Source: a virus. Taken from it: a DNA stretch of 28,473 bases. How positions within the stretch are numbered: the first letter of the stretch is position 1; the number at the start of each line of letters is the position of its first letter. The position numbers and the translations under genes are program-made. The stretch is taken from UHGV virus genome UHGV-0135791; one strand, given 5' to 3'. The notes below the pieces were generated by a model. That model had not been told where the DNA came from and searched no databases. It saw only the letters and a program-made list of their open reading frames with translations. Shown here piece after piece: positions 1 through 28,473 of this stretch.

Positions 1-118
1 ACACTAGGTATGAATCTATCTATTCAGTAGAGCGGGTAATTGTCCGTAACCTGAAACTTAAGCCGGGCGTTTCTTTTTGCGGGATGGTTGGCGTGTAACA
101 AACACCAATAAAATTTAA

Positions 119-147
119 TTGCACGCTGAGATAGAATAGGCTACTAT
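119..147 (+). promoter_or_regulatory. sigma70-like early promoter, TTGCAC-N17-TACTAT
   Basis: -35 TTGCAC 119-124, 17-nt spacer, -10 TACTAT 142-147. The block AATAGGCTACTATTCA (135-150) recurs nearly identically in two minus-strand promoters. Confidence 0.45.
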
Positions 148-178
148 TCATTTACACGAACGAGAGGAGAGACAGAAG

Positions 179-328
179 ATGGTTACTTTGATGATTATGG
201 AATTCGAAAACAGCGCTGCGACCTATCGCGAGATGACTATGGCGCAGGCGTACCGTCTGGCGTCAAACGGCAACTTCTACAAGGCTCAAATCATCAATGA
301 GTTCGGGGTAATTGACTATGAATTTTAG
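179..328 (+). CDS. small early protein, 49 aa, unknown function
   Basis: ATG 179 preceded by GAGAGGAGAGAC Shine-Dalgarno block; open to TAG 326-328; below the ORF track size cutoff. Confidence 0.45.
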   Translation: MVTLMIMEFENSAATYREMTMAQAYRLASNGNFYKAQIINEFGVIDYEF

Positions 329-590
329 AAGCTACACCGTGACTGTTGATTTTGAGGGGCTGGAGTTGCCCCTCCCTAACAACTACAGGTATATAACTCG
401 TGACCGTTTCGGGTTTATTCAGGGGTGGCGGAACAAACCAACAGACACTGAGTTCGGGATGTCAGGAGGAGAAGAGTTGCCGATCACGTTCGGACATCAA
501 AGTAGCAATGAAGAACTTAAAACGGTGATTCGTAAGTATCGCCGCCGTGGCAACACGGGGCTTATCGCGATAACAGGCGCTGTTGAATAA
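318..590 (+). CDS. hypothetical early protein, 90 aa
   Basis: Track ORF 312-590; first ATG at 318; overlaps the upstream gene by 11 nt. Confidence 0.5.
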   Translation: MNFRSYTVTVDFEGLELPLPNNYRYITRDRFGFIQGWRNKPTDTEFGMSGGEELPITFGHQSSNEELKTVIRKYRRRGNTGLIAITGAVE

Positions 591-609
591 ACGAGAGGAG
601 AGACGGGAG

Positions 610-828
610 ATGTTCCTGGAATGTAAATCCTACGATGGCTATTGGGTGCTCACTAAAAACGACCTGTACCACCTCAAAGAAGACGGCGACGAGAGCCGCT
701 GCTACATAATAGACGACAACGGCACTGAACTTGATGTCTATTACACCGGGTACGGTCGCTGGGCGTTATCCGCAGACGATGACTTTGTGTTCGAAGAATA
801 TAACGGAGAGGAGACAGAAGATGAGTAA
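610..828 (+). CDS. hypothetical acidic early protein, 72 aa
   Basis: ATG 610 directly after CGAGAGGAGAGACGGGAG; within track ORF 583-828. Confidence 0.6.
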   Translation: MFLECKSYDGYWVLTKNDLYHLKEDGDESRCYIIDDNGTELDVYYTGYGRWALSADDDFVFEEYNGEETEDE

Positions 829-1336
829 CAAAAACGAAGTATTCGAGTACCTGATTGACCAACTACGGCAGCAGGTAAATAGCCGCCAGTGCGAAGACCT
901 GGCCCACGAGGTGCAGTCACTTAAGAACCAGTTACGTGATGCTTCGGCACAGATTAAGGAGTTGACACTCGCGCTCGATAGTTCGGATAACGAGGTTATG
1001 TGCCTTCGCTCAATCGTCGACATAAACCCTAAAGGTGCGATTGGGTACATCCGGCGGGCAAATAGCGCAATGACTGGCACCATGCGCCGCCAATACCTTA
1101 GCAAAGCACTTGAGGAACTCGGATGTAAGGACACGCCAGAGCAATCCGGCTGCCGTAAGGAAGATACCCACGAGTGTTACCATAACTGGCGTTTCGTTAA
1201 TGGCAAGGCTCCCGCCGTGTGCATCAATTGCGGCGCGACTAAATCCAGCGAGTGTGAGCACGAATGGCGAGTCGCAACCTTTTATGGGGCCAGAGTATCC
1301 CCGACGTACTGCCGTAAATGCGGGTTAAAGAAATGA
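821..1336 (+). CDS. hypothetical protein with N-terminal coiled-coil-like region and C-terminal Cys-rich zinc-ribbon-like region, 171 aa
   Basis: ATG 821 after GGAGAGGAGACAGAAG; C-terminus carries CINCG and CRKCG pairs; stop overlaps the next start (ATGA). Confidence 0.6.
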   Translation: MSNKNEVFEYLIDQLRQQVNSRQCEDLAHEVQSLKNQLRDASAQIKELTLALDSSDNEVMCLRSIVDINPKGAIGYIRRANSAMTGTMRRQYLSKALEELGCKDTPEQSGCRKEDTHECYHNWRFVNGKAPAVCINCGATKSSECEHEWRVATFYGARVSPTYCRKCGLKK

Positions 1337-1533
1337 CCAGCATCCTTTTTATCTGGACACTGACCGCAGGCCAGATGCAACTCGCGGCATCAGAAACGTT
1401 TTATTCACTGGAGGCGTGCCAGGTTGCGGCACGCAACGCAGAGAACGCGCACTTCCTGTTTCAGGATAAGCCGATTGATACTGAGGTACGCGCAACATGC
1501 TCAACGAAACGATTAGCTAAGCAGGAGAAGTAA
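1333..1533 (+). CDS. small protein with hydrophobic signal-like N-terminus, 66 aa
   Basis: ATGA stop-start overlap with upstream gene; N-terminus MTSILFIWTLTAGQMQLAASE. Confidence 0.4.
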   Translation: MTSILFIWTLTAGQMQLAASETFYSLEACQVAARNAENAHFLFQDKPIDTEVRATCSTKRLAKQEK

Positions 1534-1535
1534 TT

Positions 1536-1739
1536 ATGGTGCAGAGATATTCTAAGTATGGGTCTGACAACCATTTCATTGACCGCCACGGGAAGTGGGT
1601 TAAGTTTGAGGACTACCAGAATCTTGACCTAAAGCTGTTGGAAGTTGAAGCCGAGTTACAGAAATACAAAGACCAGTTTCCGGATTACGTCGAGTGCGCG
1701 AATTGTGGGTCAGTTACACATGTGGAAGGGGTGGAGTGA
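1536..1739 (+). CDS. small early protein, 67 aa; paralog of the next gene
   Basis: RBS AGGAGA then ATG 1536; begins MVQRY; ends with CANCGSVTH. Confidence 0.55.
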   Translation: MVQRYSKYGSDNHFIDRHGKWVKFEDYQNLDLKLLEVEAELQKYKDQFPDYVECANCGSVTHVEGVE

Positions 1740-1921
1740 TGGTACAGAGATATGAGGTTAGAGGGAGTGAAATTGGAAGTGGTGCGGATTGGGTCGCGGT
1801 CGTTACCTATGAGGATTACGTAAAACTTGAGCTTAAGTTACGTAGGCTCGCCAAACAGGTGATAGACCGCCCGTGCAACTGGAAGACGTATGAATTAGCG
1901 CGCGAGATTCTCGACTTATGA
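1739..1921 (+). CDS. small early protein, 60 aa; paralog of the previous gene
   Basis: TGATG stop-start coupling; also begins MVQRY and shares the EDY..L.LKL motif. Confidence 0.5.
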   Translation: MVQRYEVRGSEIGSGADWVAVVTYEDYVKLELKLRRLAKQVIDRPCNWKTYELAREILDL

Positions 1922-2211
1922 CACTCGCAACTGACATCCTGAAACGAAGCGGCATTACACCGCTGTCACCGAGAGCTAAAACACAGATATACAAGCGCCG
2001 CTGTAACGCGCTGTACCTTGAGATTCAGGCCAGGCGCAAAGCTATCCGCGCCTGTGGATTCCAGAACGGGAAGGCCGTGAATCTCGGTGAGTTTAAAACA
2101 CAGGAACGCACCGCTATCGCAAATCGGTTATTTAATTACTGGAAATCGCTGGGGTATGAAGATATTCCGACTAAACCGCAGAGACGACAATACATCTGGA
2201 GGCACAAATAA
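1918..2211 (+). CDS. hypothetical basic protein, 97 aa
   Basis: ATGA overlap with upstream gene; Lys/Arg-rich. Confidence 0.55.
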   Translation: MTLATDILKRSGITPLSPRAKTQIYKRRCNALYLEIQARRKAIRACGFQNGKAVNLGEFKTQERTAIANRLFNYWKSLGYEDIPTKPQRRQYIWRHK

Positions 2212-2241
2212 ACCGTTATTAGGATAATTCCTACCCGTGGT

Positions 2242-2282
2242 ATCCTCCAGTTACTGCATACTTAATACGCACCTGGAGGATT
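2242..2282 (+). promoter_or_regulatory. stem-loop sequestering the holin Shine-Dalgarno
   Basis: 9-bp inverted repeat ATCCTCCAG (2242-2250) / CTGGAGGAT (2274-2282) with 23-nt loop; GGAGG at 2276-2280 lies in the 3' arm, 6 nt before the TTG start. Confidence 0.5.
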
Positions 2283-2286
2283 CATC

Positions 2287-2595
2287 TTGGATAAATTTAC
2301 TGAAACAGTAACGGGGTGGCTTCTCGCTGCCGCTCTGGCTGGTGGGGTCATCGGACTACGACAACATAAGTCCGTTATTTCTGGCCCTATCGACGGATTC
2401 TGCTTTATCGCAACCGGCTTCACCTGCGCCGTATTTGGCGCACCTCTCGCAGCTCAATGGTTTGGTATCACGGGCGACCGTGAAATCGCTGGCCTGGGCT
2501 TTATCATCGCTGTTCTCTGGATGCCTATCTATTCCCGTCTCTCCGGTATCGTCGCCGGAGAATACATCGCACGTCGAGGGGGTACAGATGAATGA
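2287..2595 (+). CDS. holin (putative, three predicted TMDs), TTG start
   Basis: 102 aa with three hydrophobic segments and a charged C-terminus; immediately upstream of the endolysin; no in-frame ATG near the 5' end. Confidence 0.6.
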   Translation: MDKFTETVTGWLLAAALAGGVIGLRQHKSVISGPIDGFCFIATGFTCAVFGAPLAAQWFGITGDREIAGLGFIIAVLWMPIYSRLSGIVAGEYIARRGGTDE

Positions 2596-2860
2596 GTTAT
2601 TCTGGTTCGGTGGTATGCTGGCAATCGGAGGCACATCGCTGTTTAATGTATACCATCCCAGCGTTGACGACGGGTTATTTGGTCGCGTGCTCTATATCCT
2701 GACCGCTATCATCTGCGCTGCCGGTTGTATCCACCTGTTACAAGGCAGCATGTCACCAACGTTGCCTGAGACATTAATCACATTAGTTGCGCTGCGCCAG
2801 ATTCGCCAGGCGTGGCTGTCATACGGAGGATACAAGCGTGTCTCGAAATATTTCAGATAA
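2588..2860 (+). CDS. second lysis-cassette membrane protein (holin or antiholin-like), 90 aa
   Basis: ATG 2588 overlaps the holin stop; two hydrophobic helices; ends 22 nt into the endolysin gene. Confidence 0.5.
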   Translation: MNELFWFGGMLAIGGTSLFNVYHPSVDDGLFGRVLYILTAIICAAGCIHLLQGSMSPTLPETLITLVALRQIRQAWLSYGGYKRVSKYFR

Positions 2861-3326
2861 TGGATTGCATTTCACCGCCGCGTTCGAGGGGTTCCGAGGA
2901 ACTGCATATCGTGCTACTCCGAACGAGAAGTACCTGACTATTGGCTACGGGCATTACGGGCCAGACGTAACCCCAGGTAAGACCATCACACCAGGACAGG
3001 GCTTGTTGTTACTGAATCGCGATATGGCTAAGGCCGTAGCTGCGGTTGACGCAGCAGCCCACCATTCTCTCACGCAGGCACAGTTCGACGCTGTGTGCGA
3101 CCTGGTGTATAACGCAGGTGCTGGCGTGATTGCGGCTACTACAGGCACGGGTGAGGCGCTGCGCTCCGGCGATGTTGCGACGCTGCGTGCCAAGCTGGCG
3201 CTGTTCATCAACCAGAACGGCAAACCGCTCCTCGGCCTGCGTCGCCGCACGGCTGGTCGCCTGGCGCTGTTCGACGGTAAACCGTGGCAAGAGGCAGAGG
3301 CTATTGGGCGCGCGGTGAAAGGTTGA
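2838..3326 (+). CDS. endolysin, GH24 (T4/P22 gp19-type) lysozyme
   Basis: GTG start 7 nt after ACGGAGGA; translation has the P22 gp19-like pattern (ISDNG..., IGYGH, QAQFDAVCDLVYNAG, LGLRRRTAGRLALF), matched from memory. Confidence 0.8.
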   Translation: MSRNISDNGLHFTAAFEGFRGTAYRATPNEKYLTIGYGHYGPDVTPGKTITPGQGLLLLNRDMAKAVAAVDAAAHHSLTQAQFDAVCDLVYNAGAGVIAATTGTGEALRSGDVATLRAKLALFINQNGKPLLGLRRRTAGRLALFDGKPWQEAEAIGRAVKG

Positions 3327-3392
3327 CACATAAGACTAATCCGACGATACTTAAATCACCTCCTGCTTCATCCCTCTACTCTCCAGTTTTAT

Positions 3393-3424
3393 CCCGGCCC
3401 TGACCCAGCCGGGATTTTTTTTTT
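3393..3424 (+). terminator. rho-independent terminator
   Basis: CCCGGC (3393-3398) / GCCGGG (3408-3413) stem followed by a 10-T run. Confidence 0.75.
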
Positions 3425-3446
3425 ATCTATTTTCTGCAATGACTAG

Positions 3447-3475
3447 TTGACTATTACATTCGACCCTACTATATT
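3447..3475 (+). promoter_or_regulatory. sigma70-like promoter, TTGACT-N17-TATATT
   Basis: -35 TTGACT 3447-3452, 17-nt spacer, -10 TATATT 3470-3475; sits just after the terminator and before a run of small genes. Confidence 0.5.
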
Positions 3476-3582
3476 TACTCCATCGACAACGAGAACGGAG
3501 TAGAGAAGATGAGTAACTTCCATAATGGGCATGTGATGCAGTTCTACCGCCATAATCTGAAAACTAAAGGAGTGTTTGGAAA

Positions 3583-3732
3583 ATGAAAATCACAGATAAA
3601 GAAGCATTCGAAGACGCGCAACTGATGGCACGCATCGCCGTTAGCAACCTTGGCGGAAGCATTCCTGCGGATTCGTTCTGGGCGGCAGCGATGAAGGCAC
3701 TGAAAGAAGCTTATGCAGGAGAGAAGAAATGA
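3583..3732 (+). CDS. small hypothetical protein, 49 aa
   Basis: AAGGAG upstream of ATG 3583; below track cutoff. Confidence 0.4.
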
Positions 3733-3887
3733 GCGAACAAGGCCCGGTAAGCCAGCCATTACGAGTAGGCCGTAAAGTCAGCCACACCCCGTTCCCGCCA
3801 CGCGAGGAACTGTTGAAACGTAACAGTTTCCCCGGGCCGGACAGGAACAAGTATCTCAATCGCATGTGGGGAGAGCGTAAAGAATGA
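3729..3887 (+). CDS. small hypothetical protein, 52 aa
   Basis: ATGA overlap with upstream gene; AGGAGAG RBS; below track cutoff. Confidence 0.4.
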   Translation: MSEQGPVSQPLRVGRKVSHTPFPPREELLKRNSFPGPDRNKYLNRMWGERKE

Positions 3888-4108
3888 CTGACCGCGACTA
3901 CGAAAAGATGATGGTAGAGGCCGTTAACGGCGGCGTAGACATTAGCCACGTTATGCACGTCCTGAATACTAAAATAGCGGTAGCCGAGCAAATGGTTGAG
4001 TCGCTTTACGAGACACGCCGTGAACTGATTAACCGCTTCAACCTGAACAAGGGTGGCACCAATGCCATCGACGCCGGCAAAATCTCAGGCGTGAAGCTGG
4101 AGGATTAA
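3884..4108 (+). CDS. hypothetical protein, 74 aa
   Basis: Track ORF; ATGA overlap with upstream gene; GGAGAG RBS. Confidence 0.55.
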   Translation: MTDRDYEKMMVEAVNGGVDISHVMHVLNTKIAVAEQMVESLYETRRELINRFNLNKGGTNAIDAGKISGVKLED

Positions 4109-4113
4109 CAAAA

Positions 4114-4413
4114 ATGAGTAGTAGCACATTAGATAAAATTGAAAAAATGCAGGTCATCCTGCGAAATATGAAATCAGACATTAAGCGGCAGGACAGGTTG
4201 AATTCAATAAACGGAATGGAACTAACTACAAAGCAAGCGCAGAAGCGCAATGCAGAATCGGCATGGATAGCAATGGAACAGATTAAGCGTCGCCATGAAT
4301 TGCATGCCCTGTCTGTTGAGTTGGGATTTGCGGAACGAAGGGATGATTATAGCGCAATAGAGTTAACTGACGGATGGCATTGCTTTACCTACAAACCAAG
4401 AGAGCCAGATTGA
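4114..4413 (+). CDS. hypothetical protein, 99 aa
   Basis: Track ORF; GGAGGA 8 nt upstream of ATG. Confidence 0.6.
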   Translation: MSSSTLDKIEKMQVILRNMKSDIKRQDRLNSINGMELTTKQAQKRNAESAWIAMEQIKRRHELHALSVELGFAERRDDYSAIELTDGWHCFTYKPREPD

Positions 4414-4643
4414 GCCGCAAGAAATTCGCAAGCAAAGCTGCAGGCCCTCACTTAGGGGGCTTTTGTTGGCTAGAACCAGTAGTTATTGATGGCGTCCTGT
4501 GGAAACCTTACTCGGTTAACCACATTGATGCCGACGGGAAGAAGTTCAGCTTCTACATTTTTGCAATTAGCCGTGAGCACGCTGCCTGTGTGGTCGACGA
4601 TATACGAGAAACGGCGTGGCTCGGTGATGAGATAGTGGGGTAA
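4374..4643 (+). CDS. hypothetical protein, 89 aa (start uncertain)
   Basis: Track ORF overlapping the previous gene by 40 nt; weak RBS. Confidence 0.35.
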   Translation: MALLYLQTKRARLSRKKFASKAAGPHLGGFCWLEPVVIDGVLWKPYSVNHIDADGKKFSFYIFAISREHAACVVDDIRETAWLGDEIVG

Positions 4644-4646
4644 TTA

Positions 4647-4817
4647 TGTTTAGTGACATCAACGCAGCAATCGAAGAAGCAATCTGGCGTCGCTACAACG
4701 GCGAGCAACAACGGCACTTCTGCCTGGTGCAGCGCGGTAACATGATTGCCGTGGTGCAGGACCGGGATAATAAATACCCAAATGCAATGTGGACGACGAG
4801 GAATTTCTTAGGATGAT
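4647..4817 (+). CDS. small hypothetical protein, 56 aa
   Basis: ATG 4647 after GTGGGG; below track cutoff. Confidence 0.4.
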
Positions 4818-5049
4818 TACCAGCATTCCGAACCTGATTAAAGAATTCGGCACGATGGCGGAGACATGCCGACAAACCGGCATCAACGAAATGACTATTC
4901 GCAAGTACAGCAAAGACGTAGACTGCGAGCGCCATGTAATTTATAACAACCGTCTGATGACGCACGTTAAGACAAGCCCGGTGTTATTCACGCGCCGCGG
5001 TATCACAAAGACTGAGCAACGTATTGCTAAAGAGGAGAGTAAGGAATGA
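4813..5049 (+). CDS. hypothetical protein, 78 aa, possible HTH
   Basis: ATGA overlap at 4813-4817; segment AETCRQTGINEMTIRKYSK resembles a helix-turn-helix. Confidence 0.45.
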   Translation: MITSIPNLIKEFGTMAETCRQTGINEMTIRKYSKDVDCERHVIYNNRLMTHVKTSPVLFTRRGITKTEQRIAKEESKE

Positions 5050-5228
5050 TTGAGTTTTTGAAGGCACTTGATGCCGCAGGTGACCTGGTGTTTTGGCTGG
5101 CCTTTCTCGTTGTGCTGATAAAACAACCGACTTTGTTTAACAGTCTTCCTCGCCATCTGTGGTGGCCTATGTTTTTAGGCATGGGTGTATCAGGAGTGGC
5201 AGGCATCCTGTTGTGGTTTTTCAAATGA
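5046..5228 (+). CDS. small membrane protein, 60 aa, two predicted TMDs
   Basis: Strong RBS AAGAGGAGAG; two hydrophobic helices. Confidence 0.55.
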   Translation: MIEFLKALDAAGDLVFWLAFLVVLIKQPTLFNSLPRHLWWPMFLGMGVSGVAGILLWFFK

Positions 5229-5329
5229 GACTGCTAATCATCTCTAACGCTTGGACTATCGCCGTAGCAAACGACCACTACGGTGGTGATGGTAAAAGAG
5301 CACCACGACACGGCACATACAACTGATAC

Positions 5330-5353
5330 AAGCCCTCTACGGAGGGCTTTTCT
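5330..5353 (+). terminator. putative rho-independent terminator
   Basis: AAGCCCTC / GAGGGCTT stem with TACG loop, then TTTCT. Confidence 0.45.
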
Positions 5354-5387
5354 GTACATCCCACCTAATCCCCTTATATAATCCCTT

Positions 5388-5432
5388 TAGACGCGTAGGG
5401 CGCGTCTGATGCGCTCTGATGGTCAGACGCAT
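5388..5432 (+). promoter_or_regulatory. paired hairpins and TCTGATG direct repeat upstream of TerS
   Basis: AGACGCG-TAGGG-CGCGTCT hairpin (5389-5407), then TGCGCTCTGA-TGG-TCAGACGCA with a TCTGATG direct repeat; possible -10 TATAAT at 5377-5382. Confidence 0.3.
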
Positions 5433-5447
5433 ATGCAAGGGGATTCT

Positions 5448-5993
5448 ATGAAGCTGAAACTCAAGCAGCCATCACCAGAGGTGGTGAAAGCAGCACATGA
5501 AGAAGCTGTTAGCGCAAACCGTCGCCGAAAACGGCCGCGCGGTAAACAGAGCCTTTATCAATCATCCCGTAATTCCGCCGCGTTGTGGGACCCGGACTAT
5601 TGCGACGCGTTAATCGAGTTCTTCGACCGCACGTCGTGGGAGCTTGTGCCTACGTCTAAGGGTGACGAACGCCCACTGATTCAGGATAAACCCCCATCAC
5701 TGGCCCGCTTCGCCCTGCACATCGGCGTCACTATCCCGATTATTAAGCTGTGGCTGCGTGAGATTCCGGCGTTTGCCGAAGCCTATGAAACCGCTCAGGC
5801 GCTGGAAGAGGCCTATTTCACTGAGACGGGAGCGGCAGGTATCTCTGCTACGTTTGCTGCCGCTAAACTAGGCCTTAGCAAAGAGAAACCCGTTGAATCC
5901 ACCGAAGAGACAGCACCGACTGAGATTGTGTTCACCGTAGCAGAGCCTGTAGGTAAAATAGTAACAACGAACATGGGCGAGGTAGCGGAATGA
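5448..5993 (+). CDS. terminase small subunit (putative)
   Basis: ATG 5448 after AAGGGGA; HTH-like segment PSLARFALHIGVTIPIIKLWLREIPAFAEAYETAQ; stop overlaps the TerL start. Confidence 0.65.
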   Translation: MKLKLKQPSPEVVKAAHEEAVSANRRRKRPRGKQSLYQSSRNSAALWDPDYCDALIEFFDRTSWELVPTSKGDERPLIQDKPPSLARFALHIGVTIPIIKLWLREIPAFAEAYETAQALEEAYFTETGAAGISATFAAAKLGLSKEKPVESTEETAPTEIVFTVAEPVGKIVTTNMGEVAE

Positions 5994-7240
5994 GTATTCA
6001 GCTATCCGCCCCTCAGGCGCTGTTCCTGAACTGTGAGAACAAATATAAGGCCTACGTCGGCGGCTTCGGCAGCGGCAAGACGTTTGTCGGCTGTCTGGAC
6101 CTGCTTACATTCATGCTTAAGCACCCCGGTACGCGCCTCGGTTACTTCGGCCCTACCTACCCGGCTATCCGTGACATCTTCTATCCAACGTTCGAGGAAG
6201 CGGCTAACCTCCTGGGCCTTGATGTTCTGGTTAAATCCGGCGACAAAGAGGTCGTCGTTACGCGAGGTAAGACGGTAATCGGAACAGTAATCTGCCGCTC
6301 GATGGATAACCCCGGCTCTATCGTCGGTTTCAAAATCGCGGCTGCGGTCGTGGATGAACTGGACGTACTGAGCCGTGAGAAAGCTGAGCTGGCGTGGAAC
6401 AAAATCGTAGCCCGTATGCGTCTGGTTATTCCTGGCGTAACCAACCACATCTCCGTCACCACGACGCCGGAAGGGTTCAAGTTCGTATACGCCAAATTCA
6501 AAGAGAACCCGACGCCGAGTTACTCGATGGTCCAGGCCTCAACTCACGAGAACGCGAGATTCCTGCCGCCGGATTATATCAGCTCGCTGACCGAGACCTA
6601 CCCGGCGCAGTTGATTAACGCTTATCTGAACGGGGAGTTCGTCAACCTTACTTCCGGCAGCGTGTATTACGCCTACGACCGCCGTAAGCACCGCAGCAAA
6701 GAGACAATCCAACCCGGCGACACGCTGTACATCGGGCAGGACTTCAACGTTACGAAGAACGCAAGCGCCGTGTATGTGCAACGTAAAGACGGTTGGCACG
6801 CGGTAGCAGAACTGAAAGGCCTGTTCGATACGCCTGACACCGTGAGGGTGATTACTGAGAAGTGGAAGTCGCAAGGCCATCGCATCGTCGTGTACCCGGA
6901 CGCCAGCGGCAAGAACCGAAAGACCAACTCGGCGTCAATCTCTGACATCGCTTTACTCCAGCAGGCTGGTTTCGATGTGCGGGCTAAATCCGCCAACCCG
7001 CCGGTTAAAGACCGTGTTTTAGCCGTGAATGCTGCGCTGGAAAAAGGTAAGCTGTGGGTTAACGACCACTTATGCCCGGAGATAGCCAAGACGCTGGAGC
7101 AACAGGCGTATGACGACAACGGCGAGCCAGTTAAAGACGGCATCATCGACCATATGGCGGATGCTCTCGGCTATCCTGTAGTTTACGAGATGCCGGTGGT
7201 TAAACCAGTAATCAACATCCCGGTGACTTTCGCACTTTAA
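5990..7240 (+). CDS. terminase large subunit
   Basis: Walker A GGFGSGKT and Walker B-like AAVVDELD; 416 aa; ATGA coupling with TerS. Confidence 0.9.
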   Translation: MSIQLSAPQALFLNCENKYKAYVGGFGSGKTFVGCLDLLTFMLKHPGTRLGYFGPTYPAIRDIFYPTFEEAANLLGLDVLVKSGDKEVVVTRGKTVIGTVICRSMDNPGSIVGFKIAAAVVDELDVLSREKAELAWNKIVARMRLVIPGVTNHISVTTTPEGFKFVYAKFKENPTPSYSMVQASTHENARFLPPDYISSLTETYPAQLINAYLNGEFVNLTSGSVYYAYDRRKHRSKETIQPGDTLYIGQDFNVTKNASAVYVQRKDGWHAVAELKGLFDTPDTVRVITEKWKSQGHRIVVYPDASGKNRKTNSASISDIALLQQAGFDVRAKSANPPVKDRVLAVNAALEKGKLWVNDHLCPEIAKTLEQQAYDDNGEPVKDGIIDHMADALGYPVVYEMPVVKPVINIPVTFAL

Positions 7241-7252
7241 GAGGATTATTCA

Positions 7253-8734
7253 ATGTTAACTATGAACGGTCAGAATCAGGGTGTTAAGACAAAACACCGG
7301 GAATGGCTGCATCACTTCGATAAATGGCAGAAGGTGCGCCACGCGCTGGAAGGCGACCTTATTCGCTATCTGCGCAACGTCGGGAAGAACGAACCAGACC
7401 AGAAGTACGCCGCCCAGCGCCAGGAAGAATATGAGAACGGCGCTATCTGCTACAACTTCACCAAGCGTACACTGTCAGGTATGGTCGGCTCGGTGATGCG
7501 CAAAGACCCTGAGCAGATTATTCCACCTGAACTGGAATACCTGTTACGCAATGCTGATGGCTCTGGCGTCGGCCTGTGGCAGCACGCGCAGGATACGCTG
7601 ATGGAGATTGACTCGGTGGGGCGTGGTGGGTTGCTGGTGGACGCGCCGGAGACAGCCGCGGCAACGGCCGCAGAGCAGAACGCGGGCCTACTAAACCCGG
7701 TCATTGCATTCTACACCGCGGAGAACATCATCAACTGGCGACTGACTCGCGTTGGTTCAGTTAACCGCGTGACAATGGTCGTGCTGCGCGAGGTGTGGGA
7801 ATACTCAGAATCTGGCGATGAGTTCGAAACAAAGTTCGGCGAGCAATATCGCGTCCTCGATTTGATTGAAGGGCGCTACCGTCAGCGCATTTACCGATTC
7901 GATGCCGAAGGTGGCGCACAGGGTGATGTAATCGAAATATTCCCGGAACTGGGGGAACAGTTGCGTGGTAAAATCCCGTTCACGTTCATCGGGGCGAGCA
8001 ACAACGATGCGACCATCGACGACGCACCTTTGCTGCCGTTGGCGGAGCTAAACATCGGACATTTCAGAAACAGCGCAGACAATGAGGAGTCCAGCTTCGT
8101 CGTAGGGCAGCCAACTCTGTTCATCGCCCCCGGCGAGAATATGAGTATGGAGCAGTGGAGAGAGGCCAACCCACACGGCGTGCGCATGGGGTCGCGTTCA
8201 GGCCATAACATCGGTTACGGCGGCAATGCGTTTCTGGTTCAGGCGGGAGAGAACAACCTCGCCAAGCAGAACATGCTGGATAAAGAGAATCAGGCCATCC
8301 AGATTGGCGCACAGCTTATTACCCCGACGCAGCAAATCACCGCGGAATCGGCACGCCTGCAACGCGGGGCTGATACGTCAGTTATGGCAACAATCGCACG
8401 TAACGTAAGCATGGCGTACACAGATGCGTTGCGCTGGGTGGCTGCCATGCTTGGATTGCGAGAAGACACAGAGATTGAGTTCAAGCTGAATATGGAGTTC
8501 TTCCTGCAACCGATGACCGCGCAGGACCGCGCTCAGTGGATGGCAGACATTAACGCTGGTTTACTGCCGGCAACTGCTTACTATGCTGCGTTGCGCAAAG
8601 CTGGTGTAACTGACTGGACTGACGAGGATATTCAGAACGCTATCGAGGATGCGCCTCTGCCGTTAGGTGCAAATACTCGGGTGGTGGGAGAAATTCCGCA
8701 GTCGGCGCAACAACAAGACACCGCCCAGCAGTAA
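7253..8734 (+). CDS. portal protein (putative)
   Basis: 493 aa directly downstream of TerL; AAGAGGA RBS; acidic C-terminus. Confidence 0.7.
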   Translation: MLTMNGQNQGVKTKHREWLHHFDKWQKVRHALEGDLIRYLRNVGKNEPDQKYAAQRQEEYENGAICYNFTKRTLSGMVGSVMRKDPEQIIPPELEYLLRNADGSGVGLWQHAQDTLMEIDSVGRGGLLVDAPETAAATAAEQNAGLLNPVIAFYTAENIINWRLTRVGSVNRVTMVVLREVWEYSESGDEFETKFGEQYRVLDLIEGRYRQRIYRFDAEGGAQGDVIEIFPELGEQLRGKIPFTFIGASNNDATIDDAPLLPLAELNIGHFRNSADNEESSFVVGQPTLFIAPGENMSMEQWREANPHGVRMGSRSGHNIGYGGNAFLVQAGENNLAKQNMLDKENQAIQIGAQLITPTQQITAESARLQRGADTSVMATIARNVSMAYTDALRWVAAMLGLREDTEIEFKLNMEFFLQPMTAQDRAQWMADINAGLLPATAYYAALRKAGVTDWTDEDIQNAIEDAPLPLGANTRVVGEIPQSAQQQDTAQQ

Positions 8735-8744
8735 GTTCACATAT

Positions 8745-8767
8745 AGCCCCGAAAGGGGCTTTCTTAT
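8745..8767 (+). terminator. rho-independent terminator after portal gene
   Basis: AGCCCC-GAAA-GGGGCT hairpin followed by TTCTTAT. Confidence 0.55.
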
Positions 8768-8803
8768 AGTATGCTATTAACTTTAGCGCCACAGGGTTTA
8801 TCT

Positions 8804-9847
8804 ATGAGCTTACTTACATCTCTGATCAGCCATCAGATATGGCTACAACGCACCGCATCCGGTGAAGTGAAAGACCTTGCGCCGTTCATTCAGGAGATGC
8901 GCGACGAAATCAAACGACAGGTGCTGTTGTTCGGCGACGACGGGAGAAGCACCGCGCGACTGAATAAACTGTTACGCGACCTCGAAGAAGCACTGACAGG
9001 GCTTACTGGTGGCTGGCAAACGAAGCTGACAGAAGACCTTAAGGAGCTGGCGGCGTATGAGGCTGAGTGGAATGTGAAGACACTCACGGCTAACGTTAAT
9101 GCGGAATTTGTCACTCCGACCGCTGAGCAGGTGTGGTCTGCCGCAGTGTTTCAACCGCTGGCGTTAAGCGACAAGCCCGTTGATTTCACGAAGCTGATGG
9201 AAGGCTGGGGCGAAACAGAAGTTGCTCGCCTTGTAACCGGCGTTAAGATGGGTTTCGTACAAGGACAAACCACACGGCAGATTGCTAAGAATGTGGTGGG
9301 TGCTGGTGGGCTGGCTGACATCTCTGAACGCAACGCCGCTACGGTAATCCGCACTGCATTATCCCATGTATCGAACGAAGCCCGTAACGAGACGTACCGC
9401 CAGAACGATGACATCATCGAGAAATACGAATGGGTATCAACGCTGGACAGCCGTACCAGCACGATTTGCAGAGCCAGAGACGGAATGACGTGGGAAATCG
9501 GTAAAGGGCCAATGCCTCCAGCCCATCCGAATTGTAGGTCGTGTACAGCGCCCGTAATCAGTTCAGAGTTCGACTTCCTCGATAAAGGAGCGAAACGTGC
9601 AGCTAAGGGCGCGGACGGCGGTACTCAGGTAAGCGCAGACACCACCTACTACGAGTTCCTGAAACAACAACCGGCATGGTTTCAGGATGAAGCACTCGGT
9701 CCTGTTCGCGGTAAGATTTTCCGCAACAGCGGTATATCGCCGGAAGAGTTTCGCGTAATATCTGTAGATGGTTTCGGGAATCCGCTCACGCTTAAGCAGA
9801 TGGCGGAACTCGATAAACGTGTTGCTGATTATCTGAAAGGGGAATAA
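8804..9847 (+). CDS. head morphogenesis protein, Mu F / SPP1 gp7-like
   Basis: Motif TSTICRARDGMTWEIGKGPMPPAHPNCRSC typical of the Mu F-like minor head protein family; start may be 8771 or 8804 in the same frame. Confidence 0.75.
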   Translation: MSLLTSLISHQIWLQRTASGEVKDLAPFIQEMRDEIKRQVLLFGDDGRSTARLNKLLRDLEEALTGLTGGWQTKLTEDLKELAAYEAEWNVKTLTANVNAEFVTPTAEQVWSAAVFQPLALSDKPVDFTKLMEGWGETEVARLVTGVKMGFVQGQTTRQIAKNVVGAGGLADISERNAATVIRTALSHVSNEARNETYRQNDDIIEKYEWVSTLDSRTSTICRARDGMTWEIGKGPMPPAHPNCRSCTAPVISSEFDFLDKGAKRAAKGADGGTQVSADTTYYEFLKQQPAWFQDEALGPVRGKIFRNSGISPEEFRVISVDGFGNPLTLKQMAELDKRVADYLKGE

Positions 9848-10161
9848 TGATGGGCTTTTTCAAAGTAACTGATGTGCCGTCGCGTCGCGTAGTCCAGTAC
9901 GCCCGCGTGTCTGGCTCTGACGAGAACGTGGTGTTTATCGAAGATGAAAGTGTACTTGGTACACCTGTAGACGATATGCCGTTTGCGTATAAAACCGGTA
10001 TTGCGCTACCGGCGGCGGGTATGCTTTACGAGATTCCGTATCTGGCGGACGCTGGTGATGTGTATTTCTCTGCACAACCGCAGAACACCGAACTGGCAGA
10101 CGGCAGCGCAACTATCACTGTCGAGGTTAAGGCAGGCAAAGCGCCGTATACTCTGACCTAG
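9847..10161 (+). CDS. Ig-like-domain protein, truncated by an in-frame amber codon
   Basis: ATG 9847 after AAAGGGGA; ORF ends at TAG 10159-10161 inside an Ig-like fold (APYTLT*YKDGKEV). Confidence 0.6.
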   Translation: MMGFFKVTDVPSRRVVQYARVSGSDENVVFIEDESVLGTPVDDMPFAYKTGIALPAAGMLYEIPYLADAGDVYFSAQPQNTELADGSATITVEVKAGKAPYTLT

Positions 10162-10308
10162 TACAAAGACGGTAAGGAAGTGGTAAATGCCCCGGAAGAG
10201 GCTCTATCTCTGACGGTTAATGCTGTTGGCGAATACTTCGTTAAAGTCACCGATGCCGATGGTGTAGAGGCCGTGAGTAAAGCGGCGAAGGTCACTAAGC
10301 CAGAATGA
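10162..10308 (+). other. in-frame continuation after the amber codon, completing the Ig-like domain
   Basis: Same frame stays open 48 codons (YKDGKEVVNAPEEALSLTVNAVGEYFVKVTDADGVEAVSKAAKVTKPE) to TGA-TAA at 10306-10311. Confidence 0.55.
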
Positions 10309-10311
10309 TAA

Positions 10312-10342
10312 AAGGCCCCGTTATGGGGCCTTAGTTTTATTT
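10312..10342. terminator. bidirectional rho-independent terminator
   Basis: AAGGCCCC-GTTAT-GGGGCCTT hairpin with T-rich flanks on both strands, between convergent genes. Confidence 0.7.
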
Positions 10343-10858
10343 AAATCGCGCTGGCATTAGCACCATAAATGCAGTGTTTGAAAACGATATTTTGCATCCT
10401 CTGGTTTGGTCCTGGAAATCGAAACGAGCAATTTCATTTTTGTACGCCTTAGAAATCTTGTGCGCGTCTGCCAAGTAGGGCATGGCGAATCCTATGCTAT
10501 CAACTGCCCCCGGCGTGATGTGCGCCACACGTCGCCAGTCAGGAAATTTTCCGTCTACAACATCCACCGGAAGTGTACATATAAGCGCACAACTATCATC
10601 ATAGAAAGAAACACTGCTGATGTCATGGTCTACTTCCGCGTAGTTAAATTTAGAAGGCTCTCTCCCTTTTATGTCTATGAGAACCCCATTCTCAACGTTT
10701 GTCTTAACGTTGTCGCAGAACAATCTACGACCGTCCGTAGACACTATCAATCCTTCCGGGTCTATGTAAAAAGCATTAAAATAATAGCGCACATCATTTT
10801 TAGCTCTGCATATTTTTGCCCCTATATACGCAGGGAAAGTAATTACTGTAGTAACCAT
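10337..10858 (-). CDS. truncated DnaN (beta sliding clamp) homolog, domain II-like, 173 aa
   Basis: Segments [38 protein letters not shown] and C-terminal [11 protein letters not shown] parallel E. coli DnaN [45 protein letters not shown] and AAYVVMPMRL (from memory). Own promoter, GAGGAGGAG RBS, terminator; AT-rich relative to flanks. Confidence 0.55.
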   Translation of the reverse strand: [173 protein letters not shown]

Positions 10859-10886
10859 TTTAACTCCTCCTCGTTTCGATAACTGA

Positions 10887-10915
10887 ATAGTACCCTATTA
10901 TGTTGGTGTCTGCAA
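10887..10915 (-). promoter_or_regulatory. leftward sigma70-like promoter, TTGCAG-N17-TACTAT
   Basis: Read on the minus strand: TTGCAG acaccaacataataggg TACTAT tca; -10 region identical to promoters at 119-147 and 19703-19731. Confidence 0.5.
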
Positions 10916-10969
10916 ACTATTTGTTTACGTATTCCAGTTATTCCGCTCAATTGTAAATGTTGGAATAAA

Positions 10970-10981
10970 CTATTCGAATAG
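10970..10981. promoter_or_regulatory. perfect 12-bp palindrome CTATTCGAATAG, candidate operator
   Basis: Abuts the -35 of a rightward promoter-like site; half-site GAATAG/CTATTC also occurs within the conserved promoter block. Confidence 0.35.
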
Positions 10982-11010
10982 TTGACTTTTCACTAAAAAT
11001 ATGCTAAGCT
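10982..11010 (+). promoter_or_regulatory. possible rightward promoter, TTGACT-N17-TAAGCT
   Basis: Good -35 but weak -10. Confidence 0.3.
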
Positions 11011-11234
11011 CCACCTGAGCTTGTGAAGTATGAACAAGCGACCGCGGCGCGGGCAGGTAACGGAGCGGGACGTAAGTCCTGAGTGTAGTTACGCTGACGC
11101 GTTCGGAAGGGCCATACTCTATTGCTTGTGTAAAAAGTAACTGGTTTACTGAGATTACGCCGTTTCTATGTTTAAATGATAAGAACTAGCGCCCCGCTTT
11201 ATGGCGGGGCTTTACTTATCGAGAAAGGAGAAAC

Positions 11235-11621
11235 ATGAATCTTAAAGCAACTGTCGTAGCAGGAGCATGTTTCATCATCCTGGCCTACGCACACGGCATC
11301 TATCAGTATCGCAGCGGCTGGAACGAAGGCCGGGAGAATCTCGTTTCGCAGCAACAGCAGAAAGCGCAGGCTGAGTTAGCGAAGAAAACACAACGGCAGC
11401 AGCAGGAAGAATCAAAGGCCGCCGCTGCTGACAACGAAGGCAAGACGAAATCAGAGGTGATTACCCGTGAAGTCGTTAAGTACATTAAAACGCCTGGTCG
11501 CAGCGTGTGCACTTTTGACCCTGAGCGCGTGCAGCTCAAGTCCCGCGCCGTCGCAAACGCCAATTCCATCCCCGGATATGACGATGATGCAGCCGCCGTG
11601 CAAACTGGCGCCGCCAAGTAA
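11235..11621 (+). CDS. Rz: i-spanin (Rz-like)
   Basis: N-terminal TMD (VVAGACFIILAYAHGIY) followed by a Gln/Ala/Lys-rich periplasmic region; strong RBS AAAGGAGA; contains the start of an overlapping lipoprotein gene. Confidence 0.7.
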   Translation: MNLKATVVAGACFIILAYAHGIYQYRSGWNEGRENLVSQQQQKAQAELAKKTQRQQQEESKAAAADNEGKTKSEVITREVVKYIKTPGRSVCTFDPERVQLKSRAVANANSIPGYDDDAAAVQTGAAK

Positions 11622-11730
11622 CGACGCCGACGGGGATTTGGCTATCGACGTTCAGAATGCAGAATGTGCGCGGCAACTGAGACTGAAAGTGTTCATGTTG
11701 CAGGATTATGTGAGGAATATTCTGGAATAG
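11467..11730 (+). CDS. Rz1: o-spanin (Rz1-like outer membrane lipoprotein)
   Basis: GTG start after GAGGTGA, in the +1 frame inside Rz; signal peptide with lipobox LSAC; Pro-rich mature region; extends 109 nt past the Rz stop. Confidence 0.65.
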   Translation: MKSLSTLKRLVAACALLTLSACSSSPAPSQTPIPSPDMTMMQPPCKLAPPSNDADGDLAIDVQNAECARQLRLKVFMLQDYVRNILE

Positions 11731-11812
11731 TTGCCTTGCAGGTTGGAATAATTTATTCTTGACATGTAAATCCGGGTGGCCCGGGTTCCAACGTCCAGGG
11801 GACATACTGACT

Positions 11813-12514
11813 ATGAATCGTTTTTTACGTTATCCGTTCCAGGAAGAAGCTGGGGCAGAAGATAAAGCTGGCGGCGGTGACGCGCCGAAAATGTACACAG
11901 CTGAAGAAGTGCGGGCGCTGATTGAGAAAGAAGTTGCCGGGCTTAAGGCCAATCAGGAAGCATTGCTGGCGGAGAAGAAAGAAGCCGCCCGCAAAGCAAA
12001 AGAGGCCGAAGAAGAACGACAGCGCGCACACCAGGAGGCGTTAAAAGCCGCCGGTAAGATGGACGAGTTCGAAAAGACGATTCGTAGCCAGTATGACCCG
12101 GTGTTAGCCGAGAAAGATGGTCGCATCTCCAGAATGGCAGAGCGCATCCTCGGCAGCGAACGTAAAGCGGTGTTAGGCTCTTTCGCGGGTGACTTTATTA
12201 CCCCGGAAGCAGTAGACATTCTTGCTCCGTTCGTTAAGACTGAGTTCGAAGGTGATGATGTGGTTACTAAGTTTGTCGGCGCAGACGGTAACGTAATCAC
12301 GACTGACCCGGAACAGTTCCGCAAATACCTGCGCGAACACAAAGCGTTTTCGCATTTGATTAAAGCAAATGCAGCTTCCGGCGGCGGGGCTTCCGGTGGC
12401 AAAGGCGGCGGGGCCGCACCAGCGTTTAAAGACATGAGTGAAGCGGAGCGTTTAGCTCTGTACAAATCGAACCCTGCCGAATTTGAACGGCAACTTAAAG
12501 CCCTGAGGAAATAA
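11813..12514 (+). CDS. scaffolding protein (putative)
   Basis: Ala/Glu/Lys-rich, helix-prone, about 234 aa, immediately upstream of the major capsid gene; start could also be 11759 or 11894. Confidence 0.65.
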   Translation: MNRFLRYPFQEEAGAEDKAGGGDAPKMYTAEEVRALIEKEVAGLKANQEALLAEKKEAARKAKEAEEERQRAHQEALKAAGKMDEFEKTIRSQYDPVLAEKDGRISRMAERILGSERKAVLGSFAGDFITPEAVDILAPFVKTEFEGDDVVTKFVGADGNVITTDPEQFRKYLREHKAFSHLIKANAASGGGASGGKGGGAAPAFKDMSEAERLALYKSNPAEFERQLKALRK

Positions 12515-12516
12515 TA

Positions 12517-13560
12517 ATGGCAATTACCACTATCGGCGATATCGTAACTGGCAACATCCCGGTCCTGGCGTCTTACATGACCGAGGACCCGGTGGAAAAA
12601 ACCGCGTTCTTCCAGTCCGGCATTCTGACCCCGACCCCGTACGCTGCCGAGATTGCTCGCGGCCCGTCCAACATCGCCAACATCCCTTTCTGGAAAGCGA
12701 TTGATACATCTATCGAGCCGAACTACTCGAACGATGTATACCAGGATATCGCCACCCCGCGTAACGTTCAGACCGGTGAGATGATGGCGCGCGTTGCGTA
12801 CCTGAACGAAGGTTTTGGCCAGGCCGACCTTACCGTCGAACTGACCAGCCAGAACCCGCTGCAATCCGTGGCTTCCCGTCTGGATAACTTCTGGCAGCGC
12901 CAGGCACAACGCCGTCTGATTGCTACTGCGCTCGGTCTGTACAACGACAACGTAGCCGCTACCGATGAATACCATACGCAGAACGATATGGTTGTCGACG
13001 TGTCTGCTTCTCTGGGCTTCGACGCAGGCGCATTCATCGACGCTACCCAGACTATGGGCGATGCTCTGATGGGCAACGGTGGCGAGGTGCTGGGTGCTAT
13101 CGCTATGCACAGCTTCGTTTATGCGCAGGCGCGTAAGCAGCAGCTTATTGACTTCATCAAAGACGCTGACAACGACACCTTGTTCGCCACCTACCAGGGC
13201 TACCGTGTGATTGTTGACGACAGCATGACCGTAGTCGGCTCCGGCGGCAGCCGCAAGTTCATCTCCATCATCTTCGGCAACGGCGCTATCGGTTACGGTG
13301 AAGGCAACCCGTCCAACCCGCTGGAATACGAGCGCGAAGCGTCTCGCGGTAATGGTGGTGGTGTAGAAACCCTGTGGTCCCGTAAGACCTGGCTGCTGCA
13401 CCCACTGGGCTACAGCTTCACCAGCGCGGTAATCACCGGCAACGGCACCGAGACTGTCGCACGTTCTGCGTCCTGGCAGGACCTGGCGAACGCCTCCAAC
13501 TGGAGCCGTGTGGTTGAGCGTAAGCATGTACCGATTGCCTTCCTGGTAACTGGTGCTTAA
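12517..13560 (+). CDS. major capsid protein (putative)
   Basis: 347 aa after the scaffold; RBS GAGGAAA; followed by a strong terminator, as expected for a highly expressed structural gene. Confidence 0.75.
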   Translation: MAITTIGDIVTGNIPVLASYMTEDPVEKTAFFQSGILTPTPYAAEIARGPSNIANIPFWKAIDTSIEPNYSNDVYQDIATPRNVQTGEMMARVAYLNEGFGQADLTVELTSQNPLQSVASRLDNFWQRQAQRRLIATALGLYNDNVAATDEYHTQNDMVVDVSASLGFDAGAFIDATQTMGDALMGNGGEVLGAIAMHSFVYAQARKQQLIDFIKDADNDTLFATYQGYRVIVDDSMTVVGSGGSRKFISIIFGNGAIGYGEGNPSNPLEYEREASRGNGGGVETLWSRKTWLLHPLGYSFTSAVITGNGTETVARSASWQDLANASNWSRVVERKHVPIAFLVTGA

Positions 13561-13576
13561 GGTTAATATATAATCG

Positions 13577-13604
13577 AGAGGGACTTCGGTCCCTCTTTTC
13601 ATTT
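13577..13604 (+). terminator. rho-independent terminator after capsid gene
   Basis: AGAGGGAC-TTCG-GTCCCTCT hairpin followed by TTTCATTT. Confidence 0.75.
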
Positions 13605-13619
13605 ACTAAGAGGTGAATT

Positions 13620-13874
13620 ATGGCTAAGACCGGAAAAGGCTTGCCGCGCAGCCTTGAGAACACTGATTTCAGTAGTGTTGTGCCGGAAGCAACGGCAGAA
13701 ACCGCTGGACTGGTTAAGAAAGGTGCTGCCGTAACGAACATCGGCACGCAAACCGTTACTGGTGAAGACGCCGGCGCAGTTGCTACGTCCGCACAGACCG
13801 CGGTTAACGCCGTAGGTACTAAACTAAACGCACTTCTGGCGCAACTCCGCGCCGCTGGCGTAATTGAATCGTAA
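13620..13874 (+). CDS. small Ala/Thr-rich structural protein, 84 aa (possible head decoration)
   Basis: RBS AAGAGGTGA; position just after the capsid gene. Confidence 0.6.
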   Translation: MAKTGKGLPRSLENTDFSSVVPEATAETAGLVKKGAAVTNIGTQTVTGEDAGAVATSAQTAVNAVGTKLNALLAQLRAAGVIES

Positions 13875-13886
13875 AGGAGATTTAAC

Positions 13887-14231
13887 ATGGTTGATGTAAT
13901 CAAGCGTCGCACCACAGGTGTGTCCGCCGATACCGTAGGCGCTAAAATCGATATGGCGAATATCTCACCGGCATCTTTTTCCACCCCACTGAACGCCACA
14001 ACGTCAGTAAGTTCACCTGGCGCGCTAACCCTTACTGTAACCGTAACTGGCGGTCTGGCTCCGTACACTTACCAGTGGTACAAGAACAACAACGCTATCG
14101 CGGGCGCTACTGCGGCTACCTACACCAAAGCCGCCACTGTCGCGTCTGCCGACTCTGGCACGTATAAAGTGGTTGTTCACGATGTATATGGTAATATTAT
14201 CTCCAGTAGCACCGTAGCAACTGTGTCTTAA
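13887..14231 (+). CDS. Ig-like (Big_2-type) domain protein, 114 aa
   Basis: RBS AAAGGAGA; C-terminal domain APYTYQWYKNNNAIAGATAATYTKAATVASADSGTYKVVVHDVYGN is an intact Ig-like fold with the conserved Trp. Confidence 0.7.
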   Translation: MVDVIKRRTTGVSADTVGAKIDMANISPASFSTPLNATTSVSSPGALTLTVTVTGGLAPYTYQWYKNNNAIAGATAATYTKAATVASADSGTYKVVVHDVYGNIISSSTVATVS

Positions 14232-14267
14232 TGCAACGGCCCTTCGGGGCCGTAATAAGGAAAGGTC

Positions 14268-14447
14268 ATGGCAGATAATTATGTAATCCGTGAAAAGTAC
14301 ACCCACGTTGATATTGTTGACGGTCAGGTGATGCCTGTTCGCGGTGCGGTAGAAGCGGATGAACTGGTTGCAACCCAACCGGACAACGAAGAAGCGCACA
14401 ACAACGGCGGTGGTACTAAGCGTCGCCGCCGTAAGTCAGAGGGATAA
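14268..14447 (+). CDS. small hypothetical protein, 59 aa, basic C-terminal tail
   Basis: RBS AAGGAAAGG then ATG 14268; below track cutoff. Confidence 0.45.
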   Translation: MADNYVIREKYTHVDIVDGQVMPVRGAVEADELVATQPDNEEAHNNGGGTKRRRRKSEG

Positions 14448-14450
14448 TAC

Positions 14451-14603
14451 ATGAATATCGTGCGCCGCTTGCTCTGCACCCACAAATACCGAACGGTAAG
14501 AGTCGCGTATGGTGACGAGATAATTGGTAGAAATTACAAGCGATATTGCCAAGAGTGCACAAAATGCGGCGCAATCAGATACGTGGGTGGTGATAAATGT
14601 TAA
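14451..14603 (+). CDS. small Cys-rich protein, 50 aa (possible zinc ribbon)
   Basis: ATG 14451; contains CTH...CQECTKCG; overlaps the next start by 7 nt. Confidence 0.3.
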   Translation: MNIVRRLLCTHKYRTVRVAYGDEIIGRNYKRYCQECTKCGAIRYVGGDKC

Positions 14604-15106
14604 TTGTAGAAACAGGTCAAATTGTAGATGGGGCCGATTCGTACATTAGCCTAGCTGACGCCCGCGCGTTAGCGGCTAATTACGGTCTTGAGTTACCCGC
14701 GGACGATACCGCCGCAGAGGTGGCCTTGCGCAACGGCACTACCTATGTCGGGCTTGCAGAACCGCAGATGTGTGGACGTCGGGTGTCAGCAGAACAATCT
14801 CTTGCTTACCCACGCACTGGCGTAACGTTGAATGGTTTCCCTGTATTGGACAACGCCATCCCGAAACAGGTGATTCTTGCGCAGGTAATCGCTGCCGCTA
14901 CATATGGCGCGGGTACGGAAGTGCGGGCTAACTCAGACGGCCGCTCTGTACAAACTGAGCGCGTAGAGGGTGCGGTGACAGTGACGTACTTCAACAACAG
15001 CAACAGTGGCGCTACGACCGCGATTACTGCCGCGGACGATGCCTTACGCCCGTTACTGTGTGGCGGACTTAACAATGGTTTCTCGTTTAACGTGTACCGG
15101 GGCTAA
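14597..15106 (+). CDS. head-tail connector/adaptor protein (putative)
   Basis: Track ORF in the head-tail joining region; call is by position only. Confidence 0.55.
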   Translation: MLIVETGQIVDGADSYISLADARALAANYGLELPADDTAAEVALRNGTTYVGLAEPQMCGRRVSAEQSLAYPRTGVTLNGFPVLDNAIPKQVILAQVIAAATYGAGTEVRANSDGRSVQTERVEGAVTVTYFNNSNSGATTAITAADDALRPLLCGGLNNGFSFNVYRG

Positions 15107-15108
15107 AA

Positions 15109-15723
15109 ATGGCGAAGACTAAAACAGAGATGTTTACCCTTATCGGTGCAAATCTCCCCGATAACACTACCGGTCTTATCACCCCAGCCGCATTGCGCGA
15201 GGTAATGACGCAGATGGCGGACTCGCCTATTTACGCCACTCCAGGCGTTAAAGAGGTTGAAGTCCTCCGTGCCGCGTCGACCGTGATACAAGCGCCTACC
15301 GCAGTAGACACGGCATTGCAGTTAACTTTTGGCTCTGCTCAGGGAAGCGTATCTAACCCGGTAATGATTAATGTGGCAGGTCTGGTAACTTTCAACACGG
15401 CCGGTAACTATGCCGTTCGCGTTAAGCTACAGGCGGGGCGCACTGGGGCCAGCGGCACGTCTATCCTGTTGTCACGCATTCTGGTTAACGGCGCACAATA
15501 CGGTTCACCGGCAGCTACGAAACTGGTTAGTGCGGAAACTACCATCCCTATTGAATCCCGTGTGGTGATTAACCCGACCGCAGGCCAGACGTTTGCCGTT
15601 CAGATTATGCGGGATAGCGCCGGGAGTAACTTTGGCGGCGTATACCCACAAGCGGCTACCGTAACTGCATGGGGGACCGCGCCATCCGCGCTACTGGTTA
15701 TTTCTAGACTGGAGGCCGCGTAA
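15109..15723 (+). CDS. structural protein, 204 aa (neck or head completion, putative)
   Basis: Track ORF tightly packed in the morphogenetic operon. Confidence 0.6.
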   Translation: MAKTKTEMFTLIGANLPDNTTGLITPAALREVMTQMADSPIYATPGVKEVEVLRAASTVIQAPTAVDTALQLTFGSAQGSVSNPVMINVAGLVTFNTAGNYAVRVKLQAGRTGASGTSILLSRILVNGAQYGSPAATKLVSAETTIPIESRVVINPTAGQTFAVQIMRDSAGSNFGGVYPQAATVTAWGTAPSALLVISRLEAA

Positions 15724-16082
15724 TGAGCACCGCCTTTAGTAAGCGTATGCAAGGCGTTGGTACACGCCTGCTAACCAAATTCGGTAGCACGGTATCTCTG
15801 GTTCGCGCTGGCTCGAAAGTATGGGATGAAGTTCTCGGTGAATATGTCTGGTCTGCGGATGAAGTGTTGCCGTTGAAGGCTGTTCCGGTTCCGGTTAACA
15901 CAGGACTGGTGAACGGTACGACGATTCAGGCGGGCGACATGATTGTTAAAGCCGATTACAGCGTCGTACCGAAGATGGAAGACAAGGTGCAATTTGGCGG
16001 CGAGCAATGGTCCGTCGTAGCTATCGAGAAGAAGATGGTTAACGATGATGTCGTGGCGTATTTTATTCAGGTGAGAAAATGA
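15723..16082 (+). CDS. head-tail joining protein (putative), 119 aa
   Basis: Track ORF; start overlaps the upstream stop. Confidence 0.6.
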   Translation: MSTAFSKRMQGVGTRLLTKFGSTVSLVRAGSKVWDEVLGEYVWSADEVLPLKAVPVPVNTGLVNGTTIQAGDMIVKADYSVVPKMEDKVQFGGEQWSVVAIEKKMVNDDVVAYFIQVRK

Positions 16083-16474
16083 GTTTCGCGCTTGATGTCT
16101 CTAAGTTCGTGGAAAAGGCGAAGAAGAACCCTGAAACGGTGATGCGTCAGGTGTCTATCAAGCTGTTTTCCGCTATTATAAAGGCGAGTCCGGTAGATAC
16201 TGGCCGCTTTCGTATGAACTGGATGGCGTCTGGGGGTACTCCTACCTCCGGAACTACAGACGCTACGGATAAATCAGGAAACATAGCTATCGGAAACGCT
16301 ACAAGTTTCGTACTGAAAGCCACAGACTGGCGCGAGTTCACGCTGGCAAACAATCTGCCGTATGCTCAACGGCTGGAGTATGGCTGGTCGCAACAGGCCC
16401 CCGCCGGGGTTGTCAGGACTAACGTGTCCCGCTTCCAGCAACTCATTAACGAAGAAGCCAACAAGGTGAAATGA
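16079..16474 (+). CDS. HK97 gp10-like tail completion protein
   Basis: Motif PVDTGRFRMNW characteristic of the HK97 gp10 family; ATGA coupling. Confidence 0.65.
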   Translation: MSFALDVSKFVEKAKKNPETVMRQVSIKLFSAIIKASPVDTGRFRMNWMASGGTPTSGTTDATDKSGNIAIGNATSFVLKATDWREFTLANNLPYAQRLEYGWSQQAPAGVVRTNVSRFQQLINEEANKVK

Positions 16475-16887
16475 TGGGCTACTTTGAGGACTTAACCAAA
16501 GCGTTCGATGTGCCGCTGGTAGCCTTCGGAACCACCAACGGCATCAAGGTTGCGCTTGAAAATACTGACGCGCCGACGTCAACCGATACACCGTATCTGG
16601 CAAGTTACATGTTGCTTGCGGATACCGAGCAGGCTGACTTATTCTTCACCGAGCAACGCTCTGGTATCTATCAGGTAGACATTAACTACGCATCGGTGAA
16701 AGGTAGCGCACCAATCAATAAAATGGCAGACTTACTTAACACGGCGTTTAAAGCAGGTAAGTCATTTTCACGTAACGACATCTGCGCCGAGGTTCAATCG
16801 GTTAGCCTGGGGCCGCTGATTGTAGAAAACGGATGGGCCAAACGACCATTGTCAATTAACTTTATTGCATTCACCAAGAGGCTGTGA
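16471..16887 (+). CDS. tail terminator/completion protein (putative), 138 aa
   Basis: Position directly before the major tail protein gene; coupled start. Confidence 0.6.
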   Translation: MMGYFEDLTKAFDVPLVAFGTTNGIKVALENTDAPTSTDTPYLASYMLLADTEQADLFFTEQRSGIYQVDINYASVKGSAPINKMADLLNTAFKAGKSFSRNDICAEVQSVSLGPLIVENGWAKRPLSINFIAFTKRL

Positions 16888-18056
16888 ATATGGCTACAAC
16901 TCCTTTTAAGGGCGCGACTACCGCGCAATTCTATGTGGCGGAAACTACCCCCGGCGTAACCCCGGACAACCCGGTCTGGTCGCCGTTGCGCAACACCGGC
17001 GGTGTTCCCGCCATTACTCGCGACACGCTGACCTCCAACGAACTGGACGGCAGCCGTGAAACTACGTCCATCCGCACCGGTAACAAACAGGTTAGCGGTG
17101 AATATGCTATCGAGCTTAGCTCTAAAAGTCAGGATGACTGGCTGGCGGGTGCTTTAGGCTCTACGTGGCAGTCCGGTGCATCGCTGTCCGGGCTGTCGAT
17201 TACCGTCGCACCGGCGGGCAAGACGTTCACCCGCGCCGAAGGTAGCTTTATTTCTGATGGCGTTGAAGTAGGCGACCTGATTGCGTTCACCGACTTAACG
17301 GGCGATAACGCTAAACCGTTTATCGTCACTGCGGTAACGGCTACGGTTGTTACCGGCGCGGGTATCCAACACCCCCTGACCGTCGAGACAAAAACCAGTA
17401 AGGCCAAAACCGGCGACAAACTGGAAACCGGTAGCCAGTGTAAGACGTTCTCTATTCTCACCTGGTACAAAGGCCAGTGCGGCGGGACTGATGCGTACAC
17501 GTTAACCAAAGGCGTGGAAGTTTCTGGTTTTACCGTTGAGCAGGCCGTTAACGCGATGGTAACGGGCAGCTTCCCGTTCATCGGGCGCAGCCAGGAGATT
17601 CTCACCACGGCGCCGTCTGGTTCTGACTTCTCCTCGGTTACGTTTGGTGATGAGCCGTTCTCCTCGGTTGACGTTTCTGTGTTCGACGGCTCTACTCCGT
17701 TGCGTTGCGATAGCCTGACCATCACCAATGATAACAGCGCGTCTGCACAGTTCGAACTTGGTAACACTAACGTAGCATTTGTGGAACGTAGCCGTGCAGC
17801 TAACACCTTCTCCATCTCGGGTAAGCTGTATGACATGGCTATGATTCAGAAGTTTATCAACGAGCAGCAGGTAGAGATTAACTCTATTCTGGCGGGGGTA
17901 AACGGCGCTATGTCTTTCAGTTTGAAACGCGCGGAACTCACGGCGGTTACACCAGAGATTGGCGGACCTGAGTCAATCACTCAGTCCATTGAAGGCCAGG
18001 CTACGGGTAACCAGTACCAGTCGTCTATTGTTATCCAGCGCATCACCTACGCATAA
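16884..18056 (+). CDS. major tail protein (putative), 390 aa
   Basis: Large Thr/Ser/Gly-rich protein after the tail completion genes, followed by a strong terminator. Confidence 0.7.
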   Translation: MNMATTPFKGATTAQFYVAETTPGVTPDNPVWSPLRNTGGVPAITRDTLTSNELDGSRETTSIRTGNKQVSGEYAIELSSKSQDDWLAGALGSTWQSGASLSGLSITVAPAGKTFTRAEGSFISDGVEVGDLIAFTDLTGDNAKPFIVTAVTATVVTGAGIQHPLTVETKTSKAKTGDKLETGSQCKTFSILTWYKGQCGGTDAYTLTKGVEVSGFTVEQAVNAMVTGSFPFIGRSQEILTTAPSGSDFSSVTFGDEPFSSVDVSVFDGSTPLRCDSLTITNDNSASAQFELGNTNVAFVERSRAANTFSISGKLYDMAMIQKFINEQQVEINSILAGVNGAMSFSLKRAELTAVTPEIGGPESITQSIEGQATGNQYQSSIVIQRITYA

Positions 18057-18060
18057 AACT

Positions 18061-18085
18061 AAGGCCCCTTTCGGGGCCTTTTCTT
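18061..18085. terminator. bidirectional rho-independent terminator
   Basis: AAGGCCCC-TTTC-GGGGCCTT hairpin followed by TTCTT; lies between convergent genes. Confidence 0.7.
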
Positions 18086-18314
18086 ACTCATCAATATTAC
18101 TCCTGTACTCCCGTAACTTCTCCAGGCTTTCGATTGCTTCTGCCAAGTCGGTTCCCGTGTCTTTGTGCCCGCGAAGGCCCATACACAATAGCTTCTTCAA
18201 CGCGTGCTGTAGCGCAGGGTCGCGTATATCGAAGGCGCGGAGAACATCGTAAACGTCTACTGTCATAGTGCTGCCGTGAATGTTTGTCATTGTGCGGTTG
18301 TATTTTGAAGTCAT
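18084..18314 (-). CDS. DUF3310-like small phage protein, 76 aa
   Basis: Motif PALQHALKKLLCMGLRGHKD...DLAEAIESLEKL matches the A.KYL.R.G.K...DL.KA..YL pattern recalled for DUF3310. Confidence 0.5.
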   Translation of the reverse strand: MTSKYNRTMTNIHGSTMTVDVYDVLRAFDIRDPALQHALKKLLCMGLRGHKDTGTDLAEAIESLEKLREYRSNIDE

Positions 18315-19441
18315 CCCAGCATCTCCGGTGAAATAGTTAAACGTGCGACCTCGCCGTATTCAGCGCTATAAGTAATTACGTTTGCACTACGGCCTGACAT
18401 CCATCCGCCGCGCGAGGCGTAGGCGTCTTTAGCCGCTAAGGTGCGGTGTTGCTCAACAACCATGTTACGGCTTTCTACAATCTTCTGGTGGTGCAGGTGA
18501 CCCACGTGGGCATAACTGTAGACACTCTCGCCGAACGCTTTACGGAACTTGGCAATCATTACTGGCTCAATAGCGTCGAATCGTGCTTTATGCCCGTGAT
18601 GGAAGAACAGTGTCGTTTTGCCGTGTTGCACCATCTTGTAAACATCCGGTGACGTATCGACAATCACTCGGCTGTCGTTTGAGTATAAAGTCGTGAACAT
18701 TTCCGCCAGCCATACAGACCCTACAGGGTCGTGGTTCCCCTGCACGATAAGCAAGCGAACGGTTTTATGTTTAACCAGCGCCATATCTACAACACGGCGG
18801 ACCATACGAATCATGTAGCGTACAAGTTTCTGATAGCGCGTGTCAGCGTCCAACACATGACGTGACTCAGGTGTAACCGCGTCCAGACTATCGAAGTGTG
18901 CGAAGTCGCCCAGCAGGTTAATAACTCCTGTCCCGGCATCCGGTGCTTTCTGGAATGCCGCATCGAACCAGCGGGAGAACAGGTCTTCCGCAATCTTCAT
19001 GTCCCAGTCGTCGCCGCTCTCGTCGGCCCATGCCAGCATACCGAGATGGAAATCGGATACCGTGTAAAGATTGAGTAGCTTGTCGTCGCGTTTAGCGCGA
19101 ACGGCTTTAACAGGTGCAACGGGTGTAATCTCTGACCTCATGCCTTCGATTACGGCTTTCATCAACTCTATCTGACGTTCGGCGTCAGTATCGGTCTTAA
19201 CCCATTGCAACTTAGTGTTGCCGAACTCGTCCACAAGTGACGACGTGCCTTTAATTTTGTAGCCGTCCGGGACAAGGTGGCTAACGTCGCGCCCGTGGCC
19301 TACGCCTTTCTTAGCCAGCTTCGCTTTACGGATGCGAATAACGCGGTCTGAGATGCCATATTTACGGGCTATATCGATAGTTTTAACTCCGGCGTTCAAT
19401 TCTTCCTGTAACTGTTCGTCGGTTATTTTCTTCCCGGCCAT
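18311..19441 (-). CDS. N-terminal HTH domain fused to a calcineurin/Mre11-like metallophosphoesterase, 376 aa
   Basis: HTH-like LNAGVKTIDIARKYGISDRVIRIRK; phosphoesterase motifs VSDFHLG, LLGDFAHFD, QGNHD, FHHGH and HVGHLHH in canonical order. Confidence 0.75.
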   Translation of the reverse strand: MAGKKITDEQLQEELNAGVKTIDIARKYGISDRVIRIRKAKLAKKGVGHGRDVSHLVPDGYKIKGTSSLVDEFGNTKLQWVKTDTDAERQIELMKAVIEGMRSEITPVAPVKAVRAKRDDKLLNLYTVSDFHLGMLAWADESGDDWDMKIAEDLFSRWFDAAFQKAPDAGTGVINLLGDFAHFDSLDAVTPESRHVLDADTRYQKLVRYMIRMVRRVVDMALVKHKTVRLLIVQGNHDPVGSVWLAEMFTTLYSNDSRVIVDTSPDVYKMVQHGKTTLFFHHGHKARFDAIEPVMIAKFRKAFGESVYSYAHVGHLHHQKIVESRNMVVEQHRTLAAKDAYASRGGWMSGRSANVITYSAEYGEVARLTISPEMLG

Positions 19442-19479
19442 GCTTACCTCCTCGTGTTTAGGATTTGTCCTATACTAGC

Positions 19480-19671
19480 TCACTTCTCTTTGACATTCGA
19501 GTTGCACGCCCAGATTAAGATAAATACCCACGGCAGCAGAATCCAACCAAGAAACAGATTGGCCATGAATATCGCCAGCTTTGCTTTATGGTTGCGGAAA
19601 TAGGCAACTAAAAAAGGCGTAAAGTACGCGAGCAGTGCAAACAGGATTAAGGAAACTGGTAAACTGGACAT
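19480..19671 (-). CDS. superinfection immunity (Imm-like) membrane protein, 63 aa
   Basis: Two TMDs with pattern FLVAYFRNHKAKLAIFMANLFLGWILLPWVFILIWA, resembling the Imm_superinfect family (from memory); first gene after the leftward promoter. Confidence 0.55.
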   Translation of the reverse strand: MSSLPVSLILFALLAYFTPFLVAYFRNHKAKLAIFMANLFLGWILLPWVFILIWACNSNVKEK

Positions 19672-19702
19672 TTTAAACCCCCTTCATTGTTGGTGTAAGT
19701 GA

Positions 19703-19731
19703 ATAGTACCCTATTATATTGGGGTGCGCAA
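19703..19731 (-). promoter_or_regulatory. leftward sigma70-like promoter, TTGCGC-N17-TACTAT
   Basis: Minus strand reads TTGCGC accccaatataataggg TACTAT tca; shares the AATAGGGTACTATTCA block. Confidence 0.5.
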
Positions 19732-19838
19732 GTAATGTGATAGAATAATTTTGCGCCTAGTGTCGCACACGAAAAGCGGGTGGTTCCCGCCTGGCGCAAC
19801 ACCATCAACCAGTAACCTCTTAACCAAAGGATTAAAGA

Positions 19839-20255
19839 ATGAAACTTTCTGATTTTTATTTCGAAGAGAAAGCACTGGTAGGTAAGAAGATGCCGATTCT
19901 CCTGCCGAATGGTGAAGACTCAGGGGAGTGGCTTAACGTTGTAAGCCCTGATGCGGATGCCGCCGTTAAAGCGGGGCGTGCTTTCATTATTGCGTACCGT
20001 CGCGGGTTGGCGCGTTTCGAAGAACTGGAAAAAGCCGCCAAAGAATCCGGCGACTATACTGAATATAACCTGGCTGTTAACGAGCTGGCGGAAGACCTCA
20101 ACCGGCAACTTGCAGCAGAAGTCGTAAACGGCTGGAGCTTTGATGAGCCTTTCTCTAAGGAAGCGTTTAACAAGTTGCTCGACCAGTTCAAGGCATTAGG
20201 CACACAGGTAGCCGCGTTCCATAACGCTGAGCGCAAAGCATTACAGGAAAAGTAG
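19839..20255 (+). CDS. tail assembly chaperone (lambda G-like)
   Basis: 138 aa acidic protein just upstream of the tape measure gene; ends ...CAG GAA AAG TAG with the -1 frame open from 20231. Confidence 0.6.
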   Translation: MKLSDFYFEEKALVGKKMPILLPNGEDSGEWLNVVSPDADAAVKAGRAFIIAYRRGLARFEELEKAAKESGDYTEYNLAVNELAEDLNRQLAAEVVNGWSFDEPFSKEAFNKLLDQFKALGTQVAAFHNAERKALQEK

Positions 20256-20287
20256 ACGCGCTGTACAGGTTCGCCACCTACGAGTTT

Positions 20288-20620
20288 GTGGATAAGCATA
20301 AAATCAGAGAGTTTGATTCTATAGCTGACGGACACGAACAGGCGCTTATCGCAATGGGTGTAATCGATAAGAAAAAACGTGCAGCGCGACGGGGTGGGCC
20401 AGAATGCCCACCCCTTTTTATATCCACCTTTGAGACGTATTGCGACATTAAGTTTACGCGACACGTGCGCGAGGACGCTGTAGTATTGTTTGCAAGAGAA
20501 TCCGTTACGTGGCAAGACCTGAAAGCCTATCTCGATGTTACGCAAAAGCAGCTTAGCCTGTTCGAGATAGACATTATCATGGGCTTAGAAGCAATCTTTG
20601 AAGGTAGAAATCATGGCTGA
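20288..20620 (+). CDS. tail assembly chaperone T-like segment, probably made as a G-T fusion by -1 frameshift
   Basis: Track ORF (GTG start, no clear RBS) lies in the -1 frame relative to the G-like gene and overlaps the TMP start. Confidence 0.4.
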   Translation: MDKHKIREFDSIADGHEQALIAMGVIDKKKRAARRGGPECPPLFISTFETYCDIKFTRHVREDAVVLFARESVTWQDLKAYLDVTQKQLSLFEIDIIMGLEAIFEGRNHG

Positions 20621-22895
20621 TACCGCTAGTTTGATAGTACGAGTATCATCGACCGGCGTCGATAAAACCACATCACAACTGAACGGGCTTACCAAAGCCG
20701 CAGGTGCTGCAGCTGCTGCCGTCGTCAGTCTGGAAACCGCTAAGCAGGTGTTCAGCGCGCTGGTAGACTCCCAGCGCAACTTCGATAAGCTGAACTCCGG
20801 CCTAATCACAATGACCGGGAGTGCTGAGAACGCGGCTAAGGCTTTCAGCGTCCTGCAACAGTTCGCAAAAGAAACCCCGTACGGGCTTAACCAAGCGGTG
20901 GAAGGCTTTACTAAGCTGGTGGCCCTTGGCCTGAACCCAAGCAAAGAGGCGTTAATCTCCTACGGCAACACTGCCGCGGCGATGGGCAAAGACCTTAACC
21001 AGATGATTGAGGCAGTTGCCGACGCCAGTACATTTGAATTTGAGCGACTGAAAGAGTTCGGTATCAAGTCTTCTCAACAGGCGGATACTGTTTCGTTCAC
21101 GTTCCGTGGCGTAACGACCACGGTTAAGAAGAACTCCGAAGAGATTCAGAAATACCTTCTGAACATCGGTAATACCGATTTCGCAGGGGCGATGGAAACG
21201 CGTTCGAAAACCCTTGACGGGCAGTTATCCAGCCTCGCGGACTCCTTCGACGGCCTTGTACTTGCGGTGGCGCAATCAGGTTTCGGTGACGCGGTGGGTG
21301 AACAAGCAGCAACAGCGGAAGACGCTATCACGGCCCTCACCGACGCCATCGCGTCTAATGAGATAGCCGCCACGCTCCAGGATTGGGTGACACTGTTCAA
21401 TGAATCGTTCAAGTTTATTTCTGATGCCTTAAACGACCTGGCATACGATACCGGGGACAAATCCGCAGATATGTCAGACTCGCTGGGGACTATCCCGGAC
21501 GCTATCCGTGAGTGGTTGCCTGATATACAGCAGACATTCCACGAGGTTATTGCGTGGTTCCAGCGCATTGACGATTACGCCGTAGCGCTTGGCCAGACCC
21601 TCGCCGACGTGTTTGACCCGAGCAAAACGGCAGCGCTAACATTTAAAAAACTGACCGCAGAAGCCGACGCCGCATACGACGCCAGCATAAAACGCGCAGA
21701 GGCCGAATCACAGGCCATTACCAACAGGTCTAAGCAGCGTAAGAAAGAAATTGAGGAACAGCGCAAGCAGTATGACGAGCGCAAGAAGCAAGAAATCGAC
21801 CTAGCCAGCCTTGTTAATGGGAAGGGCGGAAAGGGTGGAACTGGCGGAGCCGGAAATACTAACGACAAAGACGCGAAAGCCGCCGCTAAGAAGGCGGAGC
21901 AATTGCGCAAACAGGCCCAGGATTACCTCGACACTTTGGCCCGTCAGAACAACGACGAGTTAAAGGCTATCGACGCGCAGGAACAGCAGAAACTGGCTAA
22001 AGCAAAAGAGTTTTACAGTCAGGGCGCGTTGTCTCTGAAAGAGTACGAGCAAGCAAAAACGGCTATCGTCCTTGAAGCAGGGCAAAAACGGCAAGATGAA
22101 CTGGATAAACGCCAGAAAGAAGCCCAGGAAAAGCAGCAGAAAGGCGATGACTTCATGGCCCAGATTATGGGTCAGAACGCCACTGAGCTTGAGCTTCTCG
22201 ATATCCAGGAACAGCAGAAACTGGCTGTCGCCGATAAATACCGCGAACAGGGTCTGATTAGTGAGAAGCAGTATCAGGCTGCGCTTAACGCCATCAACGA
22301 GCAGTACGCCACGAAGCGCGCCGACGCAACGGCAACCGCCTTTGGTAACATGGCTTCAAACATCGGGTCTGCGTTGGGTGAGGCTTCTGGCGCATACAAG
22401 GCATTCGCTATCGTACAGGCCACTATCGCCACGTACACCGCGGCTATTGAGGCGTACAAGTCCACGGCGGCTATCCCTGTAGTTGGCCCGTTCCTGGCTC
22501 CCGTAGCCGCTGCTGCTGCCGTTGGGGCGGGTATGGCGCAGATTTCCGCTATCAGGTCTGCGCGTGAACAGGGTGGGCAGTTATCCGCCGGGCAGGCTTC
22601 TACTATCGCCGAACGCGGTAAACCAGAAGTTATCATGCCCGCTGGTGCGTCACGTGTACGCACTGCGCAGCAGATGAAAGAAATTATGGGGCAAAACGGC
22701 GGCAGTACCGGGTCAGCCAATATCAGCATTATAAATAACACCAGCGCACAAATTGGTAATACCAGTGTTGAACAGGACGAAGAAGGCCGCTTGCGTATCA
22801 TTATAGAGGAGCAAGTTGCTGCTTCGCTGCAGAATAGTAACAGCAAAATATCGAAAGCTAGGAAGGCTACAAGAAACGCACCCGGCTTTAAGTAA
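20613..22895 (+). CDS. tail tape measure protein
   Basis: About 760 aa, Ala/Gln/Lys-rich with internal repeats (QEQQKLAKAKEFYSQG / QEQQKLAVADKYREQG) and a Gly-rich stretch. Confidence 0.85.
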   Translation: MADTASLIVRVSSTGVDKTTSQLNGLTKAAGAAAAAVVSLETAKQVFSALVDSQRNFDKLNSGLITMTGSAENAAKAFSVLQQFAKETPYGLNQAVEGFTKLVALGLNPSKEALISYGNTAAAMGKDLNQMIEAVADASTFEFERLKEFGIKSSQQADTVSFTFRGVTTTVKKNSEEIQKYLLNIGNTDFAGAMETRSKTLDGQLSSLADSFDGLVLAVAQSGFGDAVGEQAATAEDAITALTDAIASNEIAATLQDWVTLFNESFKFISDALNDLAYDTGDKSADMSDSLGTIPDAIREWLPDIQQTFHEVIAWFQRIDDYAVALGQTLADVFDPSKTAALTFKKLTAEADAAYDASIKRAEAESQAITNRSKQRKKEIEEQRKQYDERKKQEIDLASLVNGKGGKGGTGGAGNTNDKDAKAAAKKAEQLRKQAQDYLDTLARQNNDELKAIDAQEQQKLAKAKEFYSQGALSLKEYEQAKTAIVLEAGQKRQDELDKRQKEAQEKQQKGDDFMAQIMGQNATELELLDIQEQQKLAVADKYREQGLISEKQYQAALNAINEQYATKRADATATAFGNMASNIGSALGEASGAYKAFAIVQATIATYTAAIEAYKSTAAIPVVGPFLAPVAAAAAVGAGMAQISAIRSAREQGGQLSAGQASTIAERGKPEVIMPAGASRVRTAQQMKEIMGQNGGSTGSANISIINNTSAQIGNTSVEQDEEGRLRIIIEEQVAASLQNSNSKISKARKATRNAPGFK

Positions 22896-22902
22896 TAACA
22901 GA

Positions 22903-22926
22903 AAGGCCCGAAAGGGCCTTATTTCT
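22903..22926. terminator. bidirectional rho-independent terminator
   Basis: AAGGCCC-GAAA-GGGCCTT hairpin followed by ATTTCT; lies between convergent genes. Confidence 0.65.
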
Positions 22927-22938
22927 CCCGCCTCTGGG

Positions 22939-23589
22939 CTAACGACCCTCTTTTATCAAGGCGATAACGCGGTCGAACATACCTTCCCTTATCGCCTCTA
23001 TCTCACATCTTCTTGATTCCGCCGCCCTTATCTTTTCAGCAATGTAAGCATCTAGCGCTTCTTCCTGAGTTTCAAAACGTCCTAGATTAATAGTTTTTTT
23101 ATCACAGCTCACTGAGGCTTTAAATTTACCTCTAGATTCTTCATAAAAAACACCTGTAGGTGTTCCACTATTTTTCTTCTCCTTTAGGAAAACATTCAAC
23201 CATTTCGGGATGAAAATGCAAGTGGTAGGGCTGTATACCTTATTAATACCAGAGAATATGTCCTTATCTAGCTCCCATCCCTCCACATAATTACAAAGCC
23301 ACCATCTACGGAAGGACATAAACCTTTGCCACCCTGGCCACACAGTTACATCCCGGTACGCAGGCCTTTTGTTTTTATACTCGGTGTCCACGCAACGTTG
23401 GATCATCCCTCGCCATGTAGCGTACGCCAGACACGTCTCACGGCTGCCGTTTATCTTGGGGCTAACCACATAATCGGCGTCATTTATGCCAAAACCACAT
23501 ATAGTTGCACGCTTAGTTTTGCTGCTTTTGTTCGCAGGATAATTCGCACGCAGCCACATGCTCTTGGCTACTTTTTCGGTTGGCATCAT
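22939..23589 (-). CDS. HNH homing endonuclease with C-terminal AP2-like DNA-binding domain
   Basis: N-terminal pattern ATWRGMIQRC...AYRDVTVWPGWQRFMSFRRWW...ELDKDI; C-terminal GVFYEESRGKFKASVSCDKKTINLGRFETQEEALDAYIAEKIR is AP2-like. RBS AGGAGA before the ATGATG start; AT-rich. Confidence 0.65.
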   Translation of the reverse strand: MMPTEKVAKSMWLRANYPANKSSKTKRATICGFGINDADYVVSPKINGSRETCLAYATWRGMIQRCVDTEYKNKRPAYRDVTVWPGWQRFMSFRRWWLCNYVEGWELDKDIFSGINKVYSPTTCIFIPKWLNVFLKEKKNSGTPTGVFYEESRGKFKASVSCDKKTINLGRFETQEEALDAYIAEKIRAAESRRCEIEAIREGMFDRVIALIKEGR

Positions 23590-23624
23590 GTTAGTATCTC
23601 CTAAACTAATAGGAGTATCTTGCC

Positions 23625-24125
23625 ATGTCTTCTTTGAAATTTCCAGCAAGTTTAAAGCCAGTGGTGTCAAAAGGCTACTCGATGACCAGACGCAACAACG
23701 TCTGGAGTGTAGATTTAGCTGGCGGCGGTGTACGTCAGGGGCGCGACACGTATTACGACGTGTTCCCGATAAGCGTAACCCTGATTACCTCAGCGCTAGG
23801 GCGTCAGGCGTTTCTGTCGTTCCTCGAAAAAGTCGATGGCGGTGCGTCAAGTTTCTGGATGGCGCACGACTTCGGCATGGGTATCGAGGATTATCAGGTA
23901 ACGATCACGTCCACCATCGCGGAGTCTACCGAAGATGGAATTAACTGGACGATTACTTTCACGGCAACCGCTGAGAAATCGCCGTTCCAGAACCTTGAGA
24001 ACCAGTGCCTGATTAACAATCTGCCGGATTTGTATGGTTGCTATGGCGACGGGCTGGGATGTTTCCTTAAAGCCTACGGAACCGCACAATCAACGTTTCC
24101 ACGAATTTGGGACCCGATGCAATGA
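23625..24125 (+). CDS. minor/distal tail protein (putative), 166 aa
   Basis: First gene after the TMP/HNH region; AGGAG 9 nt upstream. Confidence 0.6.
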   Translation: MSSLKFPASLKPVVSKGYSMTRRNNVWSVDLAGGGVRQGRDTYYDVFPISVTLITSALGRQAFLSFLEKVDGGASSFWMAHDFGMGIEDYQVTITSTIAESTEDGINWTITFTATAEKSPFQNLENQCLINNLPDLYGCYGDGLGCFLKAYGTAQSTFPRIWDPMQ

Positions 24126-24637
24126 GCCAGGAATCAGTAGAAGCAGCCTATCGCCGTAAGCTGGCCTCAAATCCCGACGGCGAGATGGACTACATCACGT
24201 TGCAAATCAGCCACCCGTTGCTGTCGAAGACCTATTATCTCGTGCGCGGGCTACAGGAACTTACGGCAACACTGGAGACGGGCGAAACAATCACGTTCGA
24301 ACCTACCCCAATGGAAGCGTCAGGGGCTGCCAACAATAGTGACATGGACCAGACGACGACGTTTACTCTACCGGATATTCTCAATCAACTGGATGACGAG
24401 ATGGACAAAATCCCGATGAGTAACACCGAGTTGCCGAAGTTCGTCTTCCGCCGTTATGTCAGCACCGACCTGTCTTACCCGGCGGACGGCCCTGTCGTGT
24501 ACGAGTTACAGGCCATCAACCAGGAGAAAGGCGAGTTCTCCGCGGATGTCGGTACACCTATGCTGAACCAACGAAGCACTGGTATACTGATGACACCTAA
24601 AGAGATACCGTTATTACGCGGCCTGTTGACTACATGA
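24122..24637 (+). CDS. minor tail protein (putative)
   Basis: ATGA coupling at 24122-24125; track ORF begins 24107 with TTG. Confidence 0.6.
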   Translation: MSQESVEAAYRRKLASNPDGEMDYITLQISHPLLSKTYYLVRGLQELTATLETGETITFEPTPMEASGAANNSDMDQTTTFTLPDILNQLDDEMDKIPMSNTELPKFVFRRYVSTDLSYPADGPVVYELQAINQEKGEFSADVGTPMLNQRSTGILMTPKEIPLLRGLLTT

Positions 24638-24999
24638 ACATTAACGACTACACGGGCATACCTTACGACTTTCGCAAGCGCAATTGCTGGCACCATGTGC
24701 GCATTGTCCGCGCGGATGCCGGGTTAGAAACCCCGGCGTTCGACGTTACAAGCCCAACGGCAATTAACGAAGCGTTCGACGAAGGTCACCGCAACACGAA
24801 GGGGCTTACGAAAATTGATAAGCCCGAAAACTTCTGTGCGGTGCTTATGGGTTATCGCCGTGGGGGTCGTATCGTGTGGCACGCGGGAGTTTACTTCGAC
24901 GGGATGGTGAGTCATTGTGAGCTTGCGTCGCGTCAGGTACGGCTTGACAGGCTGGCGGACCTCAGAGACACGTACACGGAGATTGAATTTTGGCGATAA
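24634..24999 (+). CDS. tail assembly protein, NlpC/P60-like (lambda K C-terminal-domain-like)
   Basis: Candidate Cys-His-His triad (NCWHHV, WHAGVY, VSHCE); ATGA coupling. Confidence 0.6.
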   Translation: MNINDYTGIPYDFRKRNCWHHVRIVRADAGLETPAFDVTSPTAINEAFDEGHRNTKGLTKIDKPENFCAVLMGYRRGGRIVWHAGVYFDGMVSHCELASRQVRLDRLADLRDTYTEIEFWR

Positions 25000-27545
25000 T
25001 CCTGCACTACACGCGAAACGCTGAGGGCGCTTTCGACCGTACAAAACACGTCGGGATGCCGATGGAGTTTGTCGTTAACCGTATCCCGGACGGCGTGCCG
25101 GTGCGCGTCTACCTCGGCGAGATTGGCGATGATACTGATGTCACCGACGACTTCGACGCACTTAAAGATGAAGACGCTGTATATCACATTATCGAGGGTG
25201 CGGGCGGCGGGATAGGTAACGCTATTGGGAAGGTGTTTGGTTTTATCCTTAAGCCAATTGCCAAGTTGTTTGGCCTGAACACGGCCGCCAACGCCAACTA
25301 CACGGCGACTAACAACCAGACAACGTCACCGAATAACAGCCTAACAGACCGCTCCAACAAGCCGCGTCCTTACGAGCGCTCCTATGACATCTGTGGGACT
25401 GTGCAGACAATCCCTAACGACCTGATGCAGACGTATAAGGCGTTCAACTCCACTGGTGCTTTGCTGGAATATTCGTACTATGACGCAGGGCGCGGACATC
25501 TGCATATTGAGGCTGATGGCGTCACAGAGGGCGACACCCTGATAAGCGACATCACAGGTTCCTCTGTTGCCGTATACGCGCCGTATACGTCACCGAACAA
25601 CACCACATCGCCGCAGCTACAAATCGGCGACATCATTGATCAGAAACTCTATGTTACATACTCCAACGACGACGTTGACGGTATCGTATTGAAAGCGCCA
25701 AACGACATCGGGGCTAACCCAAGCTCCGGCGGAACCGCCAAACGTATTTCGACCACCGGCTACCTCTACGACCCGTCAGGTGACTCTGCCTTTTCTGAGT
25801 TTCTTAACGTAGGTGACGTCGCAGTGCTGAGCAATTTTGACGTTAAGGACGTCACTAACCTGAACGGCTCATTTGAGGTTTTATATGTCGACGACTTCGA
25901 GGTTCGGCTGTACGTCGGGAATATAGGTAACTGGGGAAATCTTAATAGCGGAGAGACTTACGCGCTTACAGAGCGTTCATATACGTTTATAGGCCCAAGC
26001 AACACCTATGACGTATCTCTTACAGACTGGTATTACATGGTGCGCGGAGAAGTTGACCGGGTACTCGCTAACGTTGCAGGGCAGAACGGCCTCTACAAAT
26101 ACGACGGCGGCTATAATCGCACCAGCGTAACCGTAGAACTCCAGTACCAGATGATTGATTCCCAACGTAACCCGTTGGGCGATATTTACACAGTACAAGC
26201 TACAATTACGGGCAACAATACGGATTACGTCGGTACGTCCATTTATGGGCAGTTGCCTACCGCATCGCGTTTCCGCGCCCGCATGCGCCGCATAACGAAT
26301 TTCGATAAGGGCTACGACGGGACGGTAAGCGACGAGATAACGTTCATCAACCTGTACGGACAATCACTCGACACCACCTCGCACTACGGCAACAGAACTA
26401 CCGTACATTGCGCCCGTAAACAGACGCCTCGGGCCGCCAGTATCGACAACCCGGAACTGCGCATGATTGCAACCGAGATGTGCTACAAATACCTCGGCAA
26501 TGGGGTATTCGATACTGTAATGACCCCAAATACTCAGGCGGTGCAGTCGCTGATCAGACTGGCGCGCGACCCGGCGGTGGGTAATCTGGAACTGACAACG
26601 GCAAACATGGACAAGTTACTTGCTGTGCAGGAAGAGATTGAGTCCTATTTCGGAAGTGAGTTAGCGGGTCAGTTCTGCTACACGTTCGACGACTACGACA
26701 CCACGATGCAGGACATCGTTCAGACTATAGCGGAAGCCGTGTTCTGTACCGCGTACCGTAAAGGTGCGGATATTATGCTGCGATTCGACCGCCCGGTCGC
26801 CGGGCCAGAGATGGTGTTTACCCACCGCAGCAAAACTACCGGTACGGAGAAATGGACCCGCACGTTCAACGATTCTACGACCTACGATAGCCTGTCGTTC
26901 TCGTACATCGACCCGGATACGAACGTACAGGAGACGATTTATATACCGGAAGAACTCGGCGCAAACACCGAGGAGTACGAATCGAAAGGCGTGCGCAACT
27001 ATCAGCAGGCATATTGGCTAGCGTGGCGTCGCTACCAGCGTAACACGTTAAGTAAAGTTGTCGTAGAGTTCGAAGCTACCGAAGAGGGGGCGCTCGCTAC
27101 ACCGGGCGGTGTAATCAGCGTGGTTAAAGGTTCACGTATTGCGCCACAGGACGGCTATATTGTTGCCGTTAATGGGCTTACGCTGACACTGTCACAGCCC
27201 GTTACTTTCACACCCGGCGACGACCATTCTATCATCCTCAAGAAGCGCGACGGCTCCGTACAGAGTATATCTGTTATCAAAGGAACCCACGACCGCGAGG
27301 TGATTATGCTCTCTGCGCCGGAGGAGGCAATCTACACAGGGAATAGTGCGCTAAAAACTGAGTTTTCATTCGGCAACGAAGCAAGGCATAATGCTCAGAA
27401 GATAGTTGTTTCTTCAATCGACCCTGGTGACGACCGCACGGTCAAGATTACTGGTTACAACTACGACGACGGATTCTATAAATACGACGGCGTCGCGCCT
27501 TACGGCAGCGGTTTCTCCGACGGATTCAGCAATGGTTTTAATTAA
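24990..27545 (+). CDS. central tail fiber / tip attachment protein (lambda J-like) with gpI-like N-terminal region
   Basis: 851 aa; RFRARMRRIT parallels lambda J IRMRRMT; N-terminal 100 aa (DAVYHIIEGAGGGIGNAIGKVFGFIL) resemble lambda gpI; TTG start at 24990 is uncertain. Confidence 0.75.
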   Translation: MAIILHYTRNAEGAFDRTKHVGMPMEFVVNRIPDGVPVRVYLGEIGDDTDVTDDFDALKDEDAVYHIIEGAGGGIGNAIGKVFGFILKPIAKLFGLNTAANANYTATNNQTTSPNNSLTDRSNKPRPYERSYDICGTVQTIPNDLMQTYKAFNSTGALLEYSYYDAGRGHLHIEADGVTEGDTLISDITGSSVAVYAPYTSPNNTTSPQLQIGDIIDQKLYVTYSNDDVDGIVLKAPNDIGANPSSGGTAKRISTTGYLYDPSGDSAFSEFLNVGDVAVLSNFDVKDVTNLNGSFEVLYVDDFEVRLYVGNIGNWGNLNSGETYALTERSYTFIGPSNTYDVSLTDWYYMVRGEVDRVLANVAGQNGLYKYDGGYNRTSVTVELQYQMIDSQRNPLGDIYTVQATITGNNTDYVGTSIYGQLPTASRFRARMRRITNFDKGYDGTVSDEITFINLYGQSLDTTSHYGNRTTVHCARKQTPRAASIDNPELRMIATEMCYKYLGNGVFDTVMTPNTQAVQSLIRLARDPAVGNLELTTANMDKLLAVQEEIESYFGSELAGQFCYTFDDYDTTMQDIVQTIAEAVFCTAYRKGADIMLRFDRPVAGPEMVFTHRSKTTGTEKWTRTFNDSTTYDSLSFSYIDPDTNVQETIYIPEELGANTEEYESKGVRNYQQAYWLAWRRYQRNTLSKVVVEFEATEEGALATPGGVISVVKGSRIAPQDGYIVAVNGLTLTLSQPVTFTPGDDHSIILKKRDGSVQSISVIKGTHDREVIMLSAPEEAIYTGNSALKTEFSFGNEARHNAQKIVVSSIDPGDDRTVKITGYNYDDGFYKYDGVAPYGSGFSDGFSNGFN

Positions 27546-27557
27546 AGAGGACTCTAT

Positions 27558-28473
27558 ATGTCAAGCGGATGCGGTGACGTTTTAAGCCTGGCGGATTTAC
27601 AGACCGCCAAGAAACACCAGATTTTCGAAGCTGAAGTCATCACTGGCAAATCCGGCGGGGTTGCTGGTGGTGCAGATATTGATTACGCTACTAATCCGGT
27701 AACTGGGCAGATGCAGAAAACGCTTCCAGCCGTGTTGCGCGATGCTGGTTTTTCTCCTGTATCGTGGGACTTTTCCACCGGCGGTACGTTAACAGTTAAT
27801 GACCGCGACAAAGTTGTTTACGACCCGGTAAGCCTGACTTGGTACTCATATGCAGGTACGTTGCCGGTTACGGTTCCCGCGAGTTTTAACCCCGTCGGTA
27901 ACGCAAACTGGAAGCCGCAGACGGACCCAAATTTGCGTAATGATTTGGCGTCAAGTACCGCCGGTTTAGGGGCTTCACTGGTGTCTTTTTCCAACGGTAA
28001 CACCGTTGGAACATTATCTGACGCGGACGGTGCCAAGAACATAGGCAGCGGCGAAAGGAGTTTGCTTGCACGTAACAATGATGTTAAGCATTCTGGCGAC
28101 TTTTCTACCCTGCAAGCCGCGGTGGATGCGTCGCTACCGAAAAATGACTTACTTATTTCCCCTGGCGAATATACTGAAAAAGTTACTATTGGTAACGCAC
28201 AGTTAAAAGGCGTTGGTGGGGCTGTAGTACTAAAAACACCAACAGGCTTTACAAACACTGTCCAGGTTAATTCATCTACACCCCATTGGCAATTCCGCCA
28301 TAGTTGTGGTTTTGCTATAGATGGTTCTGGAACAACCGGGAGCGTAGGTATTAGTTTTGACCCGTCAGACCAATATTCTGGCCGACATAATTTTAGTGAT
28401 TTATACATCCACAACATCAACAAGGCCATTCAGAAGCCTTCCGGGAACATCGGTAATACATGGAGAAATATTG
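27558..28473 (+). CDS. tailspike/tail fiber, 5' partial (runs off window end)
   Basis: RBS AAAGAGGA then ATG 27558; open to the window end (305 codons); from about residue 180 the sequence looks like the start of a pectate-lyase-type beta-helix. Confidence 0.7.
   Translation, partial: MSSGCGDVLSLADLQTAKKHQIFEAEVITGKSGGVAGGADIDYATNPVTGQMQKTLPAVLRDAGFSPVSWDFSTGGTLTVNDRDKVVYDPVSLTWYSYAGTLPVTVPASFNPVGNANWKPQTDPNLRNDLASSTAGLGASLVSFSNGNTVGTLSDADGAKNIGSGERSLLARNNDVKHSGDFSTLQAAVDASLPKNDLLISPGEYTEKVTIGNAQLKGVGGAVVLKTPTGFTNTVQVNSSTPHWQFRHSCGFAIDGSGTTGSVGISFDPSDQYSGRHNFSDLYIHNINKAIQKPSGNIGNTWRNI

Follow-up and report, generated by a model that had tools for sequence, protein, structure and literature searches.

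Promoter copies and the genes that follow them

The window, that is, the whole stretch of 28,473 nucleotides of viral DNA that was analyzed, belongs to a Kagunavirus-like siphophage (Guernseyvirinae) of E. coli, and the best matches to its first 12 kb, with ~88 to 91% nucleotide identity, included Kagunavirus phages such as fEg-Eco19, Ivi, and Ro145clw. A 16-nt block, AATAGG(C/G)TACTATTCA, described in an earlier note on this DNA, was read directly and exactly at 135 to 150 on the plus strand and at 10884 to 10899 and 19700 to 19715 on the minus strand. All three sites, designated P1, P2, and P3, carry TTGC at −35, as that note had stated, 16 nt upstream of the block, and a start codon follows 28 to 31 nt downstream of the block at each.

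At P1, direct reading places the −35 element TTGCAC at 119 to 124 (+), followed after a 17-bp spacer by the −10 element TACTAT at 142 to 147 (+), with a predicted start ~7 nt downstream. The putative operator GAATAGGCTACTATTC (GAATAG-GCTA-CTATTC, 134 to 149), with the core AATAG-N4-CTATT at 135 to 148, overlaps the −10 and was unchanged in 29 unique orthologous promoters. A 28-nt leader with the Shine-Dalgarno sequence GAGGAG (151 to 181, +) leads to the ATG at 179 of the first gene (179 to 328, +), and the transcription unit, assumed in the earlier note to comprise early genes, extends into the holin/endolysin genes.

P2 and P3 drive short minus-strand cassettes within the plus-strand structural module. 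The −35 of P2, TTGCAG, lies at 10915 to 10910 (−) and its putative operator core, AATAGGGTACTATT, at 10899 to 10886 (−), including the −10 TACTAT at 10892 to 10887. The 173-aa gene downstream (10337 to 10858, −; ATG at 10858) matches a PHROGs DNA-metabolism family, its product is annotated as clamp-like in relatives, and the cassette (10312 to 10858, −) ends in a bidirectional terminator at 10312 to 10332. P3 has TTGCGC at 19731 to 19726 (−) and the same putative core, AATAGGGTACTATT, at 19715 to 19702 (−), including TACTAT at 19708 to 19703. Its cassette (18061 to 19671, −) comprises a superinfection-immunity gene (PF14373; 19480 to 19671, −; ATG at 19671), a DNA-repair-exonuclease-like gene (18311 to 19441, −), and a 76-aa gene (18084 to 18314, −), and ends in a bidirectional terminator at 18061 to 18080.

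The 16-mer occurs in the window in three exact copies and in five with up to three mismatches, compared to 0.34 expected, and none of 100 shuffles gave five copies. The bare palindrome AATAGNNNNCTATT with at most one mismatch had six matches in the window compared to 0.65 expected. A plain sigma-70 consensus scan of the window missed P1, P2, and P3, because TTGCAC/TACTAT fit only 7 of the 12 consensus positions. The sites combine TTGCAC, TTGCAG, or TTGCGC with a 17-bp spacer and TACTAT, retaining TTG, A−11, and T−7, and on this sequence pattern they are taken to be real host-type (sigma-70) promoters.

Degenerate copies and a promoter lacking the palindrome

The count of three copies given in the earlier note proved too low: AATAG-N4-CTATT is present in ~10 promoters of complete relatives, and the window adds degenerate copies at 3440 to 3456, 8765 to 8778, and 10977 to 10990. 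The first of them, TGACTAGTTGACTATTA (3440 to 3456, +), lies over the −35 TTGACT (3447 to 3452) of the promoter TTGACT-17-TATATT (3440 to 3475, +; −10 at 3470 to 3475), directly past the endolysin terminator. In 23 unique orthologues this degenerate operator was invariant and the spacer variable.

The perfect palindrome CTATTCGAATAG, which the earlier note had related to the promoter block, is present at 10970 to 10981. The 12-mer with up to two mismatches is not above chance, with at least one match in 59 of 100 shuffles, so that it is not significant alone and its significance comes from context and conservation only. It belongs to a plus-strand site at 10970 to 11010 (CTATTC, GAATAG-TTGA-CTTTTC) that consists of CTATTCGAATAG plus a one-mismatch operator, GAATAGTTGACTTTTC (10977 to 10990), over the −35 TTGACT at 10982 to 10987, with the extended −10 TGCTAAGCT (11002 to 11010, +) 17 bp past TTGACT. 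CTATTCGAATAG is thus the left arm of the 10977 to 10990 site together with one extra inverted half-site. The 10970 to 11010 site was invariant in 23 unique orthologues, and the paralogous promoter of Ivi (L078, 43215) is without the GAATAG arm.

The region from 10982 to 11234 (+), just ahead of the spanin and capsid genes, consists of this promoter (TTGACT-17-TGCTAAGCT), a noncoding leader (~190 nt) that is conserved, and a terminator at 11191 to 11210. Copies of the leader were located as a paralogue in Ivi (43215 to 43475) and as an orthologue in L080 (~5700 to 5940), and the second copy per genome precedes a small-gene cluster. RNAalifold predicted stems, of which five show compensatory changes, and two boxes, TTCGGAAGGGCC and CTATTG, were invariant. 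An Rfam search with the leader (10982 to 11210) gave no match; in its arrangement the region is reminiscent of lambda PR'-6S-tR' or HK022 put.

The third degenerate copy, the palindrome TATAGTATGCTATT at 8765 to 8778, lies directly past the portal-gene terminator, is conserved across relatives, and appears in the PHIRE list of phage Golestan as well. No convincing −35/−10 pair was found around it, and it contains an ATG annotated in relatives as the start of a head-morphogenesis gene. Between 5330 and 5408, just ahead of the small terminase gene, a terminator, AAGCCCTCTACGGAGGGCTTTTCT, is followed by the promoter TGTACA-18-TATAAT (5353 to 5382), which is likely a late promoter. Since this terminase promoter is without the palindrome, the palindrome marks a subset of the promoters and not all of them.

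Promoter family in related genomes

IMG/VR was scanned for the exact 16-mer, and the contigs recovered were mostly of complete size (41 to 45 kb) with a few shorter fragments. The 84 copies found were distributed over 77 loci in ~35 contigs. Among 87 exact copies, all but two chance hits were in the right orientation and were followed, after 28 to 31 nt, by a start codon preceded by a Shine-Dalgarno sequence. The promoter-like nature claimed for the block is borne out by these ~80 correctly oriented instances from ~35 related genomes. The motif search across relatives proposed with the earlier note located the block in 117 phage records, and the refuting condition stated there, a block missing from the homologous promoters of related phages, was not borne out. 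A scan of IMG/VR for TGAATAGNNNNCTATTAT gave single chance matches in unrelated contigs; contigs with several copies were all Kagunavirus-like, and no new lineage was found.

According to their flanks, the promoters with the palindrome over the −10 (type I, TTGCAC-17-TACTAT) were divided into class I-A, corresponding to P1; class I-B, corresponding to P3; class I-C, corresponding to P2; class I-D, for a second cassette adjoining I-C; and class I-E, preceding small genes that lie upstream of P1. Every class combines the palindrome and TACTAT with a TTGCA at constant distance and a short leader. The strong conservation of the class I-B upstream flank is explained by an int-alpA RNA motif (RF02996) located there. 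In the window it was detected at 19750 to 19814 (+), scoring 36.7 bits (gathering score, 35.8), in the gap that separates P3 from the plus-strand tail-assembly-chaperone-like gene at 19839. An alternative −10 just upstream (TATAAT/TAGAAT, over the left arm) was rejected, because no consistent −35 accompanies it, whereas the distance between TTGCA and the palindrome is constant at 16 nt throughout the type I classes. A reverse-strand promoter at the type I sites (TATATT past the palindrome) was discarded as well, having neither a −35 nor a gene in that direction.

In two further registers the same palindrome is combined with other promoter elements. Type II promoters (TTGACA-17/18-TATAGT) carry it within the spacer, which is not read base-specifically by sigma-70, with the final T of CTATT serving as the first T of the −10, and in relatives they agree with 11 of the 12 consensus positions. 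In type III promoters, degenerate or one-mismatch copies lie over the −35, as in the window at 3440 to 3456 and 10970 to 10992. The complete genome of Ivi has the palindrome in five type I promoters and in three near-consensus type II promoters of the minus-strand replication module (TTGACA/TTGACG, 17 to 18 bp, TATAGT). AATAG-N4-CTATT is the commonest palindrome with 5-bp arms in Ivi (seven perfect copies, the next one having three), in fBC-Eco01 (seven), and in Jerseyvirus SETP7 (five), whereas by our own arithmetic ~0.04 copies of its 10 specified bases are expected by chance in 45 kb. A MerR-type operator was rejected, since it needs the palindrome in a spacer of 19 to 20 bp and the type II spacers measure 17 to 18 bp.

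In relatives, a perfect palindrome, CAATAGGTTACTATTTGG, without a −35 was also found 160 to 370 bp upstream of P1 (L012, ~5480 to 5560; L057, ~8860 to 8940; L185, 39798), at a position that would fall just left of position 1 of the window. It is preceded by a direct repeat, GGTGTAACAGGT, and followed downstream by a hairpin, GCTGCTACACAGCAGC. This copy may be an orphan operator or a looping partner, and from ~158 bp upstream it might loop to P1.

Conservation footprint

The view of the earlier note that conservation exceeds what sigma-70 needs, and that the inverted repeat is the conserved unit, is upheld by arms that stay fixed in three registers while adjoining spacer bases vary. In the regulator-divergent promoter, the 2- to 3-nt linker between TTGACA and the palindrome varies in both sequence and length (AG, CG, TG, ACA, ACG, CCA, TAA, and TCA), and TGAATAG-N4-CTATTATAGT is fixed. 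The type III promoter combines a variable spacer with an invariant operator, and the ssb promoter showed no conservation upstream of the −35. The central N4 differs by promoter class (GGTA, GCTA, GATA, TTAG, TTCG, CGAA, and TTGA) and the arms are constant, with an outer base that distinguishes GAATAG of Kagunavirus from TAATAG of Jerseyvirus.

Cornellvirus promoters keep −35 and −10 without the palindrome. In Cornellvirus VSiP, the orthologous ssb promoter has both elements intact and a decayed left arm, from which it follows that the arms are not needed by the polymerase, and the VSiP genome contains no AATAG-N4-CTATT at all. A search of VSiP for a replacement operator by palindrome counts, k-mer repeats, intergenic 6-mer enrichment, and half-site pairing gave no clear family, yielding only two ATATTA-N6-TAATAT sites and ACTAAT-rich spacers. 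The two sites lie at −10/+1 (L082, ~7673 and 14868), replacing AATAG-N4-CTATT in promoters that drive two minus-strand genes or cassettes inside the structural module.

These observations bear on the simplest competing explanation, in which the sites are plain host promoters needing no extra factor, recent duplicates of one cassette selected for strength, with an incidental palindrome. Classes I-B to I-E have nearly the entire −35 to +1 stretch in common, so that promoter duplication accounts for some of the conservation; the genomes compared are mostly those of close relatives (~88 to 91% nucleotide identity in the best matches over the first 12 kb), which weakens the within-class footprints; and the type I right arm overlaps the −10. 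Duplication leaves unexplained the same palindrome in the unrelated promoter backgrounds and other registers of types II and III, the left arm fixed beside hypervariable linker bases, class I-A with a different spacer and the same arms, and the Cornellvirus promoters that do without the palindrome. This explanation is therefore considered unlikely.

A role in gene exchange was also weighed. The first gene past the class I-A promoter occurs in ~15 different forms among relatives, and the promoter and 5' untranslated region are conserved up to the ATG, which suggests that the promoter acts as a mosaic junction; varied genes also follow classes I-C and I-D. The conserved promoter and leader could thus be mainly a homology patch for swapping gene cassettes, as in T4, with regulation secondary. 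The two-fold symmetric core and the three registers remain unexplained by such a patch, and the palindrome is also present in spacers of replication-gene promoters whose downstream genes are constant. As the main function it is improbable, and it is compatible with an operator and not a replacement for it.

Candidate binding proteins

Two small proteins, the 434-Cro-like gp71 of 71 aa and the Xis-like gp75 of 60 aa, are the candidate binders suggested by sequence, each a tentative choice to which we give less than an even chance. Both are encoded outside the window, and the evidence on them comes from relatives only.

The gp71 gene (Ivi, 39892 to 40107) encodes an HTH_3 protein whose closest solved relative in the PDB is 434 Cro (71 aa, E value of 2e-6, full length). 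Among the records examined, the homologue nearest to it from outside the subfamily is 44% identical, occupies the cro position in the temperate phage RothD, and adjoins 434-type ACAA-N6-TTGT sites. HannyBb and RothD, both temperate lambdoid phages, were rejected as relatives and were used solely to locate the gp71 homologue at cro. A pair of palindromes, 45 bp apart, flanks the gp71 gene of Ivi, a perfect one in the spacer of the divergent promoter and a second one, AATATGGTACTATT, over the −10 of the promoter of gp71 itself. The mismatch in AATATGGTACTATT creates an extended −10 (TGGTACTAT) in this promoter, which is without a −35. A gp71 at least 90% identical is present in 117 phage records, the same number as for the P1 block. 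Two observations count against gp71. Between Kagunavirus and Jerseyvirus it is only 48 to 49% identical, with SQGAINQL compared to SQSLITHL in the recognition helix, despite an unchanged palindrome core, and Cornellvirus, which is without the palindrome, has an orthologue.

The gp75 gene (Ivi, 42928 to 43110; HTH_17/Xis-like) has the distribution of the palindrome, occurring in Kagunavirus and Jerseyvirus, whose versions are 82% identical, and not in Cornellvirus VSiP. EC3-1 has a 70% identical variant with the recognition helix VSTMTLNRW in place of VTRQTINNW, and its genome keeps eight perfect palindromes. Besides this variant, it counts against gp75 that its own promoter is without a site and that its fold family does not typically form a symmetric dimer. 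A few other small proteins match the distribution of gp75, e.g., the 63-aa gp58, for which no domain match was found.

Neither gp71 nor gp75 fits cleanly, and the motif is the same in phages of E. coli and Salmonella despite the ~50% difference in the Cro-like candidate. This would suit a transcription factor or nucleoid protein common to both hosts that binds the site and ties the promoters to host physiology. No E. coli regulator that recognizes AATAG-N4-CTATT is known to us, which counts against a host factor, as does Cornellvirus, a Salmonella phage like Jerseyvirus that is without the motif, and such a binder seems very improbable.

Earlier reports and expression data

The motif was previously listed by PHIRE in the genome papers of three relatives under the labels "phage promoter" or "regulatory element." Seven "phage RNAP promoters" with the consensus tgAATAGTa-ccTATTat-T, the reverse complement of the 16-nt block, were given for fBC-Eco01 (PMC9825357), seven sites, e.g., TAATAGGGTACTATTCATTA and variants, for VB_EcoS-Golestan, and the motif TAATAGTACCCTATTATGTT for SGP-C. 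These "phage promoter" motifs of the Kagunavirus/Jerseyvirus papers are the same sequence as the block in the window. In contrast to the present analysis, they form a bare list without a palindrome or operator reading, registers, a candidate binder, or a mechanism; what is new here is to read the motif as an operator, to distinguish its three registers, to note its loss in Cornellvirus, and to name two candidates.

The PHIRE-based label for fBC-Eco01 (PMC9825357), by which the sites would serve a phage-encoded RNA polymerase, is effectively refuted, since the annotations of Ivi and fBC-Eco01 include no RNA polymerase gene, every coding sequence of more than 250 aa has a structural or replication assignment, and the element is symmetric, occurs in several registers, and accompanies sigma-70-like −35/−10 elements at 17 to 18 bp. 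The label is thus an unsupported and wrong assignment, and the "phage-specific recognition element" of the earlier note is not supported in the sense of a site for a phage RNA polymerase or sigma factor. An N4-type hairpin promoter was dismissed too, there being no giant virion polymerase gene.

Public time-course RNA-seq data of the Kagunavirus vB_Eco_K1B4 are available under PRJNA939978 and PRJCA028359. In the RNA-seq time course of this phage, the HTH gene K1B4_008 was among four genes peaking by 30 min, and the immunity gene (Imm) belonged to the late class (PMC12645636). Judging from gene order, K1B4_008 is probably the gp71 orthologue. The latent period of 30 min makes the temporal classes coarse, and at this resolution the operator-bearing units were not seen moving together (PMC12645636), which neither supports nor refutes the co-regulation that had been proposed for them.

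Proposed operator and mechanism

From the anatomy of the sites, their registers, the conservation footprint, and the genus distribution, we infer binding and repression by a small phage protein. AATAG-N4-CTATT is read, with somewhat better than even confidence, as a 14-bp operator for a small phage HTH protein embedded in host-type promoters. Of the two meanings offered by the earlier note, "operator" is the better reading, given the palindrome in three registers and the fixed arms beside variable spacer bases. Since every site overlaps a core promoter element, the binder would most likely be a repressor. Considered as a whole, sigma-70 promoters with an embedded operator and a dimeric phage HTH repressor probably provide the best explanation.

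In the proposed mechanism, the host RNA polymerase would read P1, P2, and P3 (TTGCAC, 17 bp, TACTAT), each of which has a putative two-fold symmetric 14-bp operator across its −10. Most non-structural promoters in Kagunavirus and Jerseyvirus genomes carry the same putative operator, which overlies the −10 or the −35 or falls in the spacer. Bound there as a dimer, a small helix-turn-helix protein of the phage would block RNA polymerase and turn down together the P1 small-gene/lysis unit, both minus-strand cassettes, the genes for replication, and its own gene. Perfect sites would be filled first and imperfect sites, i.e., those in the regulator's own promoter and the two over a −35, later; the terminase promoter has no site.

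A more far-reaching possibility, which we regard as doubtful, is that the timing circuit of a virulent siphophage consists entirely of one small HTH protein and ~10 operators of graded quality in three registers. Perfect sites of early, replication, and accessory cassettes would then shut first, imperfect sites of the regulator's own and the pre-structural-gene promoters later, and the terminase promoter never.

The operator reading corrects an annotation now mislabelled "phage polymerase promoter" in genome papers, narrows the binder to two testable proteins, and provides a simple model for the ordering of transcription in a phage without its own polymerase. Phages of both genera, Kagunavirus and Jerseyvirus, are widely isolated with therapy or biocontrol in view, and the operator-bearing promoters offer compact, repressible promoter parts.

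Comparison with known systems

The closest likeness is to the Cro/CI operators of 434 (and lambda/P22), which, as here, include a 14-bp two-fold symmetric site overlapping a core promoter. 434 Cro binds 14-bp palindromes as a dimer and has the same length as the candidate gp71 (71 aa, HTH_3), and the layout in the relatives, with the gp71 gene between two sites, is Cro-like. The half-site differs, being AATAG with a 4-bp center compared to ACAA with a 6-bp center in the 434 type, and ~10 dispersed single operators stand in contrast to the two triple clusters of 434, lambda, and P22. Neither a partner repressor nor an integrase gene was found in the annotated Kagunavirus/Jerseyvirus records examined; one paper calls a relative temperate.

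In bacteriophage P1 with its C1 protein and mycobacteriophage L5 with its gp71 stoperators, a short site is repeated genome-wide and one protein controls many units. The Kagunavirus sites would follow the same dispersed-operator principle. The P1 C1 and L5 sites are asymmetric and serve lysogeny repressors, those of L5 acting within transcribed regions, whereas those of Kagunavirus are symmetric and form part of core promoters. The PeSL of T4 are mobile early-promoter-stem-loop cassettes, and their likeness to the present family is that a conserved promoter segment borders variable small genes, here the first genes of classes I-A, I-C, and I-D; unlike T4 PeSL, the type I promoters showed no associated stem-loop module. 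On the operator reading, the feature is a known kind of system and not a new class of mechanism, belonging with Cro and its operators and with the dispersed operator regulons.

Follow-up and report, generated by a model that had tools for sequence, protein, structure and literature searches.

A duplicated start-region signal at the gene-cassette borders of a variable Kagunavirus locus and its probable role as a homology linker

Introduction

Among described systems, the closest to the one considered here are the PeSL (promoter-early stem-loop) elements, which are mobile regulatory cassettes of T4-type phages (Arbiol et al. 2010, PMC2839356; Comeau et al. 2014, PMC4122927) and in which crossovers have been mapped between the −10 hexamer, the Shine–Dalgarno (SD) sequence and the ATG (PMC2839356). 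The start-associated sequences (SAS/ESAS) of Cluster K mycobacteriophages, with the 13-bp consensus GGGATAGGAGCCC, are known from 93 sites across Cluster K genomes; they lie scattered through the right half of every genome and are often accompanied by 17-bp inverted repeats (Pope et al. 2011, PMC3203893).

We analyzed a 28,473-bp stretch of phage DNA, called the window below, in which three genes start behind nearly the same sequence. The window belongs to a Kagunavirus (Guernseyvirinae), a ~43-kb siphovirus of E. coli, and its first 3 kb match 261 phage records in mosaic pieces. A preliminary description had offered two interpretations of the shared start regions, a site for a translational regulator and a duplicated expression signal; the data given in the next section support the latter and lend no positive support to the former. 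By our comparison, the element would work most like PeSL, yet it fails two of the defining features of PeSL, since its internal copies have neither promoter nor stem-loop.

Results

Three copies of one translation initiation region

A repeat search of the window found a single family of three 23-nt direct repeats with spacings of 431 and 211 nt. The copies of the unit, AACGAGAGGAGAGACAGAAGATG, end at the ATG codons at 179, 610 and 821. The copies of this translation initiation region (TIR) and the genes of the locus are as follows.

TIR copy 1, 159–181, plus strand: AACGAGAGGAGAGACAGAAGATG, comprising the 3' end of the leader, the AGGAG Shine–Dalgarno sequence, a 9-nt spacer and the ATG of g1
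TIR copy 2, 590–612, plus strand: AACGAGAGGAGAGACGGGAGATG, identical to copy 1 at 21 of 23 positions (91%), with the promoter absent upstream
TIR copy 3, 801–823, plus strand: TAACGGAGAGGAGACAGAAGATG, 74% identical to copy 1 without gaps and ~20/22 with 1–2 indels; putative RBS of g4
g1, 179–328, plus strand: 49 aa, Pfam DUF7170, PHROG 4653; opens the g1–g2 cassette
g2, 318–590, plus strand: 90 aa, PHROG 1972; motif absent, TAA stop overlapping the first bases of copy 2
g3, 610–828, plus strand: 72 aa, no family match; single-gene cassette
g4, 821–1336, plus strand: 171 aa, PHROG 6094; conserved anchor on the right side of the variable slot

The sequences and coordinates given earlier for the near-identical start regions proved exact: ACGAGAGGAGAGACAGAAGATG occupies 160–181, ACGAGAGGAGAGACGGGAGATG 591–612 and CGGAGAGGAGACAGAAGATG 804–823, with the ATG codons at 179, 610 and 821, respectively. 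Two other statements of the preliminary description did not hold. The three genes are not consecutive, as the 90-aa g2 (318–590) lies between the first and the second of them, and their designation as early is not established, because no terminator is predicted between the promoter-leader block P_A (described below) and the holin/endolysin genes (2287–3326), so that the operon appears to run into them. The start region of g2 is different from the motif and overlapping, and the gene is conserved in 22 phage records. The third motif-bearing region is also coding, since copy 3 lies within the last seven codons of g3 (..EEYNGEETEDE*), whose stop overlaps the g4 start (ATGAGTAA); g3 always stands directly upstream of g4. 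For g1–g4, PHROG and Pfam give only families of unknown function.

The motif, AACGAGAGGAGAGACAGAAG, is more conserved than an SD sequence needs, in agreement with what had been claimed. The TIR positions outside the SD are AACG and GACAGAAG, and in copies 2 and 3, as in copy 1, the SD core is preceded by the non-SD bases AACG and followed by the spacer ACAGAAG. A search with the 20-mer allowing up to 3 mismatches gave 2 matches against 0.00 expected from 100 dinucleotide shuffles. On both strands of the 28,473 bp, the 9-mer GAGAGGAGA has exactly three occurrences, all within the three copies, and in a crude census of the ~52 gene starts of the window the motif was carried by 0 of the ~49–50 others, the remaining ~50 genes having ordinary, varied RBSs. 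The motif is thus confined to three sites of the window, and the explanation that it is the generic RBS of this genome was rejected.

The DNA similarity between the copies ends at the ATG, and g1, g3 and g4 have no blastp similarity, which excludes tandem gene duplication. Shared bases outside the SD, similarity that stops at the start codon and unrelated proteins point together to duplication of a signal rather than to gene duplication or convergence. Copies 2 and 3 are preceded by the coding sequences of g2 and g3, respectively; only copy 1 is preceded by TTGCAC-N17-TACTAT.

The predicted mRNA accessibility of the three sites, expressed as unpaired probability, is 0.66, 0.47 and 0.54 compared with 0.49 ± 0.11 for other genes, values not clearly above the background, so that an exceptionally accessible, structure-free TIR is unsupported. 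No complementary or antisense partner of the repeat was found in the window with up to 3 mismatches.

The promoter-leader block P_A and its family

A longer conserved block, P_A, has copy 1 as its 3' end and reads ..CCAATAAAATTTAcTTGCAC-N17-TACTAT-TCATTTACACAAACGAGAGGAGAGACAGAAG-ATG. Its elements and its relatives in the window are the following.

P_A, 98–181, plus strand: conserved promoter-leader-TIR block of ~84–95 bp, putative promoter; blastn homology runs from ~98 to exactly the ATG
−35-like hexamer TTGCAC, 119–124, plus strand: read from the sequence and kept in all family members
−10-like hexamer TACTAT, 142–147, plus strand: overlapped by the inverted repeat GAATAG (134–139)-N4-CTATTC (144–149)
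P_B, 10856–10915, minus strand: paralogous promoter-leader, TTGCAG (10915–10910)-N17-TACTAT (10892–10887)-tcagttatcgaAACGAGGAGGAGttaaaATG (10858–10856), preceding the 'DnaN-like' ORF 10858–10337
P_C, preceding 19671–19480: third member of the promoter family in the window

In 39 unique instances, column conservation is ~90–100% from the A/T-rich part upstream of the −35 hexamer to the ATG, compared with ~40–50% outside P_A on both sides. The 84-bp block has blastn matches in 117 phage records, all of them Kagunavirus-like. The −35-like TTGCAC is too weak for a consensus promoter scan; we infer the promoter activity of P_A from its sequence. Between GAGAGGAGAG and the ATG, the spacer is 5–7 nt among relatives, with both length and sequence variable. 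RBSs of the GAGAGGAGAG type recur at further Kagunavirus junctions, for example at 5030–5048 of the window (AAGAGGAGAGtaaggaATG).

P_A is one of a family of near-identical sigma-70-like promoters with the core ATAATAGGnTACTATTCAnTTA....AACGAG, present in at least 5 copies per genome, three of them in the window (P_A, P_B and P_C). The PHIRE 'phage promoter' consensus tgAATAGTa-ccTATTat-T, seven examples of which were reported in Kagunavirus fBC-Eco01 (PMC9825357), corresponds to this core in reverse complement. Both P_A and the leader at 10915–10856 on the minus strand have TTGCA(C/G)-N17-TACTAT, the ATAATAGGnTACTATTCA core and a leader running to ..AACGAG, and belong to the family; the segment TACTATTCAnTTAnnnnAACGAG of the family is common to both, as are even the first three codons, ATGGTTACT. 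The relation of the 'DnaN-like' leader to the motif, noticed earlier, is real, with ACGAGGAGGAG at 10864–10874 on the minus strand ahead of the ORF 10858–10337, but it reflects the common promoter-leader family of P_A and P_B and not a shared translational operator.

The motif combines two parts, AACGAG from the leader of the family and the P_A-specific AGGAGAGACAGAAG. Both parts, but no promoter, are present in copies 2 and 3, which identifies these as partial duplicates of the P_A block. A further copy, AAACGAGAGGAGAGAaacaaATG, stands at another promoter leader outside the window in 8 of the 8 whole Kagunavirus genomes examined; a whole genome has 1–3 copies at this locus and one at the other leader. 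Schulenburg, a relative, has an annotated terminator ~150 nt ahead of P_A, outside the repeated unit.

Gene cassettes behind P_A in relatives

Homology to the window breaks off at window positions 181–185 in 11 of 17 IMG/VR relatives and at 612–613 in the other 6; in 17/17 it resumes at 796–822. The P_A leader/TIR precedes at least 10 unrelated first ORFs, and the junction is always at the ATG. These ORFs include g1, g3, g4, the MVQRYE ORF, MDTNGAW, MFNAVARC/MNLIKAI, MKAVTKD, MNNFISQ, MNNKPVQ and a diverse 'VCDGD' family of small proteins. For the cassettes [g1–g2] and [g3], all four combinations of presence and absence were found:

P_A-TIR-g4: L046, L050
P_A-TIR-g1-g2-TIR-g4: L005, L006, L008, L009, L021, L053, L067, L070
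P_A-TIR-g3-g4: L010, L027, L056
Both cassettes: the window, L020/L022, L057

Of the 117 records, 22 have the g1–g2 cassette and 9 have g3; the repeat is single at this locus in about 25 of the 37 Kagunavirus genomes sampled. An empty g1–g2 site has one copy, and the cassette always brings a full extra one: a full copy stands behind g2 in 16/16 sampled g1–g2 loci, followed by one of four genes (g4, g3, MYKYLTV or MGGYGSW), each of which is also found directly behind P_A in other genomes. With a constant copy behind g2 and four different followers, [g1–g2+TIR] behaves as a self-contained unit of 431 bp with direct repeats at its ends.

At the g3–g4 junction, the picture is more complex. The junction is motif-like in every genome with g3, but only the window has a full match; in relatives the 3' end of g3 reads GGAGAGGAATCAGAAG, GGGGAGGAACCAGAAG or GGGGAGGAACCGGATG, less motif-like than in the window. 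A distant g3 homologue in another phage (L065, 57% identical) also has an acidic tail, FEEEEGE*, which indicates that part of the purine richness of copy 3 is native coding sequence. Copy 3 is thus the weakest of the copies as evidence of duplication.

In Bas74 (L055), g3 follows a different RBS (ggaggtagacgATG), in phiWAO78-1 it follows another small gene, and the downstream cassette borders at 1333, 1536, 1739 and 1918 lack the motif. ATG junctions thus occur without the motif, as in Bas74 and at the downstream borders, and the repeat is not required for shuffling. L010 and L027 have the leader SNP AGACGAG at P_A, and L020 has it behind g2. The P_A of L054 carries it as well, with g3 as the second gene there, and the window, L056 and L057 lack it; the idea that it travels with g3 is therefore suggestive only.

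Occurrence outside Kagunavirus

A g3 homologue that is 44% identical lies between tail genes of the Drexlerviridae phage CY1 (Christensenvirus), and also in TR2 and TR3. In CY1 it has the leader TTTACACAAACGAtAGGAtACAGAAATG upstream and a terminator-like hairpin after the gene, and the coding sequence has diverged far more than the leader/TIR. Conservation of the leader beside a diverged gene shows that leader and gene move together as an expression cassette (moron), and is the best argument that the leader itself may be under selection.

Beyond this single exception (the CY1/TR2/TR3 leader), blastn with the 84-bp block gave Kagunavirus-like records only, and a scan of IMG/VR for the leader pattern gave only Kagunavirus contigs. 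In 596 Gb of bacterial and archaeal genomes, the 21-mer had 6 matches in unrelated taxa, none of them enteric; since this is the level of chance (~4 by estimate), a host-derived element was rejected.

Discussion

Comparison with described systems

As in PeSL, conserved regulatory blocks of ~100 bp reach the ATG and flank ORFans in hyperplastic regions, and empty sites in relatives keep a single element, as seen here for g1–g2; both systems have been proposed as homology linkers that keep inserted genes expressed. The difference is that each PeSL contains a promoter, whereas here only copy 1 has one, and the internal copies are the last 23–24 nt of the block, without promoter or terminator stem-loop. 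Internal copies of this kind leave the cassettes in one operon. No terminator-like hairpin, as a PeSL-type stem-loop would require, is predicted on the plus strand at 1–3300. The present phage is, moreover, a ~43-kb siphovirus without the T4 recombination machinery.

The motif resembles SAS in being asymmetric, in containing AGGAG a few bases upstream of the ATG in one orientation, and in preceding unrelated gene families that make up a subset of the non-structural genes; in both cases the conservation exceeds the needs of 16S pairing. The consensus sequences differ, however (GGGATAGGAGCCC in SAS and AACGAGAGGAGAGACAGAAG here), and the AGGAG core alone is common. Three clustered copies (4 genome-wide) stand against many dispersed SAS sites, and the element described here has a clear origin as a duplicated promoter leader together with cassette presence/absence polymorphism.

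Morons and the modular 'linker/boundary' sequences of lambdoid phages were reportedly described by Hendrix, Juhala, Clark and co-workers and by Susskind and Botstein; one of the PeSL papers discusses them (PMC2839356). Like these, the locus has small accessory genes at gene borders with their own expression signals, and the g3 homologue of CY1, with leader, gene and terminator between tail genes, is a textbook moron; the cassettes of the window, in contrast, have no promoter or terminator of their own and share one repeated TIR. The locus also recalls an integron, in that small genes without promoters of their own follow a single promoter as an array of cassettes and a repeated sequence marks each border. 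We rejected this explanation because there is no integrase and no attC/attI structure: no integrase was found among the annotated genes of Schulenburg in the regions examined, no attC-like inverted repeats occur at the cassette borders, where the repeats are direct purine-only 23-mers, and the repeated sequence consists of a 23-nt RBS region instead of a folded recombination site. Targets of T4 RegA likewise consist of a shared sequence overlapping the initiation regions of several phage mRNAs, but here no regulator was found, the targets are variable and mostly one gene per genome, and the sequence is purine-rich rather than AU-rich.

Alternative explanations

The explanation that we consider probable is that of a duplicated expression signal, an RBS that is also a short homology linker for the gain, loss and re-ordering of cassettes; we infer both the RBS activity of the copies and recombination within the repeat. 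The copies might instead be the leftovers of rare illegitimate insertions beside the leader, kept as working RBSs with no later role in recombination, while cassettes were exchanged through the long conserved stretches on either side, P_A to the left and g4 with the lysis genes to the right. Such an origin would fit the ATG-precise junctions without the motif (L055 and the downstream cassette borders), the repeat length of only 23 nt and the presence of two or more copies in only a minority of genomes. It fits less well with [g1–g2+TIR] standing before four genes that are each also found behind P_A elsewhere, and crossovers in the repeat would give the four cassette combinations more readily than a series of separate illegitimate events. 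We regard it as rather unlikely. Breakpoints at the edge of a conserved block would be expected in any case where unrelated inserts lie between conserved flanks, and would not in themselves prove crossovers inside the 23 nt.

It is considerably less probable that the motif is a translational operator, that is, an RNA site through which a RegA-like repressor, a CsrA-like protein or an sRNA co-regulates the genes bearing it. The motif precedes accessory ORFs that can replace one another, it is present just once at this locus in most genomes, the spacer varies in length and sequence, the window contains no complementary sequence, and no RNA-binding regulator was identified. Conservation past the SD core, which would suit an operator, is explained by descent from the promoter leader; the presence of AAACGAGAGGAGAGAaacaaATG at another leader outside the window in 8/8 whole Kagunavirus genomes examined and the retention of the leader with a 44%-identical g3 homologue in another phage family are in its favor, and the unexplained start-associated sequences of Cluster K mycobacteriophages provide a precedent (PMC3203893). 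The least probable of the explanations, and a very improbable one, is that each gene separately evolved an optimal purine-only, unstructured start region for high expression without any duplication. Purine-only tracts indeed cannot self-pair, GAGAGGAGAG-type RBSs exist at other Kagunavirus junctions (such as AAGAGGAGAGtaaggaATG at 5030–5048), and copy 3 of the window is nearer to the motif than the copies of its orthologues. Against this, copy 2 equals copy 1 at 21/23 positions, including bases without a role in 16S pairing, shuffles predict 0 such matches, the predicted accessibility is unexceptional, and the other ~50 genes manage with ordinary, varied RBSs.

Proposed mechanism

The 23–24-nt unit is the 3' end, probably transcribed, of the sigma-70-type block P_A and comprises leader, AGGAG SD and purine spacer. 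P_A stands at the head of a hypervariable slot in which small accessory genes precede g4 and the lysis genes. The unit was probably copied before two further genes when small cassettes were added behind P_A: [g1–g2] brings a second full copy at its 3' side, and the g3–g4 junction holds a third, looser one. Each copy would act as an ordinary RBS for the ORF behind it, with AGGAG at a 7–9-nt spacing. Identical sequence at the gene borders would at the same time offer a homology linker to phage or host recombination, by which cassettes could be added, removed and re-ordered between co-infecting relatives, possibly through unequal crossover between copies or, alternatively, through a circular [cassette+TIR] intermediate that recombines with a resident copy. 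The PeSL elements provide an experimental precedent for such a mechanism (PMC2839356).

For homologous recombination to be efficient in E. coli, at least ~23–27 bp are needed, and the repeat of 23–24 nt lies at this limit. The annotation of Schulenburg includes a T7 gp2.5-like SSB, a VRR-NUC nuclease and helicases; the SSB and the nuclease make phage recombination functions plausible.

A more active version of the linker is improbable, in our estimate. P_A, the leader outside the window and P_up would then form an integrase-free 'gene-capture platform' whose leader/TIR is actively targeted, being recognized on DNA by a phage recombination/annealing function or on RNA by a regulator, and new ORFs would be fused precisely at the ATG and expressed immediately. 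Such a platform would explain both the at least 10 unrelated ORFs at one junction and the conservation of the leader with a 44%-identical gene in another phage family.

Conclusions

The repeat is a real and explainable plasticity feature of a well-sampled phage genus. If it is a working recombination linker, it would be a simple example of how phages swap accessory genes, here likely host-takeover or anti-defence genes, without breaking expression, in a genus of small, therapeutic-type coliphages with more than 100 sequenced members. It would also carry the PeSL principle beyond the T4-type myoviruses and into siphoviruses, the linker being reduced to the RBS. For annotators, the locus is a warning that the conservation of start regions here stems from the common ancestry of a signal and not from a regulon. 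The P_A slot is a natural insertion-tolerant and probably expressed site and could serve the engineering of Kagunavirus.

Promoter-Like Blocks and a Shared Palindrome

The window contains a family of near-identical promoter-like blocks of the form TTGCA(C/G)-N17-TACTAT at three sites, and the inverted repeat GAATAG-N4-CTATTC overlaps their spacer and −10 element.

Promoter-like blocks and inverted repeat in the window
119–149, + strand: block P_A
134–139 / 144–149: arms of the inverted repeat in P_A
10915–10887, − strand: block P_B
about 19731–19703, − strand: block P_C

Such blocks have been named "phage RNA polymerase promoters" (PMC9825357); the examined portions of the record of the relative Schulenburg carry no RNA polymerase annotation. 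The same palindrome also lies over a consensus TTGACA-N17-TATAGT promoter in relatives (L020), outside the window, and looks like an operator for a dimeric HTH protein; Schulenburg encodes a Cro-like regulator.

A Fourth Copy of the Start-Signal Motif in Relatives

Outside the window, a fourth copy of the translation start motif, CCAAACGAGAGGAGAGAAACAAATG, is found in relatives 3′ of a consensus sigma-70 promoter, for example at ~11632 on the minus strand of L020 and at ~34100–34300 in Schulenburg. The gene that follows encodes a conserved acidic protein of 150–172 aa (MLEQFLKLLERF.., PHROG 3127); in some genomes, other first genes occupy this place behind the leader, with products beginning MAKRKDYD, MHTDSITI, MKFRVDMQ, or MTNNRKAK.

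Identity of the Encoded Proteins

Gene g1 (179–328) belongs to Pfam family DUF7170 (E = 3e-18), and g3 has no family match in either Pfam or PHROG. A g3 homologue with 44% identity is present in Escherichia phage CY1 (OQ357823.1, 41791–42000), a member of Drexlerviridae (Christensenvirus), as a moron inserted between tail genes; a leader of Kagunavirus type precedes it, and its own terminator-like hairpin follows.

The preliminary description called the product of 10337–10858 (−) DnaN-like. The protein matches PHROG 3007, annotated as "RusA-like Holliday junction resolvase" (E = 7e-36), matches a processivity-factor PHROG only weakly (E = 1e-5), and has no match in Pfam, so that any assignment is tentative.

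Many apparently unrelated first genes of 39–58 aa behind P_A (at loci including, but not limited to, L004, L011, L012, L016, L023, and L026) have the pattern ..LxEL..Y(E/A)....(V/I)CDGD.. and are probably one fast-evolving small-protein family, which also occurs 5′ of the anchor gene g4 in Salmonella Jerseyvirus SM86, without the motif.

Other Variable Junctions and Gene-Start Repeats

A second site with a conserved junction and a variable gene lies at 5018–5048 (ATG at 5046). It reads AACGYATTGCTAAAGAGGAGAGtrrggaATG, lies at the 3′ end of a gene that is NinH-like in Schulenburg, and shares the core (G/A)AGAGGAGAG with the start motif. The small ORFs that come next in relatives are of at least 10 unrelated kinds.

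The small neighbouring genes g6 and g7 have their first 15 nt in common (ATGGTRCAGAGATAT, MVQRY; 1536–1550 and 1739–1753) and diverge afterwards, which may represent a further short gene-start repeat in the same variable region; in relative L033, an MVQRYE.. gene directly follows the P_A start signal.

Relatives also have a promoter copy, P_up, ~1–1.8 kb 5′ of P_A (e.g., L001, 2120–2190). The genes behind it (about 60 aa each) have the N-terminus MFKKGQLVK in common and otherwise differ strongly, an alternative being the unrelated MNKATAS... About 27 nt of coding sequence are included in the conserved block at P_up, which suggests that the gene starts there are chimeric.

Follow-up and report, generated by a model that had tools for sequence, protein, structure and literature searches.

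The window, that is, the whole stretch of 28,473 nucleotides analysed here from the virus genome UHGV-0135791, is 88-92% identical, in the region around the leader described below, to many Escherichia phages of the genus Kagunavirus (Guernseyvirinae), and its source is classed as a Kagunavirus-type siphovirus. A hairpin marks there the 5' edge of the lysis cassette, which is composed of a holin gene, a second holin or antiholin gene, and an endolysin gene (Table 1). The product of positions 2287-2595 is predicted to be a holin-family protein: it is a small transmembrane protein with hydropathy peaks near residues 15, 45, and 76 and a charged C-terminus (ARRGGTDE), it matches a holin profile, and its gene lies in the neighbourhood of an endolysin gene. 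In the same line, the curated record of phage Schulenburg bears a TMHMM note of three predicted transmembrane domains in the holin. The protein aligns to the phrog_2359 profile from position 4, and conservation begins at residue 2 of its N-terminus, M-D-K-F-T-E-T. No Pfam family matches either holin or the upstream 97-aa protein, and the literature search retrieved no experimental study of the phrog_2359 holin family. Besides, a k-mer protein search with the holin returned close relatives only (18 clusters at an identity of at least 67%), and more distant relatives were retrieved by tblastn against phage genomes.

Table 1. Positions of the holin leader elements and of the lysis genes in the window
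Feature	Position	Strand	Remarks
Extended -10-like element TGGTATCCT (TGn + TATCCT)	2238..2246	+	overlaps the start of the 5' arm
5' arm (anti-SD) ATCCTCCAG	2242..2250	+	repeat finder, sequence reading
Loop, 22 nt, A/U-rich	2251..2272	+	fold
3' arm CTGGAGGAT with GGAGG SD (2275-2279)	2273..2281	+	100% complementary to the 5' arm
TTG holin start codon	2287..2289	+	7-nt spacer (2280-2286) after GGAGG
Holin gene (predicted)	2287..2595	+	102 aa, three hydrophobic helices; phrog_2359 'holin', E = 7e-29
Second holin/antiholin gene (predicted)	2588..2860	+	90 aa; phrog_2508 'holin', E = 8e-33
Endolysin gene (predicted)	2838..3326	+	162 aa; Pfam Phage_lysozyme, E = 1.4e-26

The genes found upstream of the holin (179-2211) form a tightly packed run on the same strand, and a scan of the + strand from position 1 to 2287 detected neither a terminator-like site nor a canonical promoter, so that read-through into the holin is expected. 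Downstream, the ATG of the second holin gene overlaps the stop codon of the first (ATGAATGA), and the second holin is therefore probably translationally coupled to it. The endolysin gene, whose start is annotated identically in relatives, begins with GTG, is preceded by GGAGG at 2825-2829, and overlaps the end of the second holin gene with its start. As to the start of the holin itself, the upstream frame is closed by an in-frame TAA (2263-2265) and the next canonical in-frame start is the ATG of codon 79, past two of the three helices; the TTG at 2287 is thus the only canonical start predicted to give the full three-helix protein. It is also annotated as the holin start in Bas71, fTaEco03, Schulenburg, and fBC-Eco01, in four independent annotations. 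A dual start of the lambda S type was considered and rejected, given the absence of a Met-Lys-Met motif and that same position of the next canonical start.

A conserved hairpin over the Shine-Dalgarno sequence of the holin gene

The original prediction had seen here a holin gene with a TTG start whose Shine-Dalgarno (SD) sequence is buried in a 9-bp stem. The gene stands directly upstream of the second holin and lysozyme genes, its start is the one described above, and the two arms pair along their whole length, so that the core of this reading proved sound. Its GGAGG does lie within the 3' arm, at 2275-2279 rather than at 2276-2280, and is separated from the TTG by 7 nt instead of the 6 nt first counted. 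Folding of the 5' UTR, which had been suggested as a check, gives for the isolated hairpin -14.2 kcal/mol, with z = -4.6 in comparison with shuffled sequences. When 90 nt of upstream RNA are included, the probability for the SD to be unpaired is 0.002, the window median being 0.37, which ranks it third-lowest among the 43 candidate SD-plus-start sites of the window; in such models, every transcript containing the 5' arm has its SD fully paired. As for the repeat as such, eight perfect inverted repeats of at least 9 bp with a loop of 3-45 nt are present in the window, versus 4.1 +/- 2.0 in Markov simulations. The 9-bp inverted repeat alone is not beyond chance, and it is its position over the SD, together with its conservation, that gives it significance. 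Rfam has no match at the leader, either at the gathering threshold or at E <= 1, and an RNase III site was rejected as a candidate because the stem is too short.

This conservation was evaluated on 73 related loci from phage genomes, IMG/VR, and metagenomes, corresponding to 59 distinct haplotypes over positions -75 to +309. Across these haplotypes, the mean major-allele frequency reaches 0.994 in the 5' arm, 0.998 in the 3' arm, and 0.975 in the loop, and is 0.761 at the third codon positions of the holin, 90% of which are variable. Identity over the 70-nt leader remains at 93-100% in genomes where that of the holin coding sequence falls to 74-94%. GGAGG is invariant across all relatives examined, and the TTG is invariant in the 73 related loci as well as in a lineage whose holin is only 67% identical. 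Taken together, these values suggest that the leader arms and the TTG are under purifying selection.

The few changes recorded in the stem are informative in terms of structure. One locus (L033) carries an A>G change in the 5' arm that produces a G.U pair, and another one (L107) a U>C change in the 3' arm that produces an A.C mismatch, this being the sole break in a leader preceding an intact holin; the Salmonella phage VT223 contains a defunct copy of the leader in which the terminal stem pair is lost. In the Salmonella phage LSPA1, seven loop positions are changed and both arms are kept, the stem being extended to at least 13 bp (13-17 bp, with a short loop). The most divergent holin lineage with this leader (P0018, loci L039 and L040, hereafter K'), which is the 67%-identical lineage mentioned above, goes further: in L039, the loop is replaced entirely by 15 different nucleotides, and the stem, GGAGG, the 7-nt spacer, and the TTG are kept. 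Its 5' arm (ATCCUCUGG) has two changes, C>U and A>G, and both give G.U pairs. All three substitutions found in 5' arms thereby preserve pairing as G.U, and such transitions speak for pairing in RNA and against a DNA palindrome. A covariation test restricted to the Kagunavirus-type leaders detected no double-sided changes and gave a result indistinguishable from shuffled sequences; since one of the two arms is the SD and cannot vary, no double-sided covariation is to be expected, and support for the structure was taken from the comparison across lineages instead.

Recombination that spread a single copy might account in part for the near-identity of the leader, its loop included, since this leader is common to different upstream modules, to duplications, and to hybrids: it joins either the 97-aa gene or a gene for an HslV-family peptidase, occurs as a tandem duplication in fTaEco03, and marks in VT223 and LSPA1 the point where hybrid cassettes are joined. 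These same observations, together with the conservation of the loop within the genus and with the fact that a 9-bp inverted repeat is not rare by itself, are in line with the element being a DNA-level feature devoid of any RNA role, such as a recombination linker or a palindromic protein-binding site, its complementarity to the SD being coincidental. Nevertheless, arm substitutions leading to G.U pairs keep RNA pairing but not DNA symmetry, the 3' arm always coincides with the SD, and stems of unrelated sequence, with compensatory changes, occupy the same place in five other lineages (see below), which makes an explanation at the DNA level very improbable.

Holin leaders of diverged lineages

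Searches with tblastn place the holins of Dhillonvirus (about 45% identity), of Jerseyvirus (24% identity, pairwise E = 4e-8), and of several Serratia and Pantoea phages in the same family as the window holin. Their leaders are unalignable with that of the window, and most of them share its layout (Table 2), with a purine-rich SD in the 3' arm in the J, J', D, D', Tsm2/Otaku, and Scapp/Smarc4 types. The arms of the Jersey-type hairpin are also given as TCTCCGAAGG and CTTTCGGAGA, before a GTG start. The J' stem shows A-U>U-A and G.U/U-A swaps relative to J and among J' members. Two Pantoea phages have another arrangement: LIET2 has a terminator, a perfect TATAAT, 31 nt, and a GTG, with no hairpin, and MED16 has a terminator and TGcTATCGT followed by a hairpin with the SD in its loop. 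When representatives of the lineages are folded, the probability of an unpaired SD is 0.00-0.03 in long transcripts for ten representatives out of ten, and 0.19-0.75 in transcripts beginning at the predicted +1. The window hairpin thus appears to be the local form of a boundary element seen across the holin family.

Table 2. Layout of the leaders of diverged holin homologues
Type	-10-like element	Hairpin arms	T-run	Start codon
Jersey (J)	TG[T/C]TAATCT, overlaps arm	ATCTCCGAAGG ... CTTTCGGAGAT	T6-7	GTG
J'	TG[A/C]TAA[T/C]CT	CTCCGTATGG ... CCTATACGGAG	none	ATG
Dhillon (D)	TGATATAGT, overlaps arm	AGTCCCAGTGAG ... CTTACTGGGACT	T6-7	ATG
D'	TGATATAGT	D arms, extra 5'-arm C matched by 3'-arm A>G	present	ATG
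Tsm2/Otaku	aGtTATACT	GCCTCGG ... CTGAGGC	none	ATG
Scapp/Smarc4	cGcTAATCT	GGCCCC ... GGGGCT	none	TTG

The J and D hairpins, with a stability of about -18 to -20 kcal/mol, score as intrinsic terminators: a G+C-rich stem of 12-13 bp, a 6-nt loop, and a T-run abut the start codon. As there is no room between this terminator and the start, any dedicated lysis promoter of these phages must lie within the hairpin. The window hairpin differs from such a terminator by its 22-nt loop, by a broken U-tract (TTCATCTT), and by a 3' arm that is the SD of the next gene, with a start codon within 7 nt; considered as an intrinsic terminator, it was rejected on account of its loop and tail, the scan making no call.

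The main target of the window leader could still be transcription: it would be a weak terminator or attenuator, or the residue of one, that limits the flow of polymerase from the upstream operon into the lysis genes, the burial of the SD being incidental. Canonical terminators at the homologous position in the J and D types are in line with this possibility, as are the 13-17 bp stem and short loop of LSPA1 and the U-rich tail UUUAUUUU that K' keeps in L039. However, besides the long loop and the tail UUCAUCUU of the window, for which no terminator is called, the J' and Tsm2 hairpins are devoid of any U-tract, and the constant location of the SD in the 3' arm and the invariance of the TTG would be left unexplained, so that a mainly transcriptional role is improbable.

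An extended -10-like element at the 5' arm

Of the bases of the element TGGTATCCT that fall outside the 9-bp stem, G2239 and T2241 never vary, T2238 is changed only in the remnant copy of VT223, and position 2240, the 'n', varies between G and C. Judged from the sequences, the pattern of conservation at 2238-2246 is exactly that of an extended -10 element, TGnTATCCT, in which the TG, T-12, A-11, and T-7 are conserved. The TATCCT hexamer itself matches only four of the six -10 positions. Its CCT is fixed in any case because it is complementary to the SD.

The motif TGnTAnnnT either overlaps the 5' arm or immediately precedes it in the K, K', J, J', D, and D' types and in MED16; Tsm2 and Scapp have G-n-TAnnnT only, with the G at -14, and the perfect TATAAT of LIET2 stands at the same distance from the start codon as the -10-like element of the other lineages. 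At this distance from a start codon, TG.TA...T is met at 0.8% of random window positions, and it is present at one of the 43 candidate gene starts of the window. In view of this background of 0.8%, chance is judged not to explain why TGnTAnnnT recurs in four or more leaders that cannot be aligned with one another. With +1 placed seven bases after the hexamer, transcription would start at A2253 in the window, and in every lineage at the distal end of the 5' arm; the predicted 5' UTRs measure 24-34 nt across lineages and 34 nt in the window. TGGTATCCT is therefore put forward as a candidate promoter of the lysis cassette, with a predicted +1 near A2253.

No canonical or otherwise recognisable -35 accompanies this element at the window leader, and a sigma-70 scan requiring a -35 came up empty at the leaders of the window, L043, and L062. 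In the predicted short transcript of the window, the SD is still 81% paired, with codons ~13-17, although this alternative fold is not significant (z = -1.4). Two other promoter candidates were rejected. A -10 located in the loop (TAATAC) would put +1 within the SD itself, and L039 has not conserved this loop. The TGAATAGTACCCTATTAT repeat, described as 'phage promoters' in the fBC-Eco01 paper and present at 129-150, 10884-10903, and 19700-19719, is absent from the leader. Neither start-site maps nor studies of the lysis genes turned up in the literature search for Kagunavirus, Jerseyvirus, or Dhillonvirus; in the sole transcriptome of the subfamily, that of K1B4, the lysozyme gene falls in a broad 'middle' class and the leader is not resolved (PMC12645636).

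A proposed gating of the lysis cassette and its known counterparts

The reading preferred here, to which a probability of roughly one half is given, is that of a boundary or gating hairpin of the T4 gene e type, by which read-through mRNA would be masked and mRNA from an internal promoter translated. More precisely, transcripts of the upstream operon (genes 179-2211) would carry both arms, whose -14 kcal/mol stem would bury GGAGG, so that neither the holin nor, through coupling, the lysis genes that follow it would be translated from read-through mRNA. TGGTATCCT, read as a weak extended -10 promoter for sigma-70, overlaps the 5' arm and would initiate ~7 nt downstream, near A2253, to produce transcripts lacking the 5' arm, with a 34-nt A/U-rich leader and a largely unmasked SD; the loop (2251-2272) would then serve as the 5' UTR of the transcript starting near 2253. 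Holin dosage would be set by this weak promoter and by a weak TTG codon behind a strong SD, which would result in weak translation and slow accumulation of the holin. Since the second holin gene overlaps the holin stop and the endolysin GTG lies inside the second holin gene, the gate would probably govern the whole cassette through translational coupling. In sister lineages of the J and D types, the same hairpin followed by a U-tract would also terminate upstream transcription, thereby combining termination and masking, whereas in the window phage, with a U-tract decayed to UUCAUCUU, translational masking alone would remain. Promoter activity, the start site, and the effects on translation and lysis timing are here what the model would predict from the arrangement of the leader.

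A simpler scheme would do without any internal promoter: all holin mRNA would carry both arms, initiation would occur when the stem breathes, and this constitutive restraint, together with the TTG, would hold holin synthesis at a low level and set the time of lysis. Such a scheme builds on features that are all real, namely the hairpin, the burial of the SD, and the invariant TTG, and the upstream operon, in which no terminator was detected, would supply read-through mRNA. No -35 is found at the leader, and in Scapp no convincing one lies between the separate terminator and the hairpin. In the same direction, the lysozyme gene of K1B4 is co-expressed with replication and structural genes (PMC12645636), and in lambda the time of lysis is set by the rate of holin translation (bioRxiv 10.1101/2025.05.14.654169). 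On the other hand, constitutive restraint gives no reason for the retention of TGnTA, which lies outside the stem, among leaders that cannot be aligned. Besides, the terminator stems of the Dhillon and Jersey types, located at the start codon, would allow almost no translation by read-through, yet these phages lyse. The quantitative work of de Smit and van Duin reportedly leads one to expect that a -14 kcal/mol stem covering a 5-nt SD cuts initiation by orders of magnitude. A loss of this size seems excessive for an essential gene that starts with TTG, and restraint of all holin mRNA is on balance the less likely reading, though a plausible one. The original prediction had taken the non-ATG start and the sequestered SD as a way to restrain holin translation; SD sequestration, the non-ATG start, and a stem kept through G.U pairs are retained from it, but uniform throttling of all holin mRNA is probably too simple, because the terminator hairpins of the J and D types and the TGnTAnnnT conserved over the 5' arm point to a masking of read-through only.

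The gating model finds its closest known counterpart, from the comparison made here, in the leader of T4 gene e, the next one being the stem-loop upstream of lambda S. At T4 gene e, the helix that masks the ribosome-binding site has late promoters within its 5' strand, and long early transcripts are translated ~100-fold less (PMC3014915). The same design of masked leader exists at T4 soc, gene 49, and I-TevI (McPheeters et al. 1986; reviewed in PMC3014915). The window leader resembles gene e in having its SD in a helix in the long RNA (probability of being unpaired 0.00 in transcripts from upstream), a -10-like element over the 5' arm, and the SD in the 3' arm. It differs in that the gene concerned is a holin gene, the first of three in the cassette, and not an endolysin gene, in that its start codon is TTG, and in that the hairpin of sister lineages doubles as an intrinsic terminator. 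Moreover, the candidate promoter is here of the host sigma-70 extended -10 type, whereas T4 uses its own late promoter, TATAAATA, which depends on gp55, gp33, and gp45. Finally, the gene e leader is known from experiment and that of the window from sequence alone.

With lambda S, the window leader shares a holin gene whose SD is covered by a stem-loop. In lambda, the upstream stem-loop covers the SD of Met1, the dual start yields S107 and S105, and the rate of holin translation sets lysis timing (bioRxiv 10.1101/2025.05.14.654169). Lambda thereby splits initiation between two in-frame AUGs, for antiholin and holin, whereas a single start is found here; the stem of the window is longer and stronger, and the two holins are unrelated in sequence, that of the window belonging to phrog_2359 and having no Pfam family match. 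The initiation region of P22 gene 13 is similar to that of lambda S. No description of the window leader was found in the literature searched, and the element can be regarded as a conserved, probably functional translational mask at the holin gene of a little-studied but widely used phage group.

That a three-in-one module, made of a terminating or masking hairpin, an extended -10 promoter in its 5' arm, and an SD in its 3' arm, is common to this holin family across Guernseyvirinae, Dhillonvirus, and Scapp-like siphoviruses can be proposed more tentatively, the odds being slightly against it. If true, such a module would insulate holin dosage from upstream transcription and leave one weak dedicated promoter in charge, and it would represent a host-polymerase version of the gene e logic that evolved, or was retained, in virulent phages without late-transcription machinery. 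The T4 design of masked read-through and open proximal transcript would then work with ordinary host promoters, and this would explain how lysis genes can end an early or middle operon without premature killing of the host. For annotation, the same arrangement is a warning, as terminators predicted directly before these holins overlap the ribosome-binding site and probably also a promoter. Lysis timing being a main fitness trait of phages, and Kagunavirus, Jerseyvirus, and Dhillonvirus phages being widely used candidates for therapy and biocontrol, the stem, the TTG, and the -10 would, if this reading is true, offer a simple mutable handle for tuning latent period and burst size.

Leaders of related holin genes

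The leader 5' of the holin gene is found duplicated or recombined in several related phages. In Escherichia phage fTaEco03 (888-1019 and 1187-1495), the leader and the 5' part of the holin gene are duplicated in tandem over 299 bp, the first copy encoding a truncated 43-aa product annotated as 'putative antiholin/holin', and the two leader copies show no difference across the 150 nt compared. Two lysis cassettes are hybrid: in that of Salmonella phage VT223 (1988-2240), a leader of the Kagunavirus type is retained together with a 48-aa remnant of the holin, followed by Jersey-type holins, while that of LSPA1 (515-690) presents the reverse order, namely a Jersey-type leader and remnant, then a Kagunavirus-type leader and holin. 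In both cassettes, the leaders mark recombination junctions. Besides, in some Kagunaviruses (e.g. the related loci L003, L017 and L021, and RP180), an inserted gene for an HslV-family peptidase separates the 97-aa gene from the holin leader, at the position of window ~2211-2216, the leader being identical from about TATTAGGATAAT on.

Among leaders that otherwise cannot be aligned, an 'ACTTAA'-like A/U-rich motif recurs 8-15 nt 5' of the Shine-Dalgarno sequence (SD), with the variants ACTTAAT, ACTTAAAT, CTTAAAC, AACTAAC, and AACTTAC. The Jersey-type leader contains UAACUUU, which resembles the 'epsilon' enhancer of T7 gene 10. Elsewhere in the window, predicted SD pairing at two likely gene starts, ATG 23625 and ATG 15723, is as complete as at the holin.

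Feature coordinates in the window and related leaders
Feature	Position	Strand	Details
Endolysin start	GTG 2838	+	8 nt past GGAGG 2825-2829; within 3' end of holin 2
20-nt motif, copy 1	129-150	-	precedes operon ending in lysis cassette
20-nt motif, copies 2 and 3	10884-10903, 19700-19719	+	precede two structural-gene blocks
int-alpA RNA (Rfam)	19750-19814	+	36.7 bits (gathering score 35.8); E = 2.7e-4
'ACTTAA'-like motif	2258-2266		also loops/5' UTRs of related loci L112, L117, L114, L062, L043
Likely gene start	ATG 23625	+	166 aa; predicted SD P unpaired 0.001
Likely gene start	ATG 15723	+	119 aa; predicted SD P unpaired 0.009
Near-consensus sigma-70 promoter-like site	3323-3351	+	TTGACA-17-GATACT; directly 3' of endolysin gene
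Near-consensus sigma-70 promoter-like site	3447-3475	+	TTGACT-17-TATATT; directly 3' of endolysin gene
Near-consensus sigma-70 promoter-like site	5353-5382	+	TGTACA-18-TATAAT; ahead of terminase small-subunit region

Translation and transcription of the lysis cassette

Two of the three lysis genes in the window have non-ATG starts, and the heptamer GGAGGAT is common to the SDs of the endolysin and the holin. The holin stop codon and the holin 2 ATG overlap (2588-2595, ATGAATGA). Such overlapping and nested starts along the cassette suggest that its genes are translationally coupled. At the transcriptional level, the predicted sigma-70 sites after the endolysin and before the terminase region argue that the cassette closes a transcription unit.

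A repeated motif ahead of lysis and structural genes

The partly palindromic 20-nt motif TGAATAGTA(C/G)CCTATTAT occurs three times in the window, versus 0.23 copies expected. The fBC-Eco01 paper gives the same motif as seven 'phage promoters', detected with PHIRE. An int-alpA RNA match lies ~30 nt 3' of copy 3, shortly before an ORF at 19839. The 20-nt motif has the appearance of an operator, with a -10 (TATTAT) that it overlaps. Because it precedes each of them, the operon ending in the lysis cassette and the two structural-gene blocks may be co-regulated.

Follow-up and report, generated by a model that had tools for sequence, protein, structure and literature searches.

A putative recent amber allele of a Hoc-like Ig-domain gene in an uncultured Kagunavirus

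Ig-bearing accessory proteins of phages

Phage T5 can do without its accessory protein pb10 under most laboratory conditions, and the N-terminal domain of pb10 suffices for capsid binding (PMC5292684). The Kagunavirus protein described here resembles pb10 (PDB 5LXK and 8ZVI) in size and layout, both being about 150 to 165 amino acids long and having a single Ig-like domain at the C terminus, preceded by an N-terminal domain. However, the N terminus of pb10 is a five-helix bundle, whereas the N-terminal 72 residues of the Kagunavirus protein are predicted, at low confidence, to be β-rich. Those 72 residues show no sequence match to pb10, and any binding to the capsid would be assigned here by analogy alone. 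On the model of the pb10 architecture (PMC5292684), we presume that the N-terminal domain is the part that attaches to the capsid. Annotation and analogy in fold likewise suggest that the protein as a whole sits on the capsid.

The Hoc protein of phage T4 and the families annotated as "Hoc-like" (PHROG 3945, 4069, and 2973) are also comparable, in that they are Ig-bearing surface proteins, and Hoc is non-essential (PMC10385173; PMC7602432). Hoc differs in having three or four Ig domains and a C-terminal capsid-binding domain, whereas the protein described here has one Ig domain, which is itself C-terminal. Judged from its sequence, "Hoc-like" is an annotation label when applied to the Kagunavirus protein. 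Literature searches on Kagunavirus Hoc-like proteins, and on the accessions of the assembly and the sample, found nothing. Fraser et al. reportedly described, in 2006, phage structural proteins to which Ig-like domains are added, in many cases through a programmed frameshift. The present case is similar in that the Ig-like domain is an accessory one, would belong to a virion protein, and would be optional for assembly. It is unlike those cases in that a stop lies inside the domain and not before it, is missing in all relatives, and is not a programmed recoding site.

The window, by which we mean the whole stretch of 28,473 nucleotides that was analyzed (UHGV-0135791), is the ENA metagenome contig ERZ1031798 NODE_56, which has a low SPAdes k-mer coverage of 4.466606. 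The phage is an uncultured Kagunavirus (Guernseyvirinae, siphoviruses of Escherichia), and the nearest deposited phages, fEg-Eco19 and BUCT825 among them, are approximately 90% identical to the window. The window corresponds to the left-hand two-thirds of the phage genome, roughly 16 kb of which lies outside it.

An amber codon inside the Ig-like domain

The gene call on the source contig gives an open reading frame at 9847 to 10161 on the plus strand, with 104 codons and a TAG. This frame makes up two-thirds, at the 5' end, of an accessory structural gene of the Hoc-like, Ig-domain type. The ATG at 9847 overlaps the stop codon of an upstream gene encoding a Mu F-like head-morphogenesis protein. 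The amber codon, at 10159 to 10161 on the plus strand, stands in place of the TGG for an invariant tryptophan, Trp105, and the changed base is the A at 10160. Past the TAG, the frame is open for 48 codons to a TGA at 10306 to 10308, which is followed by a TAA, and the restored gene has 153 codons and spans 9847 to 10308. The orphaned 48 codons together with the natural TGA stop occupy 10162 to 10308 on the plus strand and would encode the Ig strands that remain after the strand bearing the tryptophan. Directly after the natural stop, at 10312 to 10332, is a hairpin that is rich in GC, carries a run of T, and is terminator-like on both strands, and the next gene (10337 to 10858) is on the opposite strand. 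Since the gene is the last before the terminator and its neighbor runs in the opposite direction, the premature stop affects no downstream gene. Translational re-initiation past the TAG was rejected on the sequence alone, as the sole in-frame candidate is a GTG at 10180 located 1 nt after AAGGAA, a Shine-Dalgarno spacing that is too short.

An earlier note on this DNA had pointed out that the in-frame TAG falls exactly where an Ig-like domain has its conserved tryptophan and differs from TGG by one G-to-A transition, and had proposed a comparison with related phages. The orthologous genes, the alignment of homologues, and the structural model described below all agree with that placement. The orthologues in fFiEco03, SXAU_B4, Ivi, and VIPECOMC04 are exactly 462 nt long, are colinear with 9847 to 10308, and carry TGG at the site of the TAG. 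Codon 105 is TGG in all 13 of the related DNA loci compared, and TAG in the window alone. When the protein with its tryptophan restored was used as a query against 5.8 billion proteins, 231 homologues were recovered, nearly all of them 149 to 155 amino acids long, and in the alignment of the listed cluster representatives, all 120 that extend over this position have Trp105. The TAG allele was found nowhere else in IMG/VR, the JGI metagenomes, the GTDB genomes, or the INPHARED phages, the pattern scans of the first three giving unrelated chance matches at most. Among the relatives and databases scanned, the allele is a singleton. The N-terminal domain of the window copy also has two private residues, G25D (9919 to 9921) and D48Y (9988 to 9990), and neither D25 nor Y48 occurs in any of the 120 homologues.

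The restored protein matched PHROG 3945, "Hoc-like head decoration," with an E value of 4.4e-84, residues 2 to 153 aligning to profile positions 1 to 152 of 152. Pfam matches over residues 73 to 150, all below their gathering scores, included Ig_3 (23.5 bits) and BiPBP_C (24.7 bits), and also I-set and PKD. The structural model used is the AlphaFold model of a 95%-identical orthologue (P0004), which differs from the window at one of the last 48 residues. It has a β-sandwich at residues 73 to 153, with mean pLDDT values of 75 to 90 over 10-residue blocks and strands at residues 73 to 76, 87 to 95, 102 to 107 (bearing Trp105), 121 to 124, 128 to 135, and 141 to 150. With this model, Foldseek returned Ig C2/I-set domains (probability 1.00) and also chains that belong to the N4 and Moo19 phage capsid reconstructions, and a sequence profile found the Ig domain of T5 pb10 (5lxk and 8zvi, with E values of 2.6e-4 and 7.6e-4). 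Taking profile matches and predicted structure together, the Ig-like nature of the C-terminal half is a matter of homology and not of chance. The N-terminal domain corresponds to codons 1 to 72 (9847 to 10062, plus strand), is modeled with a pLDDT of 45 to 70, and is untouched by the stop. The Ig-like domain, delimited by AlphaFold, Foldseek, Pfam, and the profile, corresponds to codons 73 to 153 (10063 to 10305, plus strand) and is cut inside the tryptophan-bearing strand at residues 102 to 107.

The 48 codons past the TAG had been said to complete an Ig-like domain, and the strands that they would encode are present in the AlphaFold model of the orthologue; an Ig-like fold is thus predicted downstream of the stop, as the predicted β-sandwich includes these codons. 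The reference for the original claim was an intact paralogous Ig-like protein of 114 amino acids encoded at 13887 to 14231 on the plus strand (PHROG 4069, "Hoc-like head decoration"). The argument from this paralog holds as well, BLASTP pairing GSATITVEVKAGKAPYTLTWYKDGK with GALTLTVTVTGGLAPYTYQWYKNNN at 13 of 25 identical positions, with tryptophan aligned to tryptophan. Within its family, the copy in the window counts as a disrupted allele, in which the TAG removes the rest of the tryptophan strand and the strands at residues 121 to 124, 128 to 135, and 141 to 150. According to the model, the 104-residue product retains the N-terminal domain and about 30 residues from the start of the sandwich, with which the Ig domain cannot fold.

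Nonsense mutation, recoding, or base error

We consider it probable that the TAG is a real nonsense allele of recent origin (Trp105 TGG to TAG, G10160A), and that the accessory structural gene which it interrupts in this uncultured Kagunavirus is non-essential. A real nonsense mutation with a dispensable Ig domain was one of the readings given in the earlier note, and it is the one best supported here, by a clean contig, the Dcm context of the site, and independent disrupted alleles. We infer that the reads support the A at 10160.

Low-level readthrough of UAG occurs in E. coli, and a real TAG might be read through, whether because the host has an amber suppressor tRNA or because termination is leaky. 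Useful amounts of the full-length protein, in which residue 105 would be Gln, Tyr, or Trp, would then still be made. The downstream frame, which is open and fully conserved, is consistent with this. However, an ARAGORN search of the window, of the complete genome of fEg-Eco19, and of three other relatives turned up no tRNA genes. Two other genes end in TAG, and they do so where their full-length alignments to fEg-Eco19 homologues end. The RNA at 10140 to 10260 folds no better than shuffled sequences (z = +0.87), and the absence of the TAG from every relative (TGG at all 13 loci and Trp in all 120 clusters) argues that it is not programmed. Gln or Tyr in place of an invariant Trp in a predicted Ig strand would probably destabilize the fold. 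The 3' neighbor of the TAG is a U, and Bossi in 1983 and Miller and Albertini in 1983 are said to have found a 3' U to be a poor context for amber suppression. With no tRNA gene, TAG serving as a true stop elsewhere, and no RNA structure, the earlier suggestion of readthrough in a suppressor host drew no support, and we regard readthrough as very unlikely.

Phages in which TAG is recoded are known from microbiome samples, and the sample name suggests a human or environmental microbiome study. A reassigned TAG, as in some gut phages, would nevertheless be at odds with a single in-frame TAG in 46 genes, all the others being normal under code 11, and with a phage that is a Kagunavirus of Escherichia. 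A deliberate laboratory amber mutant does not come into question in the form proposed earlier, that of an amber-mutant isolate, the sequence being a metagenome-assembled contig. We give practically no credence to either code reassignment or a laboratory mutant.

The codons past the stop bear on the age of the allele. Relative to SXAU_B4, the orphaned 48 codons have 0 nonsynonymous and 13 synonymous differences, and relative to seven relatives they have 0 to 5 nonsynonymous and 9 to 19 synonymous differences, with pN/pS values of 0 to 0.12. The three window-private changes after the stop are all synonymous. Because the codons after the stop show no decay, the nonsense event, if real, would be very recent, and a long-standing pseudogene is ruled out. 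The same lack of degeneration, with all 48 codons fully preserved, fits equally well with an error in the base call or consensus, by which the population has TGG and the A at 10160 is an artifact of sequencing or of assembly at low depth. Such an error would include deamination of 5-methylcytosine, after sampling, in a few template molecules. The low SPAdes k-mer coverage, 4.47, speaks for an error of this kind, as do three features of the change: it affects one base only, it is a transition, and no relative shares it.

The rest of the contig speaks against a base error. When the fEg-Eco19 proteins were compared with the window by tblastn, 46 coding sequences were matched, of which this gene alone had a stop and the other 45 gave single stop-free HSPs; there was no stop or frameshift in the other genes of the contig. 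Over 14,398 shared positions, the window had 348 lineage-private substitutions versus 279 to 385 in four relatives, with the same spectrum as the relatives (G>A 53, C>T 79), such that the window is on a par with finished phage genomes in both respects. The ratio of private nonsynonymous to synonymous changes was 4:6 in this gene versus 106:224 contig-wide, and the gene is no outlier. G>A accounts for four of the five unusual amino acid changes in the gene, an observation that prompted a test for hypermutation. An error-rich or damaged contig and G-to-A hypermutation were both rejected, as the private load and spectrum are normal across the contig and the ratio in the gene is unremarkable.

A second assembly of the same BioSample, ERZ28626070 (PEHR16-1_SAMN04261244_METAG), matched window positions 23154 to 28473 with 0 mismatches in 5,320 nt, and the exact 104-residue product is on record for two contigs of 20 to 50 kb each. 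A product present on two contigs, and a second assembly that is base-identical where it can be checked, count further against a base error. Two pipelines probably recovered the stop, in that we infer both the identity of the second contig and its independence from the first read set.

The position of the changed base provides another line of evidence. The pentanucleotide CCTAG at 10157 to 10161 would derive from an ancestral Dcm site, CCTGG (CCAGG to CTAGG on the minus strand), in which G10160 is opposite the inner C, the base that Dcm would methylate. The window has ACCTAGT where five of six aligned relatives have ACCTGGT. The classical amber hot spots of lacI and lambda cI arise from deamination of 5-methylcytosine, and Coulondre et al. 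reportedly described, in 1978, amber mutations at Dcm 5-methylcytosine hot spots in E. coli lacI. The chemistry and the product would be the same here, with C(5me)CWGG to CTWGG giving TAG, whereas the classical cases involve a coding-strand CAG (Gln) and this one a Trp codon changed via the opposite strand. Deamination of C(5me)CWGG to CTWGG is an established mutagenic route that is countered by very-short-patch repair (PMC2715241). Amber hot spots at Dcm sites are reportedly the subject of Lieb (1991), which is cited in PMC2715241.

Only 23 of the 2,674 possible nonsense substitutions in the genes of the contig (0.86%) have the Dcm inner-cytosine context, or 23 of 567 (4.1%) when transition-type substitutions are considered. 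A random error would thus have had a chance of about 0.009, among nonsense changes, of falling on a nonsense-making Dcm position. It would also have had to strike one of the few genes in which disrupted alleles are otherwise seen. However, deamination of 5-methylcytosine in vitro would strike the same Dcm position, and this is in keeping with a base error. CCWGG is not depleted in the window (54 observed, 61 expected), and fixed transitions at Dcm targets in five lineages, which are filtered by selection, numbered 4 in 310 versus 633 in 37,485 target-lineages (ratio 0.76, p = 0.82). Dcm targets show no enrichment of fixed transitions, and therefore the case for a hot spot consists of textbook knowledge and one post hoc coincidence. 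The argument from the Dcm context, which is itself post hoc, makes a biological origin more likely than a random error in base calling, and the phage DNA was presumably Dcm-methylated. On balance, we consider a base error, the main rival, unlikely, with the TGG still present in the population in that event.

If the TAG is a real nonsense allele, as we prefer, it would most likely have originated when the inner cytosine of CCAGG on the minus strand, methylated by Dcm, was hydrolytically deaminated. The resulting T:G mismatch would then have escaped very-short-patch repair and become fixed as CTAGG (CCTAG on the plus strand). Translation would end after residue 104, retaining the strands at residues 73 to 76 and 87 to 95 and most of the tryptophan strand. 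The phage would be viable but would lack the display function of the Ig domain, which, if the analogies hold, would serve for adhering to glycans or mucus or for stabilization. The Dcm context would make this a neat natural case in which a mutational mechanism known from textbooks has acted on phage DNA.

Other disrupted alleles and dispensability

Disrupted alleles of this gene were also found in other assemblies. One has a +1 A frameshift at codon 17 (SRR21357572), and the corresponding 125-residue downstream product is on three contigs. Other disrupted products are 81, 82, 102, and 120 amino acids long, the one of 102 amino acids resulting from a deletion plus a frameshift on a 44-kb contig. 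A further allele diverges after residue 126, and another assembly has a 15-residue tandem duplication (residues 96 to 110) across Trp105. Some of the disrupted alleles are on near-complete genomes of roughly 44 kb, and some may be assembly errors. These independent alleles, together with the analogy to pb10 and Hoc, suggest that the gene is dispensable. If real, the amber allele would add to the evidence that a Kagunavirus can remain viable without the conserved Ig-bearing protein, which would be of use in phage display and engineering and in the debate on Ig-mediated adherence of gut phages to mucus.

Seven of the eight disrupted alleles, the stop in the window included, spare residues 1 to 75 and destroy the Ig half alone, in a survey that is strongly biased by ascertainment, short N-terminal fragments being either not clustered or not called as genes. 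Because of this bias, we place small weight on the sparing of the N-terminal domain. Loss of the Ig domain with retention of the N-terminal domain might be a recurrent, selected state by which adherence to surfaces such as mucus glycans is switched on and off. The Dcm site at the tryptophan codon, present in most relatives, would then be a built-in hot spot, but we hold all this to be improbable, hardly more than speculation. If not a base error, the allele is an ordinary knockout, a new instance of well-known phenomena for which new biology is not required.

For annotation, the locus fits better as a disrupted (pseudo) copy of a Hoc-like Ig-domain gene, extending from 9847 to 10308 with an internal stop, than as a hypothetical protein of 104 amino acids. 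The labels given to the protein conflict among database records, in which it appears as "tail protein," "fibritin," and "capsid decoration."

Disrupted alleles and unusual residues in the Hoc-like gene

Further disrupted natural alleles of the Hoc-like gene were found in five homologous protein records (P0003, an ENA record from a contig of 44,263 nt, P0129, P0131, P0124, and P0002) and at one related DNA locus, L007:1416-1878. One allele carries a 15-amino-acid tandem duplication, GKAGKAPYVLTWYKD twice over, around the same Trp105 that the in-frame stop replaces in the window; in another, a +1 A insertion shifts the reading frame at codon 17. A 102-amino-acid product results from an internal deletion and a frameshift, a 120-amino-acid product from a frameshift at about codon 116, and products of 81 and 82 amino acids also occur. 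The N-terminal domain is left untouched in most disrupted alleles.

The window allele itself has two N-terminal residues that are seen in none of the 120 other homologues, namely, D25 (G25D, window 9919-9921) and Y48 (D48Y, 9988-9990). D80N (10084-10086) and A/V102T (10150-10152) are rare, being shared by 3 and 2 of the 120 homologues, respectively. When the stop is counted, four of the five unusual changes are plus-strand G-to-A substitutions. This excess is probably due to chance, since the substitution spectrum is normal across the whole contig. The pattern could also reflect some relaxation of constraint on the gene before the stop arose.

Variable genes around the Hoc-like gene

Directly upstream lies a Mu F-like head-morphogenesis gene (window 8804-9847) that encodes 347 amino acids and no intein. 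Orthologues are found at L022:18517-20273, L025:18657-20273, and L026:18008-19867, and the gene reaches 619 to 645 amino acids in several relatives. An intein-splicing domain (PF14890) is present in the L022 and L026 genes, and the sole recorded match of the L025 gene is a weak one to Phage_Mu_F.

A 173-amino-acid gene on the minus strand (window 10337-10858) is flanked by two terminator-like hairpins. Its copies in relatives are variously labeled DNA polymerase III beta clamp, RusA-like resolvase, or "possible moron," and their location varies; in phage 26 and L021, the counterpart lies between the portal gene and the Mu F gene. The slot is taken instead by a 230-amino-acid Dam-like methyltransferase in SRR31239453 (L006). 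The gene looks like a mobile moron cassette. In the related phage fEg-Eco19, the orthologues of window genes 11235-11621 and 11584-11730 are separated by an inserted HNH homing endonuclease gene; this insertion is absent from the window (window 11585-11813 versus L008:11334-11840).

Tail-assembly-chaperone genes and contig ends

Tail-assembly-chaperone gene pairs usually show a programmed -1 frameshift arrangement. In the window, about 100 nt lie between the two such genes (19839-20255 and 20354-20620; Phage_TAC_4 and Phage_TAC_18), and TAG is the stop codon of the first.

In ERZ28626070, a second assembly of the same sample, scaffold_1829 (L019) breaks at window position 23154, within a 216-amino-acid gene (22942-23592), and shares its exact end base, 28473, with the window, pointing in both places to a gap in coverage or to variation between strains.

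Follow-up and report, generated by a model that had tools for sequence, protein, structure and literature searches.

A truncated homologue of the bacterial sliding clamp in a Kagunavirus: a candidate pocket-only mini-clamp carried in a mobile expression cassette

What could a phage gain from a piece of the bacterial beta sliding clamp (DnaN)? The question is raised by a minus-strand gene in the virus genome UHGV-0135791, of which a stretch of 28,473 nucleotides (the window) was analysed. The clamp-fragment coding sequence occupies positions 10337..10858, stop codon included, starts with ATG and encodes 173 amino acids, exactly as given in a preliminary description of this DNA. In the complete clamp, a hydrophobic cleft takes the clamp-binding motif (QL[S/D]LF-type) of polymerases, the clamp-loader subunit delta, MutS/MutL, Hda, RecB and other proteins. 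We asked how much of this clamp the phage gene retains, in what genetic setting it is found, and which functions these features would suit.

Homology between such genes and clamps is not in itself new, because public phage genomes and a survey published in 2011 already record clamp fragments. Near-identical genes are present in 22 GenBank records, mostly under the name 'DNA polymerase III sliding clamp', and other relatives are annotated as 'DNA polymerase III beta subunit' or 'beta clamp domain-containing protein'. Gp15 of phage Bcep781 appears as 'DNA Pol III b subunit fragment', and the genome paper of phage fBC-Eco01 describes its gene simply as a processivity clamp. Five of the twelve phage polIII-beta homologues surveyed earlier were short (Kazlauskas and Venclovas 2011). 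The clamp-fragment gene is a member of this recognised, functionally uncharacterised family. Our literature search returned annotations and the 2011 survey and no functional study of short phage clamp homologues, and in the literature searched we found no report of pocket-centred conservation, of the loss of half of domain III or of the cassette behaviour described below. What is new here is a reading of the protein as a pocket alone, together with the statistics that bear on it, the correction of two annotations, and the demonstration of a mobile cassette whose cargo can be swapped.

The clamp-fragment gene and the predicted fold of its product

The window derives from a siphophage of the genus Kagunavirus (Guernseyvirinae). 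Over positions 9800-11700, Escherichia phage vB_EcoS_fFiEco03 shows 93% identity to it, and 310 phage records match this segment. Plus-strand genes for terminase, portal, a MuF-like head protein and an Ig-like decoration protein lie upstream of the clamp fragment, and plus-strand genes for spanins, scaffold and the major capsid protein lie downstream. The minus-strand gene runs against these plus-strand head genes, in agreement with the orientation noted beforehand, and the AT-richness ascribed to it is borne out by a GC content of 43%, versus 51.6% for the whole window. A Shine-Dalgarno sequence, GGAGGAG (10870-10864), is separated from the ATG by 5 bases. The product has a pI of 6.8. Comparison with two orthologues yielded a dN/dS of 0.10-0.14, and the gene is under purifying selection. 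The phage also encodes its own PolA.

Three stretches of the protein had been matched to DnaN by eye, and all three were recovered in a proper alignment, obtained with phmmer against PDB sequences. When all PDB sequences were searched, phmmer returned E. coli beta clamp entries with E values of 2.9e-4 to 1e-3, placing residues 16-116 of the query on beta 144-252 and, in a weaker second stretch, residues 116-171 on beta 311-365. Identity between the clamp fragment and E. coli beta is 27% over 158 residues. A profile built from 62 family sequences scored 103.5 bits against E. coli DnaN, the sequence used for this comparison being identical to that of PDB 1MMI. The preliminary description had proposed comparison with DnaN both by profile and by structure, and both support it: hhalign gave a probability of 99.6% (E 2.8e-24), and an AlphaFold2 model submitted to Foldseek led to the clamp fold. 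This model, built on the family alignment, is compact and of very high confidence (pLDDT 95.9, pTM 0.91); in the PDB its top matches are E. coli beta throughout (E 1.2e-8), and every one of its structural neighbours is a clamp. Sequence, profile and predicted fold agree on a truncated DnaN homologue that comprises domain II and the C-terminal strand and lacks domain I.

The fragment is nevertheless far from a standard clamp. Against the TIGR00663 dnaN equivalog model it reaches 12.6 bits and fails the cut-off of 137.65. A Pfam scan of the clamp fragment returned no family at E values up to 10, including PF00712, PF02767, PF02768 and RusA, whereas more typical members of the family do pass PF02767. 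Bacterial DnaN (E. coli P0A988; PDB 1MMI, 2POL; PF02767/PF02768) has 366 amino acids and shares the pocket-lining motifs of the clamp fragment, which with its 173 amino acids is devoid of domain I, of half of domain III and, in the model, of the second inner helix of domain II. The alignments cover beta 136-298 and 313-366 only, and domain I is found in none of them. In place of the three clamp-fold domains of a beta protomer (about 366 amino acids), the model has one full domain and one beta-alpha-beta3 unit. Its secondary structure corresponds one-to-one to that of beta domain II (beta1-alpha1-beta2-4-beta5-[ ]-beta6-8), the second inner helix (about 197-208) being left without a counterpart and a 9-residue loop, KGREPSKFN, standing in that place in the model.

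C-terminal to a conserved connector of 10 residues, the model contains a single beta-alpha-beta-beta-beta unit, which profile alignments fit equally well onto the first repeat of domain III (253-298) and onto the second (313-366). From the sequence we infer that domain III lost one of its two pseudo-repeats through a deletion of about 60 residues, and that the sheet and helix abutting domain II remain. The half kept is taken to be the one adjacent to domain II because the C-terminal MPxR strand and the start of the IG.N..Y helix are retained, two elements that in beta help to form the pocket. Of the domain losses originally listed, that of domain I therefore stands, while the remnant of domain III had been underestimated: about half of the domain is left and not its last strand alone.

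In the native beta dimer, domain I of one protomer meets the far half of domain III of its partner to form the interface, as evidenced by the monomeric mutant I272A/L273A and by the R103C-I305C cross-link pair (PDB 3pwe). This ring-closing interface is not found in the clamp fragment, domain I being absent from all alignments, and it is plausible, judging from the sequence, that the protein is unable to form a ring alone. Lacking a ring interface, it would not be expected to serve as a sliding clamp. The same consideration bears on the suggestion, made in the preliminary description, that the product might cap or poison the host clamp. To do so, it would have to join a host beta protomer at a ring interface and either block dimerisation or hold rings open. 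The protein does have a true clamp fold and unpaired sheet edges that might, in principle, join onto the exposed edge of an opened clamp, and phages are known to attack the clamp, as illustrated by Twort Gp168 bound to beta (PDB 7evp). However, we consider capping unlikely, because domain I and presumably the far half of domain III, which together constitute the dimer interface, are missing: the former is absent in every alignment, and the half of domain III that is kept appears, from the retention of the pocket, to be the one next to domain II. In addition, conservation is concentrated in the pocket and not at the sheet edges. Gp168 of Staphylococcus phage Twort and gp240 of phage G1 are unrelated small proteins that bind the host clamp; the clamp fragment, unlike them, reproduces a portion of the clamp itself, and its targets would be the clients of the clamp.

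A different function is implied by PHROG 3007, the profile of which is matched by the protein with an E value of 7.3e-36 (protein residues 14-172 on profile positions 13-186 of 190). PHROG 3007 and PHROG 12598 both carry the label 'RusA-like Holliday junction resolvase', which is passed on to Pharokka-style annotations. We rejected the identification as a RusA-like resolvase and regard the label as an annotation error because no Pfam family, RusA included, was matched and every structural neighbour is a clamp. That the gene should encode such a resolvase, or be a decaying, functionless relic of a captured dnaN, is in our judgement scarcely credible. A relic would be in keeping with the truncation, the AT-richness and some non-consensus pocket residues in the window copy, but the dN/dS of about 0.1, the confidently predicted and compact fold, and the thousands of homologues with the same truncated architecture all speak against it.

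Family conservation and the client-binding pocket

Short phage polIII-beta homologues, among them Bcep781 gp15 and the members of PHROG 3007, form the family that includes the clamp fragment. The family profile detected at least 4672 clusters at 90% identity. In a library of 1.8 billion proteins it matched 26,077 representatives at E values up to 1e-3, full-length DnaN included, and the best 150 library matches are nearly all 170-250 amino acids long; the short clamp family dominates the top of the ranking. The clamp fragment conforms to the truncated architecture of the family, that is, a length of 170-250 amino acids, a start in domain II and an end on the MPxR strand; the Guernseyvirinae form (169-173 amino acids) stands at the short end of this typical range. 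By tblastn, 222 phage records were matched (from phages of Salmonella, Escherichia, Klebsiella, Proteus, Burkholderia, Vibrio and others), and Bcep781 gp15 showed 28% identity across 97% of the clamp fragment. Matching models in BFVD come from phages of Proteobacteria, Actinobacteria and Firmicutes, and BFVD models of 178-196 amino acids superpose with the clamp-fragment model at TM scores of 0.81-0.87. A few members are fused, one kind to an LPD29 'large polyvalent protein' domain, another within a 1394-amino-acid polyvalent protein, and another to a C-terminal coiled-coil-like tail. A paper that does not mention clamps ties polyvalent proteins of mobile elements to the early phase of invasion (Iyer et al. 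2017).

Conservation within the family was first analysed in 120 members (median pairwise identity 30%) gathered by means of shared 5-residue words. Seventeen positions were conserved in at least 85% of these members, namely D22, R24, Y25, Y26, N28, T41, G43, H44, D102, G103, P106, R110, Y128, L129, M168, P169 and R171, which are equivalent to D150, R152, Y153, Y154, N156, T172, G174, H175, D238, G239, P242, R246, Y323, V324, M362, P363 and R365 of beta. The motifs DVRYY.N, TDGHR, FPD.RRV, Y.. and MP.R are common to the clamp-fragment family and beta. Residues of beta reported to line the pocket or contact its ligands comprise R152, T172, G174, H175, P242, R246, V247, M362, P363 and R365 (PMC11703123, PMC3335792). 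In the first set, the counterparts of these ten contacts carry 4.0 bits, compared with 1.9 bits elsewhere in the protein (Mann-Whitney p 2.5e-7). Since collection by 5-residue words favours pocket motifs, we analysed a second set of 135 cluster representatives with no more than 50% identity, obtained by an index-free HMMER search, which lessens this bias and does not remove it. The pocket enrichment was repeated in the second set (p 1e-7), and each of the top seven positions by conservation belongs to the pocket. Cellular DnaN is likewise most conserved in these motifs, and the signal in the family may partly reflect the folding of the junction between domains II and III.

The window copy itself keeps most, not all, of the pocket residues: R44 stands for H175, F27 for L155, A125 for N320 and A170 for M364. 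In its closest relatives the consensus H at the equivalent of position 175 and the consensus L at the equivalent of position 155 are retained. Taken over the family, the alignments lead us to propose, with moderate confidence, that selection acts on the client-binding pocket rather than on ring formation or DNA encirclement. The idea put forward in the preliminary description that the product might titrate clamp-binding proteins fits this pattern at the level of sequence, the pocket residues being the most conserved positions of the family.

A leader, a terminator and exchangeable cargo

The gene had also been credited with its own promoter and terminator. A terminator scan supports the latter: a hairpin (10312..10332), read as an intrinsic terminator on both strands, with a GC-rich stem of 8-9 pairs and a T-rich tail on each strand, lies between the clamp-fragment gene and a convergent Hoc-like gene and marks the 3' edge of the cassette. 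A promoter is only plausible. The 72-bp leader that travels with the gene (10859..10930, minus strand) includes, besides GGAGGAG, a conserved -10-like CATAAT (10902-10897), but a consensus scan revealed no strong sigma-70 site. Further upstream, the non-coding region 10931-11190 contains no tRNAs and yielded no credible Rfam match, and its fold z-score is only -1.95.

Comparison with related phages indicated that both the site and the content of this unit vary. Phage fBC-Eco01 has homology (88.6%) to window positions 10930..10310, corresponding to leader, coding sequence and hairpin; there the unit is placed between portal and MuF, whereas in the window its neighbours are the decoration gene and the spanins. 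The arrangement of fBC-Eco01 is suggested also for phages 26, SHAK7693, Shashou and Sciku by their three-piece matches to the window. In Bas70, blastn matched window positions 9602..10338 and 10856..11700 at 92-95% identity and left the gap between them unmatched. Flank identity extends right up to the start and stop codons of the clamp-fragment coding sequence, which is replaced by an unrelated ORF of 67 amino acids encoding an acidic product (pI 4.5) between the same leader and terminator. The records of the Kagunaviruses Bas70, Bas74 and KMB35 cover 73% of the region used as query, and the minus-strand segment 10339..10855, unmatched in all three, represents the swappable cargo.

At a nucleotide identity of at least 88%, the clamp-fragment gene is found in only 22 phage records, versus the 310 that match its surroundings, and most relatives sharing the Kagunavirus replication module are without it; the gene is accessory within Kagunavirus. 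On the strength of these alignments, leader, coding sequence and terminator are best described as a self-contained mobile expression cassette with exchangeable cargo, in which the leader would supply a putative promoter. Such a unit resembles phage morons in having its own leader and terminator (the promoter being putative), a lower GC content (43% versus 52%), an alternative insertion site and, in sister phages, an unrelated replacement ORF. Unlike morons, however, it has a comparable slot that is kept over long distances: in Jerseyvirus, Dhillonvirus and Burkholderia Naesvirus, a reverse-strand position in the head module likewise holds a gene of the family. Because this slot is preserved across distant genera, the clamp-fragment gene appears to be old and not a recent pick-up. 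None of the Kagunavirus isolates of the BASEL collection, for which defence-sensitivity phenotypes exist, carries the gene. Among the PADLOC defence models, no family matched the clamp fragment at E values up to 1.

Genomic contexts and candidate functions

The function that we favour, tentatively and at somewhat less than even confidence, is that of a ring-incompetent, 'pocket-only' mini-clamp that binds clamp-binding motifs off the ring and competes as a decoy. Domain II and the adjoining half of domain III would together provide the beta cleft for clamp-binding motifs. The mini-clamp, produced from a leader-CDS-terminator cassette of its own that runs against the head genes, would bind these motifs in solution, off DNA, and so compete with the host ring for its clients. 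The phage would benefit if host replication, repair or degradation enzymes were thereby uncoupled from the host clamp during infection. Peptide binding by the pocket, the identity of the clients and the competitive effect are all points that we infer. Candidate clients are the alpha and delta subunits of Pol III, proteins of mismatch repair, and RecB; a 2025 preprint reports that RecB needs a pocket-binding QVEMEF motif to degrade DNA. A decoy is favoured for the Kagunavirus copy because of its pI of 6.8, the presence of a replisome with the phage's own PolA, the accessory and swappable nature of the gene, and the small acidic product that serves as alternative cargo. The pI and the absence of one inner helix from the model also argue against a role in encircling DNA or in binding it strongly.

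The main rival to the decoy is a positive role in replication. A non-ring tether or adaptor would bind DNA or a phage replisome protein through one face, while its pocket would recruit a polymerase or another client (host Pol III, Pol I, ligase or the phage PolA) without the need for a loader, in a manner resembling herpesvirus UL42/UL44. Several genomic contexts point in this direction. In a Salmonella prophage, the family gene comes first after a CI-like repressor and heads an operon with a DUF2800 nuclease, an Enc34-type SSB and PolA, an arrangement that suits a positive replication role equally well as a decoy. Other homologues are located among small early ORFs near Prim-Pol/DUF5906 primase-helicases, and in a Pseudomonas island the family gene adjoins an NdpA-like protein. 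The family spans phages with their own PolA and phages without an annotated polymerase. Among the latter is Skatevirus, for which no DNA polymerase is annotated and which presumably relies on host Pol III; the presence of a family gene there favours a tether, and a general decoy of Pol III would hurt these phages.

The charge of the family is a further point on this side. Its median pI of 7.7, compared with 5.2 for beta, hints at DNA binding in many members, and the retained helix carries two lysines, K134 and K137, with moderate conservation in the 120-member family. A raised pI in clamp homologues that lack a loader has been linked to direct DNA binding (Kazlauskas and Venclovas 2011). The herpesvirus factors UL42, UL44, BMRF1 and PF-8, however, are built from two complete domains, bind DNA through a strongly basic face and are essential partners of their cognate polymerases, whereas the clamp fragment is accessory, has a pI of 6.8 in the window copy and a model without one inner helix, and goes with no polymerase tail motif that we could find.

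Searches for a partner encoded by the phage were negative. We scanned all ORFs of the window, of one complete Kagunavirus genome, of one complete Skatevirus genome and of eight partial loci for the clamp-binding motif (Q[LIVM]x[LIVM]F or Q[LIVM]x[LIVM]x[LF]) and found no conserved instance. The termini of PolA, of the helicases, of the SSB-like protein, of the DUF2800 nuclease, of the primase-helicase and of the metallophosphoesterase had no conserved clamp-binding motif either. One exact QLSLF was observed in the frameshift arm of the tail chaperone, and it is not conserved in a 93%-identical relative. An all-against-all BLASTP comparison of seven genomic contexts revealed no conserved neighbour gene that could encode a partner. 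In virulent phages the family gene lies apart from the replication genes, and in Kagunavirus it is dispensable, being absent from most relatives with the same replication module. Taking both sides into account, we regard a tether as somewhat less likely than a decoy for this protein.

The position of the gene among late genes in several genera brings to mind yet another function, in which a clamp-like platform would couple late or middle transcription to a phage activator. In phage T4, gp45 works with gp33 and gp55 in transcription. A recent precedent is provided by phage Mu, whose MuC uses the host beta pocket for late transcription (PMC12867686). In Skatevirus, the family gene is located beside the coat genes in a reverse-strand island that it shares with a 'putative transcriptional regulator'. 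Late transcription is essential, however, and the gene is accessory in its genus; no conserved regulator partner accompanies it, and the precedents require a ring loaded on DNA. A transcription co-factor is for these reasons very unlikely.

Irrespective of function, two names currently attached to the family should be dropped. 'DNA polymerase III sliding clamp' is unsuitable because clamp fragments are not expected to be one, and the same applies to 'RusA-like resolvase', which propagates from PHROG 3007.

The decoy reading may extend beyond Kagunavirus. It is possible, although we hold this wider proposal more loosely than the one for the window copy, that phages of many bacterial phyla use a copy of the pocket, soluble and monomeric, to strip proteins with clamp-binding motifs from the host ring. 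The proteins stripped in this way could include the Pol III core or the clamp loader, RecB and MutS/MutL, and perhaps also defence or transposition factors that depend on the clamp. If true, the family would represent a previously unrecognised class of host-takeover or counter-defence proteins, carried in a hot-swappable expression cassette. The beta pocket is the hub that brings about a dozen replication, repair and recombination enzymes to DNA, and it is an antibiotic target. Should the thousands of phage members of the family be free-standing copies of this pocket, they would form natural competitors of the entire clamp interactome that are able to evolve, and would offer a tool for probing which clients are relevant to infection and possibly a template for clamp-directed inhibitors.

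Tail-module genes and a clamp-binding consensus pentapeptide

A second reverse-strand island (window 18311-19441, minus strand) lies inside the tail module and, as judged by synteny with the Kagunavirus relative fFiEco03, encodes a 376-aa DP1/Mre11-like metallophosphoesterase. The same synteny places a superinfection-immunity gene next to the metallophosphoesterase gene. The DP1/Mre11-like metallophosphoesterase has the fold of gp47, the replication/RDF protein of Bxb1, which is discussed in PMC11795197.

The tail assembly chaperone has the exact clamp-binding consensus pentapeptide QLSLF in its frameshift arm (window 20549-20563, within the plus-strand ORF 20288-20620). As the motif is not conserved in fFiEco03, where the equivalent place reads QNIGMF, it is probably a chance occurrence. 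An internal QLSLF is also present in gp17 of Burkholderia phage Bcep781 (L003 7523-9610).

Short acidic C-terminal tails were found to be common to pairs of replication proteins in fFiEco03 and in a Salmonella prophage. In the former, a DUF2800 nuclease and a primase-helicase (L010 30987-32261 and 33895-36162) share the tail ...EEDLE; in the latter, a DUF2800 nuclease and an Enc34-type SSB (L005 10205-11506 and 11521-12069) share ...D(A)LI. These paired tails are reminiscent of the polymerase-docking tails of T7 gp4 and gp2.5.

Interrupted and antisense reading frames in the head genes

The plus-strand gene for a Hoc-like Ig-domain head-decoration protein (window 9847-10308) carries an in-frame TAG at 10159-10161, whereas fFiEco03, Ivi and the relative Bas70 have TGG (Trp) at this position. 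The 153-aa protein is thereby divided into a 104-aa product and a downstream 42-aa ORF. The decoration protein may be dispensable and have acquired a nonsense mutation here; alternatively, the TAG may reflect a sequencing error or mark a site of readthrough.

A minus-strand ORF of 549 aa (window 11953-13602), probably a spurious call, overlaps the genes for the scaffold and the major capsid protein in antisense orientation. A similar antisense ORF in Salmonella phage SaI_NFG_5579 is listed as a 610-aa "hypothetical protein" (L004 2462-4294).

The non-coding stretch and the replacement ORF of Bas70

A non-coding region some 260 bp long (window 10931-11218), 95% conserved between Bas70 and the window, contains promoter-like plus-strand elements, namely TTGACT (10982-10987) and TAAGCT (11005-11010) separated by a 17-nt spacer with TG, and is closed by a strong hairpin terminator (11191-11210) directly ahead of the i-spanin start. 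The fold z-score of the stretch is -1.95, an Rfam search with it returned no credible match (wcaG, E 0.58), and a 36-aa ORF is annotated at the equivalent place in Bas70. Possible identities for the stretch are a small RNA and a leader.

In some Kagunaviruses the clamp fragment, a truncated DnaN homologue, is replaced by an ORF for a 67-aa acidic protein, which in Bas70 (L011 839-1042, minus strand) has a pI of 4.5 and 14 Asp+Glu residues. This ORF is predicted to be expressed from the leader and terminator of the clamp-fragment gene. Small acidic proteins encoded in slots of this kind frequently serve in host interference.

Follow-up and report, generated by a model that had tools for sequence, protein, structure and literature searches.

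The window, meaning the whole 28,473-nt stretch of DNA that was analysed (UHGV-0135791), belongs to a Kagunavirus-like lytic phage of the Guernseyvirinae. Its positions 10300-11700 match Kagunavirus phages at 91-94%, and searches of complete E. coli genomes returned no match to the window and zero copies of the leader described below. The intergenic gap under study (10859-11234, 376 bp) runs from the ATG of a minus-strand gene encoding a 173-aa protein to the ATG of Rz at 11235, and an equivalent gap of 220-490 bp is found in the same place in relatives. The scaffold and major capsid genes come after Rz1, with another hairpin between Rz1 and the scaffold gene and a terminator 3' of the capsid gene; no tRNA or tmRNA genes were found in the window. 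The gap had been described, in the original prediction, as a hub of divergent promoters with a palindrome, a terminator-like hairpin and a weak ORF, and all of the elements listed there are present in the sequence. The genes and signals that border the gap are given here with the leftward promoter.

10312-10332, both strands: bidirectional terminator that ends the upstream head-gene block
10337-10858, minus strand: gene for the 173-aa protein, matching phrog_3007 and annotated variously as a sliding clamp or RusA-like protein
10880-10915, minus strand: leftward early-type promoter, with -35 TTGCAG (10915-10910), N17 and -10 TACTAT (10892-10887)
11235-11621, plus strand: Rz i-spanin gene, matching the phrog_2536 Rz-like spanin (E = 4.5e-57), in agreement with the annotations of relatives
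11467-11730, plus strand: Rz1 o-spanin gene, overlapping Rz, with the lipobox LSAC

The leftward promoter was found where it had been claimed, as TTGCAG-N17-TACTAT, and sits within a member of a 36-nt repeat family, TGAATAGTACCCTATTAT. Three copies of this repeat occur in the window (10880-10915, 19696-19731 and, reversed, 135-169), each placed 22-25 nt before an SD and ATG, and seven copies are found in the complete genome of phage Schulenburg, one of them upstream of cro. The consensus is already in print as the PHIRE repeat of phage fBC-Eco01 (PMC9825357). Because the repeat has further copies in the window and in a relative, and its consensus has been published, the leftward promoter is one member of the phage's early-promoter family, serving the inserted cargo gene at 10337-10858. 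Phages that carry the type B leader defined below have neither the cargo gene nor the leftward promoter. The leftward gene is likewise missing from the Jerseyviruses Shelanagig and Ent1, in which the terminator of a Hoc-like gene is followed in order by TATTCC repeats, the rightward promoter, the leader and Rz, and in other relatives the place of the cargo gene is taken by a small ORF or an endonuclease VII gene. Leftward promoter and gene together look like an insertion, beside a rightward promoter and leader that appear to be the ancestral core. As a single divergent hub the gap does not hold together: it is a composite, and in type B the same promoter and leader stand right after the upstream terminator with nothing leftward.

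The rightward promoter and its half-site array

Between the leftward promoter and the expected start of the rightward transcript lie the following elements.

10930-10981, unstranded: array of operator-like TATTC/GAATA half-sites upstream of the rightward -35
10930-35 and 10939-44, unstranded: direct repeats TATTCC, part of the half-site array
10962-75, unstranded: inverted repeat GGAATA-AAC-TATTC, overlapping the palindrome
10970-10981, unstranded: 12-bp perfect palindrome CTATTCGAATAG, pointed out in the original prediction
10982-11010, plus strand: sigma-70 extended -10 promoter, with TTGACT (10982-87), N14, TG (11002-03, as TGc) and TAAGCT (11005-10)

The TTGACT-N17-TAAGCT site is thus present as predicted, and it is conserved; the TG at 11002-03 had been overlooked. 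The -35 to -10 spacing is 17 nt, and the start site is expected at ~11016-11018. The pattern T[TAG]GA[CT]T-N14-TGn-TAnnCT was recovered at 61 of the 84 loci first scanned and at 92/132 once metagenome loci were included, with the TG of the extended -10 invariant and the base after it varying freely. A simple sigma-70 scan did not list this promoter because its -10 matches at only 3/6 positions; the case for it is made instead by the conservation of the -35, the spacing, the TGn and the -10 across loci. The promoter is predicted to drive the leader at 11011-11234 into Rz and is probably regulated.

Upstream of the -35, the layout TATTCC-N3-TATTCC ... GGAATA-N3/4-TATTC is shared by leader types A, B and C and is present in 87/132 loci. 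The exact form GGAATA-N3-TATTC occurs only twice in the window, the second time at 11745-58, just 5' of the scaffold gene, and only twice in a whole relative genome. The palindrome to which attention had been drawn is indeed perfect and lies at 10970-10981, but it is no rarer than chance, as the window holds three perfect 12-mer palindromes where shuffles give 6.8 +/- 2.5, and only 63/132 related loci have it in exact form. What is conserved instead is the inverted repeat GGAATA-N3-TATTC together with the two direct TATTCC repeats, and we infer that a dedicated regulator protein may bind this half-site array, with the early region's small HTH proteins as candidates.

Structure of the leader RNA

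For comparison, 132 upstream regions were gathered from IMG/VR, metagenomes and GenBank (84 before the metagenome loci were added), and five leader types were found among them.

Type A: Kagunavirus and some Jerseyvirus
Type B: most Jerseyvirus
Type C: phiEap-2-like
Type D: Cornellvirus-like
Type E: Serratia-like (Tsm2)

In the phage collection, a type A leader was present in 191 records and a type B leader in 268. Across 177 phage records the interval keeps 94-98% identity, even in Salmonella phages in which that of the Rz protein falls to 66-78%. Alignments of all types by MAFFT and RNAalifold were unusable, so within-type alignments and covariance models were used; of the alignments, A4, A7 and A9 are biased towards the structure through having been fitted to the models, whereas A3 and A8 were not fitted.

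The leader (11011-11234, ~220 nt) comprises a 5' domain at 11011-11116, a linker and a 3' hairpin at 11162-11234. Structure prediction, which the original prediction had proposed as a check, gave -78.1 kcal/mol (z = -2.98) on the plus strand and -58.3 kcal/mol (z = -1.85) on the minus strand, and covariation was seen in both domains. Because the conserved G-U pairs are strand-specific, the plus strand, that of the rightward transcript, is the strand that folds. The proposal of a functional rightward RNA of roughly 200 nt ahead of Rz is borne out in this respect, the candidate RNA being non-coding, ~200-220 nt long and marked by compensatory changes. The features of the 5' part are as follows.

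11011-11116, plus strand: 5' domain, the one match to model R1 in the window (135 bits)
11019-24 paired with 11034-39, plus strand: P1, a hairpin at the extreme 5' end
11042-44 and 11046-51 paired with 11098-11103 and 11104-06, plus strand: P2, a long-range helix closing the P3-P4 stack
11054-61 paired with 11088-92 and 11094-96, plus strand: P3, stacked within P2
11067-71 paired with 11076-80, plus strand: P4, with a GUAA tetraloop
11104-13, plus strand: invariant motif CGGAAGGGCC at the end of the 5' domain
11117-11151, plus strand: linker, with a conserved CUAUUG (11119-24) and a variable small hairpin
11136-40 (AGUAA) paired with 11146-50 (UUACU), plus strand: linker hairpin, partly deleted or replaced in leaders L036 and L107, its outer pair not kept
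11030-11140, plus strand: 36-codon ORF with its ATG in the P1 loop, judged spurious

Compensatory changes in the 5' domain are already visible in single-lineage variants within type A. On the plain MAFFT alignment A3, with a structure derived by hand, 96.8% of cells are paired and four pairs have changed on both sides. When types A and B are aligned by R1, 98.1% of cells are paired and both-side changes affect 15/28 pairs, against 0-3 in slid controls, rising to 16/28 on addition of the early-region paralogues described below; the P2 pair 38:93, for instance, takes the forms C-G, U-A and A-U in separate lineages. A pseudoknot between AGUAUG of the P1 loop and CAUACU (11113-18), which appears in the MFE fold, was rejected because alignment column 109 varies without compensation. 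The CUAUUG of the linker is common to types A and B and to the early-region copies. A reading frame opening at UUG 11122, ~10 nt past an SD-like GGAAGGG, is found in types A and B, with its start codon missing in type C. The fold of the 5' domain is not kept in types C-E; neither R1 nor the 3'-domain model R2 detects types C, D and E, and no fold common to the whole subfamily was found.

The weak 36-codon ORF of the original prediction is present at 11030-11140 but is not conserved. The annotations of Schulenburg, Bas70 and others list it as a hypothetical protein, and it is intact in most near-identical type A leaders; across the 45 distinct type A leaders, however, the frame is truncated to 9-17 codons or frameshifted in L012, L022, L023, L031 and L035, lengthened to 48 codons in L026 and 40 in L042, and deprived of its start codon in L036 and L107, so that frame disruption or start loss affects 9/45. 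The substitutions are mostly non-synonymous, the variation tracks base-pairing and not codons, and the ORF is absent from types B-E. Its product has no match in Pfam or PHROG, and no good SD precedes it. That a 36-aa protein is encoded here is extremely improbable.

The 3' part of the leader reaches into the ribosome-binding site of Rz.

11152-11237, plus strand: 3' domain, with an irregular hairpin at 11162-11234 of 26 bp over 73 nt
11162-67 paired with 11229-34, plus strand: P6a, pairing the spacer and part of the SD
11171-73 paired with 11224-26, plus strand: P6b, pairing at the SD
11177-83 paired with 11215-21, plus strand: P6c, its 3' strand forming part of the hairpin tail
11187-89 paired with 11212-14, plus strand: P6d, its 3' strand forming part of the hairpin tail
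11191-97 (GCCCCGC) paired with 11204-10 (GCGGGGC), plus strand: P6e, the apex and the "terminator" hairpin of the original prediction
11225-30, plus strand: SD of Rz, AAGGAG, ahead of the ATG at 11235

Model R2 has one plus-strand match in the window at 115 bits; its reverse-strand score is 19 bits. Across types A and B, 98% of cells in the 3' hairpin are paired and both-side changes are found in 6/26 pairs, where slid controls give 0-2. A 13-bp hairpin stands at the equivalent place in types C and D, with both-side changes in 9/13 pairs on a plain MAFFT alignment, and these types also retain a conserved apical CGCUUUAnGGC and a pyrimidine strand that could pair with the SD; in type E leaders (Serratia-like, Tsm2) the SD lies outside the long-range helix. 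Together, P6a and P6b pair the spacer and 4/6 SD bases of Rz, and the basal helices around the SD are A/U-rich. The predicted accessibility of the Rz RBS is 0.27, the third lowest of 16 genes, with two operon-internal genes lower and most structural genes in the window at 0.4-0.67; occlusion of the Rz RBS is thus predicted to be only moderate.

The apical hairpin had been taken for a terminator. The hairpin itself stands, with coordinates one base away from those predicted (11191-97/11204-10, not 11192-11211), and it forms a GC-rich stem-loop at 11191-11210 with a 7-8 bp stem and seven G-C pairs, which together with its tail UUUACUUAU passes a lax terminator-like scan. Its reading as a terminator is not supported in the form proposed. 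The T-rich tail TTTACTTAT is the P6c/P6d strand, and the tail UUUACUUAUCG is likewise the 3' strand of the covarying helices P6d and P6c. No U-run is conserved, the corresponding tail being UUAGCGUAU in type B and UGUUACG in types C/D, and the two independent annotations of Schulenburg and Ent1 call the neighbouring terminators and omit this hairpin. Because the tail forms one side of a helix, shows no U-tract in types B-D and is not annotated as a terminator, attenuation does not appear to be the conserved function of the hairpin, although some termination in type A may occur. Inspection and a non-exhaustive look at MFE and centroid folds revealed no conserved alternative (antiterminator) pairing in types A and B. 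Since the stem reaches the SD of Rz, control of translation or of processing would fit better than attenuation; with 26 pairs over 73 nt, P6 provides the irregular double-stranded RNA of at least ~20 bp looked for in an RNase III hairpin. Two further resemblances were set aside. The stem CCCCGC/GCGGGG resembles the E. coli type I-E CRISPR repeat, but the match is confined to the stem, the loop and flanks differ and the type B stem changes with compensation, and the likeness was judged a coincidence; the similarity of the apical loop GCUUUA, and of CUCUUUAA in the early copy, to boxA is too weak and inconsistent.

Exchange and duplication of the promoter and leader

Compared with SETP13, the window is 90-100% identical over 10915-11214 and 62-92% identical in the genes beyond. 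Shelanagig has SETP13-like flanks and carries a type B leader instead, at 42-65% identity. Much of the high identity of the interval reflects a block exchanged as a unit.

The promoter and 5' domain also occur a second time in Schulenburg, at 37878-38013, where the R1 site (37907-38013) scores 58 bits with E = 2e-11 and is preceded by the near-identical promoter TTGACTTTTACTAAGAAATATGGTAAGCT without the operator array. This copy lies in a gap of ~470 bp, with a leftward HTH gene on one side and the rightward early genes on the other, at a position corresponding to ~1 kb ahead of the start of the window, and annotators have put tiny minus-strand ORFs over it. A second site was found in ~43/181 records. 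In the six early copies that were fetched, the differences in P2-P4 are compensated changes, the 3' part is different and no RBS adjoins. R2 has a single plus-strand site per genome, and phages of type B have one copy only of the 5' domain. Because the leader is exchanged between phages and is duplicated in the early region of some Kagunaviruses, the promoter and 5' domain make up a portable, selected module with a role not specific to Rz; the early paralogue has no adjacent RBS, so that a translational role of the 5' domain is excluded.

Candidate functions and comparison with known systems

The favoured reading, which we hold to be about evenly balanced between right and wrong, is that the leader is a cis-acting structured 5' UTR of the Rz/Rz1 message made from the rightward promoter, with a 3' stem that covers the Rz RBS. 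The scaffold and capsid genes further along probably share it as their 5' UTR. The rightward extended -10 promoter, with its operator-like sites, would produce a non-coding leader of ~220 nt, and the 3' stem would occlude the RBS, holding down or gating the translation of Rz, or would alternatively serve for RNase III-type processing or for stabilisation. The 5' domain and the single-stranded CGGAAGGGCC would act in cis on the nascent transcript through stability, elongation/readthrough or factor binding. Termination at the hairpin would be a side effect specific to type A, and the leftward promoter a separate early promoter that arrived with the cargo gene.

A different role for the 5' domain, as a processive antitermination RNA that binds RNA polymerase or a factor and reads through the downstream hairpins and terminator, is suggested by analogy with the put RNA of HK022, an RNA of ~70 nt with two stem-loops that binds the beta' zinc-binding domain of RNA polymerase (PMC9378689). 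The location is that of a put element: the 5' domain begins ~2-8 nt past the expected start, with P1 opening ~2-4 nt past it, always occurs with the same promoter, and stands at the head of a long operon with terminator-like hairpins downstream. The two paralogous copies in some Kagunaviruses, each heading a rightward unit, recall putL/putR (PMC9378689), and a third rightward restart in the window also consists of a promoter followed by a structured RNA (int-alpA). The size and fold are not those of put, however, as the 5' domain has 106 nt and consists of the P1 hairpin and a P3/P4 stack closed by P2. The domain is, moreover, not kept in types C-E despite closely related host polymerases, and the second copy is confined to the minority of records noted above and never occurs in type B phages. 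We regard this explanation as unlikely, and still more doubtful is its fuller form, in which the 5' domain (P1-P4 and the invariant motif) would be a new fold of antitermination RNA, protein-independent or dependent on a phage factor, that licenses long rightward operons, with the 3' stem as a built-in test terminator and RBS gate.

It is also unlikely that the transcript is a stand-alone small RNA of ~200 nt, its 3' end set by termination or processing at the GC hairpin, that acts in trans through the invariant motif and the CUAUUG that follows it. The hairpin and its tail do pass the terminator-like scan in the window, the invariant unpaired motifs look like seed regions and the early paralogue adjoins no RBS, but types B-D have no U-tract, the tail of the hairpin and the Rz RBS share one covarying stem, and the leader always abuts Rz; matches to the reverse complement of the invariant motif occur in the window at chance level, with no good target among them. 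The arrangement of a structured 5' domain ahead of an RBS-sequestering 3' stem would suit a riboswitch-like or thermosensor leader, in which the 5' domain would respond to a ligand, a protein or temperature and the Rz RBS would be exposed or concealed by the 3' stem, and this is consistent both with the A/U-rich helices around the SD and with a conserved purine motif in types C and D that is complementary to the pyrimidine anti-SD strand. Such a sensor is nonetheless quite improbable, given that the non-exhaustive look at types A and B found no conserved alternative pairing, that the 5' domain occurs without the platform in the early copy, and that the 5' fold varies among types and matches no Rfam aptamer. 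Very improbable, finally, is a purely DNA-level element (an operator, an origin or a recombination site) with no functional RNA: although the half-site array and palindrome lie upstream of the promoter and the leader block is exchanged by recombination, the compensatory changes that keep G-U pairs are strand-specific, R2 scores far higher on the plus than on the minus strand, the plus strand folds better and the palindrome is at chance level.

A scan of the window at Rfam 15 gathering thresholds returned int-alpA, outside the region, as its sole match. Within the region wcaG scored best, with 19.3 bits where its threshold is 42 (E = 0.41), and leader types B-E gave no match at E <= 0.1. In the searchable literature, no description of the leader RNA and no transcript mapping for these phages was found, and the K1B4 time-course RNA-seq paper contains no analysis of promoters or non-coding RNA. 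Since no leader type matches Rfam 15 and no description was found, the leader represents a structured RNA family that is new but of a familiar kind, that of phage 5' leaders or promoter-proximal RNAs. Kagunavirus and Jerseyvirus are common phages of E. coli and Salmonella in which gene regulation is essentially unstudied, and the analysis defines for them a structured RNA family, so far unannotated, which has a conserved promoter of its own where the late operon restarts. Several deposited hypothetical proteins are spurious, namely the 36-aa ORF and, in the early region, the tiny minus-strand ORFs that overlie the second copy, and the helix coordinates give concrete, testable models. Control of elongation or termination by the 5' module, if real, would add a new case to RNA-based transcription control in phages, and if antitermination were true, the module would make up a second put-like class of RNA, spread over several hundred sequenced phage genomes; if only spanin translation or transcript stability is tuned, it would be an ordinary leader that is unusually well supported.

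Several known systems resemble the favoured reading in part. With putL/putR the leader shares a promoter-proximal structured RNA, paralogues in one genome and a place at the head of multi-terminator operons, and it would likewise act in cis; it differs in topology and in having the second copy in a subset of genomes only. RBS-occluding leaders that are processed by RNase III include the lambda N leader and the early and late processing sites of T7. The likeness to these lies in a long irregular hairpin with internal loops that stands just before the next gene and partly holds its RBS. The window itself contains one RNA for comparison.

19750-19814, plus strand: int-alpA RNA (RF02996), the second structured RNA in the window, starting at a rightward extended -10 promoter

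Like the leader, int-alpA begins at an extended -10 promoter and precedes a late gene, that of the tail assembly chaperone, although its sequence and fold are unrelated. In the late leader of lambda, pR' gives rise to the 194-nt 6S RNA, which ends at the tR' terminator ahead of S-R-Rz-Rz1; this is a true terminator, and readthrough is driven by Q loaded at the promoter. No equivalent of Q or qut was identified for the leader described here. The two share the succession of a promoter, a non-coding RNA of ~200 nt and a hairpin directly before lysis genes and the late operon, whereas the hairpin of the present leader has no conserved U-tract and lies within a stem that covers the RBS, and the RNA is under strong structural selection.

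Exchange of the promoter-leader block and its early-region paralogue

The Jerseyviruses SETP13 (locus L003) and Shelanagig (L004) carry similar flanking genes but differ in leader type, A in the former and B in the latter. It follows that the promoter-leader block is swapped between phages as a cassette; on the coordinates of the window, the breakpoints fall close to 10915 and within about 11234-11394. Some Kagunaviruses also have a paralogue of the promoter and 5' domain in their early region, at 37878-38150 in Schulenburg (L150) and likewise at loci L151-L156. In the 3' part of this paralogue, which a GUUGCCGU/ACGGCAAC helix closes, lies a CTCA/CACT microsatellite whose length varies (L151 versus L152 versus L153). 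Tiny annotated minus-strand ORFs overlap the paralogue and are probably spurious.

Embedded leftward genes and a second hub

The rightward structural module of the window contains embedded leftward cargo genes driven by early-type promoters. A second "hub" was noted at 19442-19838, and the Hoc-like decoration gene appears split into two ORFs within 9847-10308.

Features of the structural module (window coordinates)
9847-10161: Hoc-like ORF, first part, 104 aa; matches phrog_3945 over profile positions 1-103 out of 152
10180-10308: Hoc-like ORF, second part, 42 aa
10337-10858, minus strand: cargo gene, clamp/RusA-like, phrog_3007
18311-19441, minus strand: cargo gene, metallophosphoesterase, 376 aa, phrog_704
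19696-19731, minus strand: copy of the leftward early-promoter repeat, upstream of the small minus-strand ORF that it serves (start 19672)
Within 19442-19838, plus strand: promoter TTGGGG-N17(TGa)-TAGAAT, overlapping the repeat copy
19750-19814: int-alpA RNA match (Rfam RF02996), score 36.7 bits (threshold 35.8)

The int-alpA match directly follows the rightward promoter, lies just ahead of the tail assembly chaperone gene (19839) and is without the U-run usual in the RF02996 family. In the Cornellvirus PhiSTP1, the phrog_704 gene adjoins the Rz leader directly to its left, and its product shows a weak GerE/HTH signal at the N-terminus. Relatives encode a single Hoc-like gene of ~152 aa; the split in the window could stem from a frameshift or a sequencing error, or could mark a pseudogene.

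Sites for the putative regulator

The gap between Rz1 and the scaffold gene (11714-11812) contains two direct GGAATA repeats and the window's only other exact GGAATA-N3-TATTC (11745-58). Next come TTGACA, the hairpin CCGGG-UGG-CCCGG and an RBS region that is highly conserved. Even Cornellvirus and phiEap-2-like phages, which have different Rz leaders, keep this block, and it appears to be a further site for the putative regulator of the Rz-leader promoter. At the type E loci of Serratia-like relatives (L061, L063-L067, L071, L073, L121, L122 and L126-L128), repeated and inverted ACTCGCAA/TTGCGAGT sites surround a TATAAAT -10 in place of the TATTCC sites, and a long-range GGUUGCUGCCGUU/AACGGCAGCAA helix lies immediately ahead of the Rz SD. 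Type E shares its layout with the other leader types but has a different RNA, and its putative regulator would differ in specificity.

Follow-up and report, generated by a model that had tools for sequence, protein, structure and literature searches.

The closest described relatives of the locus analysed here are the 'Jersey' i-spanin and o-spanin families of Kongari et al. (2018), which comprise 27 members, Jersey, SETP3, K1G, K1H and K1ind1-3 among them, and are the first and largest families in the overlapped class (PMC6139136). In these families, the two genes overlap by 155 bp and the o-spanin carries two conserved cysteines, Cys45 and Cys67 (PMC6139136). The GenBank record of K1ind1 (GU196279) annotates the pair as 'putative spanin' and 'overlapping gene', with lengths of 387 nt and 264 nt, and the curated Shelanagig record assigns the same lengths to an i-spanin and an o-spanin. 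A precedent for an unlinked spanin pair also exists in T4, where PseT.3/PseT.2 are located away from t and e, and where the holin and endolysin genes are not clustered with each other (PMC6139136). Published work already covers the spanin pair of this phage group, together with its 155-base overlap and its location apart from the rest of the lysis genes. A search of the literature returned no experiment on any Guernseyvirinae spanin, this pair included, and nothing on Rz1 in Jerseyvirinae or on antitermination in Guernseyvirinae.

The window, that is, the whole stretch of 28,473 nucleotides of the virus genome UHGV-0135791, represents a Kagunavirus (Guernseyvirinae), and its spanin region is 95-96% identical to those of RP180, Bas70, K1ind1 and Golestan. 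The surrounding 1.2-kb region matched 344 records and the cassette matched 485 in a more sensitive search, most of the latter being Salmonella phages at Jersey-like identity (60-80%). We consider it highly probable that positions 11235-11730 encode a two-component spanin of a Kagunavirus that belongs to the 'Jersey' families and to the overlapped class, with expression likely to occur together with the late head genes. The assignment of function rests on family features and on homology to annotated proteins. The two genes had originally been predicted to be Rz and Rz1, and PHROG matches, a membrane anchor, a lipobox and annotated relatives identify them as an i-spanin and an o-spanin. The features of the locus are listed in Table 1.

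Table 1. Positions of the spanin genes, their candidate control elements and the surrounding late genes in the window.
Feature	Position	Strand	Basis or remark
First holin	2287-2595	+	phrog_2359 at 7e-29; hydrophobic segments present
Second holin or antiholin	2588-2860	+	ATG 2588 is the probable start; phrog_2508 at 4.5e-32
Endolysin, soluble (non-SAR) lysozyme type	2838-3326	+	GTG 2838 is the probable start; PF00959 at 1.9e-26, phrog_7 at 5.4e-39
Head morphogenesis gene	8771-9847		5' of the spanin pair
Hoc-like decoration gene	9847-10161		5' of the spanin pair
Palindrome GGAATA-AAC-TATTC	10962-10975		just 5' of the -35 hexamer; conserved in both genera
Promoter-like site, sigma-70 type	10982-11010	+	TTGACT, 17 nt, TGcTAAGCT (extended -10)
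Conserved structured RNA leader	11015-11126	+	covariance model R1, 135.5 bits
GC-rich hairpin with weak T tract (TTTACTTAT)	11191-11210	+	24 nt before the i-spanin ATG; terminator scan
i-spanin (Rz-like), 128 aa	11235-11621	+	ATG start; phrog_2536, AlphaFold2 helix, spanin annotation in relatives
o-spanin Shine-Dalgarno GAGGTG	11454-11459	+	7 nt 5' of the GTG
o-spanin (Rz1-like) precursor, 87 aa	11467-11730	+	GTG start; phrog_1267, phrog_5672
o-spanin lipoprotein signal peptide	11467-11532	+	sequence reading and rule-based check
Palindrome GGAATA-ATT-TATTC, perfect	11745-11758		within the 82 nt that separate the o-spanin stop from the scaffold gene
Scaffold gene	11813-12514		3' of the spanin pair
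Major head protein gene	12517-13560		3' of the spanin pair

The locus shares with the 'Jersey' families the same genes, the 155-nt overlap, the +1 frame, Cys45 and Cys67, and products of 128 and 87 aa. When compared with the family member K1ind1, it is 96% identical in DNA and occupies the same place between the decoration and scaffold genes. The differences are restricted to a few substitutions, and the window carries the lipobox LSAC (Cys22) where part of the genus carries LASC (Cys23). More specifically, the i-spanin matches phrog_2536 ('Rz-like spanin') at 4.5e-57 over residues 1-128 of the 129-position profile, and the records of K1ind1, Shelanagig, RP180 and Bas70 call its counterparts spanin or i-spanin. 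Its gene is preceded by the Shine-Dalgarno sequence AAGGAG at 11225-11230. The N-terminal membrane segment spans residues 5-23 (1.72 in a 19-residue Kyte-Doolittle window) and is preceded by K4, and C92 is the single periplasmic cysteine. A single-sequence AlphaFold2 model contains a long helix at residues 3-63 with pLDDT 77-89, and its C-terminal half is of low confidence, with pLDDT below 50 at residues 68-128. For Jersey-subfamily i-spanins, Kongari et al. predict two helices and a beta-containing linker (PMC6139136). Searches against Pfam returned no significant match of the pair to lambda Rz/Rz1 or P2 LysB/LysC, and DUF2514 reached only 0.029.

The o-spanin gene starts at a GTG inside the i-spanin gene, lies in its +1 frame and runs 109 nt past its stop, and on these three points the original prediction was exact. 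We compared this arrangement across 48 related IMG/VR loci and 4 GenBank loci, which yielded 46 cassettes of equal length (496 nt), 43 of them distinct. Across these 43 cassettes, the +1 frame contains 0 stops, when compared with 233 in the overlap segment alone for the third frame. Variability in the i-spanin-only segment is highest at Rz codon position 3 (0.241 vs 0.112 and 0.087), and in the 3' tail past the i-spanin stop it peaks at o-spanin codon position 3 (0.254 vs 0.087 and 0.036). No other protein segment is as conserved as this tail, which is under strong purifying selection. The same o-spanin start, stop and overlap are found in 35 of 51 related cassettes, the window copy counted; in most of the others the +1 frame opens further 5' and the GTG-equivalent codon is retained internally. 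The lipobox of relatives reads LSAC, LASC, LNGC, LSGC or ITGC and is kept while neighbouring residues change. The ITGC form occurs in a Kagunavirus-like contig (L040) in which a homologous o-spanin gene is nearly stand-alone, with a 14-nt overlap, and encodes a signal peptide of its own, both Cys residues and the identical C-terminus LQDYVRNILE. The stop counts, the codon-position signatures, the retention of the lipobox and the separate gene in L040 together show that both frames encode proteins. A chance open reading frame was also considered for the +1 frame and was ruled out by the absence of stops in the 43 cassettes and by the codon-position signal. Protein identity ranges from 64 to 98% to 47 IMG/VR relatives that were matched over most of the length, Jersey-type phages among them.

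The +1 frame opens at 11461, and the GTG at 11467 is the first start codon in it. Among the 36 listed loci in which the +1 frame has its first start at the GTG equivalent to that of the window, 34 carry TCAGAGGTGATTACCC unchanged, and the extracted sequences of the remaining two (L001 and L008) are slicing artefacts. Nevertheless, an ATG equivalent to 11587 is used as the start by Bas70 (Bas70_0009), by phiWAO78-1 (WAO781_gp11) and by the phrog_5672 records, whose profile has 47 positions. If these records are correct, the true o-spanin is a product of 47 aa and the 5' part of the +1 frame is non-coding. We regard this as extremely improbable. The 47-aa product has neither a signal peptide nor a lipobox and thus no route to the outer membrane, whereas the longer frame is open in 43 of the 43 distinct relatives, with the Shine-Dalgarno sequence, the GTG and the lipobox Cys conserved. 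The o-spanin matches phrog_5672 at 2.7e-28 over residues 41-87 and phrog_1267 at 3.3e-20 over residues 9-86 (both 'Rz-like spanin'), and it is the span of the phrog_1267 alignment that argues for the long form, which is also the form used by the curated Shelanagig and K1ind1 records. Moreover, o-spanin starts are often mis-called, according to Kongari et al. (PMC6139136). GTG 11467 is, in our judgement, the correct o-spanin start.

Read from this start, the signal peptide consists of an n-region MKSLSTLKR (+3), a 10-residue h-region LVAACALLTL and the lipobox LSAC, formed by L19-S20-A21-C22, with the Cys22 codon TGC at 11530-11532. The lipobox had been named in the original prediction, and it held up in a rule-based check of the signal peptide, with Cys22 as the lipidated residue and the lipobox kept in relatives. 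The motif VAAC within the h-region likewise satisfies the lipobox pattern [LVI][ASTVI][GAS]C, and lipidation could in principle occur at Cys14 instead. This reading has a very slim chance of being right, since the charged n-region would then be followed by no more than four or five hydrophobic residues, which is too short a signal core. Cys14 is also missing in Jersey-type homologues, whereas almost every relative has a Cys at 22/23, and in the variant o-spanin of L040 the lipobox Cys is residue 18. With Cys22 lipidated, the Ser (not Asp) at +2 predicts sorting of the o-spanin to the outer membrane. The mature protein has 66 residues, is proline-rich (9 prolines) and retains Cys45 and Cys67, whose positions agree with the conserved ones reported by Kongari et al. 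(PMC6139136). Together with Cys92 of the i-spanin, these two cysteines are available as candidates for intermolecular disulfide bonds.

The value of these findings lies mainly in annotation, as they provide the correct GTG start and the lipobox of an o-spanin that many records leave out or shorten to 47 aa, with loss of the signal peptide. The RP180 record, for example, annotates the i-spanin alone and leaves out the o-spanin gene. They add nothing new to lysis biology, given that the literature already describes the family, the overlap and the unlinked position.

The pair is similar to lambda Rz/Rz1 in several respects: a predicted type II protein of the inner membrane, whose periplasmic domain may be largely helical, is combined with a small, proline-rich lipoprotein of the outer membrane whose gene lies in the +1 frame, periplasmic cysteines are present, and the predicted mechanism is the same. 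By analogy with lambda, the i-spanin would have its anchor in the inner membrane and the o-spanin, through its lipid, in the outer one, and their periplasmic domains would join through the cell-wall mesh. The holin would then free the endolysin, a soluble lysozyme, resulting in degradation of the wall, and the spanin complexes would subsequently fuse both membranes to complete lysis, the timing of which would still be set by the holin. Unlike lambda, in which Rz1 lies wholly within Rz and both genes come immediately after S and R in a single late operon, the o-spanin gene here extends beyond the i-spanin gene and the pair is remote from the holin and endolysin genes. The P2 LysB/LysC pair sits inside the lysis gene cluster; it shares the overlapped architecture and differs in not being unlinked. 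The Pfam LysC family (PF23793) matches o-spanin residues 17-69 at E 0.012 and 16 bits, under the cut-off of 27 bits, and LysC membership is not supported at this threshold. The T4 spanin genes, in contrast to the overlapped ones of the window, are separated and belong to another sequence family.

The original prediction had placed the holin and endolysin at 2287-3326, about 8 kb from the spanins, and the pair between the head genes and the scaffold gene. Profile matches bear out the former, with 7.9 kb between the endolysin end (3326) and the i-spanin start (11235), and the latter is confirmed by the decoration gene on the 5' side and the scaffold gene on the 3' side. For the second holin or antiholin, the phrog_2508 match covers residues 83-172, that is, the C-terminal 90 residues of the open reading frame 2342-2860. 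The endolysin has no N-terminal hydrophobic segment, and its best Kyte-Doolittle window (1.15) is internal. The terminase and portal genes are likewise located 5' of the spanin pair. Between the lysis genes and the pair, the minus strand carries two genes (3641-3991 and 10337-10858) and the + strand three terminator-like sites (8745-8760, 10312-10332 and 11191-11210). A scan of the window for tRNA and tmRNA genes found none. From this layout, the spanin pair is predicted to belong to a transcription unit different from that of the holin and endolysin.

The nearest 5' promoter candidate for the pair is the promoter-like site given in Table 1. It scores 8/12 against the hexamer consensus, which is under the scan cut-off of 9, and it is conserved in 48 related loci, where the n of TGn may be C, A, T or G and the TG and TAAGCT/TACGCT are kept. 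Palindromes of the form GGAATA-N3-TATTC bracket the leader and the spanin block and are conserved in both genera; the whole genome of RP180 contains only three of them, all at the starts of late structural gene blocks. The copy next to the -35 hexamer is a candidate operator. The hairpin in front of the i-spanin gene shows compensatory stem changes, to GCCCTGC/CAGGGC in two relatives (L014 and L015) and to GCCCGGC/CCGGGC in Jersey types, and the T tract that follows it is poorer in Jersey types, which makes a terminator function uncertain. It may act as an intrinsic terminator, an attenuator or a 5' stabilising hairpin. No terminator was found between the spanin pair and the scaffold and major head genes, the next one being located at 13576-13597. 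Because the pair comes first behind the promoter-like site and no terminator precedes the scaffold and capsid genes, its expression most likely accompanies that of the late head proteins, which are abundant, in a unit apart from the one for holin/endolysin.

We also identified a conserved leader of about 200 nt between the promoter-like site and the GC hairpin in 48 relatives, and its structured part consists of a 5' hairpin, P1, with a long interrupted stem-loop after it. The covariance model R1 finds one copy of this structure in the window and exactly two in RP180. The position of the second RP180 module corresponds to about 1.1 kb before the first base of the window. The model-based alignment has 92% paired cells when compared with 32-44% in slid controls, and 10 double-sided pair changes are present when compared with 2-4 in controls; the observed score was reached by 0 of 500 shuffles. 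As the alignment was fitted to the structure, these counts of pairing and covariation lean towards it. Four divergent classes (Kagunavirus copy 1, variants, copy 2 and Jersey type), which differ in their helix sequences, fold independently into the same architecture. A combination of MAFFT and RNAalifold recovered the structure in part, with the differing hairpins misaligned. Searches of Rfam, with the whole window at gathering thresholds and permissively on 10940-11260, returned no family for the leader, and the best permissive match was to wcaG at 19.3 bits when compared with a gathering score of 42.

The leader overlaps a 36-aa open reading frame (11030-11140) that is annotated in relatives. 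A small protein was considered and rejected at this position, as variants are frameshifted or truncated to 9-22 aa with the RNA pairs kept. The ATG of this frame is also missing in Jersey-type phages, and the string 'AFGRAxLYC' shared with a Jersey-type open reading frame, which might be taken as evidence for a protein, is explained by nucleotide conservation. The 36-aa 'gene' is better read as a putative RNA leader.

The original prediction had further concluded from the split lysis cassette that transcription for the last lysis step is controlled separately. The predicted transcription unit is indeed distinct, with its own promoter-like site, leader and hairpin, and this part of the claim stands. 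The control of the last step is a different matter, and the arrangement itself is not new. Spanin complexes accumulate before lysis and are restrained by intact peptidoglycan; their action is gated by the breakdown of the cell wall and not by their own transcription, and the timing of lysis is set by the holin. In RP180, moreover, a paralogous module of promoter and leader heads the + strand operon that ends in the holins and the endolysin, which suggests like rather than distinct control of the spanins and the holin/endolysin genes. Since the spanins are made in advance and held back by the wall, and since this paralogous module exists, separate control of the last step is not shown.

It is an even question whether the separation from the holin and endolysin has any regulatory meaning, or whether it is a legacy of modular genome evolution in which the two sets of genes are both switched on sufficiently late and the spanins simply ride with the head genes. 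Throughout the sampled Kagunavirus and Jerseyvirus (485 records), the pair keeps its place between the genes for decoration and scaffold, and the T4 spanin genes are likewise distant from t and e (PMC6139136). Furthermore, the holin/endolysin operon and the spanin unit of RP180 both begin with a single type of module, made up of promoter and leader. It is established that degradation of the wall gates the spanins, and precise timing of their synthesis would consequently be unneeded. However, the non-coding DNA on either flank of the pair shows stronger conservation than the spanin coding sequence, as in phage S103, where identity is 97.4% in the leader and 78.8% in the cassette. These flanks also contain the palindromes, the structured leader and the hairpin, which argues for active regulation at this place.

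The likeness of the leader to the put RNAs of phage HK022, which consist of two stem-loops in about 70 nt (PMC9378689), offers one form that such regulation could take. As in HK022, two stem-loops directly follow a sigma-70 promoter (here the promoter-like site), and up to two paralogous copies per genome head long operons with terminator-like hairpins; unlike the put RNAs, the leader measures about 95-110 nt. A homologue of put was considered and rejected, since the best R1 score across HK022 27600-30100, with filters off, was 6.9 bits. This range was chosen with putL and putR presumed to lie in the HK022 immunity region. We raise a role of the leader in antitermination as a hypothesis, drawn from this analogy. 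On such a reading, the spanin pair would be the first cistron behind an undescribed, Guernseyvirinae-specific module of promoter and RNA (10982-11126) that, with the hairpin at 11191-11210, would work as an RNA switch in cis. We consider this rather unlikely. In many Guernseyvirinae phages, the operon with the holins and endolysin is headed by a paralogue of the module. If it were true, whether by put-like processive antitermination or by attenuation at the hairpin, the two halves of the split lysis system and the major head genes would all answer to one RNA switch, and what is now mis-annotated as a protein of 36-40 aa would belong to a novel class of phage RNA, either an antiterminator or a leader.

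The structured leader is the sole part of these findings that might be new and could prove of greater consequence than the spanin pair, and it provides a testable handle on the control of late and lysis genes in a common group of therapeutic coliphages and Salmonella phages. A blastn search with the leader gave matches in Guernseyvirinae only. Among 185,579 bacterial and archaeal genomes, a gapped leader pattern had 12 matches, of which 10 were chance GC-rich matches and 2 were real by the covariance model, and both of the latter look like phage DNA.

The spanin genes are directly preceded by a conserved RNA leader of two stem-loops in which covariation is present, and this leader is more strongly conserved than the flanking genes. 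No Rfam family corresponds to it, it is confined to Guernseyvirinae DNA, and the region is carried in the annotation of relatives as a hypothetical protein of 36-40 aa. In the Kagunavirus relative RP180, a second copy of the leader (38090-38202) stands at the head of an operon with holins and the endolysin.

Features of the window, with one related locus
Feature	Position	Strand	Remark
Hoc-like head decoration gene	9847-10161		in-frame TAG at 10159-10161
RusA-like Holliday junction resolvase match	10337-10858	minus	phrog_3007, 7e-36
Perfect palindrome GGAATA-N3-TATTC	10962-10975		upstream edge of leader-plus-spanin block
Promoter-like site of leader	10982-11010	+	
RNA leader, two stem-loops	11015-11126	+	conservation, covariation
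Hairpin after leader	11191-11210	+	
Spacer, o-spanin to scaffold gene	11731-11812		82 nt
Perfect palindrome GGAATA-N3-TATTC	11745-11758		downstream edge of leader-plus-spanin block
int-alpA RNA match (RF02996, Rfam)	19750-19814	+	36.7 bits
L040 spanin locus	IMGVR_UViG_3300045988_013393, 1501-2089		Kagunavirus-like contig

The palindromes that flank the leader-plus-spanin block are kept in both Kagunavirus and Jerseyvirus, and the whole RP180 genome holds only three such sites, each at the start of a late structural gene block. These palindromes may serve a phage regulator as its operator. The spacer between the o-spanin and scaffold genes is highly conserved across genera, and within it lies the hairpin CCGGG-NGG-CCCGG (11772-11784), the first loop base of which is freely variable.

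With regard to the o-spanin itself, the gene is either unannotated or given an internal ATG start in Bas70 (PQ850619), phiWAO78-1 (MW331437), and RP180 (MK737937). The internal-ATG annotation yields a product of 47-48 aa without a signal peptide, and this truncated form is the basis of the PHROG 5672 profile. In a related contig, L040, a shorter i-spanin of 118 aa shares an overlap of just 14 nt with a homologous o-spanin; this locus is a natural case of the "separated" spanin arrangement in the same family.

Upstream of the leader, the resolvase-like gene runs antisense to its neighbours, between the leader and the decoration gene. The content of this slot varies, and it is occupied by different small genes in RP180 and Bas70. 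The TAG that ends the Hoc-like decoration gene is TGG at the equivalent position of RP180, and the 49 codons that follow it, as far as 10308, keep the reading frame and are conserved. The TAG is accounted for by an amber mutation, by natural truncation, or by an error in sequencing.

Elsewhere in the window, the int-alpA match barely exceeds the gathering score of 35.8 bits. It sits between a minus-strand gene (18311-19441), whose homologue in RP180 carries the annotation calcineurin-like phosphoesterase, and a plus-strand gene (19839-20255) that is annotated in Bas70 as a tail assembly chaperone.

Follow-up and report, generated by a model that had tools for sequence, protein, structure and literature searches.

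In the present study, we analysed a window of 28,473 nucleotides of phage DNA (UHGV-0135791) and found a trio of minus-strand genes at 18084-19671, with the tail tube gene on one side and the tail assembly chaperones on the other. With moderate confidence, we read this cassette as a self-contained, non-structural sigma-70 operon, which lies antisense among the tail genes, is conserved across the Guernseyvirinae and has three positions with the roles proposed below. The cassette is an ordinary accessory-gene arrangement. Because it is already annotated in hundreds of public genomes, among deposits of Kagunavirus and Jerseyvirus, this new instance contributes little.

Layout and transcription signals

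The phage in the window was Kagunavirus-like (Guernseyvirinae), and its DNA was about 90% identical to that of Bas74, ZCEC5 and K1ind1. Kagunavirus is a known group of E. coli phages. The three open reading frames were found where an earlier note on this DNA had placed them (Table 1), and its statement that they run against the flanking tail operon was borne out, as the cassette genes were on the minus strand and the tube and chaperone genes on the plus strand. Judged from the sequence, the three genes appear to form one compact, non-structural operon with its own promoter and terminator. The G+C content of the cassette (0.50-0.51) matched that of the flanks (0.52); therefore, a recent foreign origin was not indicated.

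Table 1. Coordinates of the cassette, its flanking genes and associated sequence elements in the window.
Feature	Position	Strand	Description
Promoter block, copy 2	119-158	+	Followed by a run of small ORFs on the plus strand
Promoter block, copy 3	10876-10915	-	Ahead of an antisense gene (10337-10858; RusA-like, PHROG 3007) within the head genes
Tail tube gene	16884-18056	+	Phage_tube_2 protein
Terminator hairpin	18061-18080	both	AAGGCCCC-TTTC-GGGGCCTT; G+C-rich; predicted end of the tube (+) and cassette (-) transcripts
Gene 3 (p76)	18084-18314	-	76 aa; small cytoplasmic protein; variable slot
Gene 2	18311-19441	-	376 aa; N-terminal helix-turn-helix, beta-hairpin/helix linker, calcineurin-like metallophosphoesterase domain
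Shine-Dalgarno of gene 2	19447-19453	-	GAGGAGG, read off the sequence upstream of gene 2
Gene 1	19480-19671	-	63 aa; Imm-like; variable envelope slot
Cassette promoter block	19692-19731	-	-35 TTGCGC (19731-19726), 17-nt spacer, -10 TACTAT (19708-19703), conserved transcript start
Extended -10 promoter (predicted)	19737-19745	+	TGaTAGAAT; directed at the chaperone gene, divergent from the cassette promoter
int-alpA-like RNA	19750-19814	+	Three helices; 5' leader of the chaperone/tape-measure transcript; outside the cassette
Tail assembly chaperone	19839-20255	+	
Tail assembly chaperone	20288-20620	+	

The cassette promoter was predicted to be sigma-70-like. It had been described in the earlier note as near-identical to the promoter at 119-147, which the note assumed to be early. 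The likeness proved real, with 20 of 22 positions identical in an adjacent 22-mer that overlaps the 29-nt promoter span, but near-identity was too strong a term, as only 21 of 29 nucleotides agreed between 119-147 and 19731-19703 when counted by hand. We then scored the block with a weight matrix built from the three copies in the window, whose own scores of 51-55 bits (55 for the cassette copy) are thus not independent; the maximum in shuffled sequence was 14.4 bits. An independent check was provided by Bas74, whose four copies scored 47-52 bits; at 47-56 bits, the block occurred at exactly four sites in that genome, two of them preceding antisense genes inside structural modules. All Kagunavirus-type loci carried the block at 40-56 bits. 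Jerseyvirus had TTGCAT-N17-TATTAT at the same position, which is sigma-70-like but different in sequence, and the horsemountain genome contained one copy only rather than a repeated block. Since the entire intergenic region was about 96% conserved within Kagunavirus, no extra conservation singled out the promoter.

The terminator scan scored the hairpin on both strands. The folding energies were -15.4 kcal/mol on the plus strand and -18.6 kcal/mol on the minus strand (z = -4.2 and -4.8, respectively), in agreement with the claim that the terminator is bidirectional. In K1ind1 and Bas74 the hairpin still bounds the cassette although the adjoining cargo differs, and in Bas74 the loop is inverted. 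Host sigma-70 RNA polymerase would begin to read the cassette roughly 25 nt before gene 1 and stop at the shared hairpin. The promoter block that it would use appears to recur ahead of two runs of small ORFs and ahead of another antisense gene.

The three proteins

Gene 1 scored 47.3 bits against the Pfam profile Imm_superinfect (PF14373; cut-off 27.9) and belonged to PHROG 1039, 'immunity to superinfection' (E 1e-22). Hydrophobic segments spanned residues 1-26 and 31-58, and both were predicted to be transmembrane helices. These results upheld its description as an Imm-like protein with two transmembrane domains and suggest, at the sequence level, membership of the T4 Imm family. T4 Imm comes from a myovirus and acts on T-even DNA injection alongside Sp. 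To our knowledge, it is the sole characterised member of the family, and we know of no Imm action in siphoviruses that bind O-antigen or capsule. Gene 1 resembles T4 Imm in passing the profile cut-off, in its small size and in its two helices, and T4 Imm has been assigned to the same PHROG, although it is 83 aa long compared with 63 aa for gene 1 (PMC9409062). Position 1 would therefore hold a small envelope protein, here of the Imm-like, two-helix inner-membrane type. By analogy with T4 Imm, it would most likely stop the DNA of a second phage from entering, i.e., act in superinfection exclusion; carrying this function over to a siphovirus is an extrapolation.

The second gene had been read as a fusion of a helix-turn-helix with a metallophosphoesterase, and this reading held. 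The protein matched PHROG 704 (E 4e-162), whose family comprised 4,549 clusters at 50% identity. The metal-binding motifs DxH, GD, GNH[DE], H and GHxH were all intact. Across 39 homologs at 30-50% identity, D130, H132, G178-D179, N236-H237, H282, G314 and H317 were invariant, and H284 and H315 were at least 90% conserved. In the AlphaFold model (pLDDT 90), three helices formed an N-terminal domain, and the phosphoesterase fold was present. Gene 2 is a divergent metallophosphoesterase family of its own; it missed the Pfam cut-offs for Metallophos (22.1 vs. 27 bits) and Metallophos_2 (17.1 vs. 21.5 bits). The helix-turn-helix was weakly similar to LuxR, GerE and sigma region 4, at E values of 0.07-0.3 that are not significant.

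The gene 2 model was compared with the PDB using Foldseek, which returned 135 matches at E <= 0.001, and every listed match was a metallophosphoesterase with a probability of 1.0. The top matches were the PolD DP1 exonuclease, Mre11 and Rv0805 (E ~1e-8), with the glycerophosphodiesterase GpdQ also among them; the TM-scores were only about 0.4. The gene 2 profile matched PDB sequences marginally at best, with Mre11/SbcD at E 0.33-0.74. Assignment to the SbcD subfamily was rejected, as hhalign against E. coli SbcD gave a probability of 3%, and lambda NinI (a Ser/Thr phosphatase) and E. coli CpdA were rejected as parent subfamilies with probabilities below 4%. Gene 2 shares its fold and five metal-binding motifs with Mre11/SbcD and PolD DP1, but it differs from them in showing no significant sequence relationship, in having no evident capping domain and in carrying the extra N-terminal helix-turn-helix; in addition, neither the cassette nor any of the 45 related loci contained a gene for a Rad50/SbcC-type ATPase partner. 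The constant position 2 would supply an enzyme whose two-metal active site is intact and whose helix-turn-helix tethers it to nucleic acid. It would most likely be a nuclease or phosphodiesterase acting on DNA ends, in phage DNA metabolism or in the breakdown of host DNA, the nuclease reading being weak. Homologs of gene 2 in T1, IsaakIselin and the Dhillonvirus StarDew were located in replication or lysis modules rather than tail modules, which supports the proposal that the cassette serves something other than virion assembly.

Genes 2 and 3 share 4 nt (ATGA) at the stop of the former and the start of the latter, suggesting that the two genes are translationally coupled. The product of gene 3, p76, belonged to PHROG 2452, and searching 5.8 billion proteins with its profile recovered more than 4,300 relatives, the best 120 of which carried no Pfam domain. 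The protein had been called DUF3310-like. The Pfam DUF3310 profile (PF11753) gave no match at E <= 10 for 22 family members (p76 and 21 relatives), but the description stood at the level of the predicted fold. The AlphaFold model (pLDDT 87) consisted of one beta-hairpin and three helices; it matched nothing in the PDB below E = 1, and in BFVD it matched entries named SaV-like, DUF3310 or 'nucleotide kinase' (TM 0.6-0.7, identity 17-26%), those named SaV-like or DUF3310 giving TM 0.53-0.69, E 0.01-0.04 and 18-26% identity. Entries named nucleotide kinase and polynucleotide kinase were included among the SaV-like/DUF3310-like folds of BFVD, and the closer p76-type matches included entries named DNA ligase and phosphodiesterase. 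The fold match is a modest one between models. SaV of the lactococcal phage p2 has been linked to the AbiV abortive-infection system. Like SaV and DUF3310 proteins, p76 is a small phage protein and matches them in predicted fold; unlike them, it escaped the Pfam profile, and its identity to the fold matches was low.

In the left arm of Rogue1, a member of the p76 family was found in the company of small ORFs, and in BS5 and MA13 members were neighbours of replication or RNA polymerase genes. Phage AV104 encodes a p76 identical to that of the window. The label 'terminase' on some relatives was rejected as a mislabelling of small proteins from non-packaging regions. A descent of p76 from the ATP-binding gene of K1ind1 as a remnant was also rejected, as the two showed no similarity and the replacement was clean. 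Position 3 would be an exchangeable cytoplasmic accessory, occupied here by a SaV-like small protein probably coupled to the enzyme in translation. Our search of the literature found no published experimental work on p76 or on phosphoesterases of the gene 2 type.

Exchange of genes among relatives and possible functions

We surveyed 45 related loci, each with a tail chaperone flank. Gene 2 was constant (45/45), and the outer positions were exchanged. Position 1 held Imm in 29 loci and unrelated proteins in 16; these substitutes were non-homologous, about 97-120 aa long, and carried either a signal peptide or one membrane anchor. Position 3 held p76 alone in 14 loci, HAD-PNKP plus a P-loop protein in 16, arrangements with HNH in 5, arrangements with Rha/Ant in 5 and nothing in 5. 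Where the HAD_PNKP phosphatase occurred, it directly followed the phosphoesterase and was itself followed by the P-loop protein; by sequence, this cargo is probably a Pnkp-like end-healing pair, or split polynucleotide kinase-phosphatase. Gene 2 was present in every locus with the tail context, and more than 2,000 phage records contain its family; it has the look of a core rather than an accessory gene. The earlier description of the cassette as an accessory module fits positions 1 and 3, which behave as swappable slots, better than the phosphoesterase.

The same site and orientation were seen in the Guernseyvirinae deposits of Bas74 (0021-0023), K1ind1 (gp19-22), K1B4 (041-045) and the Jerseyvirus horsemountain (31-35), where Imm, the phosphoesterase and the terminator hairpin were the same as in the window. 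The phosphoesterase protein of the window was 94% identical to that of K1ind1. The difference lay after the phosphoesterase, where K1ind1 and K1B4 carried HAD-PNKP plus a P-loop protein and Jerseyvirus carried HNH, p76 and Rha/Ant.

The morons of lambda provide a familiar system for comparison. Like morons and antisense exclusion genes (cor of T1, N15 and phi80; lom and bor of lambda), the cassette is a promoter-to-terminator unit among late genes and includes an envelope protein of a kind thought to exclude other phages; in T1, the antisense cor gene abuts the terminator after the tail genes. Unlike morons, it has three genes, including an enzyme conserved in every relative. A promoter and terminator of its own, as expected of a moron, were found at the sequence level, whereas odd base composition and patchy presence were not: the G+C content was that of the flanks, the phosphoesterase was universal in the survey, and only positions 1 and 3 varied. 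The three-slot layout shows phage engineers where replacement is tolerated. Bas74, CM001 and other Kagunavirus phages are obtainable or have served in synthetic-biology work (PMC11990801), so the phosphoesterase and p76 families could be studied directly.

Several other functions were weighed against this reading. In bacterial Pnkp, the metallophosphoesterase domain removes 2',3'-cyclic or 3'-phosphate ends. If the cassette enzyme stripped such ends, and a kinase-phosphatase or SaV-like partner at position 3 completed or regulated the repair of tRNA or DNA after attack by host nucleases, the pair would act as an end-repair counter-defence. The HAD_PNKP and P-loop genes behind the phosphoesterase, the kinase names among SaV-like/DUF3310-like folds, the DNA ligase entry among the p76-type matches and the coupling of gene 3 to gene 2 are consistent with this. 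We nevertheless judge it quite unlikely: the cassette contains no ligase, a helix-turn-helix fits DNA better than tRNA, T1, IsaakIselin and StarDew carry the enzyme without an adjoining PNK, and PADLOC linked none of the three cassette proteins to a defence system; like NCBIfam, it returned no match for any of them. A broader version, in which the cassette is a fixed 'hot-swap' site of the Guernseyvirinae, whose phosphoesterase and end-processing partner protect phage nucleic acids from host nucleases by repair or masking and whose position 1 cycles through unrelated phage-excluding envelope proteins, is also unlikely; if it were true, the helix-turn-helix phosphoesterase family would constitute a novel enzyme class in counter-defence or DNA processing. 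The finding of Rv0805, a cyclic-nucleotide phosphodiesterase, and GpdQ among the best structural matches could instead suggest that the enzyme destroys the cyclic mono-, di- or oligonucleotides used in immune signalling, thereby disarming CBASS, Pycsar, Thoeris or type III CRISPR. However, the nucleases DP1 and Mre11 were matched at least as well, the comparison with CpdA was not significant, and a DNA-binding domain has no obvious use in an enzyme of soluble nucleotides. Moreover, the Kagunavirus phages of the BASEL collection showed no unusual resistance to the defences tested (PMC11990801), and we regard this function as very doubtful. Highly improbable is a role mainly as a transcription factor, or as a protein phosphatase at promoters or RNA polymerase, that would switch gene classes and might bind the promoter block. 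The weak LuxR/GerE/sigma region 4 likeness of the N-terminal domain and the conservation of the 40-nt block well past the -35 and -10 hexamers point that way, but the former lacks significance, as does the comparison with the lambda Ser/Thr phosphatase, and many phages have the phosphoesterase family without the promoter block.

For the non-structural sigma-70 operon that we favour, it is only the similarity of the promoter that would suggest early expression. A contrary view is that the cassette is on late or throughout infection, with the Imm-like protein acting around lysis, for example by keeping released progeny from wasting their DNA on doomed cells, and the phosphoesterase acting on DNA that has been replicated or packaged. 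In appearance, the promoter is an ordinary sigma-70 one, able to fire at any time, and the one RNA-seq study of a relative, on K1B4, placed the Imm gene in the latest-peaking class, 'late', apart from the flanking tail genes (PMC12645636). Its separation from those tail genes speaks for the operon that we favour. That time course is poorly resolved, however, with a latent period of 30 min, sampling to 120 min at an MOI of 100 and 'late' meaning after 100 min (PMC12645636). The same class also holds minus-strand methylase and DNA polymerase genes (PMC12645636). Since these other named members are replication-module genes of the minus strand, the class may follow strand or module and say little about how late the genes are really expressed. 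In addition, the promoter block also precedes series of small ORFs of the kind seen in early regions. Late expression seems somewhat unlikely.

A leader RNA beside the cassette

In passing, we met a structured RNA that adjoins the cassette and belongs to the tail side. The sequence points to an extended -10 promoter ahead of the chaperone gene, in which the positions TGnTAnnnT were invariant in 15 sequences from three clades and the remaining positions varied. Against the Rfam int-alpA family (RF02996), the leader of the window scored 36.7 bits (gathering score 35.8), and those of Bas74, horsemountain and five other loci scored below this threshold. The covariation analysis showed that 87% of cells were paired, compared with 33-57% when partners were slid, and four pairs changed on both sides; the covariation score was 0.239 vs. 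0.109 in shuffles, and 0 of 500 shuffles reached 0.239. Each genome carried one copy, always upstream of the chaperone gene, and a search of the window, of two complete genomes and of 16 other loci found no further copies. The int-alpA RNA is usually found near integrase or alpA genes. The leader has the three-helix layout and conserved joining nucleotides of that RNA, but it differs in lying upstream of a tail chaperone in a virulent phage and in having no U-rich tail of the Rfam consensus. The predicted promoter and the leader before the chaperone gene suggest that the tail genes are transcribed as two units rather than one.

Identity of the phage and anatomy of the cassette

A megablast search with the region 17900-19900 matched 313 phage records. 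The best matches, at about 90% identity, were the Escherichia phages Bas74, ZCEC5, phage 26 and K1ind1, all of which belong to Kagunavirus or are closely related to it within the subfamily Guernseyvirinae. The gene map of the window fits this placement as a Kagunavirus-like phage. Since the cassette is already annotated and is conserved within a known subfamily, its novelty is low.

ORF calling returned three minus-strand ORFs with exactly the coordinates assigned to them in the earlier note. A purine-rich ribosome-binding site was found ahead of gene 1 and likewise ahead of gene 2, and the stop codon of gene 2 shares four bases (ATGA) with the start codon of gene 3, which encodes p76. The proposed bidirectional terminator was borne out by a terminator scan, in which a hairpin scored as a terminator on both strands. 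Its folding energies were -15.4 and -18.6 kcal/mol (z -4.2 and -4.8), far better than those of shuffled sequence.

Coordinates of the features discussed (window positions except where Bas74 is named)
Feature	Coordinates	Strand	Length (aa)
Promoter block	119-158	+
Terminase	5409-7240	+
RusA-like gene	10337-10858	-	173
Promoter block, third copy	10915-10876	-
Major head protein	12517-13560	+
Tail tube	16884-18056	+
Terminator hairpin	18061-18080	both
Gene 3 (p76)	18084-18314	-	76
Gene 2/gene 3 overlap	18311-18314	-
Gene 2 (phosphoesterase)	18311-19441	-	376
Gene 1 (Imm-like)	19480-19671	-	63
Cassette promoter	19731-19703	-
Promoter block, cassette copy	19731-19692	-
Predicted extended -10 promoter	19737-19745	+
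int-alpA-like leader RNA	19750-19814	+
Tail assembly chaperones	19839-20620	+
Tape measure	20598-22895	+
HNH endonuclease gene	22939-23670	-
ORF near window end	27818-28429	-	203
Promoter block, Bas74	36741-36780	+
Promoter block, Bas74	38180-38219	+

A constant phosphoesterase between two variable positions

Using the phosphoesterase as bait, we fetched 70 IMG/VR loci and mapped seven reference proteins onto each. All 45 loci with a retained chaperone flank carried the phosphoesterase in the same orientation, and it lay between the chaperone and tube genes in all 43 of these whose stored DNA extends far enough. Synteny in related phages, proposed earlier as a check, was therefore kept for the antisense enzyme, and the slots of gene 1 (position 1) and gene 3 (position 3) varied. 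With one enzyme constant and the position on either side of it variable, the arrangement suggests that a core DNA-metabolism function has become a landing pad for accessory genes.

Gene 2 matched PHROG 704, "DNA repair exonuclease" (E 4e-162), with only sub-threshold matches to Pfam Metallophos. Its family comprises 4,549 clusters at 50% identity in an exhaustive search, nearly all of 370-420 aa and of the same layout. Across 39 diverse members, each of the five phosphoesterase motifs kept its metal-binding residues, which were invariant or at least 90% conserved. Three parts can be told apart in the AlphaFold model (pLDDT 90): a predicted three-helix N-terminal domain on a flexible linker, a beta-hairpin with a helix, and the phosphoesterase core. 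The best PDB matches were the PolD DP1 exonuclease, Mre11, Rv0805 and GpdQ. Because all of these had E values of about 1e-8 to 1e-6 at a TM of about 0.4, the phosphoesterase fold of the modelled protein is certain and its subfamily is not. Profile comparisons with SbcD, lambda phosphatase and CpdA gave nothing significant. The reading of gene 2 as a helix-turn-helix-metallophosphoesterase fusion was upheld by the five motifs and the fold, and in profile searches the N-terminus was marginally similar to LuxR/GerE/sigma-4 domains.

Outside Guernseyvirinae, the phosphoesterase is co-oriented with its neighbours: in T1 and IsaakIselin it closes the helicase/Dam block, immediately ahead of the lysis genes, and in Dhillonvirus StarDew it follows the lysis genes. 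Some Jerseyvirus alleles show 54% identity to that of the window (Salmonella phage horsemountain, 2501-3655) and others, at the same position, 83-86%; a Dhillonvirus allele in a different genomic context shows 74%. These mixed identities point to repeated exchange of the gene among phage groups.

The Imm-like assignment of gene 1 held, with a Pfam Imm_superinfect score of 47.3 bits against a cut-off of 27.9 and a PHROG 1039 match, and two hydrophobic segments agree with the two transmembrane domains proposed. Position 1 was Imm-like in 29 of the 45 loci. The remaining 16 carried unrelated proteins of about 97-120 aa, most with an N-terminal signal peptide (judged by eye) and one type with a single membrane anchor; only one type, a family of about 108 aa, had a confident PHROG match (PHROG 14165, unknown function). 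All position-1 occupants examined thus had a membrane-spanning segment or, by eye, a signal peptide, as is typical of superinfection exclusion, and we read this position as an exclusion factor. The antisense cor gene adjoining the tail genes of T1 is a known parallel. An example of a non-Imm gene is L011 4606-4935 (+), from an IMG/VR locus; in such loci, the adjoining chaperone gene is a divergent allele (about 44-60% identity).

p76 had no Pfam match, and none of its best 120 relatives, out of a family of more than 4,300 clusters, carried a Pfam domain. Certain members reach 140-220 aa and have the p76 domain as their C-terminal part. In Rogue1, p76 is likewise encoded in the left arm amid small ORFs, and in BS5 and MA13 it neighbours replication or RNA polymerase genes. 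Its model (pLDDT 87), a beta-hairpin with three helices, had no match in the PDB. Among predicted viral structures, the 28 top-ranked matches (20-57% identity, 17 of them nameless) apparently belong to its own family, and those ranked next were entries named SaV-like, DUF3310 or nucleotide kinase (TM 0.53-0.70, 17-26% identity). The earlier label "DUF3310-like" therefore stands at the level of fold but not of Pfam profiles. Among proteins whose folds are p76-like or DUF3310-like, some entries bear the names DNA ligase, phosphodiesterase, nucleotide kinase and polynucleotide kinase.

At position 3, p76 stood alone in 14 of the 45 loci, with an HNH endonuclease in 5 and with a Rha/KilAC protein in 5; a HAD_PNKP phosphatase plus a P-loop protein occupied 16, and 5 were empty. 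All occupants matching known families (HAD_PNKP, HNH, Rha/KilAC) are nucleic-acid-related. The replacement in K1ind1 is clean: it runs from the terminator hairpin to the stop codon of the phosphoesterase gene and leaves no residual similarity.

Given the membrane or signal-peptide traits at position 1 and the nucleic-acid-related families at position 3, the cassette would encode, in order, an exclusion factor, a DNA-tethered phosphoesterase and a swappable helper. The weakest link is the substrate of gene 2; we favour a putative nuclease acting on DNA, because of the DNA-binding domain, the neighbours of its homologs and the PHROG label. The earlier observation was confirmed and its interpretation is broadly reasonable. 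The functions of the phosphoesterase, p76 and the leader RNA are testable in phages already available.

Promoter block, leader RNA and timing of expression

The cassette promoter (TTGCGC-N17-TACTAT) resembles the sequence at 119-147, to which it had been called near-identical. The likeness is strongest from the -10 hexamer onward, with 20 of 22 positions matching in a 22-mer, but a direct count over the quoted 29 nt gave 21. A third copy precedes another antisense gene, RusA-like, within the head gene region. The three window copies scored 51-55 bits with a weight matrix built from these same copies, which makes their scores circular, against a shuffled-sequence maximum of 14.4. As an independent check, the complete Bas74 genome held exactly four sites (47-52 bits), two ahead of small plus-strand ORF runs and two ahead of antisense genes within the head and tail modules. 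Every Kagunavirus-type IMG/VR locus carried the block (40-56 bits). At the same place, Jerseyvirus has TTGCAT-N17-TATTAT and a third clade TTGCAC-N17-TACTAT or TAGTAT. Over the 40 nt of the block, the spacer and first transcribed bases are conserved well past what sigma-70 recognition needs, and the spacer holds a second -10-like hexamer (TATAAT or TAGAAT). This extended conservation could reflect a regulator binding site or simply copies spread by recombination.

Early expression of the cassette would be predicted solely from this common block. The same cassette forms genes 041-045 in the gene table of K1B4, the sole relative with a transcriptome. There, the Imm gene was among the "late" genes, beside two methylases and the DNA polymerase, and the tail genes were "middle"; "late" meant after 100 min, with a latent period of 30 min and an MOI of 100 (PMC12645636). 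All four named "late" genes are minus-strand and non-structural in the gene table. Because the Imm and tail genes fell into different classes, we take the cassette not to be co-regulated with its tail neighbours; either early or late expression would fit the K1B4 data.

Downstream of the cassette, the tail genes are probably transcribed from a promoter of their own, which stands back-to-back with that of the cassette, and their mRNA probably begins with a structured 5' leader, as indicated by a covarying RNA and an invariant TGnTAnnnT. Scanned against Rfam, the full window had a single match, int-alpA RNA (RF02996), which scored 36.7 bits (gathering score 35.8) and is located between the chaperone start codon and the promoter of the cassette; the leaders of relatives scored under the cut-off. 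The int-alpA motif is named for integrase/alpA neighbourhoods, from which the chaperone context differs. Across 15 sequences from three clades, covariation supported a three-helix structure: 87% of cells were paired, versus 33-57% with partners slid; four pairs changed on both sides; and the covariation score was 0.239, against 0.109 in shuffles (0 of 500 reached 0.239). G-U pairs are frequent, which speaks for the plus strand being the functional one. A model built from the leaders found exactly one copy, always upstream of the chaperone gene, in each of the window, Bas74 and horsemountain, as expected from its training on the window and on phages closely related to Bas74 and horsemountain. 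More informative is that these three held no additional copy; T1-like and Dhillonvirus loci had none. Directly upstream, the TGnTAnnnT positions are invariant and other promoter positions vary, the pattern of a predicted extended -10 promoter with its predicted start on the first helix. Possible roles of the leader are mRNA stabilisation, translation control or terminator read-through.

Other minus-strand ORFs

The ORF near the window end, where a plus-strand tailspike gene is expected, had no PHROG match and may be spurious. The RusA-like gene (PHROG 3007, no Pfam match) lies in a low-G+C patch (0.40) inside the head gene region, with the third block copy as its predicted promoter; the equivalent slot in Bas74 holds a different 67-aa gene. 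Just past the tape-measure gene, the HNH gene (PHROG 953) lies in another low-G+C patch (0.44); it probably encodes a homing endonuclease and would be an insertion into the tail module.

Follow-up and report, generated by a model that had tools for sequence, protein, structure and literature searches.

The leftward gene at 18311-19441 of the virus genome UHGV-0135791 raises the question of what a phage enzyme that joins a helix-turn-helix (HTH) to a calcineurin/Mre11-like metallophosphoesterase (MPE) might do, and of whether such a fusion is as unusual as it was first taken to be. The window, by which we mean the whole stretch of DNA analyzed, is 28,473 nucleotides long. The preliminary description had placed an open reading frame (ORF) at 18311-19441, and it is present, but on the minus strand: the plus-strand reading of this interval contains many stops, and the minus strand holds one ORF of 376 codons plus stop. 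This coding sequence, which belongs to the PHROG 704 / T1 ST16 family, begins with an ATG 5 nt downstream of a Shine-Dalgarno sequence (GAGGAGG, 19447-19453, minus strand), its stop codon overlaps the start of the next ORF (ATGA), and it has the same GC content as the window (0.516). Each peptide quoted in the preliminary description is found once, and in the order given there, in the 376-aa protein.

At the DNA level the region shares ~91% identity with Escherichia phage SonjaBuckley (Bas74) as well as with other Kagunavirus genomes, and the window is a Kagunavirus (Guernseyvirinae, K1G-like siphoviruses). The phosphoesterase gene is the middle member of a leftward three-gene cassette whose insertion separates the tail tube gene (16884-18056, Pfam Phage_tube_2) from the tail assembly chaperone genes (from 19839 on). 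Upstream of the cassette lies a sigma-70-like promoter on the minus strand (ATCACA-17-TATAAT, 19713-19741; a consensus match only), and a bidirectional terminator-like hairpin (18061-18080) separates the tail tube gene from the end of the cassette. The first cassette gene (19480-19671, minus strand) encodes a 63-aa superinfection immunity (Imm) membrane protein (Pfam Imm_superinfect, E = 2e-12; PHROG 1039), and an Imm-type protein is conserved at the same position in K1G and Bas74. Downstream of the phosphoesterase gene is the translationally coupled 76-aa ORF with the ATGA overlap (18084-18314, minus strand), whose matches to PHROG 2452 (positions 150-220 of 235) and PHROG 17613 ("ATPase") are confined to the C-terminal third of these larger families; from its sequence it may represent either a free-standing C-terminal domain or a remnant. 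The possibility that it is a remnant of the K1G kinase-like gene was rejected, as the two do not align at all.

The phosphoesterase gene occupies the same cassette position, in the interval between tail tube and tail assembly chaperone, in Bas74 and K1G, whereas in Drexlerviridae it lies outside the tail module, within the early/replication region and immediately upstream of the lysis cassette. Its neighbors also differ. In K1G and in Webervirus N141 it is followed by a 161-aa protein with a HAD_PNKP phosphatase domain (Pfam E = 6.7e-20) and by a P-loop dNMP-kinase-like protein, while in the window and Bas74 the 76-aa ORF takes the place of these PNK-phosphatase and dNMP-kinase-like genes. The same two neighbors recur in Drexlerviridae, most often where the SH3 gene is absent. 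Such an association fits a nuclease-plus-nucleotide-salvage module, and because the window and Bas74 have neither gene, the phosphoesterase works without them.

Several other features of the window can be recorded here. An insertion of ~730 bp relative to Bas74 immediately follows the tape measure gene (window 22897-23670) and carries a hairpin, AAAGGCCCGAAAGGGCCTT, just past the tape measure stop codon and an HNH homing endonuclease ORF (22939-23670, minus strand; 243 aa, PHROG 953, E = 1.1e-65). The virion structural gene that follows the tape measure gene (23625-24125) is a short form of 166 aa (PHROG 384); its Bas74 counterpart, Bas74_0028, has 466 aa, with ~300 extra C-terminal residues. 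A RusA-like Holliday junction resolvase ORF (10337-10858, minus strand; 173 aa, PHROG 3007, E = 7e-36) sits on the opposite strand among the head genes, at a place where Bas74 has only a 204-bp hypothetical gene. Two further minus-strand ORFs, at 27818-28429 (203 aa) and 3641-3991 (116 aa), gave no PHROG match.

The domain anatomy of the protein was analyzed with an AlphaFold2 model built from 67 sequences (pLDDT 78.8, pTM 0.69); the RcPescado homolog served as the protein-search query with which diverse sequences were gathered. The predicted structure consists of three helices (residues 8-16, 21-28 and 32-44), a beta-hairpin (61-70 and 76-85), a long helix (87-102) and an alpha/beta core (119-376), and the topology of the N-terminal part was reproduced in a separate model of residues 1-116. 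The three helices form a tri-helical HTH fold spanning residues 1-47 (19301-19441, minus strand), within which the segment originally proposed as an HTH corresponds to residues 21-39. The window protein alone falls under the Pfam thresholds for an HTH (GerE, E = 0.028), but in its relatives the domain is evident: HTH_1 matches 46 of 67. When 120 representatives at 50% identity were searched against Pfam, HTH_1 was found in 24, HTH_50 in 15, HTH_8 in 13, Sigma70_r4_2 in 12 (best E = 1.5e-09), HTH_23 in 11 and GerE in 7, and almost all of the non-MPE families among the 25 most frequent were HTH families. Between the HTH and the core lies a module specific to the family, the beta-hairpin with the consensus GTS(S/T)L...QWVKT and the long helix behind it (taken as 87-104; 19130-19270, minus strand). 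W80 of the hairpin is invariant in the 8- and 67-member alignments, and W80 and G74 are at least 90% conserved in wider sets. A search for structural matches to this hairpin-helix module returned none.

These domains have diverged at very different rates. Identity to the window protein is 23-28% in the HTH, 33-36% in the hairpin-helix and 45-48% in the catalytic core, so that the HTH is the fastest-diverging domain, at about twice the rate of the core. A homolog of 317 aa from a Campylobacter phage has no HTH and retains the hairpin-helix and core (PHROG 704 positions 78-389). The HTH may bind DNA and hold the enzyme on the duplex. Around the cassette promoter we looked for repeats of operator type, inverted or direct, and found nothing meaningful. 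The preliminary description had proposed a sequence-targeted nuclease or phosphatase; a nucleic-acid-directed nuclease is the most plausible activity, but the "sequence-targeted" part finds no support, given the rapid divergence of the HTH, at about double the rate of the core, and the lack of operator-like repeats near the gene.

The catalytic core (residues 119-376; 18314-19087, minus strand) has the alpha/beta/beta/alpha sandwich of the calcineurin-like superfamily and carries, in order, the motif series D-x-H, G-D, G-N-H-[DE], H and G-H-x-H that provides the binuclear metal ligands. On the minus strand, motif I (VSDFHLG, residues 128-134) lies at 19040-19060, motif II (GDFAHFD, 178-184) at 18890-18910, motif III (GNHD, 235-238) at 18728-18739, motif IV (HHGH, 281-284) at 18590-18601 and motif V (GHLHH, 314-318) at 18488-18502. 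Across 142 representatives D130 and H132 of motif I, G178 and D179 of motif II, N236 and H237 of motif III, H282 of motif IV and G314 and H317 of motif V are invariant, and H182, D184, T190, L197, D198, R202, D238, H315 and D339 are at least 90% conserved. Four of these, T190, L197, D198 and R202, are the conserved residues of a family-specific insert between motifs II and III (VTPESRHVLDADTRY, 18833-18877, minus strand), which is modeled with low pLDDT and is probably a substrate or interface loop. Conserved loops of low model confidence occur at 136-143, 185-200 and 341-346, and these are, by inference, candidate substrate or oligomer contacts. Taken with the three-helix fold, the motif positions bear out the original assignment of an N-terminal HTH followed by a five-motif calcineurin/Mre11-like MPE.

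What does not hold is the view that this fusion is unusual and undescribed. The PHROG 704 profile ("DNA repair exonuclease") aligns residues 4-375 of the window protein with positions 2-389 of 390 (E = 3.8e-162), and since it covers the whole protein, the HTH belongs to the family profile. With tblastn we found homologs in 2,036 phage records, 1,959 of which cover at least 80% of the protein, from hosts that include Escherichia, Klebsiella, Salmonella, Vibrio, Campylobacter, Flavobacterium and Rhodobacter. An HMMER scan of 1.84 billion cluster representatives returned 4,549 clusters (at 50% identity) with E ≤ 1e-3, and 1,125 with E ≤ 1e-30; seeding a profile search with the diverse alignment A1 brought no further diversity, only the same close Kagunavirus relatives. 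The gene has also been reported in the persistent gene module of 508 of 522 Drexlerviridae. The exact architecture is thus a common annotated family, the very finding that the preliminary description had itself named as telling against its claim, and it is ancient in phages. The gene itself is near-identical to annotated genes in public Kagunavirus genomes (98.7% identity to the protein of Kagunavirus BCH953P1).

Orthologs include T1 ST16 (YP_003929), TLS gp66, K1G ORF20, Bas74_0022, Bas01_0050 and Webervirus N141 gp06. The first five have the same full-length HTH, hairpin-helix and MPE architecture as the window protein, which is 44% identical to T1 ST16 (alignment A1), to TLS gp66 (E = 3e-104) and to Bas01_0050 (E = 1e-108). 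Members appear in public records as "DNA repair exonuclease", "metallophosphoesterase", "calcineurin-like phosphoesterase", "DNA polymerase II small subunit" and "winged helix-turn-helix domain-containing protein". A literature search found no biochemical study of any PHROG 704 member, and the label "DNA repair exonuclease" has been carried over by annotation transfer rather than from experiment.

To place the core within the superfamily we turned to sequence and structure comparisons. The window protein scores below the Pfam gathering thresholds (Metallophos_2, 22.1 bits against 27; Metallophos, 17.1 against 21.5), and at E ≤ 0.01 Metallophos matches 27 and Metallophos_2 17 of the 120 representatives. 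NCBIfam gave nothing relevant for the window protein, and PDB searches with the single sequence and with a profile gave no MPE relative and only marginal HTH matches. Foldseek recovers the generic fold at 9-15% identity, in Rv0805, YfcE-like proteins, purple acid phosphatase, PolD DP1, LpxH, Mre11 and Vps29. In the structural comparison, in which the alignment is restricted to the core, Mre11 and SbcD are marginally the best matches, with generic MPEs scoring nearly as well. Mre11 and SbcD are only 13-16% identical to the window protein, which adds the HTH and the hairpin-helix module, matches no SbcD/Mre11 sequence model and has no C-terminal capping domain of the Mre11/SbcD type. No Rad50/SbcC-like partner was found among the window ORFs, in the complete genomes of T1 and Bas74, in almost all of the Bas01 record, or in the examined parts of K1G and TLS. 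Because only the core aligns, the capping domain is absent and no Rad50/SbcC gene occurs in T1, Bas74 or almost all of Bas01, we do not file the protein as a member of Mre11/SbcD. Rv0805/CpdA, MJ0936, YfcE, LpxH and PolD DP1 share the alpha/beta sandwich and metal ligands, but they have neither the N-terminal HTH nor the family-specific inserts after motifs I and II. The PHROG 704 proteins form a separate, divergent, phage-specific branch of MPEs, whose core appears to resemble nuclease-type MPEs most.

A further comparison is offered by the A1 protein of phage T5. This predicted metallophosphatase is toxic, and host DNA degradation both requires it and can be brought about by it alone. T5 A1 is described as having an N-terminal DNA-binding domain and a C-terminal nuclease domain, with the escapers of retron Ec67 mapping to the DNA-binding part, and so resembles the window protein in its predicted combination of an N-terminal DNA-binding-type domain and a C-terminal metallophosphatase. 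An alignment of seven diverse A1 homologs has as invariant residues G303-D304-x-H306, H339-D340, S395-N396-H397, H476 and G500-H501-x-H503, which reproduce the MPE motif series. When the PHROG 704-type family was compared with A1 by hhalign, motifs IV-V and the C-terminal strands aligned (E = 0.0014, probability 17.5%), and a permissive domain-only comparison (mact 0.05) extended the colinear alignment to 206 columns, spanning all five motifs (E = 5e-4, probability 31%); these alignments arise in local and permissive modes only, and global mode gave none. Beyond the motifs there is local similarity in SNHDxxxSxWL, TGHTH and a C-terminal ITY strand. The differences are also clear: T5 A1 has 556 aa with an N-terminal region of ~290 residues, has HD as motif II where the window family has GD, falls in PHROG 1745 ("DNA transfer protein") and not PHROG 704, and is essential, being required also for second-step DNA transfer. 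The two families belong to the same superfamily and have analogous architectures; the sequence comparisons lend weak support to a possible closer relationship. Homologs of T5 A1 also occur far outside Demerecviridae (1,135 records), in Agrobacterium Autographiviridae, Caulobacter giant phages and Flavobacterium phages. In Vibrio phage D332 the homolog (571-2808) has a "polynucleotide kinase" next downstream, and in Aeromonas phage AhSzq-1 it is followed by the dNMP phosphatase gene dmp, neighbors that parallel those of the T1-type phosphoesterase family.

Genetic evidence on the function comes from the Bas01 ortholog. [quoted passage not shown] The same study (10.64898/2026.02.16.706125) reports lambda escapers in gam, which encodes the RecBCD inhibitor. 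The escapers and the toxicity together indicate that Bas01_0050 is not needed to form plaques, harms the cell and is the determinant of DRT7 sensitivity, and that, like T5 A1, it is both toxic on expression and an escape locus for a reverse-transcriptase-based defense. The Kagunavirus protein may behave like its Drexlerviridae ortholog. Neither a large escaper screen nor the PUA-Cal-HAD paper reports escape mutations in the PHROG 704 family, and a paper on daunorubicin contributes nothing about it.

Several functions can be weighed against these observations. The family label would imply a DNA repair or recombination exonuclease of the Mre11/SbcD kind, acting on ends or hairpins of replicating phage DNA in recombination-dependent replication or concatemer processing. 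We regard this as unlikely, given the missing capping domain, the lack of a Rad50/SbcC-like partner in the window, T1, Bas74 and almost all of Bas01, a transferred "repair" label, the viability of frameshift mutants and the toxicity of Bas01_0050 expressed alone. Moreover, dedicated exonuclease and annealing-protein pairs are already present: Bas74 and T1 each have a separate pair, which makes a recombination-exonuclease role for the phosphoesterase less necessary. (The "exonuclease" Bas74_0045 of the Kagunavirus replication module was considered as a paralogous MPE and rejected, as it belongs to PHROG 69.) A replication-accessory "proof-reading" exonuclease that resembles DP1, the small subunit of archaeal PolD, and assists whichever polymerase the phage uses is highly improbable. 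The family occurs both in phages with no polymerase (T1, TLS) and in phages with their own (Kagunavirus Bas74), only the MPE core aligns with DP1 (203-206 residues), the OB-fold and polymerase-interaction modules of DP1 are absent, and Bas01_0050 is dispensable and toxic.

The substrate might instead be a small nucleotide or an RNA end. The MPE domain of bacterial Pnkp works in 2',3'-cyclic phosphate end healing, and the phage enzyme could do likewise with PNK-type partners, or could be a cyclic (oligo)nucleotide phosphodiesterase that blunts signaling defenses. The cyclic-nucleotide phosphodiesterase Rv0805 is the top Foldseek match, YfcE/MJ0936-type diesterases score well, and the gene often adjoins those for a HAD_PNKP phosphatase and a P-loop kinase. 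Even so, we think such a role distinctly unlikely: the window retains the MPE without the PNK and kinase genes, a DNA-binding-type HTH is left unexplained, and there are no PADLOC or other family links (0 families among the PADLOC defense models at E ≤ 0.1). Loss of function, moreover, leads to defense escape and not to sensitivity, and expression is toxic. There is, in our estimate, only a very small chance that the protein is primarily a regulator, whose sigma-region-4/LuxR-like HTH would silence host or early transcription by binding RNA polymerase or a promoter and whose phosphoesterase would be secondary, for example a protein phosphatase like lambda PPase. The window protein shares the superfamily fold with lambda PPase and the PPP family, but it does not have the PPP signature motifs GDxHG, GDxVDRG and GNHE.

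The reading that we prefer, at a probability somewhat short of even, is that the phosphoesterase serves host takeover and nucleotide salvage as a DNase tethered by its HTH. In this mechanism a binuclear-metal (probably Mn2+/Mg2+) phosphodiesterase of the calcineurin/Mre11 superfamily would act as a DNase, with the fast-evolving HTH, and possibly the conserved hairpin-helix, tethering the enzyme to duplex DNA while the C-terminal core cleaves phosphodiester bonds. We infer that its substrate is DNA and its target the host chromosome. As an accessory, non-essential host-takeover enzyme, it would attack the host chromosome, or non-phage DNA generally, and its products would pass into nucleotide salvage. 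In many relatives the neighboring genes for a HAD 3'-phosphatase ("PNK") and a dNMP-kinase-like protein, both missing from the window, would share in this task. Either the activity itself or the resulting damage would make T1-type phages sensitive to DRT7.

In classical work on T1, mutants with impaired host DNA degradation showed raised transduction frequencies. According to a 2024 paper on TLS, both T1 and TLS break down the host genome and recycle its nucleotides; the paper states that the early gene products responsible had yet to be identified and lists gp66 only as a "proof-reading exonuclease". A defense that senses m6-dAMP, which is released by breakdown of the host chromosome, protects against a Tunavirinae phage, T-even phages and T5 (PUA-Cal-HAD paper). 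We put forward, as a tentative proposal that is well short of probable, that the family of T1 ST16, TLS gp66, Bas01_0050 and the window protein is the T1-type enzyme for host-chromosome degradation and nucleotide reuse. It would then provide the non-essential function lost in the classical T1 mutants with raised transduction, would be a distant relative of T5 A1, and would represent one widespread class of DNA-tethered MPE "host genome shredders" that DRT7 and retron Ec67 sense.

As a discovery the gene is ordinary, since its family is among the larger conserved ones in phages. Its remaining value is that this is a very common family with a transferred name, for which the evidence now points to a testable functional assignment. 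If that assignment is true, it would explain why Bas01 escapes DRT7 on loss of the gene and would link host takeover of the T1 type with that of the T5 type. It would also be relevant to phage therapy and the risk of transduction, because T1 mutants defective in degradation transduce more.
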